DNA of 64,000 nt from positions 96,001 through 160,000 of the forward strand of contig JBOEGF010000005.1 in the NCBI GenBank assembly GCA_050633305.1, given 5' to 3'. Both the position numbers and the translations under genes were made by a program. Below are positions 1 to 64,000 of the stretch, one piece after another. Origin of the DNA: Nannocystales bacterium. Its GTDB lineage: Bacteria; Myxococcota_A; Polyangia; Nannocystales; Nannocystaceae. Below the pieces are notes generated by a model, which ran no database searches, was not told the origin of the DNA, and was given only the letters and a program-made list of their open reading frames with translations. The stretch's first letter is position 1, and each line of letters starts with the position of its first letter.

Positions 1-5
1 GCGCG

Positions 6-1823
6 ATGCGCCGACCTACCGTCCGTTCCTCCGTCGTCCTCGGTTTGACGCTGCTCGCAGCGCCGAGCTGCCGCGTTCAGGTCGGCAACACTTCGAAGCC
101 TGCGACCGGCTCCGAGCCGGTCTCCAAGGCTCCGGACGCGGACGCCGATGACCGCCAGCAGGACACGCCCAAACGGGCGAACCCGGCCAACCCGAAGGCG
201 TCGAGGGTCTCCGTTTGGGGTCACTTCGTGGTTCCAGCCCCCGATAAGACGATCGCGCGCATGGCCGACCAGTACGCACCCCCGGGCGTGGGTGCCATGC
301 TGAGCGTGAGCCAGGTGAAGTCCATGCTCACCATCCCGCTCGAAGGACGCGGCGAGGTTGCGAAGCATCTGGACCTCACCAAGCCGGCGGGGTGCGTGCT
401 GGTCAACCACAAGCAGCACGAGAACCCGGTCGCGTGTGCGGTCGGCTACGAAGGCGGCATCGCGCAGCTTGTCGAGGACATGGGCCAAGAGGGCTACAAG
501 TCCGGCGGAGCGGACTACGCCGCGTACGAAGTCTCTGGTGAGACGTTTTACTTCAAGGGCTGGGGAGACCACGTCGGCGTCGCACTCGACCCGTCCCTGC
601 TCGCGGATGTGGGCTCGACGATCGAAGCCTCGATCATTCAGCCGCGCAAGGGAGACCGAGACTTCTACTCTGAAGCGAAGCCGAAGGTGATCTTCGCGGA
701 CGCGCGGCAGGAGATCGAAGCCATGTTCTCCGAGATGGAGCAGGCCATGAGCTCGGCGCCCGCGGGCACGCCAGGGGCCGAGTATGCGGGCGCGTCGAGC
801 AAGGCGGCGATGGACATGTATCGCAGCTTCGCGGACCTCAAGTCCGCGGAATTCTTGTTCCGCGTCGGCAAGCAGCGCAGCCGAGCGACGTATCGCAGCA
901 CGCCAGCGAAGGGCACCGACACGGAGACGCAGTACGCCCGCGACGCGAAGCTCCCCGACGTGGACGTGTCGATGATGGAGGCTCTGCCCGACGACTCGTT
1001 CTTCGTCGGTGGCATGAGCTTCGACTTTGCCCACGTGCTGGAGGACCCGTGGATCGGGCCGTACATGCGGGTGCTCAGCCAGATGAAGACCGCAGATGGG
1101 ACGGATCTTGGCGAGACGATGACCCAGATGTTCGCGGACATGGGCGAGGTCATGGCCGGACCGGTCGCGATGGCAGCCTTCCCGGTCAAGGGCAGCGCGG
1201 GGGCCATGGTGGGTAGCTACGCCGTCAACCCCGGCAAGGAGGCGATGCCGGTGATGCGGCGGTTCCTGGTGTCCTACAAGCTCGAGACATTGATGCCGAG
1301 CTTCGGTGAGTACGTGAAGACGACGTACAAGAAGGGCGCCTTCACAGTGGCCGGCGTCAAGGCTGACACCTTCACCCTCACGCCGACCAAGAAGACGCTC
1401 GCCGAGATGAAGAAGAGCTCCGACTTCGCCAAGATGAAGAAGATGCTCGGGCAGGTCCAGTTCACGATGGCGTACGCCGAGAAGGACGGCCGGATGTATC
1501 TGGTCATGACCACCGCCAAGCCGAAGAAGGCTCTCGAGAAGATGCTCAAAGCAGCCTCCGGGAAGGGCAACATCGGGAAGTTCGGGAGCGCACGCAAGCT
1601 GGTCAAGAAACACGCCGACGGGACGACGCTACTGATGCTCGACGTCAAGGGGGCGACCGCTTGGATGCGTTCGCTCGACTTCGACGGTGAACTCGACGGC
1701 ATGCCGAAGATGGGTCTTGGACTCGACGATGTGGTGTGGACCGGAGGCGTCAACAAGAAGGGCAAGAAGGAGTACGAGTTCTCCTTCTCCCAACCGTTCA
1801 TCGATCAGCTTCGCAGCTTGTAG
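6..1823 (+). CDS. hypothetical lipoprotein (605 aa)
   Basis: Long ORF with GC-rich third codon positions; basic N-terminus, hydrophobic stretch and Cys (LLAAPSC). Confidence 0.8.
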   Translation: MRRPTVRSSVVLGLTLLAAPSCRVQVGNTSKPATGSEPVSKAPDADADDRQQDTPKRANPANPKASRVSVWGHFVVPAPDKTIARMADQYAPPGVGAMLSVSQVKSMLTIPLEGRGEVAKHLDLTKPAGCVLVNHKQHENPVACAVGYEGGIAQLVEDMGQEGYKSGGADYAAYEVSGETFYFKGWGDHVGVALDPSLLADVGSTIEASIIQPRKGDRDFYSEAKPKVIFADARQEIEAMFSEMEQAMSSAPAGTPGAEYAGASSKAAMDMYRSFADLKSAEFLFRVGKQRSRATYRSTPAKGTDTETQYARDAKLPDVDVSMMEALPDDSFFVGGMSFDFAHVLEDPWIGPYMRVLSQMKTADGTDLGETMTQMFADMGEVMAGPVAMAAFPVKGSAGAMVGSYAVNPGKEAMPVMRRFLVSYKLETLMPSFGEYVKTTYKKGAFTVAGVKADTFTLTPTKKTLAEMKKSSDFAKMKKMLGQVQFTMAYAEKDGRMYLVMTTAKPKKALEKMLKAASGKGNIGKFGSARKLVKKHADGTTLLMLDVKGATAWMRSLDFDGELDGMPKMGLGLDDVVWTGGVNKKGKKEYEFSFSQPFIDQLRSL

Positions 1824-1847
1824 CGGGGCGGGTGTACCGTGGTGGCG

Positions 1848-2957
1848 ATGGTCGCCCGGCGTTGGTTGGTCCCCCTCGTTGTCCTGCTCCCCTCGTGCCA
1901 TCGCCCGCCGGCTCCATCCGCGCCTTTGGAGCCGGTCGTCGCGGGCCCTCGAGAGCCCGCGGCCGCACGGCGACAGCAGGAGTCCGGTCCTCGCGAGGTC
2001 ACCTCTGCGGACCGACGCATTCTCGAGCGGGGTGTCGCTGCGATGGAGGCCGGAGACGCCGAGGGTGCACGGTTGATCTTCGTGGGACTGCTCGACCGCT
2101 ACCCGCAGAACGCGGAAGTCTCCGGATTCCTCGATGCGGCGGTGGAGGCGAAGCAGCAGGACGAAGTTCGGCGAGAATCGATGCGTCCCGTCCCCGTCAA
2201 GGCTGTTGCGCTGCGGCGGCACAAGGTTCGAGACGCACCGGTTCGCCAGGGGGAAAAACCCAAGTTGGTGCTGGCATCCAAGACCCGCAACAAGATCATC
2301 GACGTGGAGGCGTGGTTCGAAGCGAATGACCTGCGTCGCCCGGATTGGCAAGTCCCCACGCCGCACGGGTCGGTCGAGGTGGATGTGCCGGCCTGGATTC
2401 CACGTGAACTCGACGGGCGGCGGCTCGTGCAAGCAATGGAGGACCAAGAGCACTCGATCGCGCTGTACGCCAAGACGTACTGGCGGGGCCGGGTGCTGCT
2501 GGTTTTTGATGCGAATCGAGACGTCGTCGCCGCGTACGATTTTTCCGCCTGGTCCGGGTCGGAGCCGCGGGGCGACGGTGAGGCCTCCGACCGTCGTGTT
2601 CTGTGGGCCTCGGTTCGTGAAGGGGTGCTGTTCGTCTCTTCGGGGCACTTCGGCTATGCGAAGGAGTCCGGAGGGCGCACGGCGTACCTCTCGGCCCTAG
2701 ACCTCTCGAGCGGAGAGCTGCTTTGGCGCAGCGACCCTCTGGTCGCCAACGCACGAAACTTCCTCTACAAGGACGGCTACATCATCAGTGGCTACGGGTT
2801 CACGGCCGAACCCGACTTCTTGTTCGTGGTCGATGCGAAGACGGGCGAGACCGTGACGAAGATCAAGTTGCGCAAAGGCCCCGAGATCATCCTCGAGAAG
2901 AACGCGCAGGTGTTCGTGCGGACCTACGACACCGACTACGTGTTCGACTTGCGCTGA
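1848..2957 (+). CDS. lipoprotein with TPR-like helix pair and C-terminal PQQ-like beta-propeller repeats
   Basis: LLPSC lipobox; GVAAMEAGDAEGA...YPQN TPR-like segment; LSALDLSSGELLWR and VVDAKTGE propeller motifs; ATG at 1848 lies 7 nt after TACCGT. Confidence 0.7.
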   Translation: MVARRWLVPLVVLLPSCHRPPAPSAPLEPVVAGPREPAAARRQQESGPREVTSADRRILERGVAAMEAGDAEGARLIFVGLLDRYPQNAEVSGFLDAAVEAKQQDEVRRESMRPVPVKAVALRRHKVRDAPVRQGEKPKLVLASKTRNKIIDVEAWFEANDLRRPDWQVPTPHGSVEVDVPAWIPRELDGRRLVQAMEDQEHSIALYAKTYWRGRVLLVFDANRDVVAAYDFSAWSGSEPRGDGEASDRRVLWASVREGVLFVSSGHFGYAKESGGRTAYLSALDLSSGELLWRSDPLVANARNFLYKDGYIISGYGFTAEPDFLFVVDAKTGETVTKIKLRKGPEIILEKNAQVFVRTYDTDYVFDLR

Positions 2958-4003
2958 GCCGTGTTCGCGCCAGCTTGACGAGCGCGGGCGAGGTTCTCGC
3001 GCTTGACCAGCTGACCGCAGGCCGCTTCGATGTCCCGCCCCAGGCTGTGGCGGAGCGTCGTGGTTCGGCCGGCGGCCTTGAGCAGGTCCGAAAACGCCGA
3101 GCAGCGTTGTGCCGTGGAGCCCTGAAGCGCGGCGCCGTCGACCGGGTTGAACGGGATCAGGTTCAGGTGCACGTCGAGACCCTCCGTCCACTCGATGAGC
3201 GCGGCGGCGTCGGCATCGGTGTCGTTGACGCCGTTGAGCATCAGGTACTCGAGCATGACCGCCCGGTTTTGCAAGGCATTGACCTGTACGAGGGTTTCGC
3301 GGAGCTGCGGGAGCGGGTATCGCTTGGCGATCGGCATGATCGACTGCCGAGGCTCATCACGGACGCTGTGTAGGCTGAGCGCCAGCCCCACGCTGGGAAA
3401 CCGACGCGCAAACCGGAGCATGCCGTCGGTGATGCCGACCGTGGATACCAAGATCTTCTTGGGGGAGAGGTTGAACCACGCTGGGTCGGTGAGGCGCTCG
3501 ATGACCTCGACGAGGACGTCCTCGTTGTGGAAAGGCTCGCCCATCCCCATGAACACGACATTGCGGGGGCGCCGGCCTTCGGTCGCCAGCAATTGGCCGG
3601 CTTGAAACACCTGGTCGAGGATCTCGGCGGCGCTCAAGCTCCGGGCAATGCCCATCGTTCCGGTCGCGCAGAAACGGCACGCCGCGGCACACCCGACCTG
3701 GCTGGAAACGCATAGGGTCGTGCGACCGGTCGCGATCCGAAGGATGACAGACTCGGTGAGCAGTCCCGACGAGGTGCGAAACAGAAGCTTCGAGGCGCCG
3801 TCGATCTTCGAATCGTGGCGTTGTTCGAGCACGAGGGGGTGCAGCCCCAGCGGTGCGAGGGCGGCTGCACGCGCCAGGCCTTGGGCGTCAGGCTCGAAGT
3901 CCTTGAGCAGCGCGTTGCGGAGCAGCCGGACCTGCTCAGGGTCGGTGCGCGTTGCTTTCCGTAGCGCCTCCAGGGCTTCGGCGTCGAAGAACGGGGTGTC
4001 CAT
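2936..4003 (-). CDS. rlmN: RlmN-family radical SAM RNA methyltransferase
   Basis: CVSSQVGCAAACRFCATG, FMGMGEP, SLH, NLIPFNP, C-terminal AACGQL; may be a paralog rather than the main rlmN. Confidence 0.9.
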   Translation of the reverse strand: MDTPFFDAEALEALRKATRTDPEQVRLLRNALLKDFEPDAQGLARAAALAPLGLHPLVLEQRHDSKIDGASKLLFRTSSGLLTESVILRIATGRTTLCVSSQVGCAAACRFCATGTMGIARSLSAAEILDQVFQAGQLLATEGRRPRNVVFMGMGEPFHNEDVLVEVIERLTDPAWFNLSPKKILVSTVGITDGMLRFARRFPSVGLALSLHSVRDEPRQSIMPIAKRYPLPQLRETLVQVNALQNRAVMLEYLMLNGVNDTDADAAALIEWTEGLDVHLNLIPFNPVDGAALQGSTAQRCSAFSDLLKAAGRTTTLRHSLGRDIEAACGQLVKRENLARARQAGANTAQRKSNT

Positions 4004-4124
4004 CGTGAACCCGCGGAGTGTAGAGCATCACGACGATCCGCACCCGGGGCGCGCCGAGACGTTTCGAGAATCAACGCGCATGTGGGTCCGAGAGGGTCTC
4101 GGAACGCGGCGTGGGCGCTCGTTC

Positions 4125-5204
4125 CTACTGAAGTCCACAGGACTCGCCCGGAACACACGCGTCACACGACCAGGTGAACCCGTCGAGGACGACCACCGTG
4201 TCACGGTCCCGCGGTCCCTGGTCGAAGAGGGCGGCGACGAGGTGAATCGTCTCTCCTGGAACAGCGGGCCCGCGAAGTTGCATCCACCCCGTCGCGGCGC
4301 CGATTGGGCAGTCTTCGACTTGCTCGCCCGCCACGTCGCAGGGTGCTCCCGTCCTGCCGTCCATTCCTGTGCGCTGGAGCATTGGGTGCTCACCAGAGAA
4401 CTCGTGCATTCGCGTTGCCAGACCTGTCACCGTCGCCGCCTCGCCTTGCCAGGTGGCGAGGTTGCCGACGTAGTCCTGGCTCTCGTGCCACCACACGAAC
4501 AGGTCGCTCGCAGCGTCGCCCACCGCCTCGGGGTACTCCGCGCTGAGTAAGCCGACTCGCATCGTGTAGCCATAGGCTTCGTCAGGGACGGTGGCATCGA
4601 CCGTGAACCAGATGAGGTCGTCCGCGGCTCCATGAAAGGCCGTCGCGAGCGTCCCCGAGCAGTCTCCGATGCCATCACACTCGACGTAGGGCATTGCCGA
4701 TGCGCTCGCGGGTGCGACGACGATCCCTTCGGGGAGCGAAGACACGCTGTCCTGGTTGTCGTTGTTGACCGACCCGAGTTCCGCGGCGCGCGCTTCCACG
4801 TTGACTTCGTCGACCAGCCCCGCCTCAGGCAGAGTGCCGGTGCTCAGCACGAGGACAGCTTCCGAGTCGCCCGCGACCCACGTCGCGTTGCCGAACTCTC
4901 GGGCCCGCCGCCACGCGTTGACGTCCGCGCTCTCAAATCGCGCCGCGGCAATGCCGTCGTAGCAGGCGATCTCCGGAGCGCGCAGCGGGTCTACCGCCTC
5001 ATCACACCCCGCCAGGGGGAAGGGTGCCGCGCACGGCTCGCCGGAGGAGCCGGATCCGGCGACGTCTGTCTCTCCTGCGCCTGAGCCCGATCCTGCTCCG
5101 ATGGCCGAAGGCTCCGATTCGTGTGCAACGGCGGCGACGTAGCTCTCGGTGCACCCCGCAACGAGTACGGCGAACACGGCTGCCGCTCGGAGCCACGGGG
5201 TCAC
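4125..5204 (-). CDS. lipoprotein, probable choice-of-anchor L-like domain
   Basis: LVAGC lipobox; VLSTG, SAEYPE, DLF, ATGW, DTVVVLDGF motifs. Confidence 0.65.
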   Translation of the reverse strand: MTPWLRAAAVFAVLVAGCTESYVAAVAHESEPSAIGAGSGSGAGETDVAGSGSSGEPCAAPFPLAGCDEAVDPLRAPEIACYDGIAAARFESADVNAWRRAREFGNATWVAGDSEAVLVLSTGTLPEAGLVDEVNVEARAAELGSVNNDNQDSVSSLPEGIVVAPASASAMPYVECDGIGDCSGTLATAFHGAADDLIWFTVDATVPDEAYGYTMRVGLLSAEYPEAVGDAASDLFVWWHESQDYVGNLATWQGEAATVTGLATRMHEFSGEHPMLQRTGMDGRTGAPCDVAGEQVEDCPIGAATGWMQLRGPAVPGETIHLVAALFDQGPRDRDTVVVLDGFTWSCDACVPGESCGLQ

Positions 5205-5425
5205 GCCCTGAGCTTCGCACTGTAGGGACTATCCCGATAGCGTTGCCTCAACGCGCCGCTGGCGTGCTCGGCCTCCGCGCTTCATCTCGGAACCCGAGTC
5301 GCGTGAATGTCGCCACGGGCGGGCGTCGTCTGCGAGGTTCGACCGCGCCCCGTGGTCGAGCTGCTGCGACGCGAGGTTCATCCGGTCTGCTCGGGTCGTG
5401 GCGGATCATGTCCGCACCAAGTCAT
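5201..5425 (-). pseudogene. remnant of TPR-type anti-sigma gene
   Basis: ATG overlaps the sigma stop (ATGA) and the final TGA overlaps the next GTG; two in-frame TGA stops; TPR-like fragments spread over three frames, ending ALRQRYRDSPYSAKLRA. Confidence 0.55.
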
Positions 5426-6003
5426 GCGCTCGCGCCCTTCGTACCCAGCTGGATGTCACGCCTGATCGCGGCGCGGACTCGGGTCATGGCTTTGTCGATA
5501 CGAGAGCGCACGGTCGGAACGGGAGCTCCGGTGAATTCCGCGATCTCGGGGATGGTGTGACCGAGGCTGTGCCGCAACACGAGCGCGGTGCGTTGCGCCT
5601 CCGGAAGGGCGTCGAGGTAGGCTTCGAGCGGCCGCGCCAGCGCCTCTGCGCCGGGGGTGGCTTGTGGGGCGGACGGCGCCTGGTCGGGGTTGTGCTCGTA
5701 CATCGCCGGCGTTCCGTGGCGAGCGTTCCATCGAACGACGCTGCGGGCCGCGACACGAGAAGCCCAGCCTTCGAGGGATCCACGGGCGGCGTAGTGTCCG
5801 GCGGAGCGGAGGATCTCGAGTGTGGCGACCTGAGCTGCGTCTTGGGCGTCGGTGGCAGTCCGCGTCAGACGGCGCGCAGCATGTCGGACGACGGGCATGA
5901 GTTGGCGGGCGAGGGCTTCCGCAGCGGCGCGCTCTCCCTGGGCAACGCGCTTGCACAGAGCGAGTTGGGCGTCGCGTTCCGGCGTTGGTGCGTTTCGAGC
6001 CAC
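5422..6003 (-). CDS. ECF RNA polymerase sigma factor
   Basis: DAQDAAQVATLEIL and GSLEGWASRVA (region 2); LDALPEAQRTALVLR...EIAEFTGAPVPTVRSRI (region 4); GTG start at 6003. Confidence 0.9.
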   Translation of the reverse strand: MARNAPTPERDAQLALCKRVAQGERAAAEALARQLMPVVRHAARRLTRTATDAQDAAQVATLEILRSAGHYAARGSLEGWASRVAARSVVRWNARHGTPAMYEHNPDQAPSAPQATPGAEALARPLEAYLDALPEAQRTALVLRHSLGHTIPEIAEFTGAPVPTVRSRIDKAMTRVRAAIRRDIQLGTKGASA

Positions 6004-6015
6004 GCGCACTTCATC

Positions 6016-6050
6016 GTGAAGCAAACGCTGGTGGAATGGATGAAAAAAAA
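6016..6050 (-). promoter_or_regulatory. putative ECF autoregulatory promoter T8-CATCCAT-N13-GCTTCAC
   Basis: Same motif, spacing and 12-nt distance to the start codon as the copy at 7099-7133. Confidence 0.6.
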
Positions 6051-6073
6051 GTCGGTGTGCGGCGCGGGAAACG

Positions 6074-7054
6074 TCAGGAAAGGGGGGCTGTCGTCCATCG
6101 GTAGCCGACTCCGACCCACATCGTTCCGGCGGCGGGATCGGTCTCGAACAAGGCTGTACTGTCCGTTCCAGCGGATCTGTCGAGCGTGGCGGCCAGGACC
6201 CAACCGAGCACGCCCACCCGCGCAGAAACGAACCATCCGTCCCGAATCTGCACTCGCAGCGAAGCCTCTGCGCCCAGGGCGAGACGAGGGGCCCATCCCG
6301 GTTGAGCGCGGGAGGAGGGCGGTGCGCCTGACCAGCCCAGTCCCTCGGCCGCGGCGACGACGTATATGCCGGGCTGCAGTCGCGCGTCGGGGCGGATGCG
6401 GGCGCCGGCCCTGAGGTGCCCGCCAACCCGCTGGACCTGCAGACCGGCGCTGGCGTGTGGGGGCGTGTACACGATGCCGCCGCCGACCGCGAAACCAGAC
6501 CGCGTCCGAACATCGAGGTCGAAGCCCCCACCGGAGTGCCAGCGCTGTTTGGAACCCCCCGAATCGCCCCGGTACCCCATCGCGAGGGCCCACTGCGTCC
6601 CCATGGGGGCAAGCGCTGGCGTCGGTTCGGGTTCCGGCGTCGGTTCGGGCTTCGGTTCGGGTTCGGGCAGCGGTGCGCTGAGCATGCTGCGAATCAGTAC
6701 TCCGAGTGACTCCAGAAGCAGGCCGGCTTCGTCCTGTGGCGGCAGCGTTCGGACCCAGGCTTGCCGAGCTCCGGCGCGCTGCATCGCAACCCTTAGGCTG
6801 CCATCATCCTGCCGCGTGAGCTCGACCTGGACGGTCGAGGGGGGCCATGGGCGTTCACCGGGCGCAAAATCCACGTGAACGTCGTAGCCGAGGTCCGCGA
6901 AGTGGCCTTCGAGCGCGCGTTGGACGGTCGCCTCCGCCAAGCCCAGCTCGGACGCACTCCGGACCTCCAGGACCTGGCTCGTCGTCGACGAAGCACGGCT
7001 TGGGACCGCGGGCTCCGCGAACAGCGTCGCGAGCGCGATGACAGCCGCCAACAC
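6074..7054 (-). CDS. exported protein with Pro-rich linker and probable C-terminal beta-barrel
   Basis: Signal peptide; PEPEPKPEPTPEPEP linker; amphipathic strands ending MWVGVGYRW. Confidence 0.7.
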   Translation of the reverse strand: MLAAVIALATLFAEPAVPSRASSTTSQVLEVRSASELGLAEATVQRALEGHFADLGYDVHVDFAPGERPWPPSTVQVELTRQDDGSLRVAMQRAGARQAWVRTLPPQDEAGLLLESLGVLIRSMLSAPLPEPEPKPEPTPEPEPTPALAPMGTQWALAMGYRGDSGGSKQRWHSGGGFDLDVRTRSGFAVGGGIVYTPPHASAGLQVQRVGGHLRAGARIRPDARLQPGIYVVAAAEGLGWSGAPPSSRAQPGWAPRLALGAEASLRVQIRDGWFVSARVGVLGWVLAATLDRSAGTDSTALFETDPAAGTMWVGVGYRWTTAPLS

Positions 7055-7098
7055 GGTGGCCCACGGTACCCCAATCGCGGCGAGGACCCCCGTCGTTC

Positions 7099-7133
7099 TT
7101 TTTTTTCATCGATCGCGACGACGACGGTTCCAC
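7099..7133 (+). promoter_or_regulatory. putative ECF-dependent promoter T8-CATCGAT-N13-GTTCCAC
   Basis: Matches the motif upstream of the neighbouring ECF gene; 12 nt before ATG 7146. Confidence 0.6.
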
Positions 7134-7145
7134 CGACCATACGAG

Positions 7146-8510
7146 ATGGAGCGGAGCGAGCAGCGACTGCGAAGGAGAACCTTTCTGCGGATGGTGGGGA
7201 TCGGAATGACGGCCCCCTTCGCCGCGCAAATGGCTTCGTGGGTTCACGCCGACCCCGGCGACCGTCCGGTCCGCCTGATGATCTTCTACGTTCCTCACGG
7301 CTGGCCGATCGAGGCCGTCGACCCCGGCGGGCAAGGAAACGCCTTCTTCACAGGCGATGTGCTGTCCCCGTTGGCCTCCGTTCAGGACCAGGTCACGGTG
7401 GTGCGCGGGATCGGCATGAACGACGGCGCGACCAACCACGCTGCGATCCGCACCGTCCTGACAGGGCGCGCGGAGGGCGGAGACGACGACTCGATCGACC
7501 GGCGAATCGCTGAGGCGCTCGGGGTGCCGGCGCACGTGCTGGGCACCGTCCCCTACGCCTCGTTCGCAGGCTTCAGCGTTGACTCGTTCCTCACGAAACA
7601 CGGCGGCGCATGGGTTCGGCCGACGGAGAACCCTGTCGATGCCGCGGAGACCTTGCTGGGTTCGCTGGGCTCAGGTGCAGACCCCAAGAGCGGACCCACC
7701 GATGCCGACTTCCGGCGCCAAGCTCTGGCGTTGACCGAGCGCGAGTTGGAGGTGATGCACGACTCGATCTCGGGGCTGACCTCGGAGGAGTCGAAGCTGT
7801 CCATTCACCTCGAGGCTGTCCGCGCGCTCAAAGCCGGGGGCGGAAGCGGTCCCAACCTCGTGACGTGCGAGGAGCGACCCGTCCTCCCCGCGGTCGATGC
7901 CATGAAGGGGCTCGATGCGCTCGACCCGGCCAACTTCGGACGGGTCCTCGATGCGCATCTCGAGGTGATCTCCGCCTCGCTGACCTGCGGGACGGCCCAG
8001 GTGGTCACGCTCCAGAACATGTACGTGAACGGCCAGGTCCCCTTCAACTTTTCCGGTGGCCCCGGCATCGCGAAGGGACACCACGATCCGATCTCGCACT
8101 CCTGGGATGCCGCGGGACGCACCGAGTTTGCGACCTGCCAGCGATGGTTCTTCGAGCGGCTCATGGAGAAGGTCATCACCCCTCTGTCGACGACGCCCGA
8201 CCCCTCCGACTCGGACCCCAACAACATGGTCCTGGACAACACGCTCATCTACGTGTGCTCGGAAATCAGCGACGGGGCGAACCACAACTCCGACGCTTCG
8301 CAAGTCTGGGTGGATGGTGTGGGCTACGACAACTATCTGCCCCAGGTTCTGATCGGCGGCGGGGGAGGCTGCATACGATCCGGGGAGGTCATCAATACGC
8401 CGGGGCGCTCCAACATGGAGATGCTTGCAACGATTGGGGAGGCGATGGGGGTCGGTGGACTGTCGATCGGCGGAGAGACGCCCAAGGTGATCGGGGAGGT
8501 GTTGGCATGA
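7146..8510 (+). CDS. DUF1552-family protein (Tat signal)
   Basis: RRRTFLR twin-arginine motif; RLMIFYVPHG, SIDRRIA, KLSIHLEAVRAL, HHDPISH, LDNTLIYVCSEISDG. Confidence 0.85.
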   Translation: MERSEQRLRRRTFLRMVGIGMTAPFAAQMASWVHADPGDRPVRLMIFYVPHGWPIEAVDPGGQGNAFFTGDVLSPLASVQDQVTVVRGIGMNDGATNHAAIRTVLTGRAEGGDDDSIDRRIAEALGVPAHVLGTVPYASFAGFSVDSFLTKHGGAWVRPTENPVDAAETLLGSLGSGADPKSGPTDADFRRQALALTERELEVMHDSISGLTSEESKLSIHLEAVRALKAGGGSGPNLVTCEERPVLPAVDAMKGLDALDPANFGRVLDAHLEVISASLTCGTAQVVTLQNMYVNGQVPFNFSGGPGIAKGHHDPISHSWDAAGRTEFATCQRWFFERLMEKVITPLSTTPDPSDSDPNNMVLDNTLIYVCSEISDGANHNSDASQVWVDGVGYDNYLPQVLIGGGGGCIRSGEVINTPGRSNMEMLATIGEAMGVGGLSIGGETPKVIGEVLA

Positions 8511-10204
8511 ACCTCCGTCAGGGAATGATGTTGCTGAGCCTCGCGGGGTGGGGCTGCTATGGAGGGACGGACGCGGGGGGAGACACCGACGGCTCCGGTG
8601 AGACGGACGGGGCGGAGTCCGCCGGGGACTCGGGAGGCGCTGATAGCGGAGACTCTGATGGCGACGGCCCCGGTGGCGAACCATCGGCTCGCTGCGACAC
8701 GTCGAAGATCGGCCCGCCGCTGCTGCGTCGGCTGACACAGGCCGAGTTCGATGCCACGGTCCGGGTGGTCTTCCCGCCGATCGCGGACTCCTTCGAGGGG
8801 GTCTCGGTAGGGGCGGACACCACCAGCGAACTCGGGTTTCGCAACGATGCAGGCTCGCTGTTGGTCGGCGAGCAGACCGCCGCCGAGATCCTCTCCACTG
8901 CGGAGGACGTCGGCGATGCGATCACTGCGCCCGCGGTCTTTGCCAACGTCCTGCCATGCTCCAACGAGACGCCGGACGAGGGCTGCGCGAGGACGTTTGC
9001 CCAGGAGTACGGTGCTCGACTCTTTCGGCGCTCGCTTTCCGCGGAGGAGGTCGACCGGTACGTCGCGCTGCACGGTTCGGTGTCTTCCGACTCGGACTTC
9101 GCGACGGGCATCAAGTGGATGCTGGTCTCGATGTTCCAGTCGCCTCACGTCGTCTACCGCTCTGAGCTCGGCGAGGATTCTGGCGACGGCACGCGGACGC
9201 TGACCGGTTGGGAACTCGCGACCGCGCTGGCCTACAACTACGCTGGCCACCCTCCCTCGGATGCGTTGCGAACCCTCGGCGAAGAAGGGGCGCTGGCCGA
9301 CCCCCAGGCCCGGGTCGAGCAAGCTCGCACGCTGCTCGCGAGCGATGCGGGCCGTGAAGGTGTGCATCGCTTCTTCGAGGATTGGATCGACTACCCAGAG
9401 GTCGCGCTCAAGACCCGACCGGACACCCCGGAGTTCGACGGGGTCCGCGGTGCGCTGGTGGAGGAAACCCGGCGCTTCATCGAGACCGTCATTCTCGACG
9501 ACGACGGTGATGTCGCGTCCTTGTTGTTGGCCGACTACACGAGCCTGGACCCCGAACTTGCTGCGTACTACGGCTGGGGCAGCGGGTCGGAGCAGGGCGA
9601 GATTGTGCCGCGACCGGACGATTGGGGCGTTGGCTTGTTGGCGCAGGGCTCCATCCTCGCCGCGAACGCGCAGATCGACGCGTCCTCTCCGACGCAGCGT
9701 GGACTGTTGGTCTACGAGCGCCTGCTTTGCAACGAGCGCCCTCCTGTCCCTGAGGACATCCCCGCGATCGAGGCCCCCGAACCCGGCGTATCGACAACGC
9801 GGCAGCGGTACGAGGAGTCGCACATGGCCAACGCCGGGTGCCGGTCCTGCCATGCGTTCTTCGACCCGATCGGGTTCGCGTTCGAGCACTTCGGCCCCGA
9901 GGGGCGCTACCGACCCGATGAGGGAGGCTTGCCGATCGATGCGAGCGGCAACATCCCCCTGGGCGTGCTCGAAGAGGAAGTCGCCTTCGATGGGTTGACC
10001 GACCTGGGCGAAACCCTCGCGTCGCTACCCGAGGTCACGGACTGCGTCAGTGGGCTGACTGCCGCGTACGTGTTCGGTGGTGCCGGCGGGCAGTCGTGCC
10101 TGGCCGAGGACGCCCGGACTTCGCTCGCCGAAGGGGAGATCGGGATGGTGGAGTTCATCGCCCAACTCGCCGCCGCCCCGCACTTCAGCACTCGGCAGCC
10201 CTAG
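8507..10204 (+). CDS. DUF1592/DUF1588/DUF1595-family lipoprotein with CxxCH heme motif
   Basis: LRRLTQAEF, QSPHVVYRSE, ELATAL, SSPTQRG, CRSCH, DPIGFAFEHF; ATGA-coupled to the DUF1552 gene. Confidence 0.85.
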   Translation: MNLRQGMMLLSLAGWGCYGGTDAGGDTDGSGETDGAESAGDSGGADSGDSDGDGPGGEPSARCDTSKIGPPLLRRLTQAEFDATVRVVFPPIADSFEGVSVGADTTSELGFRNDAGSLLVGEQTAAEILSTAEDVGDAITAPAVFANVLPCSNETPDEGCARTFAQEYGARLFRRSLSAEEVDRYVALHGSVSSDSDFATGIKWMLVSMFQSPHVVYRSELGEDSGDGTRTLTGWELATALAYNYAGHPPSDALRTLGEEGALADPQARVEQARTLLASDAGREGVHRFFEDWIDYPEVALKTRPDTPEFDGVRGALVEETRRFIETVILDDDGDVASLLLADYTSLDPELAAYYGWGSGSEQGEIVPRPDDWGVGLLAQGSILAANAQIDASSPTQRGLLVYERLLCNERPPVPEDIPAIEAPEPGVSTTRQRYEESHMANAGCRSCHAFFDPIGFAFEHFGPEGRYRPDEGGLPIDASGNIPLGVLEEEVAFDGLTDLGETLASLPEVTDCVSGLTAAYVFGGAGGQSCLAEDARTSLAEGEIGMVEFIAQLAAAPHFSTRQP

Positions 10205-11880
10205 CCGGCGGATCGGAGTCCGCGAGGTCGGCGGACGAGGCAAAGGAGGAATCCCAGCAGCCAAGTGAGGGCGGGCGGTTGCTGGGACCGGCAGGAGCAC
10301 CCTCCGTCATCCGTCATTTCGGAGACCGCTCCGGTCGAGGGAGCGGTGTCGCTGGTGCCGGCGGTCGCGGTGTCGGACCCGGAGCTCGAGTCCGGGCCAT
10401 GGGTCCCGCCTGTGGTGAGCGGTCCCGGGTCTGCTGTGTCTCCGGAGGAACTCGCGTCCGTGTCGGTACCTGAGCCTGTTCCGGGATCCTCCTGGGCGAC
10501 GGACGGGCACCCCTCGGGCACCAGCGCGGCGGCGCGCTCGTGCAGGTAGGATTCGATCGCGGTGTAGCCGCTGTCCAGGATGGTTGCGGCATCGGTCCCG
10601 TCGTTGGGGTCCAGGCCGGCCGCCAGCTCCCACGGGTCAGGCATCCCATCGTCGTCTTGGTCCTCGGGCGGGTCTGTGGGGACGAGTCCCTCCATGAGGT
10701 CGGGGGGCACCCGTGCGCCCCAGGTGCCGCTGCGGGCCTCCGTTTCGCTGACCGAGCGAAGCGAGACCACATCCCGCGGCCACGCGCCCGAGCAGGCCAA
10801 GACCATCTCCAGTGCCTCGGAAGCACTGCGCTCGGTCACGGGCACGCGGTCGGGTACCAGGGAGTCCCAATCGGGCTCTTCGGTCGCACGATACGACTCC
10901 GGCAAGCGCAGGTCTTCGAAGCTGGGGTGCGACCACGGCGTCGTCCACGGGTTGTCGACGACACCGGTGAACACGCCGGGGTCGTCGATGAAGTTGTCCG
11001 CGAGGAAGTACTGAAGTTCGGGGTCGCGACCGCCCGCTTCGTCATCGAAGAAGAATGGGAACAGGTCATCGTCTGCCCCGGCGAGGTAGTTGTTTCCGGC
11101 GATCGAAAACGCTCCGGCGGCGGGGTTGTGATGCACGAATCCGTGCCGGACGTTGTAGGCCACGTTGCCGCGTACCTCGCTCGGTCCGGTCGCGAGCGCG
11201 GGGCTGCGGTTGCGGTGGTGCGCGAACAGATTGTGAAGGATCGACGCTCGCGCCCCATTCGGCCCCTGGATCAGACCGTAGTTGTGCACGCCTTCGGGAT
11301 GGCCTGAGGTTGCGGAGCTTTCGATCGTCGACCACTGGACGGTCACGTCCTGGGCTTCATACAGGTCGATCGTTTCGTCGATGGCAAACGATGCCGAGAC
11401 ATGGTCTAGCAGAACGCCCGAGCACCTCGACAACGCGATGGCGTCAAACTGTTCCCCGGGCCCCATGGGGGTGGTGGGGCGGACCCGGACGTGGCGGACG
11501 ATGATGTTGTCGATCCCGAACTCGTACGCGGCCACGAGCCGGCCGTCGATGGTGACTCCCGCTCCCGGCGCGGACTCTCCGGCGATCGTGACATCGCCGT
11601 GCGGGATGATGATCTCGTCGGCTTCAATCACGCCGCTCACGTCGAACACAATGATTCGCGGACCGTCGGTGTCCAGGGCCGCCTGCAGACTCCCCGGCCC
11701 GGAGGGGGCAAGCGTCGTCACTTTGATGACCCGGCCTCCACGTCCACCCGTGACCGCCCCTGCGATGCCCTCGGCTCCCGGGAACGACGGCAAGGCGCTG
11801 GCCTCGGAGCTCGCGAACAGGCAGACCAGCGCCGCTGTGAGGCAGATCGATCGGTTGATGGAGTGCGGTCCGCTGCCCAC
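10201..11880 (-). CDS. pectate lyase-like (PL1-type beta-helix) protein with MYXO-CTERM-like tail
   Basis: FPGAEG, GGRGGRVIKVT, GPGSL, PRIIVFDVSG, DHVS, DE, HNLFAH, RSP, DDDGMPDPWE; C-terminal GCSC, hydrophobic helix, then RR. Confidence 0.85.
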   Translation of the reverse strand: MGSGPHSINRSICLTAALVCLFASSEASALPSFPGAEGIAGAVTGGRGGRVIKVTTLAPSGPGSLQAALDTDGPRIIVFDVSGVIEADEIIIPHGDVTIAGESAPGAGVTIDGRLVAAYEFGIDNIIVRHVRVRPTTPMGPGEQFDAIALSRCSGVLLDHVSASFAIDETIDLYEAQDVTVQWSTIESSATSGHPEGVHNYGLIQGPNGARASILHNLFAHHRNRSPALATGPSEVRGNVAYNVRHGFVHHNPAAGAFSIAGNNYLAGADDDLFPFFFDDEAGGRDPELQYFLADNFIDDPGVFTGVVDNPWTTPWSHPSFEDLRLPESYRATEEPDWDSLVPDRVPVTERSASEALEMVLACSGAWPRDVVSLRSVSETEARSGTWGARVPPDLMEGLVPTDPPEDQDDDGMPDPWELAAGLDPNDGTDAATILDSGYTAIESYLHERAAALVPEGCPSVAQEDPGTGSGTDTDASSSGDTADPGPLTTGGTHGPDSSSGSDTATAGTSDTAPSTGAVSEMTDDGGCSCRSQQPPALTWLLGFLLCLVRRPRGLRSAG

Positions 11881-12325
11881 GTCCGTATCTTACCTGCGCG
11901 GGCGTCATGTTCAGTGGGACTTGGGCCGAGCTGTCGTGTCATCTGGTGTGGGGTCGCCGTATGTACAGTTACGACACCACCGCGGTGTCGGAGTGGTGCG
12001 ATATCGACCGGGTGTCACGATGGAACCCGAACCGTTTCGGTTCGACTTCGGAGCGCACTTCCGCGGCGGGCTCGAGCCGAGCGCTGGGGCTGACAGGATG
12101 ATGTTCTGCTCAGTTGGTCGCCTGTCCTTTTGGGTCATGTCTCGGTGGGGATCTCTTCACTGGAGATCTGCTGGATCAGATCTCCAAGCGCACGATCCCG
12201 GGATCTGATCGATGATGTTCTTTTGGGGCCATGTTGAGCGATCGATGAAAACACTACGGAATCGCCGATCCACCTGAACGCAACGCGCCTAGCGTTCGCG
12301 ACGGGTGATCGCATAGATCCAAGGT

Positions 12326-12502
12326 ATGCATCTGACGACGCTGGTCGAACTCCTCGAGCGTGATGTGGGCAGCAGTGCTTCCACCCGGGCCAAGCTCGCT
12401 GAACTCCTGGCGGAGCGAGGCGACTCTCGCGGCGCCAACGTGCAGTCCCGAATCGCGCATCGCATGGCGCAGCACGGGTCCGCTCGCAAGAGCGACGCGT
12501 AG
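12326..12502 (+). CDS. small hypothetical protein (58 aa), not in ORF track
   Basis: MHLTTLVELLERDVGSSASTRAKLAELLAERGDSRGANVQSRIAHRMAQHGSARKSDA; AAGG just upstream; mostly G/C third positions. Confidence 0.55.
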   Translation: MHLTTLVELLERDVGSSASTRAKLAELLAERGDSRGANVQSRIAHRMAQHGSARKSDA

Positions 12503-12583
12503 CGGCGCTGGAGGGACGCCCCCCTTGCGTGGCGGCGTCCCGGCGGCGTCCCGGCTACGAGCCTGCGGACCCCGAGGAGTGCC

Positions 12584-13070
12584 CTACACGCACTGCGAAG
12601 GTGTCGCGCCCGTCTCGTCGACGACCGGTGGCTGGCAGCTGCCGCCACCGCAATCCGCATCGCTAGCGCAGGGTCCACAGACGCCCACCTCGGCGATCCC
12701 GAGTCCGGCGACGTCGACGACGGCACAGATCCCCGACGCGCAGGCCGAAGCGTCTCCATCCGCCGGGCAGAACGTCCCGTCCGCGCCAGTTCCTTGCGCA
12801 ACGCAATGGAGGAAGCCGGCCGGCTGTAGGCCGTCTATGATGACATTCGGGGTGCAGACTTCCCCTGCCGCGCAGTTGGCCGTGGAAGCGCAGTCGCTGC
12901 AGAACGTGTCCGGCAAGACACCGTTGGTGTCGACGAGTGGCTCGCAGCTCAGGCCGGGCGCGCATCCCATCGCGGCCGGGTTGCACATCACGCCGAGTTC
13001 ACCGCTTGTGCACGCCCGAAGTGCACGCAACGGTCAGCCACAGCGCGCACAACCGGCTGCTCGAGCGCAT
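12584..13070 (-). pseudogene. frameshifted Cys-rich lipoprotein
   Basis: Signal MRSSSRLCALWLTVAC (ATG 13070) is out of frame with the Cys-rich body (12584-13030); duplicated GCGTGCAC at the junction. Confidence 0.55.
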
Positions 13071-13090
13071 GTGCGACACGATAGCAGGGG

Positions 13091-13891
13091 ATGCGCGTTG
13101 CTATCCTTCCGTGGGTGAGCCTCGCAAGTCGGCGGCGTTTCTCCGAGGTCGTGGCAGCGTCGATGGTGTCGTTGGCTTGCGGTTGTGTGCATCCCGCGGA
13201 GCGGCCTACCGTGGTCGTCGCAGGCAGCGGTGACGCGCATGTGCTGCCGGCTCGTTTCGAGGTCGTGTGCTGGAACGTCCACAAGAACGCAGATCCTGCT
13301 GCCGCGCTCCTCGGGCTCGCACCGGATGCCGATCTCGTTCTACTTCAGGAGTCAGCATCGGTGACCGGGGGACCTCCGGGATACGCAATGATGGTTGTCG
13401 CGTTCCGACGCGCGCGTGATGGACGACCCGCCGGGGTCAAGACGGTCACGGGAGTCGCGCCCACCTCGACCACTGCATTGCTCTCGGATACGCGAGAGCC
13501 CCTCGTCCGCACCCCGAAGTCGGCGTTGGTCAGCACCGTTCCGCTCGCACCCGGCGGGTCGTTGTTGGTGGCCAATGTGCACGGTGTGAATTTTCGCAAC
13601 GCCCGAGCTCTGGCTGGGCAGCTCGAAGAACTCGACCCGCTCCTACGGGAGCACACGGGACCCATCATCGTCGCCGGAGACTTCAACACCTGGAGCCGGG
13701 CCCGCCACGACGCCTTGGTGGACTTCGCTCAGCAGCACGGGCTCGAGAGTGTGTTCGTGGGCGCGGATGCCCCACGCCTCGATGCGGTGCTCTTCCGCGG
13801 CCTGCACCCCGAAGACTCGAGCGTGATTCCGAGCAAGGCGTCGGACCATGACGTGTTGCGGGTTCGGTTTTCCGTCCGGGAGGCCTCGTAA
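13091..13891 (+). CDS. endonuclease/exonuclease/phosphatase (EEP) family protein, YafD-like
   Basis: WNVHK, DLVLLQE, NVHGVNF, AGDFNTWS, LD, SDH. Confidence 0.85.
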   Translation: MRVAILPWVSLASRRRFSEVVAASMVSLACGCVHPAERPTVVVAGSGDAHVLPARFEVVCWNVHKNADPAAALLGLAPDADLVLLQESASVTGGPPGYAMMVVAFRRARDGRPAGVKTVTGVAPTSTTALLSDTREPLVRTPKSALVSTVPLAPGGSLLVANVHGVNFRNARALAGQLEELDPLLREHTGPIIVAGDFNTWSRARHDALVDFAQQHGLESVFVGADAPRLDAVLFRGLHPEDSSVIPSKASDHDVLRVRFSVREAS

Positions 13892-13941
13892 CCCCGGAGA
13901 AACTCCGTGGGCGCTCCGCGTGCATACGCTACGCTGTTGGT

Positions 13942-14694
13942 ATGGGCGGTCGCGTCGCGTCGCTGTCAGTTCTTGTTGGACTCGCCGGCTGCGCGCGCCC
14001 AAACCCGGCGTACGGAGGCGCGACGGACTCTGCATCGTCCTCGGACGCTGCGAGCGCGGGCGTCATGACAAGCGGCGCGACGAGAGGGACCGATCCGTCG
14101 GAAGGTGTTGGCCCGCAGACGGACTCCGTCGCCGACTCCACCACATTGACGGGCATCGGTCCGCGCTCCACTGGGTCCACGTCGGAGGCGTTCTCCGATG
14201 GCGGACCCGAGCTCGCGGGGCTGCTCTGGGTGACAGCGCCCGTCATGGGCGATTGGGACAATGCGGACGGTGACCGGTGTGGGGCGGCTCTGGGTCCAAC
14301 GGGGGCGATTTGCGTGAACACGCCGATTGTCATCGCCGGTCGAGAACAGACCCCGATCGCCGAACTCCCGGGGCGGTTCGAATTCCTCGACGGACCGTTC
14401 TACGCGGCGACCACCGGGCAGCTCGTCCTCGAGAGTCTCGATGACCTCGTCGACGGCATCGTCGAGGCCGAGTTCGTCGAAGCACTGAGCACCACCGATC
14501 TCGCCGCTGAACTCTATGTGTGGCGTGGCCCCCTCGTGTTACCCGGCGATGCCAACTGTGAAGACTGGTCCACTCCCAAGGGCAACGGCACCCTGTTTCT
14601 GTTCCAAGCTGGCTCCAGCGCGGTCGCGACAGCGAGTCGAGCGCCGTGTGTGTCGAGTGTCCGCCTGCTGTGTAGCTGCGCGGGGATTCCATAG
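13942..14694 (+). CDS. hypothetical lipoprotein
   Basis: LAGC lipobox; Ser/Thr linker; C-terminal NCEDW...C...LLCSC. Confidence 0.7.
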   Translation: MGGRVASLSVLVGLAGCARPNPAYGGATDSASSSDAASAGVMTSGATRGTDPSEGVGPQTDSVADSTTLTGIGPRSTGSTSEAFSDGGPELAGLLWVTAPVMGDWDNADGDRCGAALGPTGAICVNTPIVIAGREQTPIAELPGRFEFLDGPFYAATTGQLVLESLDDLVDGIVEAEFVEALSTTDLAAELYVWRGPLVLPGDANCEDWSTPKGNGTLFLFQAGSSAVATASRAPCVSSVRLLCSCAGIP

Positions 14695-14784
14695 AGCGGC
14701 CGAGCGCAAGATTCGCGGCCCGGCGGTCCGCGGAGCCGGGATTGAAGACGGCCAGCGAGGCGACACCCCTGGTAGACTCTGGAC

Positions 14785-15240
14785 ATGGGAAAACTCTTAG
14801 CTTGTCCATCGTGTAGCGCTCACGTTCGAGCCTCCGAGTCCTCTTGTCCGCACTGCGGCGTTCGGGTTCGCAACGACCGCGGTGTCGTCATCCGGACGGC
14901 GGGCGCCATGCTCATGGGGCTGAGCCTCACTGCATGCCCCGCCGACGACGACGGGGATGACACGGGTGCTGGGCCGACAACCGCGACCAGCGGTTCGGGT
15001 AGCACCTCGGCGCCCGGTAGCACCTCTGCGCCCGGCAGTACCTCCGACAGCACCACGGGGGAGCCCGACCCAAGCTCCTCGTCGTTCGGGGGCGCGGAGT
15101 ATGGCGTCGCGGAGACCGGTGACTTCACGACCAGCAGCTCCGGGTCCTCCGGTGGAACGGGGACCGACACGGATGCTGGCAGCAGCAGCACAGGCCTCGG
15201 GGGCCCGGACTACGGGGTTCCCGAGACCACGGGTCGCTAG
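14785..15240 (+). CDS. small lipoprotein with N-terminal CxxC..CxxC and two YGVxET motifs
   Basis: CPSC/CPHC, LTAC lipobox, GGAEYGVAETG and GGPDYGVPETT. Confidence 0.75.
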   Translation: MGKLLACPSCSAHVRASESSCPHCGVRVRNDRGVVIRTAGAMLMGLSLTACPADDDGDDTGAGPTTATSGSGSTSAPGSTSAPGSTSDSTTGEPDPSSSSFGGAEYGVAETGDFTTSSSGSSGGTGTDTDAGSSSTGLGGPDYGVPETTGR

Positions 15241-15380
15241 CGGCAGGCGGGCCTCGGTCTCCGTCGGCCCCCTGACGGTCAGTGCCGCGCGGCGATGCCG
15301 TCGGGCCGAGCATCGCCGATGCACGAGCTTGCGATTCGCGTCTATCCTCCGGCCAGGTGGGGAGATCCGGGCAGTGGAAC

Positions 15381-16580
15381 ATGTCGGCTGACGTCGCCCG
15401 TCGGCTCGCTCTGGGTGCGCAAGGATTTGGCGACAAAGCACCCAGCGCATCGGTCGACCGGCGCCATCTCAGGCGCGTGATGGGCCGGCTTCGGGTGCTT
15501 CAGCTCGACTCGATCCCCGTCGTCATTCGGACCCAGTACCTCCCGTTCCATTCCCGTCTTGGCCCTTACGACGCAGGGTTGCTCGATCGCGTTGCGTACC
15601 GCGACGATGAGTGGTTCGAGGCTTGGGCGCATGAGGCCTCGCTGCTTCCGGTCGCGTCCGAACCTCTTTTCCGTTGGATGAAGGAAAGGGTGAGGTCGGG
15701 GCACACGTGGAAGTGGCTCCACCAGTTCTCCGAGCGCGAGCCCGCCTACGTGCAGAGCGTTCTCGATGAGGTCCGGGAGCGTGGGACCGTGGCTCCGGGG
15801 GAGCTGAGCGATCCCAGACCGGTGGCGAAAAAGAGCGGCGGTTGGGGCAACCGCTCGCATGGGGCGTTGGCGCTGGATTGGCTGTTTCGGGTCGGTGAAC
15901 TCGGGATTCGTCGCCGCGGAAACTTCGAGAAGCACTTCAGCCCTCTCGAGGACGTCGTAGGGGAGCCCGTGATCTCCACGCCTACACCAACGGCCGCGGA
16001 TGCCCTTCGGGAGCTGACGGTGCAGTCGGTGCTGTCTCTCGGAGTCGGCACCGCGGCGGATGTTGCGGACTACTTCCGCCTTCCGATCCGCGAGGTTCGG
16101 CCTGCGCTCGCGGAGTTGGTCGAGGATGGCCGCGTTCTGGATGCCACGGTGCCGGGCTGGAAGCATCCGGCCTTTGCAGACCCGAATGGACGGGCGCCTC
16201 GCAAACTCGAAGGTGCCACCGTGCTTTCGCCGTTCGACCCCGTCGTCTGGAAGCGAGACCGCGCACAGCGGCTCTTCGACTTCGAGTACAAGATCGAGAT
16301 CTACGTGCCGGAGGCGAAGCGCCGGTGGGGGTACTACGTGCTGCCCGTGCTGATCGACGGACACATCGTTGCGCGGCTCGATGTGAAGACGGATCGAGAG
16401 CACCGGGTGTTGCGGATCAAGTCATCCCACGCCGAGCCCGGGCATGCCGATGCGGCGACAGCGGAGAGGGTCGCGGAGGCCGTTCGCGACCTGGCGCTGC
16501 TGGTCGAGGCGGAGTCGATCGATGTCGAAAAGAAGGGCGATCTGGCTCCGATGCTTCGGCGCGTTTTTCGTGAGAGTTAG
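15381..16580 (+). CDS. ycaQ: YcaQ/AlkZ-family (HTH_42) crosslink-repair DNA glycosylase
   Basis: LQLDSIPVV (QxD), SRLG, EAWAHEASL, LSPFDPVVW, YKIEIYVP, GYYVLP. Confidence 0.88.
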   Translation: MSADVARRLALGAQGFGDKAPSASVDRRHLRRVMGRLRVLQLDSIPVVIRTQYLPFHSRLGPYDAGLLDRVAYRDDEWFEAWAHEASLLPVASEPLFRWMKERVRSGHTWKWLHQFSEREPAYVQSVLDEVRERGTVAPGELSDPRPVAKKSGGWGNRSHGALALDWLFRVGELGIRRRGNFEKHFSPLEDVVGEPVISTPTPTAADALRELTVQSVLSLGVGTAADVADYFRLPIREVRPALAELVEDGRVLDATVPGWKHPAFADPNGRAPRKLEGATVLSPFDPVVWKRDRAQRLFDFEYKIEIYVPEAKRRWGYYVLPVLIDGHIVARLDVKTDREHRVLRIKSSHAEPGHADAATAERVAEAVRDLALLVEAESIDVEKKGDLAPMLRRVFRES

Positions 16581-17029
16581 GCGCTGGGGCCGGTCGGGAA
16601 GGCCGCTACGACGAGCAGTCTGATGTGCCGGCACGGTGGTTGCAGACCGTGAGGGGCATGGCACCACGCACATCAGTCGCAATCGTCGCGAACGGCGGAA
16701 GAACGCTCAGTGGGTTCTGTCGAAAAGCTTCCTTTGCCCAAGCGAGTCGTGCCTTCGATGACGCCGGTGCGCGGCTGTGGGCGACGGCTCAGGCCGAAGA
16801 CACCTCGACCGTCGTCTCGGTCGGGGTCGTTTCTGCGGAGTTCCACTCCTTGAAACAGGCCGAACGGGCGATGGCTTCGATGTTTCACCAACACACCCAG
16901 CAGACCGACCCAATGTGCCCCGCCGTGGCGCGCTGGGATGCCCTTGCCGTCGCCCACGCTCCGAGCTGAGTGTGTGGTGTGGGGTCCCTCGCGGGGTGCG
17001 GCAGAGGCCGTCGAGACCGGGGGCGAAGC

Positions 17030-17731
17030 TCAGAACGTCGCCTTGGTGAGCGCGATGAGGCGCTCGGTGAGGTCCTGTCGCTCGTCGACCTCGCCGTGAC
17101 AAGGTACCAACACGTTCGTGGCGCCGTTCGCAAAACACCGGACGGCCCACTCCCGGAACGCTGCGGGTTCGCCGACGCCGAGGCGAAAGGCCCGTCCGAC
17201 GCTCAGCCCGACTCTGAGCCCGTACAGCCGTTGCGCCAACCGAAGCCAGAAACCATCGGCAAGCTTCGCGATGTTCATGTAGGAATCGCAGACGATCCAG
17301 TAGACCCGGTCGTCGGGTCCGGCGGACAGCCACAGCTCACCGGTTCGTGACGCAGGAGGCGTGTGCAAGGCGACATGTGGCGGTAGCGCCGTCGAAAGCT
17401 GGCTTGCCGGCTCGACACAGGTTGAGCCGGCGACACGTTGGAGACGTTCGGTTGCCGAGGGCGCGGCGAACACTCGCGCGGTTGGGAACCGCGCCAGCCA
17501 AGGGCTGATGCCCAAGGTATGGCCGGAACTTGGGGCGACGAGCAGGAGCTCGACGTCGTCGTCCAAGAGCTCGGCTGCGCTGCTCACCAGCGGTGCGCCG
17601 GGGCTGTACACGAGCATGCGTTGTGCAGACAGCTGTACAAGCGTGGTTCTCGAGACGCCTCCGGGAAAGCGGTAGGTCGCGGTTCGCAGTTGGCCCGTCG
17701 TGTCGAGCGTCGTCCAGTTTGTCAGGTCCAA
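17030..17731 (-). CDS. DUF4336-like / metallo-beta-lactamase-fold protein
   Basis: LVYSP, LVAPSSGHTLG..W...FP, LVPCHGE; GGAGG RBS before TTG 17731. Confidence 0.6.
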   Translation of the reverse strand: MDLTNWTTLDTTGQLRTATYRFPGGVSRTTLVQLSAQRMLVYSPGAPLVSSAAELLDDDVELLLVAPSSGHTLGISPWLARFPTARVFAAPSATERLQRVAGSTCVEPASQLSTALPPHVALHTPPASRTGELWLSAGPDDRVYWIVCDSYMNIAKLADGFWLRLAQRLYGLRVGLSVGRAFRLGVGEPAAFREWAVRCFANGATNVLVPCHGEVDERQDLTERLIALTKATF

Positions 17732-17906
17732 AACCCCTCCATCGCGCCGTGGGATGGCACGGCGGATGCGAGCGGGCAATCACCGAAGCACTCGGGCGCG
17801 ACGAATCAGGATGACGCCGAACAAAGTCCGAGCCGTTCGCGTGGTTCGACCCGATTGTGTAGGCGTCGTCGCAGACAGCGGACGGGTCGGTCGGGCAAAG
17901 TCGTTG

Positions 17907-19055
17907 TCAGTCGCCACGAAGGGGGTTCGAGGTTGCAGGCCGGAGCCGGCGGTCGAGGATCCGGAGTCCATGTTCGCCTGGCCCGACGCCGAATCGCGTC
18001 CTCCACGTGGGGCTGATCGCGAGCTGTGTCAGGGCGAGCGCGCCGCCGACCAGGACGGACCCAGTCGCACCCAGCGTCCCCCAGACGCCGAATCCGACGC
18101 CGTAGAAGACCAACGCGAGGACGAGCGACTGTGAGAGGTAGTGCGTTGCGGAGAGCCGGCCCGCATGTGCCAGGGCGTTCGTCACCGGGCTGTTGGCGCT
18201 CAGTGGCCTCCACAGCACGGTGGCGTAGGCAAGGGCTCCGGTCGGCAGTGCCACGCAGGCGATGCTGTCCCGAAGCAGGCCAAGGGACGAGGGCGGAAGG
18301 GGAGGGACATCGGCGAGGACCGCAAGCGCCAGATTGCTCGTGATGGCGGTCGTGAACAGCACGCCCCATGCAAGAGGCGTCAGCACTGGGCGGCGGCGGA
18401 TCAGGAGCGCGCCGAGTAGGAACAGGCCAAGGAGGCGCAACAACCGACCGGAGCCTAGGGCGAGTATCCAGCGCTGCTTCAGGAAAGCCGCATTGGCCGA
18501 GAGCAACTCCGCGACGCCGCCCGAGGCGAAGGCGGGGAGGTCGTCGATGGGGCCGTAGATCAAGGCGGAGCCGTGCGCCGGGTCCAGCCACAGTAGAAGT
18601 AGACCGCTCACGACCATGGGGCTGAGCAAGAGGCCCACGGACCACCGGAGGATCGCCGCGTCGGAGCAGCGCAGCAACGCGGCCAAGGGGACGGCCGCCA
18701 CGGCGTAAAGGCTGAGAATGTCGCCGAACCACACCAGCGTGGCGTGGGCGCAGCCGACGAGGAACAACGCGAGCAAGCGGGCCCGGGCGGCGGCGTTTGG
18801 GTCGCGGCCACAGTCTCGCTCTCGCTGCAGCATCAGGCTGAACGACGCTCCGAACAGCAGGGAGAACAACGCATAGAACTTCCCGTCGACCAGAACGTGG
18901 AGGGCAAACGTGACCGACGTGTCGAGCCCGAGCGCATCTTTGGTGGGTGTCGGATCGACCGCGTACCCTGAGAACCACTGCACGTTCCCCAAGACGATGC
19001 CGAGCAGTGCGAAGCCCCGAAGCGCGTCGAGTTGTTGGACGCGGCCGGAGGTCAC
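17907..19055 (-). CDS. DUF418 (YeiB-like) membrane protein
   Basis: LDALRGFALLGI, GKFYALFSLLFG, GDILSLYA, GRLSATHYLSQS, GPGE. Confidence 0.85.
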   Translation of the reverse strand: MTSGRVQQLDALRGFALLGIVLGNVQWFSGYAVDPTPTKDALGLDTSVTFALHVLVDGKFYALFSLLFGASFSLMLQRERDCGRDPNAAARARLLALFLVGCAHATLVWFGDILSLYAVAAVPLAALLRCSDAAILRWSVGLLLSPMVVSGLLLLWLDPAHGSALIYGPIDDLPAFASGGVAELLSANAAFLKQRWILALGSGRLLRLLGLFLLGALLIRRRPVLTPLAWGVLFTTAITSNLALAVLADVPPLPPSSLGLLRDSIACVALPTGALAYATVLWRPLSANSPVTNALAHAGRLSATHYLSQSLVLALVFYGVGFGVWGTLGATGSVLVGGALALTQLAISPTWRTRFGVGPGEHGLRILDRRLRPATSNPLRGD

Positions 19056-20242
19056 CGTGGGGCCTTGCGGTGCAATGCCCAGGCGCTTGCGTACAGCCCG
19101 GACCCGACCAGAGGTGTTGCGATGAGGACCACGAGGACGGTGCCGAACCCGTGTCGTTCCCACACCAGGCCGAGTGCGATCGGGGCCACGATCGCGGCGA
19201 GGCTGCGCATCGCGTCGGGGATCGCGAGGATGCGACCCCGCATCTGTTCGTCGACGCGGTTGGCGACGAATGTGGGGACCACCACCGAGCCGAGCATCTC
19301 TCCAAGCGTCCATAGGACGGTGCACAAGAGCAGCGCCGAGCTCGACACTCCGAAGGCCAAGACGGTGAGGCCCATCCCCCAGAGCACGCCTGCGAGTGTC
19401 ATCATCAGAAGCGGGTCACGTCCGGACACCGCGCGCTCGAGCGGGAGCCCGAGCAGCAAGATGCATGTGGCGTTGATCGTGTACACCACGCCCACGAGGA
19501 CCAACGGCTTGTGCAACACGGTGCCGACGAAGAGGGGGACCGTGTACTCCATCCCCATCAGCGGGGCGATGATGAAGAAGCTGGCACAACAAAACGCCAG
19601 AAGGCCGAGCGTCTTCGAAGACAACCTGAAGGTCGGGAGCGAGTTGTGGCTGGAGGGGCGGACCCGCCGAGCTTGGGTCGATGCGCTCGCGATGAAGGCC
19701 GCGCACACCGCCGTGGTGGCGACGTCGCCGATGAACAGCCAGTGGAACGATGCCGCCGCGAGTACGCCTCCAAGCAGCGGCCCCAGCCCCATCCCCACGT
19801 TGATGCAGATGTAGTTGACCGTGTACGCAAGCTGCCGCTGCGCGCCCTCGGTGAGGTCGGCGATCCACGCATTGGCGGCGGGCGTGTACATGCCTCCACC
19901 GACCGATGCCATCGAAAGGGCCAGCGCGTAGGCCGTCGGTGAAGGCAGACCGGACCCCAGCAGAGCCATGCCTGCTGCATTGATTGCGAGCCCAAGCAAC
20001 AACGTCGTCTTTCGACCCACCCGATCTGCGAGCCATCCGCCCGCGAGGTTTCCGAGCAGCAAGCCCACACCGCCGGCCGCGATGATGCGACCGGTGACGG
20101 ACAAGGAGAGCCCGCGGTCCTGCGACAGGTAGAGCGTCAGGTACGGGACGACAAACGTGCCGAGCCGGGTCGCGACGGTTCCCGCGTACAGCGGGAGGAG
20201 ACCTGAGGGGAGGGACCGGAGTCGGCGCGGCAGACTATTCAC
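19052..20242 (-). CDS. MFS transporter
   Basis: GGWLADRVGRK motif A; about 12 hydrophobic segments; overlaps both neighbours. Confidence 0.9.
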   Translation of the reverse strand: MNSLPRRLRSLPSGLLPLYAGTVATRLGTFVVPYLTLYLSQDRGLSLSVTGRIIAAGGVGLLLGNLAGGWLADRVGRKTTLLLGLAINAAGMALLGSGLPSPTAYALALSMASVGGGMYTPAANAWIADLTEGAQRQLAYTVNYICINVGMGLGPLLGGVLAAASFHWLFIGDVATTAVCAAFIASASTQARRVRPSSHNSLPTFRLSSKTLGLLAFCCASFFIIAPLMGMEYTVPLFVGTVLHKPLVLVGVVYTINATCILLLGLPLERAVSGRDPLLMMTLAGVLWGMGLTVLAFGVSSSALLLCTVLWTLGEMLGSVVVPTFVANRVDEQMRGRILAIPDAMRSLAAIVAPIALGLVWERHGFGTVLVVLIATPLVGSGLYASAWALHRKAPR

Positions 20243-21683
20243 GACGCAACCAGCGGTGAGCGTGCTGTCGGTTGTTGAGGCCGTTGGTGTCCGGCGCGGT
20301 TCCGAGGGAGGCAGCGTGTCCGAGGGCTTCGCCTTCGGCGATGTAAGCATCGACCGCGGCGCGGCCGTCGGTGCTCTTGAGGTCGCGAACGAGCTGCCCC
20401 ATGAAGACCTCACCCAGCAACGAGAGCGCGAACCCATCTTCAGAGGCCGTGACCAGCCCTTCGTGTTGAAGCGCCTCGAACGTGCTGATCTGCTCGGGCG
20501 TCAAGGCGCCCTGCATAGCGTCCCAGCGGGCCCGGGGGAGGCCTTCCCACCGCAACGGGAAGGTCCAAAGTGCCATGTCTCGCTGGTGGACTGTGGAGCA
20601 CTTCGAAACACAGACCGGAAGTGTGTCGCGCCGGACGGCGTTGCTCCACGCGGCGACATCGACGAGATTCTCGAGTCGCACCCCGGGCAAACTGCTCACC
20701 GCCTGCGGACCGATGCCAAGCAGAAAGGTCTCGTAGCTCGCGGCCCCGATGCACTCATCGCCGGCCATGCGGAAGAGGACGCGTTGGGGGACCGCGCGTG
20801 GGTCGACGTAGGTGTTGGTACCTCGGCGAACCCAGCCCGATCGACGGAACGCTCCGTAGGTTTCCAGCCGCATCAGGGCTTGGTCCAGCGGGGGGGGGAC
20901 TGCTGGGGTCTTGCCGCTGTCGATCGCTGCCACCAGGGCAGGGGCTGCGCCGACAGTGAGCAAGTACGAACTGATCGCCGTGACCCGGGGGTCGGCGATC
21001 AGCGTCTCGAGATCGGCGGCGACACCTTCGCGGGTTTGGCCGGGCAGCCCTGTGATCAGGTCGGCATTGACGATCGGGATCCTTCCGTCCAACCACTCCA
21101 CAACCCGCTCCAGGTGGACGAGAGTCTTGGGTTGGCGGGTGTACCCACGCACGACCGGGTTGAGCGACTGCACGCCAAACGACACCTTCGATACGCCGTG
21201 CGCGACGAGCCGGTCGATGAACGATGGCTTCACGGTGGCCAGGGTGAACTCCACTCCCAAGTCGGTGTCGGGTCCGAACCCTGGGAGCGCCTTGACGGCT
21301 TCGAGCACCACGTCGATGCTGTCACCGAGTAGATCTGGGCTTCCGCCTCCGATGTTGACCGAGCGGATGGGCTGGCCCCGCATTGCGGTTCGCCCCCATG
21401 TGTTCTGGAGTTGGCGAACGAGGAGCGTGGCGTAGTCCTCGGCCTGTTTCCAGTCGAGGCTGTTGCCGCCGGAGAATGCACAGAACCGACAGCGCTGGGC
21501 GCAGTACGGAACGTGCAGGTAGAGCCGAAGCGAGGCGTCGGGTAGCGCGGGGGCGTGCTCGACGGCCTCTACCAGCCGACGTTCTGACAACGTCGGTGCA
21601 TCGGGCTGCATCCAATAGTCGATGGTGTTGCGCGCGAGCTGGTCGTAGCGCGTGCCGAGGAGCGCGGGGCGAGCATCCGTCAC
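20235..21683 (-). CDS. HemN-like radical SAM enzyme
   Basis: YLHVPYCAQRCRFC, GGGSP, SFGVQS, NADLITGLPGQT; AGGGAG RBS before GTG. Confidence 0.85.
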   Translation of the reverse strand: MTDARPALLGTRYDQLARNTIDYWMQPDAPTLSERRLVEAVEHAPALPDASLRLYLHVPYCAQRCRFCAFSGGNSLDWKQAEDYATLLVRQLQNTWGRTAMRGQPIRSVNIGGGSPDLLGDSIDVVLEAVKALPGFGPDTDLGVEFTLATVKPSFIDRLVAHGVSKVSFGVQSLNPVVRGYTRQPKTLVHLERVVEWLDGRIPIVNADLITGLPGQTREGVAADLETLIADPRVTAISSYLLTVGAAPALVAAIDSGKTPAVPPPLDQALMRLETYGAFRRSGWVRRGTNTYVDPRAVPQRVLFRMAGDECIGAASYETFLLGIGPQAVSSLPGVRLENLVDVAAWSNAVRRDTLPVCVSKCSTVHQRDMALWTFPLRWEGLPRARWDAMQGALTPEQISTFEALQHEGLVTASEDGFALSLLGEVFMGQLVRDLKSTDGRAAVDAYIAEGEALGHAASLGTAPDTNGLNNRQHAHRWLRRE

Positions 21684-21833
21684 GCTCCCTTGATGTGGCG
21701 AACGCTGGCGGGTCTTGCAGTCAGCGTCGACAAACCTTGGTTTTCCTCGTCGTTGATTGCCGGAGAGGGCGGGGCCGACTCGTTCGCTGTCTCGAAGCGA
21801 GGATCCGAAATCGACCGGACCCGCCACTTTTTG

Positions 21834-21861
21834 GTGATCCGTTCATGCCGATCGGGACCTT
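21834..21861 (+). promoter_or_regulatory. putative alternative-sigma promoter, GTGATCCG 27 nt before start codon
   Basis: Identical octamer and identical distance to start at 53483-53490 (minus strand). Confidence 0.45.
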
Positions 21862-21868
21862 GGGGTGC

Positions 21869-22393
21869 ATGAACAGGATTCACGTTCACGTCTCAGTCCT
21901 AGCGACATCTGCGCTGCTGACCCTGGCCGCTTGCGACGGCGCCGCCGGAGCGCCCGCCGGTGAGTTCGCGGTCGAGGAACTCGAGCAGGAGGAGCGACTG
22001 CTCTTCGTGACGAAGCCCTGGCACGGCCGCTGGGAGGGCCATATGACCACGTTGGACGGTCCTGACTACGACTCGACGCTGGTCATGAACCACTTTCAGT
22101 GCTTGAACAACCCGACCTGGGGCGACGACCTCACGGCCGAATGGGACTACTACACACTCGGGGTCCAGTGCACCAGCGACCTCTCCTACCTCGGGACGAG
22201 TCTCGCGCCGGACGGCACCAAGACCTACACGTTCCACGATTCCACGAAGTCTGGACCGTGCATGAATGGACTGGTGGACCTCCGGGAAACGGACACCCCC
22301 GGAGTCATGCTGCAGACGTGGCGGACCCTGGACAACACGATCGACGCGCAGGGACTCGTCGAAGTGCTCGGGAACTGTACTCAGCGCTTCTAG
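21869..22393 (+). CDS. hypothetical lipoprotein
   Basis: LTLAAC lipobox; strong codon bias; four Cys in mature part. Confidence 0.75.
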   Translation: MNRIHVHVSVLATSALLTLAACDGAAGAPAGEFAVEELEQEERLLFVTKPWHGRWEGHMTTLDGPDYDSTLVMNHFQCLNNPTWGDDLTAEWDYYTLGVQCTSDLSYLGTSLAPDGTKTYTFHDSTKSGPCMNGLVDLRETDTPGVMLQTWRTLDNTIDAQGLVEVLGNCTQRF

Positions 22394-22548
22394 CCGCTCA
22401 CGAGCGCGCCGCCCCGGACTCTCGGGCGCGGCCTGAACGACGACCGGCATCGTGCCTGATGTCTGCCCTCCCGACCGTTCTGTAACGGTTTGGGAGGTTT
22501 CTGTGCGTCCGCTCGAGTCGGCGACGCTCTGCTTGGCTCCTCGTCTCG

Positions 22549-23310
22549 TCAGAGTCGAACGAGGTCGAGTGCCTGCGGCTGATCGAGGGGCGTGATCTCG
22601 TACAGGATGAACTCACCGACTTCGGCCCGGTGGATGTTGTACGGACTGCCCGGTGGAAGCTGGGGGTGCGGGTCGGTCCAGGACCGTTCGATGCAGATGA
22701 TCGCCTGCGCACCGGTTGGGGCGTAGCTGACGAGAAGTGCTCGGTCGGCTGGGAGGTCGAAGTCGCCGCAGTCGGTGCCCGTGCTGCCACCGCACTCTCC
22801 AAGTTGAATGACGCCGCCGCCCTCGACAAGCGTCGGCTCTCCACCTTCGACGGAGCATCGCTCGACGGGGTCCGGAGGTTCGCAGTCGATCTCACCGCTG
22901 GGCAGCGCGGCTCCGCGACTGAGGAACGTGTGCAGCTGAAAACCGGCGCGAGCGGCCGACGTCGGCGGGACGACCTCGTGTGGTCGGGGGGTCTTGGCGA
23001 TCAGGGGAGTGTCCAGCTCGGATGGCTCCGTCTGCTTCCAAGGGCGGGCGAGCAGAAGTAAGACGGCCGCAGCGACCGCGAACGCAACCGCAAAGCCCAC
23101 CGTCCATCCTCGGGGCCGGGCTGTTTCGATAGGGAGGACGGCAGATTCAGGCTCGAGCACCGGAGTCTCCGGCTCGGATTCCTGCGGAGCGGCAGCCTCC
23201 TGCAGCGCGGCAGCCTCCGCGATGCGTTGCTCGAGCGCACCCAAAGGCGGCGGCGAGAACTGACGCCGCAAAGAGGCCGCAATGGGATCGAACTCGCCGG
23301 GGTCGTTCAT
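22549..23310 (-). CDS. single-pass membrane protein, probable anti-sigma factor
   Basis: ATGA overlap with ECF gene; one TM helix; Cys-containing extracytoplasmic domain. Confidence 0.7.
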   Translation of the reverse strand: MNDPGEFDPIAASLRRQFSPPPLGALEQRIAEAAALQEAAAPQESEPETPVLEPESAVLPIETARPRGWTVGFAVAFAVAAAVLLLLARPWKQTEPSELDTPLIAKTPRPHEVVPPTSAARAGFQLHTFLSRGAALPSGEIDCEPPDPVERCSVEGGEPTLVEGGGVIQLGECGGSTGTDCGDFDLPADRALLVSYAPTGAQAIICIERSWTDPHPQLPPGSPYNIHRAEVGEFILYEITPLDQPQALDLVRL

Positions 23311-23861
23311 TGCAGCGCCTCCTTGGGGTTCGTGTCGGATTCAGGCTCGAGGAGCGAGCGCATCTTGGCGCGTGCTCGGGAGACGTGACTCATGGCGGTA
23401 CCCGACGGGATCTCGAGCAGCTCCGCGATCTCGCCGTACTCCAACTCGACGACCGTCTTGAGGAGGAGACACGTACGCTGCGACTCGCTCAAGCTCGACA
23501 ATGCCCTTGCGACGTTGCGGTCGAACAATGCCTGCGGGTCTTGCGGAGGGGCTGGTGGCTGGGGGATGAGACTGGAGCCGTCTGCGTCGAGCGCTCGTTG
23601 TCGTCGGTGTGACTTCCGACGCTGGTTGAGCGCGAGGTAGCGGACGTACTGGCCCATCCACGCTGGGAAGCTTGAACCAGGGCGAAACGTGTCGAGCTTT
23701 CCCAGGGCCAACAAAGCGGCTTCTTGCACGATGTCCTCCCCTTGCGCTCGGTCGCCCACGACCCCGACCGCCACACACCACAACACCCGGGAGGACGCCC
23801 GGAAGAGCGTCGCGAACCGCGCAGGCGTGAGTGGAGCAGGCGAAGTGAAGGGCGAAGGCAT
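23307..23861 (-). CDS. ECF RNA polymerase sigma factor
   Basis: EDIVQEA, FPAWM, LSESQR, YGEIAELLEIPSGTAMSHVSRAR. Confidence 0.92.
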   Translation of the reverse strand: MPSPFTSPAPLTPARFATLFRASSRVLWCVAVGVVGDRAQGEDIVQEAALLALGKLDTFRPGSSFPAWMGQYVRYLALNQRRKSHRRQRALDADGSSLIPQPPAPPQDPQALFDRNVARALSSLSESQRTCLLLKTVVELEYGEIAELLEIPSGTAMSHVSRARAKMRSLLEPESDTNPKEALQ

Positions 23862-24081
23862 GCGGAACGCAGGGCTGGTCCGGCGTCATGTCGCCAGGCC
23901 GGCGATGTCTTGCATCGAGACTCACATTTTTCGCGGCACAGTGCGGCAGGCGGCCGTTGGGCACTGATGCGCCCACTCCCCCAGCGAATTGGGCGCTCGG
24001 CCGTGGGGGCGGGGGACGGGTGGGACGACTTGTCTTTGAGGAATGCGGACCTCGCTGCTACCGTTTCCGCGGGTTATCAGG

Positions 24082-24687
24082 ATGAACACCCCAAACACAG
24101 AAGCATTCAATCCGTACGCCGCTCCAACGGCCGACACCCACCTCCCGCCCGGGGCGTCGCTCGGTGAGGAGGAGGTCGGCAGCTACTACGCGATGGGCGT
24201 TGCGAAGTTGTGGATCATGTCCGTTCTCAGCTTCGGGCTGTACAACTTCGCGTTCTTCTATCGACACTTCCGACATCTGCGGGACCACAAACAGCAAGAT
24301 GTGAGCCCCTTCTGGCGGGCCTTCTTTTCTCCGTTCATGTACTTCGGCCTCAACACGCAGGTGAAGGCGGCGGCCGAGTTCGCAGAGGTCCGTACCCCCG
24401 CTTTGTTGGGGGCAGCGCCCATCGTCTACTTCGTCGCGAACCTCGTGAGTCGTGCCGTCGATCGGATGCCAGACTCCGGCATGGAGCTGACGCTTGCCAG
24501 CTTCGCGCTCGTTCCGGTCATGACCTCCGCCTTGGCCGCGACGCAGACCGCTGCCAATCGAGTTCTGCAGAAGGAGGGGTACCGCGGCCCGGTCAATGAC
24601 GGGCCAACCACGGGGTCGATCGTGCTCGGGATCCTGTCTGGCCTCATGTGGGTCACCATCCTGCTGGGGTCCCTCGTCGTGTTCTAG
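24082..24687 (+). CDS. hypothetical membrane protein (DUF4234-like)
   Basis: NPYAAP N-terminus; LSFGLYNFAFFY; four hydrophobic segments. Confidence 0.7.
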   Translation: MNTPNTEAFNPYAAPTADTHLPPGASLGEEEVGSYYAMGVAKLWIMSVLSFGLYNFAFFYRHFRHLRDHKQQDVSPFWRAFFSPFMYFGLNTQVKAAAEFAEVRTPALLGAAPIVYFVANLVSRAVDRMPDSGMELTLASFALVPVMTSALAATQTAANRVLQKEGYRGPVNDGPTTGSIVLGILSGLMWVTILLGSLVVF

Positions 24688-24725
24688 ACATGTCACCATG
24701 CTGCGGTCCGTAGACGCGTTGTGCC

Positions 24726-25745
24726 TCAGGGAGTGGCGCCCACGGGGACGTCGATTCCGCACAGCCAGGCGAGAGACGCGATGAGGATCGTGTACTGGAG
24801 CAAGGTGCGTCGGTCGCCCATCGCGGGTGCTTGTCCAAACGAGCGAACGACGGCCGCGACGACGAGCAGCCCCAGGAGACCCTCGGCCGTCAAAAACCAT
24901 GCGAGTCCCAATACACTCGTCGCGATCCAGCGCTGCGAGCGATTGAGTGCGCCGAATCCACGGCCGCCGTCGAGCGGCCCGACTGGAAGCAGGTTGAACA
25001 GGTTGATCCACGCCCCGAATCGGGCGATCGCAGCGAAGCTGGGCCAATCGCCAACCGCATAGATACCCAGAGCCAGCAACGCCGCGCCCGTTCCCCACAG
25101 CGGACCCGCCATGCCGACCCTGGCGTGTTCCATTTCGTTGGCCGGGTATTGCTCGAGCCGTACGAACGCCCCCAACCCGGGGACGAAGGCGGGGGCAGAG
25201 GCTGCGATGCCGAACCGGCGCAAGGCGATCACGTGCCCGATCTCGTGTACGTAGATCGACACGATGAGACCCACGGCGAACTTCCAGCCCCACGCGGCCC
25301 AGTAGACGCCGAACGAGGCGAGCACACCTGCGAGCGTTCCTAGTTTCGTGAACCCGAACAGCAGCGCCTTGCCCTTGGTCGCAGCGAACACGAGAACAGC
25401 CTTGAATTTCCACAGAAGCAGCGCGAGACCACCGATGCCTGCCGCTCCCTTGGTCCAGGCTGCCCCGGGGGAGAGCGGAGACGTGTCAACGGCGCGGCCA
25501 AGGACCTCGATGCGGGAGCGAATCACCGACGCCTGACGTGCGTCGGGCGGGAGGAGTGTGAGGGCTTCCCGCCAGGCGGTCAGCTCGGCGGTTGCACTCT
25601 CCGCCTGCTTCGCCGCCGTGGCGAGGTCACGAAGTCGATCTCCATGAACCAGGCGTCCACAGACCGGACACGCCAGCATTTTCGGAGCGACCTGGCTCTT
25701 GCAGCCGGGACACTGGGCTCCGAGAGGAGCTTGCTCGTCGCTCAC
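24726..25745 (-). CDS. site-2 protease (M50 family) with N-terminal zinc ribbon
   Basis: HEIGH, MAGP, NLFNLLPVGPLDGGR; CPGC..CPVC. Confidence 0.9.
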   Translation of the reverse strand: MSDEQAPLGAQCPGCKSQVAPKMLACPVCGRLVHGDRLRDLATAAKQAESATAELTAWREALTLLPPDARQASVIRSRIEVLGRAVDTSPLSPGAAWTKGAAGIGGLALLLWKFKAVLVFAATKGKALLFGFTKLGTLAGVLASFGVYWAAWGWKFAVGLIVSIYVHEIGHVIALRRFGIAASAPAFVPGLGAFVRLEQYPANEMEHARVGMAGPLWGTGAALLALGIYAVGDWPSFAAIARFGAWINLFNLLPVGPLDGGRGFGALNRSQRWIATSVLGLAWFLTAEGLLGLLVVAAVVRSFGQAPAMGDRRTLLQYTILIASLAWLCGIDVPVGATP

Positions 25746-26566
25746 GTGCTCTCAGCTGGCTGAGCACCCACCGAATGAGGCCCGGTGATCTCGAACTCGA
25801 GGTGCTTGTTCATCTTCCACGCCTGGTAGACGCCGAACCCGATGATCAGGATGCCCATGATGTTCTCGAGTCCGGCGAGAAAAGGGGCCACGAAGGCGAC
25901 GCCGAACACAAACACGAACGCCAGCAAGAGTTCAGAGGCCGACGGTGGGACTTCGGGCGTGGGCTCCGCTGACGCGTCGGGAGGAGCGACCGCGGCATCG
26001 GTCGACTCTGCGGCCGAGATGTCCGCAGCGGCCACATCCATCTCCATCTCCTCTTGTTGGGCCTCCTCGATCCCCTCGATGACGAAGGGGACGTACGTTG
26101 TCACGATGGCGCAGTAGGTCAGACCCGCAGCCAGGAACTGATAGCGTTTACCGCCGCCGGGGCCGGACGCAGCGCGGACAGCTGCGCCCACCATGAACCC
26201 GATGAGAATCGACACCAAGCCGATCTCGTAGTCGGTGACCGCCAGGATCGCGTAGTAGATCGCGCTTCCCAACATGGCCGTAGGCACTCCGTACGCAAGC
26301 GCCCGAACGAATCGCGCCGGCTGAGTTCGAGCCTCGACGGTGGTGACCAGTTCGTCCTTGCAGGAGCCGCACAACGCGGTGTCACCCACGGCGTAGTAGG
26401 CCTGACTCAACCGCGTGCTGCAGCTGTCGCACTCGAGGAACACGTCGTCCCAGGCACTGTGGTCCGTGGGCGAGGGGGTACTCGGCGCTTCTGAAGCGGC
26501 TTCTGCGTGGTCGAACTGAAGATCCGACGTTTCGCCGGCGGGTGGTGTTTCGCTGGATTCGATCAT
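25742..26566 (-). CDS. hypothetical membrane protein with CxxC pair
   Basis: CDSC..CGSC; several TM helices; overlaps the protease start. Confidence 0.75.
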   Translation of the reverse strand: MIESSETPPAGETSDLQFDHAEAASEAPSTPSPTDHSAWDDVFLECDSCSTRLSQAYYAVGDTALCGSCKDELVTTVEARTQPARFVRALAYGVPTAMLGSAIYYAILAVTDYEIGLVSILIGFMVGAAVRAASGPGGGKRYQFLAAGLTYCAIVTTYVPFVIEGIEEAQQEEMEMDVAAADISAAESTDAAVAPPDASAEPTPEVPPSASELLLAFVFVFGVAFVAPFLAGLENIMGILIIGFGVYQAWKMNKHLEFEITGPHSVGAQPAEST

Positions 26567-26692
26567 GGGAGTCCTTCCCGTCGGGCAACCGGGGTCACCG
26601 CGTCCGGGACTCTATCAGGCCCTTTTTGCGAGTCGACCGAATCCGTCGTGAAGGGGCCGGGGCAGTGGCCCTGGCGGGCTTGCGAGCCGGTG

Positions 26693-29600
26693 CTATCGGC
26701 GCTCGGCCAGCCACGCATCAGCCTCGCGCACGCTCTCCTCGAGCTCGAGCGCTGCGAACTGCTCCCGTGCGGTCTGCATCCACACCCGTGCGTCGCGGGC
26801 GCGGCTCTTGTCTGTCTGAGACTGCAAAGCGAGCGCCTGATGGAACCGGGCGGTTGTCGTGGTTGGGGGGCGGCTCCCGACGTCGGGCTCGAGCGCGAGG
26901 AGGGCGGCGAACCCTTCCTCCTGGGCCCCAGCGAGGGCCAGATACTGCGCTCGGTCTAGCTTCATCCGCAACGTGGTGTCGCTGTCGGGTTCGGCGTTGG
27001 AGCGGGCGATCGCGGTATCACACGCGGCTCGCGTGGCTTCGACATCGCGGCGCGCCGCCTCCAAGGAACACTTCACGAAGTACATCCAGGACAGGCTCGG
27101 GCTCGCCGCTCCGTGGGCTTCGACCTCGTCTTGGATGAGGCTCTGGACGAGCGGTGCCGCTTCCGCGGGGCGGTCGAGGGCGATCAACCACTCGGCTTGT
27201 TGGGAGTCGGGTATCTGGGTGGGCTGACCAGCTGCTTCGAGCACGGCGCTGGAGCGCTTGGCGAACTCCAGCGCGTCCTCGTAGCGCTCGGCAGCGCCCT
27301 CGATCGCGGACAGCGTGGAGAGCGTACCTCCGTAGCCATAGTGCGCGGTGCCGTGTGTTTCGGCGACGAGCGCGAGCGCTCGCTCGGCTTCCGCGCGGGC
27401 CTCGTCGTACAGCTCCATCGATTTATACGCGTGGGCGAGTGAGCGGTGGCTCTCGATCAGGTCGGGGTGGCTGGGCCCGAGCTCTTGGGCGCTGACCTCG
27501 ATGACCTCCTTCAGACGAGGGATGACCCCTTCGATGTCGCCCGAGAGGCGCTTGAACATGATGAGGGACTCGCTCGTTGTGGCCCATCGCATCGGATCGA
27601 CGTCGCGAGGGGTCATCGCGAGGCCGCGTTCCGCGAACTCGATCGCCTTGGGCAAGTCGTCGGCGTAGAACGCCGCGATACCAGCATTGGTGTACAGCGT
27701 GCCCCGGACCGGGTCTGAGAGCGTCGTTCCGTCGAGCGCAGCTTCGGCGCGCTTGAAGAGAGGCTCGACCTGCGGCCACGGAGTCCGTTGGCGAGCCTTC
27801 GCGTAGATGTGGAGGATCAGTGCTCGCGCGACGACGCTGTTGTATCGGGACGCGATGCCGTGGAGCTCGGCCTGCTCGAACTGGGTCACGGCCTCGTCCT
27901 CGCGGGCCATGTTCACCAGCAGTCGACCTCGCGCGTAGGCGACCTCGGCTTCGAGCGGGCGAAACCCCAACGCCGTCGCCTCGTCCACGTGCGCATCGAT
28001 CACGGCGAGTCCCTCGCTGTACCGGCCGAGTCGGTGCTCGGCGTCGGCAAGCAGCGTCGCGTCTCGGATGATGGCGACGCGTTTTGCGATCGGCTCCGGG
28101 GGGATCGGCGCTTGTTCTGCGCTGAGCTGTGCATCGTCGCTGCAAGACGCCACGTTGGGCAGGCCTGCAATGGTCTGTGTCGCCCGCCGGACGATTTTAT
28201 CGTCGGCCTGCATGAGCCCCTCGATCACACCACGGGTGACGATGCGAGCGCGTCCCAAGCATTGACGCTGCAGCGCGGCTCGGTCCGCGTCGAGCTCCGA
28301 TTTTGCGACCGCGCGACATAGGGTCTGCTCCTGCTCGCCCCACGCTTGGGTGTACGTGTCGAGGCGTCCGCGAACGTTCTCGGCGATCGTCGGAGCGGTC
28401 CGCAGGCCCGAGCCCTCAAAGGCCGCGGTGAGGCGCTCGGCGGTGTCTTCGTTCCAGGCCTCGCCGAGCCCGGTGAGTTCCGCACAGGTCGCGGATGCGG
28501 CTGTCGCGGGATCGGGCGCGCGGACCGCCATCACCGTCAGCGGAAGCGCCACCGCTCCCAGTCCGGCGACGATGCCCCAGGAGGCGCGCCGTGCTCCCAT
28601 GGGGGCGAGCGCGCTCAGCAACGCCTGCATCGAGGGAAAGCGGTCTTCGGGTCTTTTCGCCAATCCCCGAAGGAGCGCGGCTCGAACGCGCCGGGGAAGC
28701 GGAGGCGTTGTGGGCACGGTGGGCGTTGGCGTTTCGCACACCGCGTGCGCGAGCGAGGCCAGGGTGCGCGCCTCGAAGGGGCGAACCCCAAAGAGGGCCT
28801 CCCAAAGCACGACGCAGAACGCGAACTGGTCGCACGCCGGACCGACCCTCACGCGTGAAAACTGCTCCGGCGCCATGTAGGCGGGCGTGCCGACGAACGC
28901 ACCGCTCTTGGTCAGCTCGTGGAGACGCTCGCCGTCGGTCGACTCGGAAGGCTCGCCATCGAGCGTGGGCGCGGCGGCTTCGGAAGCCTCGGTGACCATG
29001 CTCCACCGTGCCAAACCGAAGTCGGTGACGAACACCCGGCCTTTGTCACTGAGCAACACGTTGTCCGGCTTGAAGTCGCGGTGCACCAGACCGGCCTCGT
29101 GGGCAGCGGCCAGCCCACGGCCGGCCGCGATCAAGGTGGGGCCGACCTCTTTCCAGGTGCGCCGGGGACCCTTCATCCACCCCTTGAGCGTCCCCGCGTC
29201 GACGTACTCCATCGCGACGAAGACCTGTTTGTTCCACGTGCCCACGTCGTGGACCGCGATCACGTTGGGATGGGAGAGCTTGGCCATCGCTCGCGCCTCG
29301 CGAAGCAGACGCGTGCTCTGTTCGTCGTCATCGCGACCGCGTCGTCGGATGACCTTCACTGCGACTTTCCGATCCAGTTGAGGATCGTGGGCCAGGTACA
29401 CGATGCCCATGCCACCCATGCCCAAGACGTCCAAGACCCGGTAGCGGCCGACCGACGCCCCCACAGCGACGGGGTCCGGCATCGGGTCGGGCCCGTCCAC
29501 CGATACCGCGGTGTCTCTGGGGAGGGTCGCTTCGTTGTCCCCGGCGAACACCTTCACCAACTCGGACACCACAGCGCGGCATCCCGAGCAGTCGTCGAGA

Positions 29601-29701
29601 TGGTCTTCCACGACCTCTCTCTCCGCCGGCTCTAGACTTCCCTCGACAAACGCCGCGACGATGTCTTCCGTCGGGCAGCCGTCGAGCGTCCAGTGGGACA
29701 T
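26693..29701 (-). CDS. membrane Ser/Thr protein kinase with N-terminal zf-HC2-like finger and C-terminal TPRs
   Basis: HLDDCSGC; LGMGGMG, VAVK, HRDFKPDN, DFG, GTPAYMAPE; TM; TPR-like repeats. Confidence 0.93.
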   Translation of the reverse strand: MSHWTLDGCPTEDIVAAFVEGSLEPAEREVVEDHLDDCSGCRAVVSELVKVFAGDNEATLPRDTAVSVDGPDPMPDPVAVGASVGRYRVLDVLGMGGMGIVYLAHDPQLDRKVAVKVIRRRGRDDDEQSTRLLREARAMAKLSHPNVIAVHDVGTWNKQVFVAMEYVDAGTLKGWMKGPRRTWKEVGPTLIAAGRGLAAAHEAGLVHRDFKPDNVLLSDKGRVFVTDFGLARWSMVTEASEAAAPTLDGEPSESTDGERLHELTKSGAFVGTPAYMAPEQFSRVRVGPACDQFAFCVVLWEALFGVRPFEARTLASLAHAVCETPTPTVPTTPPLPRRVRAALLRGLAKRPEDRFPSMQALLSALAPMGARRASWGIVAGLGAVALPLTVMAVRAPDPATAASATCAELTGLGEAWNEDTAERLTAAFEGSGLRTAPTIAENVRGRLDTYTQAWGEQEQTLCRAVAKSELDADRAALQRQCLGRARIVTRGVIEGLMQADDKIVRRATQTIAGLPNVASCSDDAQLSAEQAPIPPEPIAKRVAIIRDATLLADAEHRLGRYSEGLAVIDAHVDEATALGFRPLEAEVAYARGRLLVNMAREDEAVTQFEQAELHGIASRYNSVVARALILHIYAKARQRTPWPQVEPLFKRAEAALDGTTLSDPVRGTLYTNAGIAAFYADDLPKAIEFAERGLAMTPRDVDPMRWATTSESLIMFKRLSGDIEGVIPRLKEVIEVSAQELGPSHPDLIESHRSLAHAYKSMELYDEARAEAERALALVAETHGTAHYGYGGTLSTLSAIEGAAERYEDALEFAKRSSAVLEAAGQPTQIPDSQQAEWLIALDRPAEAAPLVQSLIQDEVEAHGAASPSLSWMYFVKCSLEAARRDVEATRAACDTAIARSNAEPDSDTTLRMKLDRAQYLALAGAQEEGFAALLALEPDVGSRPPTTTTARFHQALALQSQTDKSRARDARVWMQTAREQFAALELEESVREADAWLAERR

Positions 29702-29781
29702 GAGTCATCATACCGAAGTTGCCGGATGCGGGCCTTGCGACCGAGCGCGGCCCGGTCCGGCTTCGGAAACGTGGCGCGTCG

Positions 29782-30600
29782 CTAGACCTTCCGAAGCAGC
29801 GACGCCTTGCGGGTCTGGAACTCAGCTTCGGTGAGCAGTCCGCGGTCACGTAGATCCGAGAGCTGCCGGATGCCATCGGCAAGGTCGCCGGCCGTCATGG
29901 AGCCTGAAGAACTGCCATGCGGTTTGTCCTCGCTCGGCGCTCCTGCAGCGCTCCCGCCGGACGGGCTCGGCCCCTGCGGTGCAGCGGGTTGCGGCGCGGC
30001 GGAGGGCTGAGGCGCAGCGCCGTACGGCGAGGCCGCGGGCTGGGCTTGCGGTTGTTGGGGAGCGCCACCGTACGGGTTCTGCGGCGGCGGTCCACCGTAT
30101 GGGTTTGCCTGCGGGGGACTTCCGTATGGAGCTTGGGGCGGCTGACCGGGGTAGGGGGCGCGCGGCGGTTGGCCGGGGTAGCCAGCAGCCTGGGGAGGGT
30201 GTCCAGGATACGGAGCCTGTGGAGGCTGACTGGGGTAGGGGGCTTGGGGAGGCCGTCCAGGGTACGGCGCCGCCCCGGGGTACTGGGGCTGCCCGCCGTA
30301 TGGGGCCTGTCCGCCATATGGATTCTGCGGCTGTCCGTACGCGGCGGCATACGCCCCGTGCACGGCTCCGGGGAGCGCGGCAAAGGTCTGTGCTTGGAGG
30401 CGTCGTCGCTGGGCGGCGGCTTTCAGCGCGGGCCGGCGGATCAGGTAGACGGGAATCGCGATGAAGGGCAGCAACAACGCAAAGAAGAACCATCCGACCG
30501 GACCGGGCGCAAATCCCGGTACATCGTCTCCGTCGTAGCCGATGTTGGAGGCATCGACGGCCATCCCGATGTAGATGGCAAGGAGGATCAGCCCACCCAT
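29782..30600 (-). CDS. membrane protein with Pro/Gly/Gln/Tyr repeats and C-terminal SHOCT domain
   Basis: Two TM helices; PYPGQPPQA-type repeats; LSDLRDRGLLTEAEFQTRKASLL. Confidence 0.8.
   Translation of the reverse strand: MGGLILLAIYIGMAVDASNIGYDGDDVPGFAPGPVGWFFFALLLPFIAIPVYLIRRPALKAAAQRRRLQAQTFAALPGAVHGAYAAAYGQPQNPYGGQAPYGGQPQYPGAAPYPGRPPQAPYPSQPPQAPYPGHPPQAAGYPGQPPRAPYPGQPPQAPYGSPPQANPYGGPPPQNPYGGAPQQPQAQPAASPYGAAPQPSAAPQPAAPQGPSPSGGSAAGAPSEDKPHGSSSGSMTAGDLADGIRQLSDLRDRGLLTEAEFQTRKASLLRKV
30060..30335 (-). repeat. imperfect ~27-bp coding tandem repeats (PYPGQPPQA-like)
   Basis: About ten PY(P/G)G-containing units visible in the translation. Confidence 0.7.
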
Positions 30601-30631
30601 GTGCGCGCCAGTGTAGTCGATCGGGGGCGGT

Positions 30632-31132
30632 TCAGCCCTTGATGATCTTGCCGGCCCGCGGATCCGAGGGGAGGAACCGCAGCCACTCCTCTTTGAGGGC
30701 AGCGATGTCGCGGGCGCCCGCGGCGGGGACCACGGCGTGTCCCAGGCCACTGTTGCTCATGAACGCCACGACCGCGGCCTCTCCGGACTGCACCTTTTCC
30801 GCGAGTTCGGGCTCGATCATGAGTCGGCCGACGCGGCCCGCGATCTCCGGAAAGTGGAAGGGCTTGCACCGCTCGCTGGGGACTCCGCCCTGGCGGTCGA
30901 GCCTGGACTGCGTCACCCAACGCCGGACGGCGTCGTAGAACTCACCGGTCGGGGCGTCCTTGAGCGCGGCAACATTGAGTGGGCGAACCTGGGACTTGCC
31001 GGGCCCGCCCTTGCCTTTGCCCTTCCGTTTGCCTTTGCCTTTGCCCTTGTTCTTCTTCTTGGCATCGACGCGGTCGATGTCCGCTTGGCTGACCAGTCCC
31101 GCGGACGCGAGCTTCGCTTTCAGATCCAGCAT
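30632..31132 (-). CDS. DUF2058/YaiL-like protein with Lys/Gly-rich tract
   Basis: LKAKLASAGLV; KKKNKGKGKGKRKGKGKG; HAVVPAAGARDI. Confidence 0.6.
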   Translation of the reverse strand: MLDLKAKLASAGLVSQADIDRVDAKKKNKGKGKGKRKGKGKGGPGKSQVRPLNVAALKDAPTGEFYDAVRRWVTQSRLDRQGGVPSERCKPFHFPEIAGRVGRLMIEPELAEKVQSGEAAVVAFMSNSGLGHAVVPAAGARDIAALKEEWLRFLPSDPRAGKIIKG

Positions 31133-31274
31133 CGGAACGCACGAGTGTAGCGCGATGCGAGTCCGGGGCCAGCGAATCTCGCGTGCGCTGCGCGACGCTC
31201 TGCCAGGAGCGATGCCCGAGAACGGTCGGGTCCCCGGGCGGGAACTGCTCGGCCGGTCGTGAAGGAGGGGCGGC

Positions 31275-31317
31275 CCCGCATCGCCGGGGAAACTCGTGGG
31301 GAGACGACGATGCGGGA
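31275..31317. terminator. hairpin downstream of the M15 peptidase gene
   Basis: CCCGCATCG...CGATGCGGG inverted repeat; no clear U-tract. Confidence 0.4.
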
Positions 31318-31331
31318 CCTCGAAGAGAGAT

Positions 31332-32387
31332 CTAGAGTTCGGTGCTCACTTCGACCACCCGGCCGACGTCGACCTCGACGAGGGATGCATGGGCGGGTGG
31401 GGTGAAGGTGTCGCCCTTGAACTCGGCGAGGAGGGTCCCGTTTGCATCGAATGCGGTCCAGCGGCGGACGGGCTCACCCTCGTCGAAGCCTTCGGCTGGG
31501 GCCGAGAGCACGCCATTCGCGCGCTCGATGGTCGCGGAAAACTCGGCCATCGTGAAGTCGTCGGGGTGGCTGCCCGGGGCGAGTGCTGCAGCGCCGAAGA
31601 GCTTCTGGTCTTGCGAGTCGAAACGCCAGTCGCAGTGCACGTGGCTGTTGTACTCGACCAGCTTGCCGCCGTTGTTGCTGCAGACGGACTCGAGCGAGTT
31701 GATGCTGGTCGCGAGCGGCTTGATGTCGAAGGCGTCGCCGTACATGTGGCGCGATCGGGTCGCTCCACCGACGCCTGCGTTGTAGGAAGGCGAGCGGTAG
31801 CCGGAGTTGATGCGCATGCCGCCGGCGGCGTCTCGCATCGCCTGGATGCGCTCGACCGCGTGCGGCTGCACGACGGCGTATCTGCCTTTGGCTCGGCTGG
31901 CGAGCTCGCCGAGTGTGAAGTTCGGGGCGATCTTGGTGCTCTCGTCGACCTCGTCGAGGTCGATGTACGCCAGCGGTGCGCGGTAGTTGCTGTTGAGGGG
32001 CGAGGGGTAGTTGTAGCCGGAGGGCGACCCGGGGAACGCGAGTGGGAAGCAGACGCTGTGGTCCCGGTCGGGGCCGAGAAAACACAGGTCGTTGGGGTTG
32101 GGTTCGTCGCCGTCGGCCTCTCCGGTATCGCCGGTGTCGTCGTGGTCTTCGCAGTCTTCCTCGTTGGCCACGACGGTGCATTCGCGGGCAGCGTCTGGGC
32201 AGCAGTCTCCGTTGGCCGCACATTCGGCGTCGCAGAAACACCCGGTCGGCGCTTCGCCGCCGCAGTAGCCGACACACGAACCTTCGAACGCGTCGACTTG
32301 GCGGCCTTGGGAGTCCTCTGCGTCGCACCCTGCGAACAGCGCGAAGAGGGAGGAGACGAGCAAAGTGGAGGAGAATTTGACGTTCAC
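31332..32387 (-). CDS. lipoprotein, peptidase M15 (D-Ala-D-Ala carboxypeptidase-like) with somatomedin-B-like Cys domain
   Basis: FAGC lipobox; SCVGYCG..CFCDAEC...GDCCPD; NFTLGEL, INSGYRS, SRHMYGDAFD, HVHCD. Confidence 0.85.
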   Translation of the reverse strand: MNVKFSSTLLVSSLFALFAGCDAEDSQGRQVDAFEGSCVGYCGGEAPTGCFCDAECAANGDCCPDAARECTVVANEEDCEDHDDTGDTGEADGDEPNPNDLCFLGPDRDHSVCFPLAFPGSPSGYNYPSPLNSNYRAPLAYIDLDEVDESTKIAPNFTLGELASRAKGRYAVVQPHAVERIQAMRDAAGGMRINSGYRSPSYNAGVGGATRSRHMYGDAFDIKPLATSINSLESVCSNNGGKLVEYNSHVHCDWRFDSQDQKLFGAAALAPGSHPDDFTMAEFSATIERANGVLSAPAEGFDEGEPVRRWTAFDANGTLLAEFKGDTFTPPAHASLVEVDVGRVVEVSTEL

Positions 32388-32531
32388 GAGCGGCAACCTG
32401 CGATCCGGGAATGGAGTGCGCCGCGCCCCCTTGGAGGTTCCCGAGCGGCCTGTTTTCACGGCTAGAGCCTATTGCCCGGCCGCGGAGGGCGCTGTGGCGA
32501 GGCTGCCAGATGTGCTCTACGCTGCCGCCTC

Positions 32532-33512
32532 ATGGCTTATCGATGGGGAATCGCTGCGCTCGTGCTGTTGCTGGGGTGTTCGCCTGACGACGACGGGAAT
32601 GTCGGACAGATTCCACCCGGGTCGTGGCTGGCCGACCCGCTCGCCCCGATCCCCGACGACTTCGCCGAGCTGGGCATCTACGCCGAGCCGGGTGATCCCG
32701 AATCCGTCCCCGATGCCGCGGTTGCCTACGAGCCACGTTGGCCTCTGTGGAGCAGCGGCAGCGAGAAACATCGGCACTTCGTGCTCCCCGAGGGCGGGCT
32801 GGTCGACAACTCCGGTCCGGCATGGTCGTTCCCCCCCGGCACCGCGTTCTTCAAGACGTTTGGTTATCCCCGCGACGGGCGATTTGTCCCAGTCGAGACC
32901 CGCGTCATGCACGTGGAGGAGGACGGGGGGTGGGCCTACGAGGACTACCAGTGGGATGCGGAGGGTCGCTCGGCCCAGAAGCTCGACATCACGTTCGACA
33001 CCGAGGTGATGGTCGAGACCGATGAGGGGCCGTTGGTCCACACCATCCCCGCTCGGCTCGAGTGTCGCGAGTGCCACGAGAGCGCTCCATCGTTCGCCCT
33101 CGGATTCGAAGCGCTGCAGCTGGGGCCGCACATGGCGGACCTTCAAGATTCATTTGCCGAGCCCGTCCCCGAGGCCCGAGAACTTGGCGGCGCGGACGAG
33201 ACGACCGACGCGGTCTTGGGACTGCTCGTGGGCCAGTGCGTTCACTGCCACAACGGCACCGACGGTCCTTCCAGCGGGTTCGACCTCGGCCCGGATGTTG
33301 CTTTGCAGAACATCATCGGCATCGAGACCGAGAGCTCTGCGATGGCCGCGGGCGTGCGGGTCGTGCCCGGCGACCCTGCGAGCAGCATTCTGTTCCAGGC
33401 ATTCTCGGGCGAGACCGACGACCCCGAGGTGAGCGACATGCCGCCGCTGGGGATCGATCGCCGAGACCCTGAGGCGATCGAGTTGCTCAGGGGCTGGATC
33501 GCGTCCCTGTGA
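32532..33512 (+). CDS. di-heme c-type cytochrome lipoprotein (SO2930-like)
   Basis: LLGC lipobox; PLWSSGSEKHR, KTF, VETR; CRECH and CVHCH; MPPLG. Confidence 0.8.
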   Translation: MAYRWGIAALVLLLGCSPDDDGNVGQIPPGSWLADPLAPIPDDFAELGIYAEPGDPESVPDAAVAYEPRWPLWSSGSEKHRHFVLPEGGLVDNSGPAWSFPPGTAFFKTFGYPRDGRFVPVETRVMHVEEDGGWAYEDYQWDAEGRSAQKLDITFDTEVMVETDEGPLVHTIPARLECRECHESAPSFALGFEALQLGPHMADLQDSFAEPVPEARELGGADETTDAVLGLLVGQCVHCHNGTDGPSSGFDLGPDVALQNIIGIETESSAMAAGVRVVPGDPASSILFQAFSGETDDPEVSDMPPLGIDRRDPEAIELLRGWIASL

Positions 33513-33523
33513 GAGCAGGGTCG

Positions 33524-34123
33524 ATGCGAGACGTGACCGCCACGTTGCGCCGTCTGTATCGAGACGTGGACGGCTACGAGATCGGAGCTCGGCAAGAGCG
33601 TCGTATCGAACGGGCCCGCGGCAGCGCGACCTACGGCGAGATCATGCCGTCCGCCTCGGTGAAGCTGATCGATGCCCTGGAGCTTGGGCCGGCGGATACG
33701 TTCGTCGACTTGGGCAGTGGCGTCGGCAAGCTCGTGATGACCGCGGCGCTGCGTTCCAAGGTTGGACGCGCCATTGGCGTCGAGCTGGGTCGGGACCGTC
33801 ATCGCGATGCGGTGTCGGTGGTACGGGAGGCGGAGGCCGAGGGGGTGCTCACGCCCGGGGTGGTCGAGCTCCGCAACCAGGACATTTTGCGGACATCGTT
33901 GGCCGGAGCCACGGTCCTGTACACCTGCTCGACCGCCTTTCCTTACGCCTTCACCGAGCGGGTTGCGCACCGGGTGGGTCGGCTGAGACGCCCGGTTCGG
34001 TTCGTGACCCTCCAGGAACTGGACTGTGACGTTCCGGGGTTTGCGCTCACCGAGGTGATGCGCCTGGACATGTCGTGGGCGCGAAAGCGCAAGGTCCACA
34101 TCTACGCTGTGAGCGGGCCCTGA
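33524..34123 (+). CDS. class I SAM methyltransferase, DOT1-like
   Basis: YGEI, FVDLGSGVGKLV, GVEL..R, late MSW motif; alternative GTG start at 33509. Confidence 0.75.
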   Translation: MRDVTATLRRLYRDVDGYEIGARQERRIERARGSATYGEIMPSASVKLIDALELGPADTFVDLGSGVGKLVMTAALRSKVGRAIGVELGRDRHRDAVSVVREAEAEGVLTPGVVELRNQDILRTSLAGATVLYTCSTAFPYAFTERVAHRVGRLRRPVRFVTLQELDCDVPGFALTEVMRLDMSWARKRKVHIYAVSGP

Positions 34124-34216
34124 GCCGGTTCGCGGGTTCGCACGCCGCTTTGCCGAATCCTGCGGTCCCGGACCCTTGCCAACCGCTTCCGGCGGTTCCA
34201 CAGTGCGCGAGCAACT

Positions 34217-35731
34217 GTGGACGAAGTCGAGCTCAAGCTGATAGCGGGACCCTCCTTCGATGCCGCGGAGCTGCAGAAGCAGCTCGGGTCGGTCGGAACA
34301 CTGGTCAAGACGGAGTCCTTCGAGCAGCGCGACACGTACCTCGATACGCCGTCCGCCGAGCTGGTCACGCTGGGTCTCTCGGCCCGGGTTCGGGCCAAAA
34401 AGGACGGCCGGCAGATCGACGTGAAGCCGGTCCCGATCGAGTCCGGTTTGGTGATGCGCCGCAGCGAGTTCACCGCGCCCGTTTCCAAGAAGGGCGAGCC
34501 CGGCCGCACGCTCCGCAAGCTGCTCGCCAAGATGCTCGGCGTTGCGCTGGACGACACCGCCGGGCCGGTCCTCACCCTGCACACCGATCGCGTGCTGCAC
34601 ACGGTCGAGGTCGACAAGAGCCGGGTCGAGGTCTGTGTGGACACGGTCCGTGTCCTCGGAGCCTCCGACAAAGAGGCGGGCAGCTTCCTCGAAGTCGAGG
34701 CCGAGCTGGTCGAAGGTGGGGAGACCGCGCTCCACACGTTGGCCGACGCGTTCGCCTCGTTCGACCTGTCGGTCTCGGGGCGCAGCAAGTACGTCCGGGC
34801 CCGAGAGATTCTCGAGCTGCCCGCGTACGACTGGAGCGCACCGGCGCCCGCGTTCGAGCGGGACACGGACATGGCCGAAGCCGCTCGCGCTGTGTGTCGC
34901 CAGCAGCTGCAGCTCATGCACAACTACGAGCCGGGCACACGCATCGGTCTCGACACAGAGCACCTGCACAAGATGCGAGTGGCAACCCGCCGCCTCCGCA
35001 CCGCCATGCGTGTGTTCGAGGCTGGATTCGTCGATGCGGACCGCAAGGTCCTCGGTCGGGGCTTTCGGTGGCTCGGTCGACGCCTCGGAGCGATTCGGGA
35101 TCTCGACGTCGCGATGCTCGCCTTGCCGACCTGGCGTTCGCGGTTTGGCCCCGAGCCTGAAGCTGGCTGGGATGCTCTCGCGGAGCGGCTTGAGGTTCGT
35201 CGAGGTCGCGCCCGTCGCGAGTTGGTCGACGCGCTCGACAGCACACGTTGGACCGAACTCGCCGAGACCGCCGAACGGGTGTTCTCGGTCGCGTCCCATC
35301 GCTGCGGACCGCTTGCGGAGCACATGGGTCCTCTGCTCGAGTCTCGACTCACCGCGTTCGAAACCGGCGTGCAGACCTTCATGCGCACCCACGAACTCGG
35401 CGATGCGCACCAACTTCGCATCCTCGGCAAACGTCTGCGCTACACGGTCGAGTTTCTCCGACCCGCCCTCGCGACCGATGTGAAGCCGCTCCTGAAGCGA
35501 CTGTCCGTTTTTCAGGACACCTTGGGCGCCATGCAAGACGCCTCCGAGGCCGGTGCGTTCGCGTTGAACGAGCTCGAGGACGACGGCGATGCCAGCATGG
35601 CGTTCGTTCTGGGGGCACTGCGGGGCTCCGCGATGATCGAAGCGGAGCAGGCTCGGTCCCGGGTCGACGGCGCGTTGGATGTCCTCGGGGTTGCCGAGCT
35701 CGCCGCAGCTCTTCGCGAATCCGTCGCGTGA
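34217..35731 (+). CDS. CYTH + CHAD domain protein
   Basis: EVELK, DTYLDT, EVEAEL, SKY; LHKMRVATRRLR, LGAIRDLDV, HQLRILGKRLRY, LGAMQD. Confidence 0.9.
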   Translation: MDEVELKLIAGPSFDAAELQKQLGSVGTLVKTESFEQRDTYLDTPSAELVTLGLSARVRAKKDGRQIDVKPVPIESGLVMRRSEFTAPVSKKGEPGRTLRKLLAKMLGVALDDTAGPVLTLHTDRVLHTVEVDKSRVEVCVDTVRVLGASDKEAGSFLEVEAELVEGGETALHTLADAFASFDLSVSGRSKYVRAREILELPAYDWSAPAPAFERDTDMAEAARAVCRQQLQLMHNYEPGTRIGLDTEHLHKMRVATRRLRTAMRVFEAGFVDADRKVLGRGFRWLGRRLGAIRDLDVAMLALPTWRSRFGPEPEAGWDALAERLEVRRGRARRELVDALDSTRWTELAETAERVFSVASHRCGPLAEHMGPLLESRLTAFETGVQTFMRTHELGDAHQLRILGKRLRYTVEFLRPALATDVKPLLKRLSVFQDTLGAMQDASEAGAFALNELEDDGDASMAFVLGALRGSAMIEAEQARSRVDGALDVLGVAELAAALRESVA

Positions 35732-35926
35732 AATCGGGCTGAGTGATGGGGCCTGGGGCAGATGTCGCAGGCTCCTAGAGTGGCCACCCATTGTGGGCCG
35801 GTCCCGTGAAGTCCGGCCAGGTGCGACTTTCGGCGCGATTTCGCGGGGCGCGGGTAACTGTGCGTTCTCACGTGGATGTGGTCGTCGGCTCAGGTTGGCC
35901 AGGGTCTTGCTCCCTCTTGAGCCGTG

Positions 35927-36307
35927 ATGGCCCAGCGACCCTCGATCAACCGCGCGCTCTCCCTCGCTGCTGCCCTCCGTCGAAAGCGCAAGTCCGTTCA
36001 GGACGAAGACGCAAAGGCCGCGCTCATCGAGGGACTCGCCTTCAGTACGGCGACGATCCGCAGCGGTGGGATGGCAGTGGCGAAGCTCCGTGGTCTTCAT
36101 CTGCACGGCGCCGACCTCAAGTGTGAGTCCATGAGCAGCGGTTTCATCGTGGATGTCCTGCCGCAGCACACGGTGCAAGAGAAGGGCGAGCAGCTGGTGC
36201 TGGCGATGCGAATCTTCCGACGTATGGGCACGCCACGGGCGTTGTGCCTGGTCCGGGTCAGCATCGGAGGAAGCAGCGCCGTCGCGTCGATCACGGTCCG
36301 CGTCTGA
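35927..36307 (+). CDS. hypothetical protein
   Basis: ORF with coding-like codon bias filling an intergenic gap. Confidence 0.55.
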   Translation: MAQRPSINRALSLAAALRRKRKSVQDEDAKAALIEGLAFSTATIRSGGMAVAKLRGLHLHGADLKCESMSSGFIVDVLPQHTVQEKGEQLVLAMRIFRRMGTPRALCLVRVSIGGSSAVASITVRV

Positions 36308-36330
36308 GGGGCTGCGGTACGGTGCGCGGC

Positions 36331-36801
36331 ATGACCGACACCGTGCCGCTTCGGGTTCAGGGGATCGACGGCCTGCGGGCGATCGTGGGGCAAAGGCTGG
36401 GGCCGAGCGCAGCGGTGCGAGTCGACGCGGCCAAGGTTCGGGCGTTCGCCGATGCGACCGGCGACCACCAGTGGATCCACGTCGACGCCGAGCGGGCGGC
36501 GGCGGAGGCCCCGTGGGGAGGGCCGATCGCGCATGGGTATTTGGTGCTGAGTCTGCTGCCGGTCCTGCTGTTTCAGCAGGTGTTGGTGGTGGAGGACGTC
36601 TCGGCGATGATCAACTACGGTCTCGACAAACTCAGGTTTCCAGCCGTAACCCCGGTGGGGGCAGAGGTCCGATTGCAGGCGGTCCTGGAGAGCCTGGAGC
36701 CCAAGGCTGGAGGCCAACTCGGTCGGTTCTCGCTGTCGTTCGAGGTCGAAGGCGTCGCCAAGCCCGTGTGTGCCGCGACGGCGCTCATCCTGTTCACCTG
36801 A
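36331..36801 (+). CDS. MaoC-family dehydratase
   Basis: FADATGDHQWIHVD, IAHGYL, NYGLDKLRFP. Confidence 0.92.
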   Translation: MTDTVPLRVQGIDGLRAIVGQRLGPSAAVRVDAAKVRAFADATGDHQWIHVDAERAAAEAPWGGPIAHGYLVLSLLPVLLFQQVLVVEDVSAMINYGLDKLRFPAVTPVGAEVRLQAVLESLEPKAGGQLGRFSLSFEVEGVAKPVCAATALILFT

Positions 36802-36859
36802 GGGCACGCGTGGTTGGTGCTCGGCGAGGCGCTCGTGCATCTCTGCTAGCGTTCGGCCG

Positions 36860-37597
36860 ATGACGCGCGTCCTCATGCCGCTGCCCTGCGAAGACTTCGA
36901 GCCGACCGAGGCGGCGGTGCCTTGGCGGGCTCTGACCGACGCTGGCATCGAGGTTGTGTTTGCGACGCCGGACGGCACGACCGCGGCGTGCGACCCGAAG
37001 GCCCTGGCCGGCGTTGTGTTCGGACAGATCGGCGCGAAGGCGCGGGACGCTGCGACGTACCGGGAGATGGCGGCGGACCCAGCGTTCGTGAATCCAATCT
37101 CGTATGCGTCGATCGACGTGACGCAGTTCGACGCGCTCCACCTCCCCGGTGGGCATGCGCCGGGGATGCGGCCGTACCTGGAGTCCACGTTGCTTCAGGA
37201 GAAGGCGGTGGAGTTCTTCCGCGCCGACAAGTTGGTCAGCGCGATCTGCCATGGGCCCATCGTGCTGGCTCGCGCCGTCGATCCGAAGACGGGGCGGTCC
37301 GTGCTTGCAGGACGTCGGATGACGGGACTGACGAAGTTGCTCGAGCGCGCTGGCTACTGGCTCACGGTCTGGACGCTCGGCCGCCGCTTCCGAACCTATC
37401 CCGCCTACGTCGAAGACGAGGTCTCCGAAGCACAGGGAGCGGGTGGGCAGTTTGAGCGCGGGCCTCTGGTTCCGTCCTACGCGCGTCCGTTTGTCGTCAG
37501 CGATGGCAACCTGCTGACCGCCCGTTGGCCTGGAGATGCTCAGGGGTTGGCGGACCAGATGGTCGAGCGTCTACGCGCTGTGCCCACGAAGGCCTGA
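36860..37597 (+). CDS. DJ-1/PfpI-family protein
   Basis: FEPTE, PGGHA, AICHG, DGNLLTARWPGD. Confidence 0.9.
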   Translation: MTRVLMPLPCEDFEPTEAAVPWRALTDAGIEVVFATPDGTTAACDPKALAGVVFGQIGAKARDAATYREMAADPAFVNPISYASIDVTQFDALHLPGGHAPGMRPYLESTLLQEKAVEFFRADKLVSAICHGPIVLARAVDPKTGRSVLAGRRMTGLTKLLERAGYWLTVWTLGRRFRTYPAYVEDEVSEAQGAGGQFERGPLVPSYARPFVVSDGNLLTARWPGDAQGLADQMVERLRAVPTKA

Positions 37598-37616
37598 GCG
37601 GCGAAGTTCGCTCGGC

Positions 37617-38708
37617 TCACACTGGTGTGGGCACGGGGCTATGCCACATCGCCGTGCGATCTTCGTCGCTCGGACCGTTGCGGGTCGAGGACGTCGCGGA
37701 GCGGAGGCGGTCGGCCACGACTCGAAGCGGCGGTAGTTTGTCGAGCGTTTTCCCGCCACGTTTCGGTGAGGGGGCGGGCGCGATGCTTGGCCGCTTCTTG
37801 GGCACCGTCGCGATGGGCGTAGCGGTCTTGCGCGGTCGCGGTGCGGGGGCGATCGTTCGCTTCACCTTCGAGCTCGGCTTCGCTACGGGCACGGCGACAC
37901 GCCGCGGCTTCTTGCGTCGCGGCGGCGGGTCGGTCGTCACCGTGGATGGGCGCCACTTCGGCGCGACGGCTGTTGCCATTCCTCGGGTGGAGCGCTTGGC
38001 TTTGCGCTCCGCGACCGGGGCCGCGCGCTTTGGAGGTGCAGCAGGTGGTATCGCAGCCTCGGCCAGCAGCGGCGAGGGCCGAACCATGTCGTGTATCGGC
38101 GTGGGGGTTGGGTGCAGCGGCTTCGGTACCGCGCTCGCTCTAGACGATGGCGGAGGTGGAGGCGGCGTTGCGGCGGCCCGTGGAGCGGGCGGCGGGGTTG
38201 CGTGTCCGGTGTGCGGGTTGACGAACGGACGCGAGACGGGCGGGGGCACTGCGGGCTCGGGCGCAGGCGGTGGGGCCGAGAATGCGGCGGCGGCCTCGAG
38301 GACGAGCTCGGCTTCTTCGTGTTGTCCGGCCGAGAGATATGTCCGGGCCAGGTTTTCGAGTCGCAGGGCTGCCATCTCGGCGCGTCCGTCGGCCGCTTCG
38401 AGTTCGGCAACGTCGATGTGGAGGTCGAGGCGAGCCGGTGCGATCGCCAGTGCCTTCGTGATGAGCGCGAACGCGGGACGCATCGACCCCGCCTCGGCGT
38501 ACCGTTGGGACCCCGCCGAGAGCAGCTCGACAGCGTCATCGACGCGACCGCAGCCGGTCGCGCAGTCGGCCAAGCCGAGGTGGGCGCGGAACTCCTCCGG
38601 ATCGATGTTGAGGACCGCGCGGTACACGCCCTCCGCTTCTGCAAGTCGCCCAGCGCTGAGATGCGCGCCCGCCCGAGCCAAAGGTTTCTCCGTGCGTCCA
38701 ACCACCAC
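37617..38708 (-). CDS. TPR protein with long Pro/Lys/Arg-rich tail
   Basis: AGRLAEAEGVYRAVLNIDP and further TPR-like repeats; low-complexity C-terminus; start uncertain. Confidence 0.7.
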   Translation of the reverse strand: MVVGRTEKPLARAGAHLSAGRLAEAEGVYRAVLNIDPEEFRAHLGLADCATGCGRVDDAVELLSAGSQRYAEAGSMRPAFALITKALAIAPARLDLHIDVAELEAADGRAEMAALRLENLARTYLSAGQHEEAELVLEAAAAFSAPPPAPEPAVPPPVSRPFVNPHTGHATPPPAPRAAATPPPPPPSSRASAVPKPLHPTPTPIHDMVRPSPLLAEAAIPPAAPPKRAAPVAERKAKRSTRGMATAVAPKWRPSTVTTDPPPRRKKPRRVAVPVAKPSSKVKRTIAPAPRPRKTATPIATVPKKRPSIAPAPSPKRGGKTLDKLPPLRVVADRLRSATSSTRNGPSDEDRTAMWHSPVPTPV

Positions 38709-38870
38709 CGATAAGACACCACATCTCCCCCCACTTCCGCATCGAGGATCCGGTGAACCCACTCGTATGGATATGTAGGGCCGGGGTCTCCATCCCCCGG
38801 GAGAACTCGCGTTCTCGATGCGTATCAAGCGCAGGTCCGTCCTCGGGTTCAGCTTCGCTCGTTCCTGCCG

Positions 38871-39116
38871 ATGAGCGTGGTGATGTCCGCCGTCCTCGAG
38901 CAGATGCCGCCCGCGTACCTGAGCGCTCCCCAAGAGGTCCAGCTTCGGGATGTGGCCGAGCTGAACCGCCAGATCGAGGCCGAGCTCAACGCGGGGACCG
39001 CAGAGATCCATGTGCTCGGGGTCGTATCGCTGTCCTACGCCAGCCAGGCGGCGCTGCAAGAAGTCGAACGCCGGCTCTCGGCCCGGGGCGTGTTCTTCGA
39101 GGTCCGACGTCGCTGA
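38871..39116 (+). CDS. small hypothetical protein (81 aa)
   Basis: Strong G/C third-position bias, globular-looking sequence. Confidence 0.6.
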   Translation: MSVVMSAVLEQMPPAYLSAPQEVQLRDVAELNRQIEAELNAGTAEIHVLGVVSLSYASQAALQEVERRLSARGVFFEVRRR

Positions 39117-39165
39117 TCTGTGCGATTTTCGAAATCGAAGTGCGCTCTGTCGGTACTGACAGAGC

Positions 39166-39588
39166 ATGAAAGTCGCGACCTTCCACTCCAAGATCGACAC
39201 CTGGCTTGGGGCCGTCCTGGTCCTTGCGGCCGGCTCGACGTTTTGGGCGGCCGCGCAGACGGGGGCATGGCTGCCTATCGCGGCCGTGGTCGGTGTCCTC
39301 GGCCTCGCGGTCTTCCCACTACGCTACGAGCTCCATGACGACGCGCTCGTCGTCCGCTCGGGGTTGTTCCGCTACCGCCGGCCCTACACCGCGATCACCT
39401 CGGTCGTGCCCAACCACAACCCGCTGTCCGCCCCGGCGCTGTCCCTGGACCGCATCCAGGTCACCAGCAGCGGAAGCAGGGGCGTGAACATTTCGCCCGC
39501 CGCCCGCGATCGCTTCCTCAGCGAGCTTGCGAAGCGTGCGCCTCACCTGGCGCGCACGGAGCAGGGGGGCCTGGTCTCCCAGCGCTAG
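39166..39588 (+). CDS. bacterial PH-domain membrane protein
   Basis: FHSKIDTW, two TM helices, LVVRSG, SAPALSLDRI, ISP. Confidence 0.85.
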   Translation: MKVATFHSKIDTWLGAVLVLAAGSTFWAAAQTGAWLPIAAVVGVLGLAVFPLRYELHDDALVVRSGLFRYRRPYTAITSVVPNHNPLSAPALSLDRIQVTSSGSRGVNISPAARDRFLSELAKRAPHLARTEQGGLVSQR

Positions 39589-40670
39589 CGGCAGTACTTC
39601 CGGCCCGTCTTCGGTTTCTTGGCCCAGGCTTTTCGCCGCTCCAGGAAGCCGTCGACGGCGGGGTCGAACGCGCCGACCTCGTCACGCTTTTTCTGGGCTG
39701 CGTCCTTCGTGCTGGTGAGTTTGGGGCGCGGGGTTGTTCGAGCTCCGGCCAATGATGCCTTCACGCCCGCGCTCTTGAGGTACCGCCTGTGCCACGGGAA
39801 AATCGGCGCTGTGTCGAGGCAACCGGCGGTGATGTCATCGGGGCTGCAGAACAGCCGGATGTGCATGTGGTCGTCGTGGGGGAACTTGGGCTGGCACATC
39901 AAGTGGCCCGCCCGTTCGAGGACCGTCTTGTCCGCGCCCACCCGCACCCCTTCTTCGAGGAGCATCGTCCGGATGTGCTCCACGACGAAGATGCGTCCGA
40001 TGTGGTTGCGCTCGTCGGCCACGAGGGCGCCTACGAACGCCCAGGTTGTCGGCACATCGATGCGCACGTGCACGTCGTCGTCGGCGGTGGTGAGGTCCTT
40101 GTAGTCAACCCCGGTACCGTCGGGCTCGATCGGGATCGCTTTTGCATCGAAGGGCGTCCCGTCTGGGTTCTGGAGGTAGAACATCACATCGACGTCGCGA
40201 CCCGCTCGGTGGGACGCGTGTCCGTTGATGTCGCCGCCCGTTGCGAGGGAGAGGTCCCCGACGACGAGGGTGTTGCCGGGGTGGGCTTCTTGTGCCGCCG
40301 CGCTCGCATCGATGATCGCCCGCACCAGTTCCCACGTGCCGTAGCGCCGTGACGGATCTTTGCGAGGGTTGAACACATACCCGGGCCCCGATGTGGGCAG
40401 CGGCACGCTCGCGCGGAGGTGTCCCTCTGTGGGACTGCCGACGGAGACAGACGCAGTCCCGTCCAGAGTACTGGGGTCCGGGCCACCACCGGGTACGCCC
40501 TGTGGCTCGGGTTCGGGCGGTGGGCTTGGCTCCTCCGCGGGGTCCGTGGGCGCGGGGGGTTCCACCACAGGGGCTTCCGCGACAGCGGGCGCGGGCGCCT
40601 CCGGAGCCTCTGCTGCCGGTGCGCGGTCACACGCGACGAGCCCCAAGACCAAGCAGCTGACGCCTCGCAC
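39585..40670 (-). CDS. mepA: penicillin-insensitive murein endopeptidase (MepA family) lipoprotein
   Basis: LVAC lipobox; YGT, VGDLS..GG, HASHRAGRDVD, HDDHMHIR. Confidence 0.85.
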   Translation of the reverse strand: MRGVSCLVLGLVACDRAPAAEAPEAPAPAVAEAPVVEPPAPTDPAEEPSPPPEPEPQGVPGGGPDPSTLDGTASVSVGSPTEGHLRASVPLPTSGPGYVFNPRKDPSRRYGTWELVRAIIDASAAAQEAHPGNTLVVGDLSLATGGDINGHASHRAGRDVDVMFYLQNPDGTPFDAKAIPIEPDGTGVDYKDLTTADDDVHVRIDVPTTWAFVGALVADERNHIGRIFVVEHIRTMLLEEGVRVGADKTVLERAGHLMCQPKFPHDDHMHIRLFCSPDDITAGCLDTAPIFPWHRRYLKSAGVKASLAGARTTPRPKLTSTKDAAQKKRDEVGAFDPAVDGFLERRKAWAKKPKTGRKYCR

Positions 40671-40767
40671 ATCCTTACAGTGAGCGGTCGGGGGGTTGCG
40701 GTGCAAGTTTTCCCCACGACTGCGGGTTTCTTGGGCCCATCGCTCGAATCCGAGAGAAGGGGGCTGT

Positions 40768-41700
40768 ATGCCGCCCACGCGTCGATACCGGGGTCCCGCT
40801 GATGCGATCCGTATCGGGCATCCACACCGGCCGTTGCAGGATCTCTACTACGAGCTCATGCGCGGCTCGTGGAGGTGGCTCGTCTCGATGTTCGCCATCG
40901 TCTACGTGGCCACAAACCTGCTGTTCGCGACGCTGTACTGGCTCGACCCGATGGCGGTCGAGGGCGGCGGTGGCTTGTCCTACGGGGACGCGTTCTTTTT
41001 CTCGGTCCAGACGCTCTCGACGATCGGCTACGGCGCGCTGTCCCCGGCGTCCGTGTACTCGGACGTCCTGGTGACCATCGAGTCGTTGGTGGGGATCCTC
41101 GGGGTCGCGGTGGGTACGGGCATCATCTTCACGAAGTTCGCGCGGACCCGCGCGGGCGTGATGTTTAGCGACAAGATCGTCATCAATGTGAGGAACGAGA
41201 AGCCGTGTTTGATGCTTCGCGTCGCCAACGCCCGGGGGAACGAGGTCGTCGAGGCCGAGATCCGCGTGTCGATCCTGTTGACCGAGACCACGATGGAGGG
41301 CGTGACAATGCGTCGCGTGGTGGACCTGGACCTCCTGAGAAACAACTCTCCGGTGTTCTCCCTGAGCTGGACTGTGATGCACGTCATCGACGAGACGAGT
41401 CCGCTCTACGGAATGTCGTTGCAGGGGCTCGCCGATGAACGCTCGATCGTCATCGTCACGCTGACCGGCATCGACAACACGTTCTCGGAGACCGTTCATG
41501 CGCGGAACATCTTCACGATCGAGGATGTCCGGCTGGGGGAACGATTCGTCGATGTGATCGACTTCGAAGGGGAAACGCTGCGCATCGACTTGCGCGCGTT
41601 CCACGAGACGGAGCCGGATCCAATGTGGCCACAAGGGCTACACGACCAGACGTTCTTCTCCCCCGAACCGGCGAAGTTCCTGCCCGACTCGGCAGGCTGA
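40768..41700 (+). CDS. inward-rectifier potassium channel (KirBac-like)
   Basis: FFFSVQTLSTIGYG filter; LRVANARGN, SWTVMHVIDETSPL. Confidence 0.93.
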   Translation: MPPTRRYRGPADAIRIGHPHRPLQDLYYELMRGSWRWLVSMFAIVYVATNLLFATLYWLDPMAVEGGGGLSYGDAFFFSVQTLSTIGYGALSPASVYSDVLVTIESLVGILGVAVGTGIIFTKFARTRAGVMFSDKIVINVRNEKPCLMLRVANARGNEVVEAEIRVSILLTETTMEGVTMRRVVDLDLLRNNSPVFSLSWTVMHVIDETSPLYGMSLQGLADERSIVIVTLTGIDNTFSETVHARNIFTIEDVRLGERFVDVIDFEGETLRIDLRAFHETEPDPMWPQGLHDQTFFSPEPAKFLPDSAG

Positions 41701-41954
41701 TTCGACTTCGCGAAGAACGTTCGTAACCAATCGCGGTCTTGCGGAGTCTACCGCCATGCGCACGCTGTGCTTCAGCGACGCTGTAGGCCCCGAAAGACCC
41801 GTCTCTGCTTACGGCCCGTTTACCCACACACACGAAATGAATCGGCTTCGGGGGGAGTTCTAGCTCCAGTACCGACCTGGCCAGCCCGGCCACTCAGCCT
41901 CCCAGCATTTTTCTGCGCAACGTCCGCCATTGGCGGCCGACCGAAGGAGTTGCG

Positions 41955-43172
41955 ATGTCCACGTCCAAGAAACCAGCCTCAGAAACCAATCCCGCGTTCT
42001 CCGCCTACATGCGGGACGTGGGTCGTCATCCCGTGATGACCAAGGCCGATGAAGCGAGATTGGGTGCCGATCTGATGGCGCTCCGTCGCCACTACCACCG
42101 ACAGGTGCTCTCGTATGCGCCCTACACGGCCGCTGTGTTGGACGTGATCCGAGAGACCCTCGACAAGACCGCGGACCTCGAGGCGGAGTTTGCCGAGCTC
42201 GCCGCCGCCGCTCGTGGTGTGCGCGACAGCAACCGCAAGGCGCCGGCCGAGCGATACGAGCGAATGCTGGATGATGTCTCGTCCAAGCTGGCGATGGTCG
42301 ACTCCGAGTGTATTGGGGTGGATCGCGTCGCCGCGGACCTGGACACGTTCGCCAGCGAATCCAAACGAGAGACGGTCCTGGCCGTGAAACCGCCTCGCAA
42401 GGGCAGCCGCCCGTTCGGTGAGTATGTCTCCCGGGTGCGACGCGCATCGGCGAGCCTTCGCAACGCCCGCAACCGCTTTGCGCGGGCCAACCTGAGGCTG
42501 GTCGTCCGCATCGCAGGACGCTTTCAGCAGAACCTCCTCCCGCTGCACGATCGAGTGCAAGAGGGCAACCTCGGGTTGATGAAGGCGATCGATCGCTTCG
42601 ACCCCACCCGCGGGTTCCGGTTTTCGACGTATGCCAGCTGGTGGATCAAGCACGCGATCCGTCGGGCCGCGGTCAACCGCGGTCGTACGATTCGCCTGCC
42701 CGCGCACCTTCAAGCCACGGCGGCCAAGGTCAACCGCGCTCGAATCGGCCTGCGCCAGTCCCTCGAGCGAGAGCCGACCGCCGCTGAGATCGCTGCAGAT
42801 GTCGAGCTGCCTCTCGACAAGGTCGAGCTGACCATCGATGCGATGCGGCAGCGCCACGTCAGCCTCGATGCACCTGTCGGTGGCGGTGACGATGCTCGCA
42901 CGGTGCTCGAGACGCTGATCGACGTCGACCAGCGACCCATGGAGGAACTCGTCAGTGACGAGAACGACGCTGCGAAGCTTCGTGGAAAGCTCCTGTCCCT
43001 GGCGACCATCGAGCAGGACATCCTGCGACAACGCTTTGGACTGGACGGGGTTACCCCGCGAACCCTGACCGAGATCGGCCACCAGTACGATCTCTCGCGG
43101 GAGCGAATCCGCCAGCTGCAGCAGCGGGCACTCGAGAACCTGCGGCGCACGCTCGAGTCTTCCGCGGCCTGA
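41955..43172 (+). CDS. sigma-70 family sigma factor (RpoD/RpoS-like, lacks region 1.1)
   Basis: ANLRLVV, QEGNLGLMKAIDRFD, FSTYASWWI, TIRLP, LSRERIRQ. Confidence 0.93.
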   Translation: MSTSKKPASETNPAFSAYMRDVGRHPVMTKADEARLGADLMALRRHYHRQVLSYAPYTAAVLDVIRETLDKTADLEAEFAELAAAARGVRDSNRKAPAERYERMLDDVSSKLAMVDSECIGVDRVAADLDTFASESKRETVLAVKPPRKGSRPFGEYVSRVRRASASLRNARNRFARANLRLVVRIAGRFQQNLLPLHDRVQEGNLGLMKAIDRFDPTRGFRFSTYASWWIKHAIRRAAVNRGRTIRLPAHLQATAAKVNRARIGLRQSLEREPTAAEIAADVELPLDKVELTIDAMRQRHVSLDAPVGGGDDARTVLETLIDVDQRPMEELVSDENDAAKLRGKLLSLATIEQDILRQRFGLDGVTPRTLTEIGHQYDLSRERIRQLQQRALENLRRTLESSAA

Positions 43173-43205
43173 GGCCGAACGACCTGAGGCCGAACGAAAC
43201 GATCA

Positions 43206-43246
43206 ACGACAGAAGCCGAGTTCCATCGGGAACTCGGCTTCGTCGT
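43206..43246. terminator. hairpin between convergent genes, probable terminator
   Basis: GAAGCCGAGTTCC-ATCG-GGAACTCGGCTTC perfect 13-bp stem. Confidence 0.75.
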
Positions 43247-43264
43247 GTCTGGCGGGGGGGCTCG

Positions 43265-44848
43265 CTACGGGCCGACGTTGATGGTGACGAAGTAGGCGTC
43301 GTTCCCCGAGTCGGGGTCGATGAAGCGCAGGGTCACCGTCATGTCTTCGGGGTCGAACTCCAGGATGCACCCCCGCGGCTGGTTGATGCCGTAGTCAAAA
43401 TGCGGAGGGTTCCAACCGAGCAGCGCGTTGGGGATCGGGTTGGCGTTTCCACTCGCACAGGCGACCTCGCGCAGCTGCGAGAAGGTGTCGTCGCCGTTGG
43501 GCTCGAGCCGCGACAAGAACGAGCAGTGGAAGTCGCCGGAGACGAACAACACGTTGCTGATGTCGTTGTCGTTGATGAAGTCGCGAACGCGCTCGCGCGA
43601 GTCCGGGTAGCCGTCCCAGCGGTCGCTCGCGGCGATGTCCCATTGGACGGGCATGTTCGTGATCGGCACCGAGTTCATCACGATCTTGAACCGGCAGGGG
43701 CTGTTGAGCAGGCGGTCCTCGAGAAACGCCATCTGCGTGTCGCTCATGTACAGGCCCTGCGAGGGGCGTCGTTCGTACCGGGTGTCGAGGACGATGATCT
43801 CGGCGGTAAGGCCCCAGCGGAACGTCCGCCACAGACGGTAGTCGGGTCCTTCCGCGTCGATCGGGACCAGCTCGAAGTACGAGTCCATGGCGTTTTGGCG
43901 CCGGAGGAGCTCGTCCGGGTCCATCGTCTCCCGGTCGAAGTTGGAGTTGTCGTCGATCTCGTGATCGTCCCAGGTCGCGTAGACGCCCGAGTTGGAAAAG
44001 AGGTTGCGGTAGTCGGGCGTGGACATCCAGTCGCGCCAGTTCGCCCGGAACTCCGCGAGCGTCTCCATCCCGTCGTTGTACGCCATGTCCCCAAGGTGCA
44101 GGATGACGTCGAAGTACTCCTCGTTTGTTCGGCCGACCGCGGGCCAGTCGAGGGACGAGCCACAGCATGAGATCAGCGCCACGACCAGGGGCTCGAGGGC
44201 GTCCTCGGCGATCGCGGTTCGCACGTGTCCGATGCGGCTGCGGGCGGAGAAGTCCCCGTCCTCACCGACGAAGTAGCCGTAGTCGTACCAGGTGCCCGGG
44301 CAGAGGCCGTCGACGGAGAACTTCACGAATCCATCGGCGTTGGGCTCGACCGTGCGTTCGTGGACGAGGTGGACCTGTCCTGCACGTTCGCTGGGGATCC
44401 AGATTCGGAAGGTCTTGGGCGCACCGTCGGGGACGTAGACCGTGAACATCGCCGACTCGGGGCGCATCTCACCGGACATGATCGCCAGGGGGAAGACAGC
44501 TTCGTCGAGCGATTCGTCGGCGGGCTCCCAATCGATGAGCTCCGCGTCCTCGCAAGCCGGTGGCGGGCCGTCGGTGTCGGAGCTGCTGGAGCTTTCGTCC
44601 GACCCGCCGGTCGTGTCGCCCGAGCCGTCGGGGTCGGTGGTCTCGCTGCTGGTCTCGACGGTGGGGTTGATCGCGGTCGTCGAGCTCTCCGCGTCTGTGG
44701 TGCCGGCGGAGGTCCCGGTCGAGCTTGTGGCCCCGTCGGTGCCACTGCCGCCGATGGAGTCATCGCCGCACGCGACGAGGAGAGCCGCGAAGCCCCCGGC
44801 GCTGACCGTCAAGAAGCTGCGTCGCCCGTGCACAAGATCCCAAGACAT
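43265..44848 (-). CDS. phoD: alkaline phosphatase D family protein (Tat lipoprotein)
   Basis: GRRSFL, LVAC; HLGDMAY, WDDHE, LDTRYER, DRWDGY, SGDFH. Confidence 0.9.
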   Translation of the reverse strand: MSWDLVHGRRSFLTVSAGGFAALLVACGDDSIGGSGTDGATSSTGTSAGTTDAESSTTAINPTVETSSETTDPDGSGDTTGGSDESSSSSDTDGPPPACEDAELIDWEPADESLDEAVFPLAIMSGEMRPESAMFTVYVPDGAPKTFRIWIPSERAGQVHLVHERTVEPNADGFVKFSVDGLCPGTWYDYGYFVGEDGDFSARSRIGHVRTAIAEDALEPLVVALISCCGSSLDWPAVGRTNEEYFDVILHLGDMAYNDGMETLAEFRANWRDWMSTPDYRNLFSNSGVYATWDDHEIDDNSNFDRETMDPDELLRRQNAMDSYFELVPIDAEGPDYRLWRTFRWGLTAEIIVLDTRYERRPSQGLYMSDTQMAFLEDRLLNSPCRFKIVMNSVPITNMPVQWDIAASDRWDGYPDSRERVRDFINDNDISNVLFVSGDFHCSFLSRLEPNGDDTFSQLREVACASGNANPIPNALLGWNPPHFDYGINQPRGCILEFDPEDMTVTLRFIDPDSGNDAYFVTINVGP

Positions 44849-44923
44849 GTCGCATTGTTAGTCGATGCGCGGGGTGGGACGCAAGCTGGGCAGTATCCGC
44901 CTCGGCCGGTATGGTCCGGCGTC

Positions 44924-45916
44924 GTGACGCACAGGCTTCTCATTGGACTCATCCTCTGCTCCCTCGGATGCGCGGCAGAGCCGGCGAAGTGCATGGAAAC
45001 GCCCGCGGTGGCGGTGGCGCCACCGCCGGAGGCCGAGCCGGCGGCCGCCGACGAGGTGCCTGCAGCGCCGGAGCGCAAGCGGCACGAGGTGACGGCTGAC
45101 GATGGGCACACGCTCGCGGTCTGGTCACGGGTCCCCCAGGAGCCGCGCGGTGCGGTCGTCCTGTTGCACGGTCGGACGTGGAGCGCCCGTCCAGACTTCG
45201 ACCTTCAGGTTCCCGGTGAAGGGCCTTCGACCATGGAAGCATTTGCGGCGGCCGGGATCGCCGCATACGCGCTCGACCTTCGAGGCTACGGCGACACGTC
45301 GCGAGATACGACCGGCTGGAACACCCCAGACCGCGCGACCGCCGATGTTCTCGCGGTGCTGGAGTGGGTGAAGTCCCGTCATCGGGACCAAGCTCCCGCG
45401 CTCCTGGGATGGTCGTTGGGATCGCTGACCTCGCAGCTCGCAGCCCAGAGCCGTCCCGAGCTGATCTCCGCGCTGGTGCTGTACGGCTACCCCCGGGACC
45501 CTGACCGTCGCTACACGGCCGAAAAGGATGAGGGTCCTCCCCCTGCGAAGGCCACCACGGCAAAGGCAGCCGCCTCCGACTTCATCATCCCCGGCAACAT
45601 CTCTGCAGCGGCGATCGATGCGTTTGTCGAGCAGTCGCTGGAGGCGGACCCCGTTCGCTCGGATTGGCGGCGAAGCGACCAGTGGAACGCGCTCGACCCC
45701 AGCAAGGTGACGGTGCCCACACTCGTGCTTCACGGCGGGTCCGACCCGTACGCGCCGGTGCCGAACTTGGCGAAACTGGTGACGCGGTTGGGGACCAAGG
45801 ACCGCGCATGGGTGACCATCGCTGGGGGCGATCACGCTGCCCACCTGGAGAACGTCGCACCCCGGTTCATGGACGCTGTCCTCTCGTTCCTCGACGCACC
45901 TCGCGGACCGAAATAA
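44924..45916 (+). CDS. alpha/beta hydrolase lipoprotein
   Basis: SLGC lipobox; LLHG, DLRGYG, GWSLG nucleophile elbow, D, H. Confidence 0.88.
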   Translation: MTHRLLIGLILCSLGCAAEPAKCMETPAVAVAPPPEAEPAAADEVPAAPERKRHEVTADDGHTLAVWSRVPQEPRGAVVLLHGRTWSARPDFDLQVPGEGPSTMEAFAAAGIAAYALDLRGYGDTSRDTTGWNTPDRATADVLAVLEWVKSRHRDQAPALLGWSLGSLTSQLAAQSRPELISALVLYGYPRDPDRRYTAEKDEGPPPAKATTAKAAASDFIIPGNISAAAIDAFVEQSLEADPVRSDWRRSDQWNALDPSKVTVPTLVLHGGSDPYAPVPNLAKLVTRLGTKDRAWVTIAGGDHAAHLENVAPRFMDAVLSFLDAPRGPK

Positions 45917-46083
45917 AAGACGGGGGACGATGCATCCGTTTGCCCGTTGTCGCGACTAACAGGAGTGCAAGGCCCAGGCGTCAATCGTCGCCCCTGTGGT
46001 CCTCTTCAGGGGAAGCCCCTGGGCCGTGCAGCCATCGTTTCGAACGCATCGGAACACCAACCAAAGCCAAAGCAAGCCACTGC

Positions 46084-46141
46084 CTCCGCGGCCGCCGCGT
46101 CCCGCCACCACCTAGGGCAACGCGACCGCGGGGGCTTTTTT
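46084..46141 (+). terminator. intrinsic terminator-like hairpin upstream of the YccA-like gene
   Basis: CTCCGCGG...CCGCGGGG stem followed by a T6 tract. Confidence 0.55.
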
Positions 46142-46223
46142 GCTACGCCCTGTCCCCGATCGTCCGATTGGCTCGGCAGCGACCTGCATTGGGGGGTAAA
46201 CTTCGGGCCGAGGACGCTCGACG

Positions 46224-47111
46224 ATGAACCAACAGAATCCGTACGGAGGCCAGCAGCCACAACAAGGTTGGGGGCAGCAGCCTCAGCAGCAACAGCCTGC
46301 TTGGGGACAGGCACCTCAGCAAGCTCAGCCTCACCAGCAGCCACAGCAGTTCGGCGGCATGCATCCTGGCATGCAGATGCCAGGGCCGACTCCCGGCGGA
46401 CCCTCCTACAGCGGCGCCGATGAGAGCAACGTGATCGCCTCCGAGGCCTCGGTCGAGGCGCGGTCCAAGTTCATCGAGCGCACCTACTTGCACCTGGCCG
46501 GCGCGATCGCTGCCTTTGTCGTGCTCTCCGCGGGGTTCCAGATGATCCCGGGCATCGACGAGATGGTCTTCAACCTGCTGATGGTCAGCGAGTATTCCTG
46601 GCTCGCGGTGATGGCAGCGTTCATCGGCGTCAGCTACCTCGCGGATAGCTGGGCCAAAGGCAGCTCGTCTCCGACGATGCAGTACGCCGGGCTCACGCTT
46701 TACACCGTCGCCGAAGCGGTGATCTTCTTGCCGATGATCATCATGGCGCGGGCGTACATCGGTACCGAGGGCATCATGACCGCGGGGGGCGTCACCCTGG
46801 CGATGTTCGCGGGCCTCACCGGCTACGTCTTCATGACCAAGAAGGACTTCTCCTTCATGCGCGGTGCTCTCACCGTTGGAGCGATGGGCGCGATGGGATT
46901 GATCGTCGCTTCGATCGCGTTTGGCTTCAACCTCGGGATCGTCTTCAGCATCGGCATGGTCGTGCTGGCTTGCGGCTACATCCTCTACTACACGGGGAAC
47001 GTGCTGCACCACTACCGGGTCAACCAGCACGTCGCGGCTGCGCTGGCTCTGTTCTCCGCAGTCGCGCTGCTGTTCTGGTACGTCCTGCGCATCTTCATGT
47101 CGCGGCGCTAG
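46224..47111 (+). CDS. Bax inhibitor-1/YccA family membrane protein
   Basis: FIERTYLHL, KKDFSF, YILYYT, ALFSAVALLFWYVLRIF; Gln-rich N-terminus. Confidence 0.9.
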   Translation: MNQQNPYGGQQPQQGWGQQPQQQQPAWGQAPQQAQPHQQPQQFGGMHPGMQMPGPTPGGPSYSGADESNVIASEASVEARSKFIERTYLHLAGAIAAFVVLSAGFQMIPGIDEMVFNLLMVSEYSWLAVMAAFIGVSYLADSWAKGSSSPTMQYAGLTLYTVAEAVIFLPMIIMARAYIGTEGIMTAGGVTLAMFAGLTGYVFMTKKDFSFMRGALTVGAMGAMGLIVASIAFGFNLGIVFSIGMVVLACGYILYYTGNVLHHYRVNQHVAAALALFSAVALLFWYVLRIFMSRR

Positions 47112-47217
47112 GGCCATTCCAGCTCAGCGGCAGAGGCCCTCTGCGTCCACCAGATCTGAACAGATCTGGGTGGAGCAGGGGGCTTCTTGCGTTCGGCGCT
47201 GTGCAATACTTTCGCGC

Positions 47218-48276
47218 ATGCGGTCGGAGCGTTGGGTATGGCTTTGCGTCGGATTGGCGGGCTGCTTCTCCTCACCGCCTGAAGTTACTGAGGGCGGCGA
47301 GACCAGCGGGGGATCGAGCTCGTCAGGCATGGCTGTCACGGAGGGGGTCACTACGGACGTCGACCCATCGACCACGACGACGGCCGACGCCGAATCGAGT
47401 TCGTCATCGGGTGGGACCAGTTCCGGAAGCTCGGGGGAGAGCACGACAACTGGCGAGCAGGGATGCCCGGGGGAGGGGGTCTGTTTCCCACCCGCGCCGC
47501 CGCGGTGGGATGGCCCTGCCGTGATGTTGGTCGGCCAGTCCGAGGGGGTGGAGCCGATGTGTCCACCCGGTTCAGAGGTGCTGTGGCGAGCGGGCACCGA
47601 TCCCGCGGCGCGTTGCGATTGCTCCGAGTGCGGTGGCGACATCGGCTGCGATGTCGAGCTTGGGTTCGGCTCCAACGGGACGTGCCCCGAGGGCTCGACG
47701 GGCTCCGGCTGCCAACCCTTCTCCACCGAGCTCACCGGTCAGTTCTATATGTCGCTGGCGTTGGACGTTTCGGCCGGGGCTGCATGCGATTCGCCGCAGC
47801 CGGCCGACCCGGGCTTTCGGGAGCAAGCCGTCGGATGCCGGCCCAACGCCGAGACGTGTGAGGGGGGAGTGTGTCTTCTGGGCCGGGCGTGTATCTCGCG
47901 CCCTGGGGATTTCGAAGCCTGCCCCCCGGACTACCCGGACCGCTCGCTGCTCTACACCTCGGCCAGCGGAAGCGATCTGTCCTGCGACACGTGCGGCTGC
48001 GGCGACGATGGTGTCGGCTTCCTGTGCACCGAAGCGACTGTGACGCTGTACGACGGGCCCGACTGTGCCGGAGCGTCCAGCTCTCCACCTCTGCTGGCTG
48101 CCGCGAGCGGTGAGTGCGACCCCTACGATGACCCGAAGGGGTTCGTTGCGATCGAGGAGATCGCGAGCGTCGACATCCAGATCCCCCAGGCGGACTGCTC
48201 CTCGGACCGCGGCTTCGAAAATGCGTCGGGCGAGTTTGACGTGGCTGACCCGCGGACGGTGTGCTGCTCGGGCTGA
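47218..48276 (+). CDS. Cys-rich lipoprotein
   Basis: LAGC lipobox; Ser/Thr linker; many Cys; ends TVCCSG. Confidence 0.75.
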   Translation: MRSERWVWLCVGLAGCFSSPPEVTEGGETSGGSSSSGMAVTEGVTTDVDPSTTTTADAESSSSSGGTSSGSSGESTTTGEQGCPGEGVCFPPAPPRWDGPAVMLVGQSEGVEPMCPPGSEVLWRAGTDPAARCDCSECGGDIGCDVELGFGSNGTCPEGSTGSGCQPFSTELTGQFYMSLALDVSAGAACDSPQPADPGFREQAVGCRPNAETCEGGVCLLGRACISRPGDFEACPPDYPDRSLLYTSASGSDLSCDTCGCGDDGVGFLCTEATVTLYDGPDCAGASSSPPLLAAASGECDPYDDPKGFVAIEEIASVDIQIPQADCSSDRGFENASGEFDVADPRTVCCSG

Positions 48277-48479
48277 CGCGCTGATGCGCCGCGAAACGGC
48301 CGAACCGCAACGATATCGGCCGTTTCAGAGCCACGTGCGCAAGCGCGTGCGCGCCCCTGCGGAAGCGCATTCCGGGACAGGCGCAGTGGGGGGTGACACC
48401 GAGAGCGGGACATGTAGACTGCGCCATCCGTCTGCATTGGACCGCGTGAACCGCGGTTTCCAAGCCAAGGAACGAGCAC

Positions 48480-49157
48480 ATGAGCGAGTCGAATACCGCG
48501 GCTTTTTTCCGGGCCGAAGGCACCCTCATCAAGAGCGGAGTCCTTCAAGCGGCCGCCTACATGGCCTCCCAGCGCGCCGGCATGCGAGAGCGTTTGCTCC
48601 GCTTCGGTCAGACTGCCCTCGCAGCCCCGGTCTTCGGGGTGCTTGGTCAAAACGACCGAACGCTGGGCAACCGCGTTGCACACCTGAGCTATCGCGACAT
48701 CACCGATGACCGCGTGGCGATCTTGGCCGAGGAGTACGTCGAGGACATTCTCAAGGAGAAGATTCTCGATGCAGGCCTCGAGCTGATGAAGCAGGCCAAG
48801 AAGGACGGTCACCGCATCGTCGTGATCTCCGAGGGGATCTCGGAGATCATGGAAGGGCTTCTTCCGCACCTGCGCTATGTCGACGAGCTGATCTGCAACC
48901 GGCTCGAGTACAAGGACCACAAGGCCACCGGCACGTTGCTGGACCCGATCGTCGGAGGCTACGACGGTGGCACGTGGCTCAAGGAGTACGCGCGCAAGCA
49001 CGAACTCGATCTCGAGCGGTCCGTCGCGTTCGCGGGCCACGGTCCCGACCTGCTGTTGCTTTCGTCCGTCGGCAAGCCGTGCGCGGTCAACCCCGACTTC
49101 ACCCTGCGCAAGGCCGCCAAAGAGGCGGACTGGCCCGTGATGGAATACACGGCATGA
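48480..49157 (+). CDS. HAD-IB family protein with degenerate active site
   Basis: AAFFRAEGTL in place of FFDxDGTL; AFAGHGPDL; AVNPD. Confidence 0.85.
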   Translation: MSESNTAAFFRAEGTLIKSGVLQAAAYMASQRAGMRERLLRFGQTALAAPVFGVLGQNDRTLGNRVAHLSYRDITDDRVAILAEEYVEDILKEKILDAGLELMKQAKKDGHRIVVISEGISEIMEGLLPHLRYVDELICNRLEYKDHKATGTLLDPIVGGYDGGTWLKEYARKHELDLERSVAFAGHGPDLLLLSSVGKPCAVNPDFTLRKAAKEADWPVMEYTA

Positions 49158-50830
49158 GCTTCTCGGTGAAGAGCGAGTACGCCGGCAAGCATGTGCTGCT
49201 GACCGGCGGCACTGGCTTTGTCGGCAAGGTGTGGTTGGTGATGGCGCTGACGCGCATCCCCGACATTGGTCGTATCTACGTGCTGATGCGGGGCAAGGGT
49301 CGAAGCGTCAAGGACCGCTGGCTCAAGATCGTCAACGAAAACCCCGCGTTCCGGCCGCTCCACGAGAAGCACGGCGCTGGCCTGAGCAAGTTCATCGCCG
49401 ACCGCGTCGAGGTGATCCAAGGAACGCTCGACTCCCCGAATATGTCCATCGAGGACAGCATCGCGGAGCGTCTTCGGGACAAGCTCGATCTCATCGTCAA
49501 CTGTGCGGGACTGGTCGACTTCAACCCCGATGTTCGGGTTGCCGTGTCGTCCAACCTCGATGGCTCGATGCACGTCGCCGACTTCGCTGCGTCGTGCAAG
49601 AACGCCGCGATGATCCATGTCTCGACCTGCTACGTGGCGGGGACGCGGGACGGGTTCATCAGCGAGACCATCGCCGGTACCGCGCCCAACGGCACGCCGA
49701 TCGATGCCGAGGAGGAGTACAAGCGCCTCCAGGAGATCATCGTTGAGACGGAGGCGGAGAACGAATCGGAGGAGACCGTCAAGGCGCTCACCGATGAGGT
49801 CGTCGCACGCGTCAAGAAGCGAGGCTACGAGCCCACCGAGAAGCGGGTTTCGGGCACGGTGGGGCGACTCAAAGCCAAGCGCCTGCGCGAGGTGATGTCG
49901 TTGGCCGGCATGGACCGAGCCAAGGAACTCGGCTGGCCGAACACGTACACGTACACCAAGGCGCTGGCCGAGATGCTGACCAAGTCTCGGTATCCGAACT
50001 TGCGGCATACGGTGTTGCGACCGGCCATCGTGGAGAGCGCGGTCGATTTCCCGTTCCCCGGCTGGAACGAGGGCTTCAACACCTCGGGCCCGCTGATCTA
50101 TCTGGCCAGCACCTGGCTGCGGCACATTCCGGCCAAGCCCGGGAACCCGCTCGACATCATCCCGGTCGACCTCGTGGTCAACGGAATCTTTATCGCCGGC
50201 GCTGCGGTGATGCGGGGCGAGCACGAAGAGGTCTACCAGACCGGGTCTTCGGACCGCGCCACGTTGACGATCGACCGTCTCACCGAACTCTCCGCGTTGG
50301 GCAACCGTCAGCACCTCCGCAAGACCGGCGTGAACCGGGTCGAGACGCTTCTGCTCTCCCGATGGGATGCCGTCGCGTCCGACCCCGAGCACATGCTCAA
50401 CGTCAGCAACATTCGCGAGGTCGTCTTCCAGGTCAGCCGCTACTTGCGGCACGGCCGTCCGGAGAAGATCCCCAGCGAGTGGAAGGAAGAGGCGGAGAAC
50501 ATGGCGAAGACCGCCGACAAGGCGCAGCGCAAGCTTCGGCAGATCGAAGAAGTGCTGGAGCTGTTCATGCCCTTCACCTACGACCACTACATGGTCTTTG
50601 AGGCCCGAGCGCTCGACAAACACCAGGTGGACGAGCCCGAGTTCCGGTTCAGGCCCGAGGACATCAACTGGCGGAAGTACTGGCTCGAGTGCCACATGCC
50701 TGGGTTGCGCCGCTGGTGCTTCCCCAAGCAGTACGAGAACAAAGAGACCGAGATCTACACGCCAAAGGTGCCCTTCGTGATGCTCGAAGACGGCGCTGCG
50801 GCGGCTCCCAATCCACAAGAAGCGCGCTGA
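49154..50830 (+). CDS. fatty acyl-CoA reductase (male-sterility / extended SDR type)
   Basis: TGGTGFVGKV, HVSTCYV, GWPNTYTYTKALAE, RPAIVES, PFPGW, DIIPVDLV. Confidence 0.9.
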   Translation: MSFSVKSEYAGKHVLLTGGTGFVGKVWLVMALTRIPDIGRIYVLMRGKGRSVKDRWLKIVNENPAFRPLHEKHGAGLSKFIADRVEVIQGTLDSPNMSIEDSIAERLRDKLDLIVNCAGLVDFNPDVRVAVSSNLDGSMHVADFAASCKNAAMIHVSTCYVAGTRDGFISETIAGTAPNGTPIDAEEEYKRLQEIIVETEAENESEETVKALTDEVVARVKKRGYEPTEKRVSGTVGRLKAKRLREVMSLAGMDRAKELGWPNTYTYTKALAEMLTKSRYPNLRHTVLRPAIVESAVDFPFPGWNEGFNTSGPLIYLASTWLRHIPAKPGNPLDIIPVDLVVNGIFIAGAAVMRGEHEEVYQTGSSDRATLTIDRLTELSALGNRQHLRKTGVNRVETLLLSRWDAVASDPEHMLNVSNIREVVFQVSRYLRHGRPEKIPSEWKEEAENMAKTADKAQRKLRQIEEVLELFMPFTYDHYMVFEARALDKHQVDEPEFRFRPEDINWRKYWLECHMPGLRRWCFPKQYENKETEIYTPKVPFVMLEDGAAAAPNPQEAR

Positions 50831-50833
50831 ACC

Positions 50834-51988
50834 ATGGCCACCACCTTTCTCACCGGCTCGACCGGATACATTGGTTCCTACGTCGCCGACCTCATTCTTC
50901 GGCATCACCCCGATGAGCGCCTCGCGGTTCTCGTTCGGGCCAAGACCCCCGACGCCGCCCGCAAGCGGCTTTGGAAGTCGCTGCAGCTGCACATGAGCTT
51001 TGATGAGTTCGTGTCGTTTCTGCCGCGGTTCGACATCTACCTCGGCGACCTCACCAGCCCCGACCTGGGGCTCGACGCCGACGCCAAGAAGACGCTCACC
51101 AGCACCGCAAGCTCGGTGCTGCACGTCGCTGCGTCGCTCAACCGCAAGTCCTCCAAGACCTGCTTCAACGTCAACCTTCGTGGCACGTTGTCGGTCATCA
51201 AGCTCGCCCAGGCGATGTCGGAGACCAACGGACTGCGGCGCTTCAGCGATGTCAGCACCGCTGCAGCTGCTGGACAGCGGCAAAACGAGACGGTGATGGA
51301 GGACGACTGCATCGATTGGGATCGCAGCGACTACGACCCGTACGCCCGCACGAAGAAGTTCTGCGAGCACATGGTCGAAGAGCTGCTGCCAGACGTGCAG
51401 CGGTCCATCTTCCGGCCTTCCATCGTTTTGGGCGACAGCCGGTTCCCCGAGACGACACAGTTCGACATGGTCCGGGCGTTCGCAGGACTGGCGTACATGC
51501 GGGTGCTGCCATTCAACCCCCAATGGCGCGCAGACATCGTGCCCGCGGACTACGTCTCCAAGGGCATCGTCAAGGTGCACATGGACGACAACCCCAAGCA
51601 CGAGGCGTTCCACATGAGCTCGGGCGAGGACTCGCTGACGTACGCCGAGATCGTTCAGGCGCTCCGTGACGCTGGCCACAAGCCCAAGATGATGTTCGCG
51701 CCCAAGCTCAAGGGGACCTTCGGCGGCGCAGTCGAAGCTTTGATGTCCACGCCACGCAAGTGGGGCGTCGCACCGTCGGCTTCGCTGATGAAGGTGTTCC
51801 TGCCCTACCTCACCTACAACACGGTGTTCGACAACAGCCACATCGTCGAAGCGCTGGGCGGGGAAAAACCCCGCTCGTTCCGCGAGTACGGCTACGCACT
51901 CCTGCGCTTCGCGGTCGACGGGAACTTCACGTACCCGTACAAGGACTGGCCGTCCGACGGCGACGAGAAGGTCGCGAAGGTCGCCTAG
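50834..51988 (+). CDS. extended SDR / thioester-reductase-like oxidoreductase
   Basis: TGSTGYIG, NVNLRGT, YARTK, RPSIVLGDS, DIVPADY. Confidence 0.88.
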   Translation: MATTFLTGSTGYIGSYVADLILRHHPDERLAVLVRAKTPDAARKRLWKSLQLHMSFDEFVSFLPRFDIYLGDLTSPDLGLDADAKKTLTSTASSVLHVAASLNRKSSKTCFNVNLRGTLSVIKLAQAMSETNGLRRFSDVSTAAAAGQRQNETVMEDDCIDWDRSDYDPYARTKKFCEHMVEELLPDVQRSIFRPSIVLGDSRFPETTQFDMVRAFAGLAYMRVLPFNPQWRADIVPADYVSKGIVKVHMDDNPKHEAFHMSSGEDSLTYAEIVQALRDAGHKPKMMFAPKLKGTFGGAVEALMSTPRKWGVAPSASLMKVFLPYLTYNTVFDNSHIVEALGGEKPRSFREYGYALLRFAVDGNFTYPYKDWPSDGDEKVAKVA

Positions 51989-52015
51989 GCCCGCCACCAC
52001 CAAACGACCGACACG

Positions 52016-52050
52016 AACGGCCGTCCTCCCTTCGGAGGCGGCCGTTTTTT
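52016..52050 (+). terminator. intrinsic terminator
   Basis: AACGGCCG-TCCTCC-CTTC-GGAGG-CGGCCGTT followed by T-tract. Confidence 0.8.
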
Positions 52051-52096
52051 CGTTGGACTCGCCTTGCTCGGGTGAGGGCGGGGCTGCGCCGGTTTG

Positions 52097-53455
52097 CTAC
52101 GGGCGCTCGTTGACGAACAGGGTCCAGGTGTTGTCTTCGAGCTCGGTCCACATCACGACTTGGTCGTCGAGGTAGCGTCCGTTGGAGCTCGTGGGGAGGT
52201 GCGCGACCACGTGGGGGGCAGCACCAGTAAGGTCGTAGGCTCGCACCTCGCTGCCGACGTCCGCCAGGATCCCATCGGCGGAGACGTAGTAGTCCCCAAG
52301 AGCGCCGGGTCCAGGTTCCTGGATGACCATGGACGAGCCCCCGGTCGAGATGTTGTGCGAGATGAGGCCGAAGGGTCCGCCCTCCACGGCGCGTCCATAC
52401 AGATAGATCGAGGGTCCGACCCCATACAACGGTCGGTTGCAGGCATCGGCGCTCAAGACCGAGTGCGTCAGCACCGGACCGCCCGCTGCGGGGATCGAAG
52501 CGACGGGGTTTTCGAAGTCGGTGCCTGTCCAGACGATTCGTCCGGCGGCCACGGTCACCTGGCACATCAGGCCTGGGACGTCGCTCGCGACTGCCGTGGT
52601 CATGTTCGGAGCGTCGTGGGTGGCCCGGAGTAGACTCGAGATTTGCGCGCCACCATCCTCCACGACGGTCGTTGGGTAGTAGAGGTGCGTGTTTGAGGCG
52701 AACGGGGAGCCTGCGTCGCTGATTGCGAACATGAAGTCGACCGGGCCGCCTGCGAGGGACAATTGTTGGGCGGCGCCGAGGTTGCGGTCGAGCCAGAACA
52801 CCGAGCTGTTCACGACGGCAAACCCTCGAAAGCTCCCGGTGAGGTCGTCGGACACCAACTCCTGCACCTCCTCTTGAGCGAGGTCCCAGCGTAGGATCCG
52901 ACCGAACCCGGACTCGTCGAATACGAAGGTGTCCCCGACTCGCGTGATCCGGGTGGGTCCGAGTCCGATGCCCTCGGCGATCGAGGCTGGAGCGCAGGCG
53001 GAGTCTTCGCAGACTCCGCTGGCGCAGATGTGGCCGCACGCGCCGCAGTTGTCGCCGTCGGTTGCCGTGTCGATCTCGCAGCCGCTGACCGGCATCTCGT
53101 CGCAGTCTCGGAAGCTCTCGAGGCACGTGATGGTGCAGTCGTCCAAGCACGCGGCCCCGTGGGGGTCGTCACCGTCGCATTGCTCGGTGCCTTCCAGCTC
53201 GCCATTGCCGCAAGTCGGAGCGGAACTGCTGGTGCTGCCCGACCCTTCCGTGGATCCCGACGGGGCAGCGGTGGAACCAGGAGAGCCGGTGGATTCGAGG
53301 CTTCCGCTGCTTGGAGCCGCGGTTGGGTCGCTGTTGCCGCTCGTTTGGGGGTCGGTGGTGACGCCAGACTCGGTATCGCCGGCGGGGTCGGGGTCGACGG
53401 GTTCACTGAAACACCCGGCGGCCATCGCGACCGGGATCCAAAGCCAATGCTTCAC
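52097..53455 (-). CDS. lipoprotein with myxobacterial Cys-rich repeats and beta-propeller-like domain
   Basis: AAGC lipobox; CGNGELEGTEQCD, NCGACGHIC; VFW/LYY/IVW repeats. Confidence 0.75.
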   Translation of the reverse strand: MKHWLWIPVAMAAGCFSEPVDPDPAGDTESGVTTDPQTSGNSDPTAAPSSGSLESTGSPGSTAAPSGSTEGSGSTSSSAPTCGNGELEGTEQCDGDDPHGAACLDDCTITCLESFRDCDEMPVSGCEIDTATDGDNCGACGHICASGVCEDSACAPASIAEGIGLGPTRITRVGDTFVFDESGFGRILRWDLAQEEVQELVSDDLTGSFRGFAVVNSSVFWLDRNLGAAQQLSLAGGPVDFMFAISDAGSPFASNTHLYYPTTVVEDGGAQISSLLRATHDAPNMTTAVASDVPGLMCQVTVAAGRIVWTGTDFENPVASIPAAGGPVLTHSVLSADACNRPLYGVGPSIYLYGRAVEGGPFGLISHNISTGGSSMVIQEPGPGALGDYYVSADGILADVGSEVRAYDLTGAAPHVVAHLPTSSNGRYLDDQVVMWTELEDNTWTLFVNERP

Positions 53456-53462
53456 CCAGGCT

Positions 53463-53490
53463 TAGAGCCGCTCGGCCGGCTGCGGATCAC
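53463..53490 (-). promoter_or_regulatory. putative alternative-sigma promoter, GTGATCCG 27 nt before start codon
   Basis: Twin of the motif at 21834; A-tracts upstream. Confidence 0.45.
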
Positions 53491-53542
53491 GAGAGTTTTC
53501 GTTTTTCTCAGGTCGGCTCGAACCGGGGCGTTTCGGAGAGTC

Positions 53543-54256
53543 TCAGCACGGCCGTCCCTCGGTCGGGATGCACTGCAGCTGGCACGTTTGCGCGACAAAT
53601 CCGCCCGTCATGAAGGGTTCGTCGGTCTCGGTCGTGAAGCCGCGCACCACGCCGACCATGCAGCCGTCGTCGACGTGCAAGAGCTCGATCGTGCCGTCTA
53701 CGCTCGAACCACTGTTGGCACCATCTCCGTAGACGACGACTCGAGGGGCGGCGAGCATCGCAACCTCGTGGACGCCGAGTTCGAGCTCGTCGGGCCCCAG
53801 CATCAGCTCGAACCCTCGACCGCCCGTCTCTTGGGAGCCCCCGGTCGACGTCGTTCCGAACCCGCCCGACGAGCTGCCGAACTCGTCCTGACGAGTCTCG
53901 CCACAAGATGAGATCGGTTGCTCGGACAGCCGCAAGAGGACGGAACCCGCTTCGACCGGAGTTCCGTCCGCGGTGGCATCGGGGACGGCCACGACCGCCC
54001 AGGCCGAGGCCAACCCCGGGATCGGCGGCAGTTCCCCAAGCACCTGTCCGCACCGGGTCGTGGCTGGATCGGGGAAGTTGCCGTCAAACTCCGAACCCCC
54101 GAAGGGTTCTCCCGCGACCCCACCGACGGAGCCGAAGCTGTCACCCGTGCCGGAGCTCGGGGGTGCGTCTCCATGGTCGAAGGACCTGGTCTGGCAGCCA
54201 CCGCCGAGGGCAACGAGCGCGGCCCCGAGTCCGAGGAGTCTTGCTTGGGTGCGCAT
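53543..54256 (-). CDS. hypothetical lipoprotein
   Basis: LGGGC lipobox; starts 2 nt after the upstream cytochrome stop. Confidence 0.7.
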   Translation of the reverse strand: MRTQARLLGLGAALVALGGGCQTRSFDHGDAPPSSGTGDSFGSVGGVAGEPFGGSEFDGNFPDPATTRCGQVLGELPPIPGLASAWAVVAVPDATADGTPVEAGSVLLRLSEQPISSCGETRQDEFGSSSGGFGTTSTGGSQETGGRGFELMLGPDELELGVHEVAMLAAPRVVVYGDGANSGSSVDGTIELLHVDDGCMVGVVRGFTTETDEPFMTGGFVAQTCQLQCIPTEGRPC

Positions 54257-54258
54257 CG

Positions 54259-56040
54259 CTAGAGTGATTCCAAGTACGCCACGATGGATGCGACTTGCTC
54301 GCCATCCAACTCCGTGCCGCTCGCGGTCGTGCTCGCCATGTCGAGCACGGCCTCTTCCAGCGTGAGGGCCCGAGCATCGTGCATGTAGGGGGCTCGTAGA
54401 GCGACACCGCGCAGTGCGGGTGTTTGCAAAGGACCGTGTCCGAGGTCCGATGATGCGGCAGAGGTGAAGCTGGGCCCAGCGTGGCAGCTCGCGCAGCCGA
54501 GGGATGCGAAGAGTTGCTGCCCTTTTGCGGCGCTTGCGTCCGACTGCGAGCGTAGTGGGTTCGGCGGACGCAAGGAGAACATCCAGTCGCGGAGGGCAGC
54601 CTGGCGTTCCTCGGTCTGCTCGATGCCACCCATGGCTCCTTGCCGAACTTGCCGCGCGATCATGTGGATGTCCTCCATGTCCCCTTTCCAGTGGAACGGG
54701 GCGGTTCCTTCCAGTCCTACGTTGAGGGGTTGTGTTCGTCGTGGCCCCGCGTCAAACAACCATGTCCGGCCGTCTTCCCCGCCTTCGGGGTGACACGATG
54801 CGCACGAGACCCCTTGTCCGGCGTTGTTGTGGAACAGCTCGAACCCGGTGTCGTCGGCATCGGCGCCAGCGAGCTCGAGTTGTTCAGTCTGCGCGCCTTG
54901 GAATCGGTACAGAATCGGTTTGTCGCGAGCCTGGGCGAGCAGCGCATCGTCGGGTTGAAACGCGACCGCGACAATGTCGTCATCGACATCCAGAGGGGTT
55001 GGAATCTCGCATTGCCTGTCGCCCCAGGTCGAGGTGGAGTCCAGTCGGACTTCGAACACTGAGATGCGATCTTCGGTCGTGAGGTCTTGTTGGGTTGGGC
55101 TGGCGATCGCGACTCGCTTGCCGTCCGGGGACAACGCGACGTCGACCGAGAGTGCGAGCCCCGCGAAGACCCCGGCGTTGTGAACGACTCCGTCTTCGCG
55201 TGTCGCACTGAGCGTTGTGTTCACCACTGCGGAACAGGGATCGAGACCTCCGTACCCGGACTCCTCGAAGTTGTCGTGTGCGTCCGGCTCCTCGAAGCCT
55301 GGGATGACGCGGGTCGAAGCCAGCTGGTGCAACATGAGCCATCCGCCGCCCGGCCGCAGGAGGGTTCGCCACGCTGTGGTCGGCTCCCGGGTCGTGCCCT
55401 GGTTGATGATGGACACCGGAGCACCGAACAGGCTCCACGCTCCATCGTCCTCGAGTTCGATGAGCTCGGCGGCACGGAATCGGGTGACGAAGAGGCGGCC
55501 CTCGGAGACCAGGACGTCTCGTAGGTCCGAGGCGACGAAGCGGCGCGTTGGCTCTGCGCCGGATTCGGGGAGCGTGACGACCATGCCGCCCGCACATGCG
55601 ACGTGAAGGGCTTGGTTCGTCTCGTCAAACGCGACCCCGCGGGGGTTCGGACACACGCTGGTCGTCTTGGTGACGCGCGCTGACTCGGGGTCGAGGGTGA
55701 GCAGCGTGCCGGGTCCGCGCAGCGTCACGTGTACCCGGCCGTCGTTGTCCTCGGTTGCACGGAAGGGCAGCGCACCGGCTTCGAGATCGATCGTGCCGGT
55801 TTCTTGCCAAGCGTTGAGGTCGACGATGTGAATCGAGTCCCGAGCAGGATCGGAGACCACCGCGTGCCCACCGTCGTGGGTCACCAGGAGGGTGCCACCC
55901 ATGATCGGTGGCGCGAAGCCGGCTCGTTGCACGGCGCCCGTGCCTGGGTCTTCGATGGGGTCGGGAAGATCGACGGCTTCACAGCCTGCACCGATGAGCA
56001 AGAGCAGGGACAACGAGTACGCGCTGGGTCTGGATTTCAT
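54259..56040 (-). CDS. lipoprotein with YncE-like beta-propeller and di-heme cytochrome c (peroxidase-like) domain
   Basis: GAGC lipobox; two CASCH motifs; RRTQPL, TAPFHWKG, TPALRG..APYMHD. Confidence 0.85.
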   Translation of the reverse strand: MKSRPSAYSLSLLLLIGAGCEAVDLPDPIEDPGTGAVQRAGFAPPIMGGTLLVTHDGGHAVVSDPARDSIHIVDLNAWQETGTIDLEAGALPFRATEDNDGRVHVTLRGPGTLLTLDPESARVTKTTSVCPNPRGVAFDETNQALHVACAGGMVVTLPESGAEPTRRFVASDLRDVLVSEGRLFVTRFRAAELIELEDDGAWSLFGAPVSIINQGTTREPTTAWRTLLRPGGGWLMLHQLASTRVIPGFEEPDAHDNFEESGYGGLDPCSAVVNTTLSATREDGVVHNAGVFAGLALSVDVALSPDGKRVAIASPTQQDLTTEDRISVFEVRLDSTSTWGDRQCEIPTPLDVDDDIVAVAFQPDDALLAQARDKPILYRFQGAQTEQLELAGADADDTGFELFHNNAGQGVSCASCHPEGGEDGRTWLFDAGPRRTQPLNVGLEGTAPFHWKGDMEDIHMIARQVRQGAMGGIEQTEERQAALRDWMFSLRPPNPLRSQSDASAAKGQQLFASLGCASCHAGPSFTSAASSDLGHGPLQTPALRGVALRAPYMHDARALTLEEAVLDMASTTASGTELDGEQVASIVAYLESL

Positions 56041-56279
56041 CGTGCCGGGTTCTCCGTTGTTCAATCCACGCGCATCGAGGTTCTCAGTTTCCCCCACCTG
56101 GGAGGATGTGACACGGGCAGGGGCTGTACTCCACCTGTCGAGCTGCGGAGAGGACGCGCGCCTTCGATCTGAGGTCACCGGGTCAACCCGTCGGCCTCAG
56201 AACCGGTTGGAAAAAAAATGAGGGTAGAGTGCAACTGAGGGTCGTCGTTGGCGTGGTTGTCGGTAGGCCCCTGACCGGC

Positions 56280-57602
56280 ATGCCGTCGCTGTTCCTCATT
56301 CTTGCGCTCATCGGTGCGTCCGGGCCTCCGGGTACCCAGGAGGCGCTTGGGCAGGACCCCGAGCAAGAGGCTCGCACAGGGCAGCAGCCGATTGTTCATT
56401 TGACCGTCGACGCGGCGCTGAGGCAATGGCTGGTCGTACGGTTGCTCGAGGATGGCTACACGCTGACAACGTCACGGGGCGTCGCCCATGCGCAGCTTGC
56501 GGTCGTCTCGAATGCCGTGGGGGGCTGGCGGGTGACCGCGACTGGAGAGTCGACCGTTACCTACGATGTCGAGCCTGCGGCCGATGCTGCGGTTCTCCGA
56601 CTCGAGCTGCTGCATCGGTCGATTGATGCGCTCGAAGACGTGGTCCCTTCGAGTCCTTCGGGTTCGCAGCCCGCGACGGTGGGCCTCGTGGTCTCCGAGC
56701 TCGCCCCGGCTTCGCTCGCCCCCCAGGTTGCGGCGGGAGTTCTTGCAGCTGGAGCAGTCCTCGTCCCAGCGGGGACACCTTCGCAGCTGAGGGTGTGTGC
56801 GGACCAAGCATCGGGGGAGCACAATCCCCGAATCTCGGTCATCGATGGCAATGGTGAGTGTGGAGCGGACGCTGGTGCCGGAACCGTCAAGGCTGGAGAC
56901 GACGCCTTGCATTCGACGACGGCGCTGGTGACTGCTGCCATCGCGACGCTCCCCGCCGGGGTCGACCCGGGTCCAGAGGATGTCGCCGTATCCGAGCCCG
57001 AACTCGAAGAGCCTGAGGAGCCTATCCACGCCGAGACGGACGACGAGCGGGCACCGGGCCAGGAGCCCACACGCTCCCGCTTTCGAACACCGGTTCAGGG
57101 AGCACCCCGGGTTCTGCGGCTTGGTGTAGCGACGGGGTTCATCAGCAGAGGGCCTGTCGCAGACGCTCTGGTCGCGGCCTCGATGACGGTCGGACGAGAG
57201 CCCGGGATTCGGGGCTGGCTCGAGCTCCAGGCTAGGCCTGTGACCGTGATAGGGGCGCTGCGGGTCATCGAAGTGACGCCCGCCATCGGATTCAAACTGC
57301 GACCGCTGACGGTGGGCCGCGTTTCGCTCGAGACCGGTCTGCTGTTGGGCGCGGACATCCACGCCTACCAGCTCGAAGCTGAGCAGGCGACGCAACGAGG
57401 CTCACACACCGCGGCTTCGTTGGAGTCGGCGTTGGGTGTGGCGGTTCAGATCTGGAAGCTCCACGAGATTCACCTCGGGCTGCGCTTGGGCGGAGGCATG
57501 GAACGCATCCACCGAGTCCAGGGAGAGGAAGTCTGGCGCCGCGGAGCCTTTCGGGTTGGCGTGACCGTCGGGTTCTCTTTCGGACTGGGGAGGAGCACGT
57601 GA
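56280..57602 (+). CDS. exported protein with acidic/Pro linker and probable C-terminal beta-barrel
   Basis: Signal peptide; EPELEEPEEP linker; amphipathic strands ending VGVTVGFSFG; GTGA-coupled to ECF gene. Confidence 0.7.
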   Translation: MPSLFLILALIGASGPPGTQEALGQDPEQEARTGQQPIVHLTVDAALRQWLVVRLLEDGYTLTTSRGVAHAQLAVVSNAVGGWRVTATGESTVTYDVEPAADAAVLRLELLHRSIDALEDVVPSSPSGSQPATVGLVVSELAPASLAPQVAAGVLAAGAVLVPAGTPSQLRVCADQASGEHNPRISVIDGNGECGADAGAGTVKAGDDALHSTTALVTAAIATLPAGVDPGPEDVAVSEPELEEPEEPIHAETDDERAPGQEPTRSRFRTPVQGAPRVLRLGVATGFISRGPVADALVAASMTVGREPGIRGWLELQARPVTVIGALRVIEVTPAIGFKLRPLTVGRVSLETGLLLGADIHAYQLEAEQATQRGSHTAASLESALGVAVQIWKLHEIHLGLRLGGGMERIHRVQGEEVWRRGAFRVGVTVGFSFGLGRST

Positions 57603-58150
57603 ACGCCGAGTCGAGCAAGTTCGCGTTGGTCCACGAGGATGTCGACACCCGTACTCGTGTTCGGGTGCTGTACCGGCGTCACCGAGACGACGTGTATCGA
57701 CTCGCGCTTCGCTATAGCCAGGGCGACGCGACATGGGCGGAAGACATCGTCCAGGACGTCTTCGTCACGCTCTGTCGGAAGGTCGACAAGCTCGACGACG
57801 ATACCGACCTCGGCGGGTGGTTCTACCGTGTGACGCACAACCGGTGCCTCAGTCGACTGCGGCGGCGTGCCGTAGCCCAGTCGCCGGCGGTCCGGTGGCT
57901 GCTCGGTCGCCGGGCCGTCTCGCACGACGACCGGCGAGCTGAAGACCGGGCTGGGCTGCACGAAGTCTTCAAGATCGTAGACGGGCTCCCTCCCAATCAG
58001 CGTCTCGCGTTCTGCATGTACCACCTCGATGGGATGGAGCAGGCCGAGATCGGCGAGGTCTTGGGGCACTCCAAGAGCTACGTTTGCAAGCTCATCAAGC
58101 GTGCGACCTCCACCATTGAGAAGACGCAGGAGGCGTGCGATGCCGACTAG
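57599..58150 (+). CDS. ECF RNA polymerase sigma factor
   Basis: AEDIVQDVF, GGWFYRVTHN, LPPNQR, EIGEVLG. Confidence 0.92.
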   Translation: MNAESSKFALVHEDVDTRTRVRVLYRRHRDDVYRLALRYSQGDATWAEDIVQDVFVTLCRKVDKLDDDTDLGGWFYRVTHNRCLSRLRRRAVAQSPAVRWLLGRRAVSHDDRRAEDRAGLHEVFKIVDGLPPNQRLAFCMYHLDGMEQAEIGEVLGHSKSYVCKLIKRATSTIEKTQEACDAD

Positions 58151-59249
58151 CCGCGAAGTCATCGAGCGACTCAAGGCGGCGGACCGTTCGCTGGCCAACG
58201 AACGGATGCCACGAGCTGCGGCTCGGCGAGTCGCTCGGAAGGTCTCCGCGGAGTTGGAGAGTCAGTCCCGCCCAAGTCGGATGGGTTGGATCCCGATGCT
58301 CACCTTTGTCGCAGGTGCGGCCTTGGTGTTGTTGTTCCTGAGGTGGAGTACGGACGAACCCAGGTCGCTCACCGAAGATCGGTCGGAGTCCGTGGCCATG
58401 ACGGTGCTCGTGACCGGTCCCGCGTGCCGCTCGAATAGTGCCGCAACCACGACGGTCTGGGGGGCGTGCAGCATCTCTACGGAGGGTCCCTCGATGAGTA
58501 TCGACACGATTGACGGGTCCCATCTCGAGGTCGGCGACCGGGTGGTCGACCTTCGTTCGGGCTCGGCGTTGTTCGATGTCGATCCCGTCCGTGGCGACCC
58601 GGTTCGGATCGTTGTTCCTCAAGGAGAGATCGTCGTCGTCGGGACGCGATTCCGGGTGGTCGTCGGCGAGGCCCGAAGCGAGGTCGAGCTGTACGAAGGA
58701 CGTCTCGAGTTTCATGACGGGTCGGGGAAGGTCACGCCCATCCTGGCGGGGCAGCACGTGGGGTTCGGTCAACCGGCTCAACCTGCGCGCCCGGCTGCCG
58801 AGGAGTCCCCGTCGACGAAGCCGGTCTTGCCGCAGACGCCCGACGCTGACCAGCCGCCGCAGGCCGACGACACGGTTTCGCGGGCTCGGCCTTCCGTCCC
58901 GCGTGGCTCGTCGAAGCGGAAAGCTCGACGTACGGCCGAGCTGGCTCCGATGGAGGACGACGCAGGCCCGGTGATCGAAGCCGCGGAGAAGCTCCGGCGG
59001 GCGGGACGTTACGCCGACGCGGCGGCGACCCTCCGCGCGGCATTGAAGCGACGATGGCCGAGGCGCACCGCCGATGTGCTCAGCCATGAGCTGGGGCGCT
59101 TGCTCGAGCGACGAATTCGTGACCAAGCATCCGCATGTCGGCACTGGGAGAAGCACCTCGAGCGCTTCACGAAGACCCGCTACCGAGCTCGGATCGAACG
59201 CTCGATGACCGAGTTGGGTTGCGAAGCTGCCGTCTCTGAAGGCGGGTAG
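58140..59249 (+). CDS. FecR-domain anti-sigma factor with C-terminal TPR-like domain
   Basis: TM helix; LRSGSALFDV, VVGTRFRV, VELYEGRL; AGRYADAA...HLERF TPR-like tail. Confidence 0.88.
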   Translation: MPTSREVIERLKAADRSLANERMPRAAARRVARKVSAELESQSRPSRMGWIPMLTFVAGAALVLLFLRWSTDEPRSLTEDRSESVAMTVLVTGPACRSNSAATTTVWGACSISTEGPSMSIDTIDGSHLEVGDRVVDLRSGSALFDVDPVRGDPVRIVVPQGEIVVVGTRFRVVVGEARSEVELYEGRLEFHDGSGKVTPILAGQHVGFGQPAQPARPAAEESPSTKPVLPQTPDADQPPQADDTVSRARPSVPRGSSKRKARRTAELAPMEDDAGPVIEAAEKLRRAGRYADAAATLRAALKRRWPRRTADVLSHELGRLLERRIRDQASACRHWEKHLERFTKTRYRARIERSMTELGCEAAVSEGG

Positions 59250-59349
59250 TGCGCATACCGGAATCCTCGACCCGCGGCTGGGTCTTCGTTCAGGCGGCAA
59301 AGCTCCAAACTTGGCGCGCGCAAGCTGCGGGTAGGTACGATGCGCACCT

Positions 59350-60918
59350 GTGGTCGACGCGCGCCGAGAGCTGATCGAGGACCTCCACGGCTGTTACGAC
59401 GCCGGCACCCTGCGAATCCTGGTGGGTGCTGGGGTGTCGATGGCCTCGGGCTTGCCCGGATGGGATTCGCTCAACCTCGGATTGCTGCGCGCTGTGATCG
59501 AGTCGGACCTGCGCGGCCGATGTGAAAACGGGGAGGGGGCGGCCTATGTCCGGTCGCTGGTCGGGGACGAGGCGATCGAGACGCTCACCCAGGAGGTCTA
59601 TCGACGGATCGGTCGGGACGCTGCGGCTGACTTCGCGTGGCGTCGGCTTGGAGACACCGAATTCAAGCGTCAGTTGGCGAGACTCCTCTACCCGCGACAG
59701 ATCGAGCGGCTTCCACTTCGAAGCACGCAGCGTCAGCTCGCTGCGATGGCGCAGCAAGTTGCGGCCCGCGACCTGTTGTTTACGACCAACTACGATCCGA
59801 TTTTGGAGCGAGCGATCGCCGAGCTCCGAGGCGCACCCGAAGAGTGGGCCAAGCATCGCCACCCGCTGAGTGCACGCAGTCGCTCGAGTGCGCGACCGCG
59901 TGTCCATCACCTCCACGGATGGTTGGACGAGCGCGGAGCGGTGGGCGGCACGCTCGTCCTCACCGAGACCAGCTATCTCGGGCTCTTTGCCGACAAGCGG
60001 GCAACGCCCAACACCGATCTCAAGAAGCTGTTGATGGGCAATGCCCCCGTGCTGGTGCTCGGGATGAGCCTGGCCGACCCCAACTTGCGCCGCCTTCTCG
60101 ACCGCCGCCGCATCACGCCGCTTCGCGATGGCGACAACGCGATCTATGCGGTCATGGTCGGCGGCAACGAAGCTGCAGACGATCAGATCAACCAGTACTG
60201 GACGGGAACCTGGAACGTGAACCCGCTTTGGCTGCCGAACTTTGGCTACATCCCGCACCTGCTTCGGCAAGTTCAATGGGGCTGGACCGGAGATTCGCTG
60301 CCGTGGTTCGACGAGTGCAAGGCTTGGGTCGACGCGCAACTCGGGGACCTTCGGTTCACCGACGCGTGGCAGCGACGTGCCAACCGGTCACTGAAGACGC
60401 TGGTCGACCACGTGCGTACGTACTTCGGCCTCGAGCCGGGCGAGGTGATCACAACGAGCCTCTTCTTGCCCGAGCTGGAAGACGACCGGCAAGTCCTTCA
60501 GCTGGTGGCCACGTCGCGGCACGAACGCGCCGGGGAGGATGCCCGCAAACACGCCGCGCTTCGGGCGTTGAAGCTGAGCCCTGAGCGCTCGGTCCAAGGG
60601 GTCGCAGGCATCTCGTTTCACTTCGGCAACAGCAACGACGCTTGCGACAACCACCCCAGCATCAACTACAACTTCAGCTCCAAGCAGGTGCGGGAGTGGG
60701 ACCGGGCGTTCAACATGCGGGACTGGCGGTCGATTCTTGCGGTGCCGGCCCTGGATGGAGAAACGTGGCTCCCGTACGCCGTGATCACGTTGACGTCCAA
60801 CTTGGCCAAGCCGTTCTGGCGGCATTTTGGCAACGAACGCCACGACCTTCCGGTCCTCAAGACCTTGATGCGCCGGGTCTGCAAGGAACTCGTGGCCCAC
60901 CACGGCCTCACCCCCTGA
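59350..60918 (+). CDS. SIR2-like (SIR2_2) domain protein with C-terminal GAF-like domain
   Basis: LVGAGVS..SGLPGW, TTNYD, HLHG, LVLTETSY, LGMSLADPNL; C-terminal QGVAGISF, RSILAVP, AVITLTS. Confidence 0.85.
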   Translation: MVDARRELIEDLHGCYDAGTLRILVGAGVSMASGLPGWDSLNLGLLRAVIESDLRGRCENGEGAAYVRSLVGDEAIETLTQEVYRRIGRDAAADFAWRRLGDTEFKRQLARLLYPRQIERLPLRSTQRQLAAMAQQVAARDLLFTTNYDPILERAIAELRGAPEEWAKHRHPLSARSRSSARPRVHHLHGWLDERGAVGGTLVLTETSYLGLFADKRATPNTDLKKLLMGNAPVLVLGMSLADPNLRRLLDRRRITPLRDGDNAIYAVMVGGNEAADDQINQYWTGTWNVNPLWLPNFGYIPHLLRQVQWGWTGDSLPWFDECKAWVDAQLGDLRFTDAWQRRANRSLKTLVDHVRTYFGLEPGEVITTSLFLPELEDDRQVLQLVATSRHERAGEDARKHAALRALKLSPERSVQGVAGISFHFGNSNDACDNHPSINYNFSSKQVREWDRAFNMRDWRSILAVPALDGETWLPYAVITLTSNLAKPFWRHFGNERHDLPVLKTLMRRVCKELVAHHGLTP

Positions 60919-60969
60919 CCGCTCTGGACACCGCGTTCGCGCAGCGGTGCTACACTTTCGATCATCGAC

Positions 60970-61179
60970 ATGTCCGCGACTCCCAAAACCAAACCGGTGC
61001 GCAAGGCCTCGGCCCGCCGCAAGAAGCGTGGCACGACCGCGCAAACGATCCGGTTCGACTTCGACAAGCACGGTGCGCAGGCAGCGTTCGTCGACGTGCA
61101 GGACGAGTCCACACGCGATGCTTCTGACCTGATCGCGGCGGCCATCCAGCAGAGCTGGGACGCCCTCGAAGACGAGTAG
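60970..61179 (+). CDS. small protein (69 aa), basic N-terminus and acidic C-terminus
   Basis: Coding-like codon bias; TACACT box upstream; fills gap after the SIR2 gene. Confidence 0.7.
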   Translation: MSATPKTKPVRKASARRKKRGTTAQTIRFDFDKHGAQAAFVDVQDESTRDASDLIAAAIQQSWDALEDE

Positions 61180-61258
61180 TCACCTCGCGCGGATTGCTCC
61201 CCCCTCGTCGGCAGGCATCCGGTGCCCCGCGGCGGACCGAGGCACGTAGACTCTCTTC

Positions 61259-62260
61259 GTGTCGGTCTGGCCATTGCTGCTGCTGCTGGTCGCCTCCCCG
61301 ATCGAGATCGGAGCATGGAGTGTTCCGCCGAGCTGTGCGTCGAGGGCTGCGTTCATCGAGAAGGTGGAGGCCGAGGCTCAGACCAGTTCTGGGTCGGACG
61401 AGCCCCCGGTACTCGAGGCCGACATTCACGTCGAGGAGGTCGCGGTCGATCACTGGCGGTTGCGGCTACGCTTGCGCCGAGACGGGCGGGACGACGCGCG
61501 GTCGTTCGACGCGAGCAGCTGTGCCGCGGTGGTCGAGGCCGCCGCGGTGGTCGTCGCATTGCGATTGGTACAGGCTCGGCAGGACGAGACTTCGAGGTCC
61601 CGCGCTGCTGTCTCCGTGCCCGAGCCGCCTCGGGAACCCGTCCCGATTCCGCTGCCGGACCCTCCTTCTGCGTTGCCGCTCGCGACAGCACCCGAGCCCA
61701 TCCCCGTCGAGACTTCACGGGACCCGTCACAGGATCAGCGGTCACGGGTCGGAGGTTGGGTCGGAGTTCACCAGGGACTCGCCTTGGGTATCGCTCCAGG
61801 TATTGGAGGTGGCTTTGGCGTGGATGGAGGTGTGACCGGACAGTGGTGGCGTGCGGGCCTCGGTGTGCACGCGGCTCTTCGGCGTACGGAGACCCATCCT
61901 GATGAGCCCGGCATTCGCGGACGCTTCGACCTCGTGACCGGAGAATCGTTCGCATGCGGCACACCCAAGGTCGGTTCGCTGGTGTTCCCGATCTGCGGCC
62001 GATTTGCGGTCTCTGGAATGCGGGCGGTGGGGGAAGGAGCGGTGAGGACCTCCGAGTCGGTGTGGGGGACCTGGTTGGGGGCTGGCGGATCCGCCGGCCT
62101 CGCGTGGCACGTCACCGAGCGTGTCGCGCCCGCGTTGTCCGCGGTCGCGTTGGCGCCTCTTCAGGACTGGGCGTTCTCCGTAGGGGACGCTCCGGGCACC
62201 CTTCACCGAACTGGCCCGGTAGCGCTCCGAGTCTGGGCGGGTCTGGAGATTCATTGGTAG
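61259..62260 (+). CDS. exported protein with Pro-rich linker and probable C-terminal beta-barrel
   Basis: Signal peptide; two-Cys N-domain; PEPPREPVPIPLPDPP; strands ending LRVWAGLEIHW (terminal aromatic). Confidence 0.75.
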   Translation: MSVWPLLLLLVASPIEIGAWSVPPSCASRAAFIEKVEAEAQTSSGSDEPPVLEADIHVEEVAVDHWRLRLRLRRDGRDDARSFDASSCAAVVEAAAVVVALRLVQARQDETSRSRAAVSVPEPPREPVPIPLPDPPSALPLATAPEPIPVETSRDPSQDQRSRVGGWVGVHQGLALGIAPGIGGGFGVDGGVTGQWWRAGLGVHAALRRTETHPDEPGIRGRFDLVTGESFACGTPKVGSLVFPICGRFAVSGMRAVGEGAVRTSESVWGTWLGAGGSAGLAWHVTERVAPALSAVALAPLQDWAFSVGDAPGTLHRTGPVALRVWAGLEIHW

Positions 62261-62266
62261 TTCGCT

Positions 62267-62293
62267 CCACAAATCCAGGACGTGGGCTGCATT
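62267..62293 (+). promoter_or_regulatory. putative ECF autoregulatory promoter CCACAAA-N17-ATT
   Basis: Same motif and spacing at 63496-63522. Confidence 0.5.
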
Positions 62294-62310
62294 GCCAGCT
62301 GTCCCCTCCG

Positions 62311-63534
62311 ATGCCAGCCGTTTCCCAGGACAGAACGTCTTCGTTTGCCGCCGTCTACCGAGCTCAGTTTGGCTTCGTCTGGCGCACGTTGCGCGCACTT
62401 GGTGTTGCGGAAGGCTCTGTGGACGACGCTCTACAGGATGTGTTCTTGGTCGTACACCGTCGACTTCCCGGTTTTGAGCCTCGGGCACCGATCAGTGCGT
62501 GGCTCTACGAGATCACGCGGCGAATCGCCTACCGGTACCGAACGCGGGCCGCGCGGGATGCGACCCGAACCTGCGAGTTCTCCGAGTTGCCCGCCGGCGG
62601 TGATCTCGACCGTGACCTCGACCGGTCGAGGGCAGCGACCGTCATGCGGGACTTCTTGTGGAGGCTCGACGAAGACCGCCGCCGAGCGTTCGTACTCTCG
62701 GAGTTCTCCGGGATGCCTGGTCGTGAAATCGCCGAGGTGCTCGGAGTCAACATGAACACGATCTACGCCAGAGTTCGCTCCGCCCGGATTGAGCTCGATC
62801 GTACGGCCAAGCGCATGCGCGCTCAGGACTCGGCTGCGGTGGTTCGAGTGCTTCGCAGAGAGCGGCCTCCCACGGAGACCGAGCGGCGTACCTGGGCTGC
62901 GGTGATTGCAACGGTCGGAGGGTCGGCCAGGATTGGCGCAGAGGTCGGCATCTTGGCGTGGGCGGCTGGGGGGTTGTGCGCGGGTGCGGTCGTGCTTGCA
63001 TCGTGGGCAGCGCTGCCAAGCGCCCCGGGGGTGGAGTCCGTTCCTACGCTGCCGCACGCTCCTACGGTGGAGTCCGCTCCTGCGGTGGCGGCGGCCGGGA
63101 CGCCAGCGCCACCGCTTGCTCCTGCCCCTGTGCCCGAGCGGGGTCGCAGCGTGGTTGAAGTGCCAGCGTCGCGAGCTGAGCCAAGGGATGCTCGGGTACG
63201 TGTGGGTCATTCGCCGACGCCGCAGCCATCACTCGCCGAGGAACTGCGACTCGTGCGAGCGATTCGAGGGTCCATCAAGGCGGGACGCTACGGTGTGGCG
63301 CAATCCAAGGTCTCAGCCTACCGAGCGGACTTCGTTCGCGGGGCGCTGCGGCAGGAGGTCGAAGCGTTGGAGGTCGAGTTGGCTTGTCGTACGCACGCGC
63401 CGAACGCGGCCGCGAGGGTGGAAGGCCTTCGACACAGAAGGATCGATGAGGGGCTGCTGGAGCGCCTGAAAATTGTGTGTGGGGAGCGAATCTCCCCACA
63501 AAAACCCGAGCCCACGGAGATTCACACCCGATGA
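62311..63534 (+). CDS. ECF sigma factor fused to TM helix, Pro linker and TPR-like domain
   Basis: VWRTLRALG, DDALQDVFLVVHRRL, WLYEI, EIAEVLGVNMNTIYARV; TM; LAEELRLV...YRADFVRGALRQE. Confidence 0.88.
   Translation: MPAVSQDRTSSFAAVYRAQFGFVWRTLRALGVAEGSVDDALQDVFLVVHRRLPGFEPRAPISAWLYEITRRIAYRYRTRAARDATRTCEFSELPAGGDLDRDLDRSRAATVMRDFLWRLDEDRRRAFVLSEFSGMPGREIAEVLGVNMNTIYARVRSARIELDRTAKRMRAQDSAAVVRVLRRERPPTETERRTWAAVIATVGGSARIGAEVGILAWAAGGLCAGAVVLASWAALPSAPGVESVPTLPHAPTVESAPAVAAAGTPAPPLAPAPVPERGRSVVEVPASRAEPRDARVRVGHSPTPQPSLAEELRLVRAIRGSIKAGRYGVAQSKVSAYRADFVRGALRQEVEALEVELACRTHAPNAAARVEGLRHRRIDEGLLERLKIVCGERISPQKPEPTEIHTR
63496..63522 (+). promoter_or_regulatory. putative ECF target promoter CCACAAA-N17-ATT
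   Basis: Within the sigma gene 3' end, 8 nt before ATG 63531. Confidence 0.5.
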
Positions 63535-64000
63535 ACAGACTCGGTCTCACCTTGTTCCTACTGACGAGCCTCTCCGGGTGCGACTCGAAGGAGAACTGCA
63601 TCGCAAACTGCGAGGACGGCTCCTCGAGTGGGAGTGAGGGCACTGCCGATCTCCCGACCGGGGGGGGTGGACTCTCCTGCGAGGAGGCGATCGTGACAGC
63701 GGAGCAGTTCATCGAGGCACATCGGTCCTGCGAGACGATGTTGGACTGCGAGGTCAGCGACCGGAATGTGTGTTTCCCGCCGGCGGTCATCCCAGGCGCG
63801 GTGGCCCTTTCCCTGGACGGGAATCCACAGGAGGAGGAGTGGGCGGAGATCCGCGAGGGGCTGGCCGACGCGTGTCCTTGTGAGGACCCCGTTTCTGCGG
63901 GGTCGTTCTGCAACGCCGCGAAGGAGTGCGAAGCGTTCAACGCCGAAACCGGTCGAGACCAGTTCTGTGGGTCCTTGCTCGGAGACGTGGAGACCTTCCT
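63531..64000 (+). CDS. Cys-rich lipoprotein, truncated by window end (not in ORF track)
   Basis: MNRLGLTLFLLTSLSGC lipobox; ATGA overlap with sigma stop; open to window edge. Confidence 0.75.
   Translation, partial: MNRLGLTLFLLTSLSGCDSKENCIANCEDGSSSGSEGTADLPTGGGGLSCEEAIVTAEQFIEAHRSCETMLDCEVSDRNVCFPPAVIPGAVALSLDGNPQEEEWAEIREGLADACPCEDPVSAGSFCNAAKECEAFNAETGRDQFCGSLLGDVETF

Follow-up and report, generated by a model that had tools for sequence, protein, structure and literature searches.

In the analysed window, a stretch of 64,000 nucleotides from a Nannocystales bacterium, a SIR2-GAF gene and a small gene directly downstream of it form a conserved two-gene module of 1.8 kb, as is evident from the domains and catalytic motifs of the large protein, selection on the coding sequences, linkage of the two genes in two phyla and a recurring −10 motif. 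The module is apparently undescribed; in it a known class of NADases is combined with a putative sensor domain and a small partner that are both new. No description of a SIR2-GAF protein or of the pair was found in the full-text literature, with supplementary tables and most subscription journals lying outside the search, which agrees with the original prediction, where no characterised SIR2-GAF system was named. In the accessible parts of 10.1101/2022.05.11.491447, PMC13069673, 10.64898/2025.12.03.692087 and PMC11381338, GAF domains are absent or unrelated. By analogy with known toxin-antitoxin systems, the module may be a toxin-first, antitoxin-second NADase switch for dormancy or abortive infection, a reading to which a probability of roughly 0.45 was assigned.

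Domains of the SIR2-GAF protein

The SIR2-GAF gene (59350..60918, + strand) starts with GTG and encodes a protein of 522 aa. It is followed on the same strand, after an intergenic gap of 51 nt, by the small partner gene (60970..61179, + strand) encoding 69 aa, so that the two co-oriented reading frames were recovered with the coordinates and lengths given in the original prediction. The G+C content of the locus is 63-67% with similar flanks, and its closest relatives are labelled Nannocystaceae or Myxococcota. SIR2-GAF is present as a single copy in the source genome. Purifying selection acts on both reading frames, with dN/dS values of 0.03-0.09 for SIR2-GAF in comparison with 6 relatives. 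Among the homologues, 34 of 60 span 83-100% of the query at identities of 32-89%, and their alignment retains the SIR2 motifs together with the C-terminal motif set. The AlphaFold2 model of the full-length protein reached a pLDDT of 87.8 and a pTM of 0.89.

Residues ~1-311 (59350..60282, + strand) were assigned to an immune-type SIR2 (SIR2_2) domain by Pfam, PDB profile search and Foldseek. Pfam SIR2_2 matched residues 142-276 with an E-value of 2e-17 and 64 bits, above the curated cut-off of 24.5, and the core predicted to be intact was found with all of its motifs, namely GAGVS (residues 26-30), TTNYD (residues 145-149; 59782-59796, + strand), HLHG (residues 187-190; 59908-59919, + strand) and GMSLADPN (residues 238-245). 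The best match in the PDB profile search was KomC (E 1.6e-16), followed by matches to ThsA and DSR2; Foldseek of the full model returned the same three proteins at E-values of 3e-9 to 1e-7, with ThsA as the best. Both N147, located within TTNYD, and H189 are aligned to residues of KomC and SeThsA, H189 being the counterpart of KomC H146 in the PDB profile alignment. According to the accessible parts of the sources, mutation of H146 leads to loss of activity and defence in KomC (PMC13454610), and the catalytic pair of ThsA is N112/H152 (10.1101/2024.09.18.613514). Both residues are intact in 59 of the 64 full-length representatives and a catalytic residue is missing in the other 5; the eukaryotic repeat proteins P0101, P0156, P0163 and P0170 and the generic GAF proteins P0162 and P0172 had been dropped ahead of this count. 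Based on the relatives of the SIR2 fold and the retained catalytic N147 and H189, the domain is likely an NAD+ hydrolase. Assignment to the deacylase sirtuins (CobB/SIRT type) was rejected, since the zinc-binding Cys pairs are absent, as had been predicted (neither the window protein nor any of the 64 full-length representatives, within its first 330 residues, contains a CxxC pair), and the match to SIRT3 is limited to residues 10-41 with an E-value of 0.5.

The C-terminal part, residues ~330-518 (60337..60903, + strand), was assigned a GAF fold based on a domain model and Foldseek. The motifs GVAGISF, RSILAVP and VITLTS were all found, and a set of Gly-x-Ala-Gly, Phe, Trp and Ser is highly conserved. 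The separately folded domain reached a pLDDT of 90.8, and in the Foldseek check of the proposed GAF-like C-terminus GAF domains were obtained as top matches (probability 1.00, best E 8e-7, TM about 0.5-0.57 by query). At E<=0.001 there were 119 matches, of which those listed are GAF or GAF-like; they include the GAF domains of PDE6 (top), PmGH, Lcd1, NreA, fRMsr and CyaB2 at identities of 11-20%. Neither Pfam GAF nor GAF_2 matched the C-terminal third of the window protein, and GAF_2 was weakly matched by 11 of 36 family members, all below the cut-off (best member E 0.003-0.01). Atlas neighbours of the domain include GAF clusters at 0.92-0.93. Local similarity to the PmGH GAF domain was detected with an E-value of 0.032, the TGYRT segment of the latter, whose Thr residues are presumably cyclic-nucleotide contacts, being replaced here by a Trp-bearing segment. 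The predicted gating by cyclic nucleotides is not supported: the GAF fold holds, yet nothing indicates any particular ligand.

A search of 1.84 billion representatives with the GAF profile yielded 120 matches. Once fragments, artefacts caused by repeats and a pair of generic GAF proteins from the tail are set aside, these are SIR2-GAF fusions, and every intact match above this generic tail carries an N-terminal SIR2 domain. This GAF subfamily thus appears dedicated to SIR2. A triple fusion of SIR2, GAF and the small protein was sought among the 120 representatives and none was found. Another function of GAF domains in conflict systems is described in the accessible part of a study on CapP, the GAF domain of which lines an ssDNA groove and contacts a partner protein (PMC13228613).

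The small gene, its linkage and its genomic context

The small protein of the window carries 9 K/R and zero D/E in residues 1-21 and 7 D/E and 1 K/R in residues 46-69. The bipolar charge described in the original prediction thus holds for the window and the genus, but is not a cross-phylum feature. What the small proteins of different phyla have in common is a segment of one strand and one helix that carries an S/T-T-R-D motif, represented here by a strand-like stretch and a helix led by S-T-R-D, a structure deduced from the sequence pattern. The protein is 76-94% identical in all six of the closest loci, and dN/dS was 0.012-0.17 in 7 of 8 comparisons (57-codon core; one saturated), with changes mostly in third positions; on these grounds the small gene is real and coding. 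Its relatives are labelled hypothetical proteins at NCBI, and searches against Pfam, PHROG, PDB and Atlas assigned it to no family. DNA-binding autoregulatory domains are common, although not universal, in type II antitoxins; the small protein gave no recognisable DNA-binding fold, and its alignment contains no invariant acceptor residue.

Genome and metagenome scans provided 57 loci reaching the end of the GAF domain, and with two more the set comprised 59, of which 52 had at least 240 nt downstream. A supported small ORF lies directly downstream of SIR2-GAF in 47 of these 52 loci, from Myxococcota, Acidobacteriota and metagenomes and with varying flanks, where the counts include near-duplicates and related genomes. 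Moreover, both genes are present in 7/7 genomes of the genus, and neither was found at full length in 33 other relatives. The linkage in other genomes on which the original prediction depended is thus supported, and a conserved pairing of a predicted toxin with a small protein, as used to define type II toxin-antitoxin systems, is present. The downstream ORFs were chosen by eye and not blind (47 picks with lengths of 52-109 aa and starts between −20 and +195 nt relative to the stop). Because 675 of 1040 random positions also have an ORF of 50-120 aa beginning within such a range, presence alone was rejected as evidence and homology was tested instead.

At E<=1e-3, 39 picks formed five multi-member clusters, and the cluster of the window includes locus L082, whose SIR2-GAF protein is only 43% identical. 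In a held-out test each cluster was removed in turn, with 9 near-duplicates and 6 outliers kept out of training. Twenty of the 47 picks took the first rank when compared with all six-frame segments of their own locus (34-368 per locus), L082 and seven of the eight singletons being among these 20; by calculation, about 0.4 would be expected by chance. Locus L114, which was outside training, was matched blind at rank 1, and 0 of 94 other SIR2 loci contained a segment of at least 15 bits. The eight genus members ranked at 2-146 and two subfamilies (12 loci) at 3-79, so that a single family over all loci is not proven; 35 of the 47 small ORFs were tied to one broad family with a helix led by S/T-T-R-D, and the other 12 weakly to the family of the window. 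In a genome-wide search with a profile built without genus members, the small ORF of the window ranked 3rd (E 0.91) and a paralog 7th (E 3.9) of 171,727 segments, neither being significant. A quick tree with long branches, used only for the agreement between subfamilies and clades and not for claims of transfer, showed that the small-protein subfamilies track the SIR2-GAF clades, L082 joining the group of the window at 99. The 5 loci of 52 without a supported partner are L016 and L028, with no small ORF seen downstream, L040 with an unsupported small ORF, and L177 and L178, the small ORFs of which are similar in layout and unmatched by the profiles.

An orphan paralog of the small gene occurs in 7/7 genomes of the genus, with 8 copies in total that share about 50% identity and are not linked to SIR2-GAF, and is located at C2:207431-207700 in the source genome. 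No SIR2-GAF match was found in the loci of the orphan paralog, and its flanks are common between genomes among the comparisons listed. It could act in trans or on another target.

Both genes are preceded by promoter-like sequences, which are consensus matches in related genomes and not mapped starts. A predicted −10 box, TACGAT (59336..59341, + strand), matches the consensus 8 nt before the GTG of SIR2-GAF, and TA(C/G)GAT is found at this distance in 9/9 genus-level loci listed; judging from this spacing, the SIR2-GAF transcript is likely leaderless. For the small gene, a predicted extended −10 box, TG-C-TACACT (60948..60956, + strand), is located 13 nt before the ATG. Its spacing recurs in L001, L002, L003, L006 and L081, and L006 keeps it despite about 145 extra bases past the SIR2-GAF stop. 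When a TAnnnT hexamer with at least 4/6 consensus matches 4-45 nt upstream of the small gene was required, the motif was found in 28 of 43 loci, compared with 10.4 ± 2.6 in shuffles (maximum 20 in 2000) and 6 on the opposite strand; 7 near-duplicates or outliers had been dropped from this set, in which related genomes remain. The recurrence suggests that the small gene likely has its own promoter. Transcription of the two genes is predicted to begin near 59350 and 60963, respectively. A generic promoter scan, which requires a −35 box, returned 0 sites, and terminator prediction was at chance level.

The locus is syntenic across the genus, where genes for a fatty-acyl reductase and a pyruvyl-transferase enclose it. 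Strong matches are rare, with 4 in 401 genomes of the phylum of the window and with 1 of 401 and 2 of 41 genomes in acidobacterial samples (centres included). No relative was found in viral contigs, the GAF domain was not found in plasmids, and the small protein was not found in phages. In 26 loci 174 neighbours were called and 150 were scanned with Pfam; the latter serve metabolism, transport and translation, and a single IS1 transposase, PIN and MPTase-PolyVal gene each was seen among them. PADLOC was applied to 51 mostly Pfam-unexplained neighbours, 4 of which matched via generic kinase, PHP or helicase domains. The defence-island context that the original prediction proposed to check was not found, the neighbours in the 26 loci being housekeeping genes, and this position counts against a defence reading. 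It had rightly been stated that partner genes of Thoeris, SIR2-HerA or short pAgo are not adjacent: no TIR, HerA, Argonaute, deaminase or HAM1 partner was present among the scanned neighbours, and TIR is also absent from 8 scanned neighbours in the window. Likewise, no signal-making gene recurs among the 150 neighbours. ECF modules do flank the pair in the window: on the upstream side these are ECF sigma and FecR-like genes, on the downstream side a gene with sigma70 r2/r4. They were rejected as components and are incidental to the system, since they are variable inserts that most genus loci, and all of the distant loci, lack as neighbours.

Explanations for the pairing

In the preferred reading, the small downstream-encoded protein would hold the predicted SIR2 NAD+ hydrolase-GAF protein inactive, as in toxin-first type II toxin-antitoxin systems. 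The SIR2 domain would cleave NAD+, probably in an oligomeric form such as ThsA, DSR2 and KomC adopt, and the strand-helix segment of the small protein would bind to the enzyme, the GAF domain or its junction with SIR2 being the most likely site. A separate promoter of the small, fast-evolving gene would keep its product in excess. Loss or displacement of the small protein, by phage host shut-off, starvation or proteolysis, would release the enzyme, possibly assisted by a ligand in the GAF pocket, and the resulting drop of NAD+ would lead to dormancy or cell death. Owing to the stable, housekeeping-type loci, dormancy is considered at least as likely as phage abortion. This toxin-antitoxin reading is favoured by the retained catalytic residues, the linkage in changing flanks, the held-out ranks, the co-distribution and the −10 motif of the small gene, and also by the agreement of small-protein subfamilies with SIR2-GAF clades and by parallels to RnlAB, Sofic and NatRT. 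Against it, linkage is silent on the sign of regulation and the small protein could activate; the 5 of 52 loci without a supported partner would pose a problem if an intact toxin lacks its antitoxin there; and the lower held-out ranks of the genus members and of two subfamilies, the 5 of 64 proteins lacking a catalytic residue, the lack of a DNA-binding fold and the 0 sites of the generic promoter scan have to be set against it as well. That the small ORFs are unrelated downstream passengers of a stand-alone SIR2-GAF sensor-effector would fit the frequency of ORFs at random positions, the weak similarity across subfamilies, the loci without partner and the orphan paralog, which shows that the small family can stand alone. 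This is very improbable in view of the 20 of 47 first ranks, the blind match in L114, the 0 of 94 other SIR2 loci, the purifying selection, the co-distribution and the fact that the small gene stays in place although the rest of the neighbourhood varies.

Two further explanations retain the pairing and assign another role to the small protein. The GAF pocket could bind a nucleotide signal or a metabolite and activate SIR2, with the small protein as adaptor, activator or assembly factor. The GAF fold with its best matches to GAF domains of PDE6, HD-GYP, Lcd1-cAMP and NreA, the canonical GAF proteins in the weak tail of the GAF profile and the highly conserved Gly-x-Ala-Gly/Phe/Trp/Ser set are in line with such gating, as are ThsA and KomBC, which the accessible parts of the sources present as signal-gated SIR2 effectors. 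However, no signal-making gene recurs in the 26 loci, TGYRT is replaced, identity to solved GAF domains is only 11-20%, and the model, which we consider rather unlikely, has no need of a separate promoter for the small gene. A similarly small share of our belief goes to a non-lethal housekeeping enzyme that consumes NAD or ADP-ribosylates in metabolic or developmental signalling, with the small protein as its substrate or regulatory subunit. The housekeeping neighbours, the one syntenic site and 7/7 retention in the genus, the conserved orphan paralog in 7/7 genomes and the lack of finds in viral contigs or plasmids all accord with this role, and the conserved Ser, Thr, Arg and Asp of the small protein could be acceptors. 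On the other hand, the close solved relatives of the SIR2 domain are all NAD-depleting immune effectors, the distribution is very patchy (4/401, 1/401 and 2/41 genomes), and none of the possible acceptors is invariant.

Relation to known systems and meaning

ThsA of type I Thoeris (SIR2-SLOG; PDB 8bto, 6lhx, 7uxt) has the same N-terminal immune-type SIR2 domain with N and H motifs and a C-terminal putative sensor, and it is the best PADLOC match of SIR2-GAF, over SIR2 residues 143-270 only. The module differs from this system by GAF instead of SLOG, by the lack of a ThsB/TIR neighbour and by the small partner gene. KomC of Kongming (PDB 8zsf, 9v0g) consists of SIR2 only and requires KomA and KomB, whereas in the module the putative sensor is fused and neither a KomA deaminase nor a KomB HAM1 gene was found among the scanned neighbours, which sets it apart from Kongming. 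DSR2 is likewise a single-chain SIR2 NADase with a C-terminal regulatory part and, according to the accessible part of the source, is inhibited by the small protein DSAD1. However, DSR2 has ~1005 aa with a helical sensor, compared with 522 aa here, and DSAD1 is encoded by a phage, while in the module the small gene belongs to the host and is a neighbour of SIR2-GAF. Scores of 18.5 and 14.3 for NCBIfam Dsr1/Dsr2, against a cut-off of 1400, place the protein outside DSR1/DSR2 (~1000-1260 aa). The proposed check with PADLOC and NCBIfam thus gave no system match beyond the SIR2 domain and scores far below whole-protein levels. SIR2-HerA and short pAgo (SPARSA) were rejected, as no HerA ATPase or Argonaute is adjacent among the neighbours.

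In RnlAB and Sofic-AS1 a large toxin gene likewise precedes a small gene that has a promoter of its own, an arrangement predicted here. As far as the accessible parts of the sources describe, toxin-first RnlAB has an internal antitoxin promoter (PMC5535158), the Sofic antitoxin is a small downstream gene (PMC12249575), and NatRT is an NAD-depleting toxin-antitoxin system of the core genome that makes persisters (PMC11535050). NatRT thereby offers a parallel for the predicted NAD depletion by a chromosomal system. The toxins of RnlAB, Sofic and NatRT differ in fold (RNase, FIC and RES, respectively) and no sequence relation was found. Neutralisation by the small protein is suggested here by analogy. 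As an analogy only, PDE6 with P-gamma, a short disordered chain with a basic stretch, combines a GAF-plus-catalytic enzyme with a small inhibitory subunit, and the GAF domains of PDE6 are the top Foldseek matches. PDE6 differs in being a eukaryotic phosphodiesterase, and P-gamma is without detected homology to the small protein, so that the resemblance would be convergence at most.

A more far-reaching version, which we regard as speculative and unlikely, would make the module the first toxin-antitoxin pair on an immune SIR2 NADase. Its GAF domain would receive two inputs, a small inhibitory protein, in a manner like PDE6-gamma, and a small-molecule signal; the unlinked copy of the small gene would tune it in trans; and the collapse of NAD+ in myxobacteria and acidobacteria would not be a weapon of defence islands but a regulated step towards dormancy or cell death. 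Phage proteins, nucleotide signals and nucleic-acid guides are known switches of immune-type SIR2 NADases. A host-encoded small protein together with a GAF domain on an immune SIR2 would, if true, introduce a further logic of control that is new, perhaps along with a new signal. Due to its location outside defence islands, the module would be missed by guilt-by-association screens, and the same location suggests that such enzymes also serve dormancy or developmental death.

Variation at the C-terminus of SIR2-GAF

Among the representative proteins matching the GAF-domain profile, a subgroup (P0078, P0093, P0087, P0094, P0125 and P0126) carries an additional C-terminal domain of approximately 150-170 aa after the GAF-fold domain, for which no Pfam family was found. 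The catalytic histidine, H189 in the SIR2-GAF protein of the window, is lost in both full-length members of this subgroup (n = 2), which is possibly a pseudo-enzyme with a different role. Other SIR2-GAF proteins (P0102, P0118, P0119, P0131, P0143 and P0072) terminate in low-complexity, often basic tails of 50-95 aa. These tails recall the basic ends of the small partner proteins, and no match to the small-family profile was obtained for them.

Clades, split frames and a distant SIR2-GAF-like protein

The SIR2-GAF genes L016:7887-9641 and L028:7919-9607 form a well-supported clade in which no recognisable small partner was seen; in L016 an MPTase-PolyVal gene is located immediately upstream. 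An acidobacterial clade (L009, L010, L014, L017, L018, L019, L022 and L029) possesses a separate small-protein subfamily and shares a common site upstream of a tol-pal-like cluster comprising TPR/YfiO, OmpA and PD40 genes. The SIR2-GAF frames at L010:7962-9654 and L091:1738-3291 are split, by either frameshift or assembly error, yet the small gene is intact. A very distant SIR2-GAF-like protein from a Chloroflexota genome (L040:7884-9527), adjoined by LigD_N and PHP-domain genes, matched the GAF profile with an E-value of 4.5e-5 in one search and was missed in another.

Orphan paralog of the small gene

An orphan paralog with approximately 50% identity to the small gene is present in all seven genus genomes (loci L167-L174), in the window's genome at G000:C2:207431-207700 (L172). 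From its sequence pattern, the gene beside the paralog resembles a 2OG-Fe(II) oxygenase. A conserved promoter-like motif, TTGCGC-17 nt-CAAGGT, is located 5′ of the paralog in four of the five loci listed.

Gene neighbourhood in the window

Two ECF sigma/anti-sigma-type modules are located at 56229-59249 and 61259-63534. Ahead of each stands a protein predicted to be membrane-bound or secreted, for which no Pfam family was found. On the reverse strand, positions 54259-56178 encode a 639-aa predicted beta-propeller and di-haem cytochrome c protein. Its homologue in locus L002 lies on the opposite side of the SIR2-GAF pair, which shows local shuffling.
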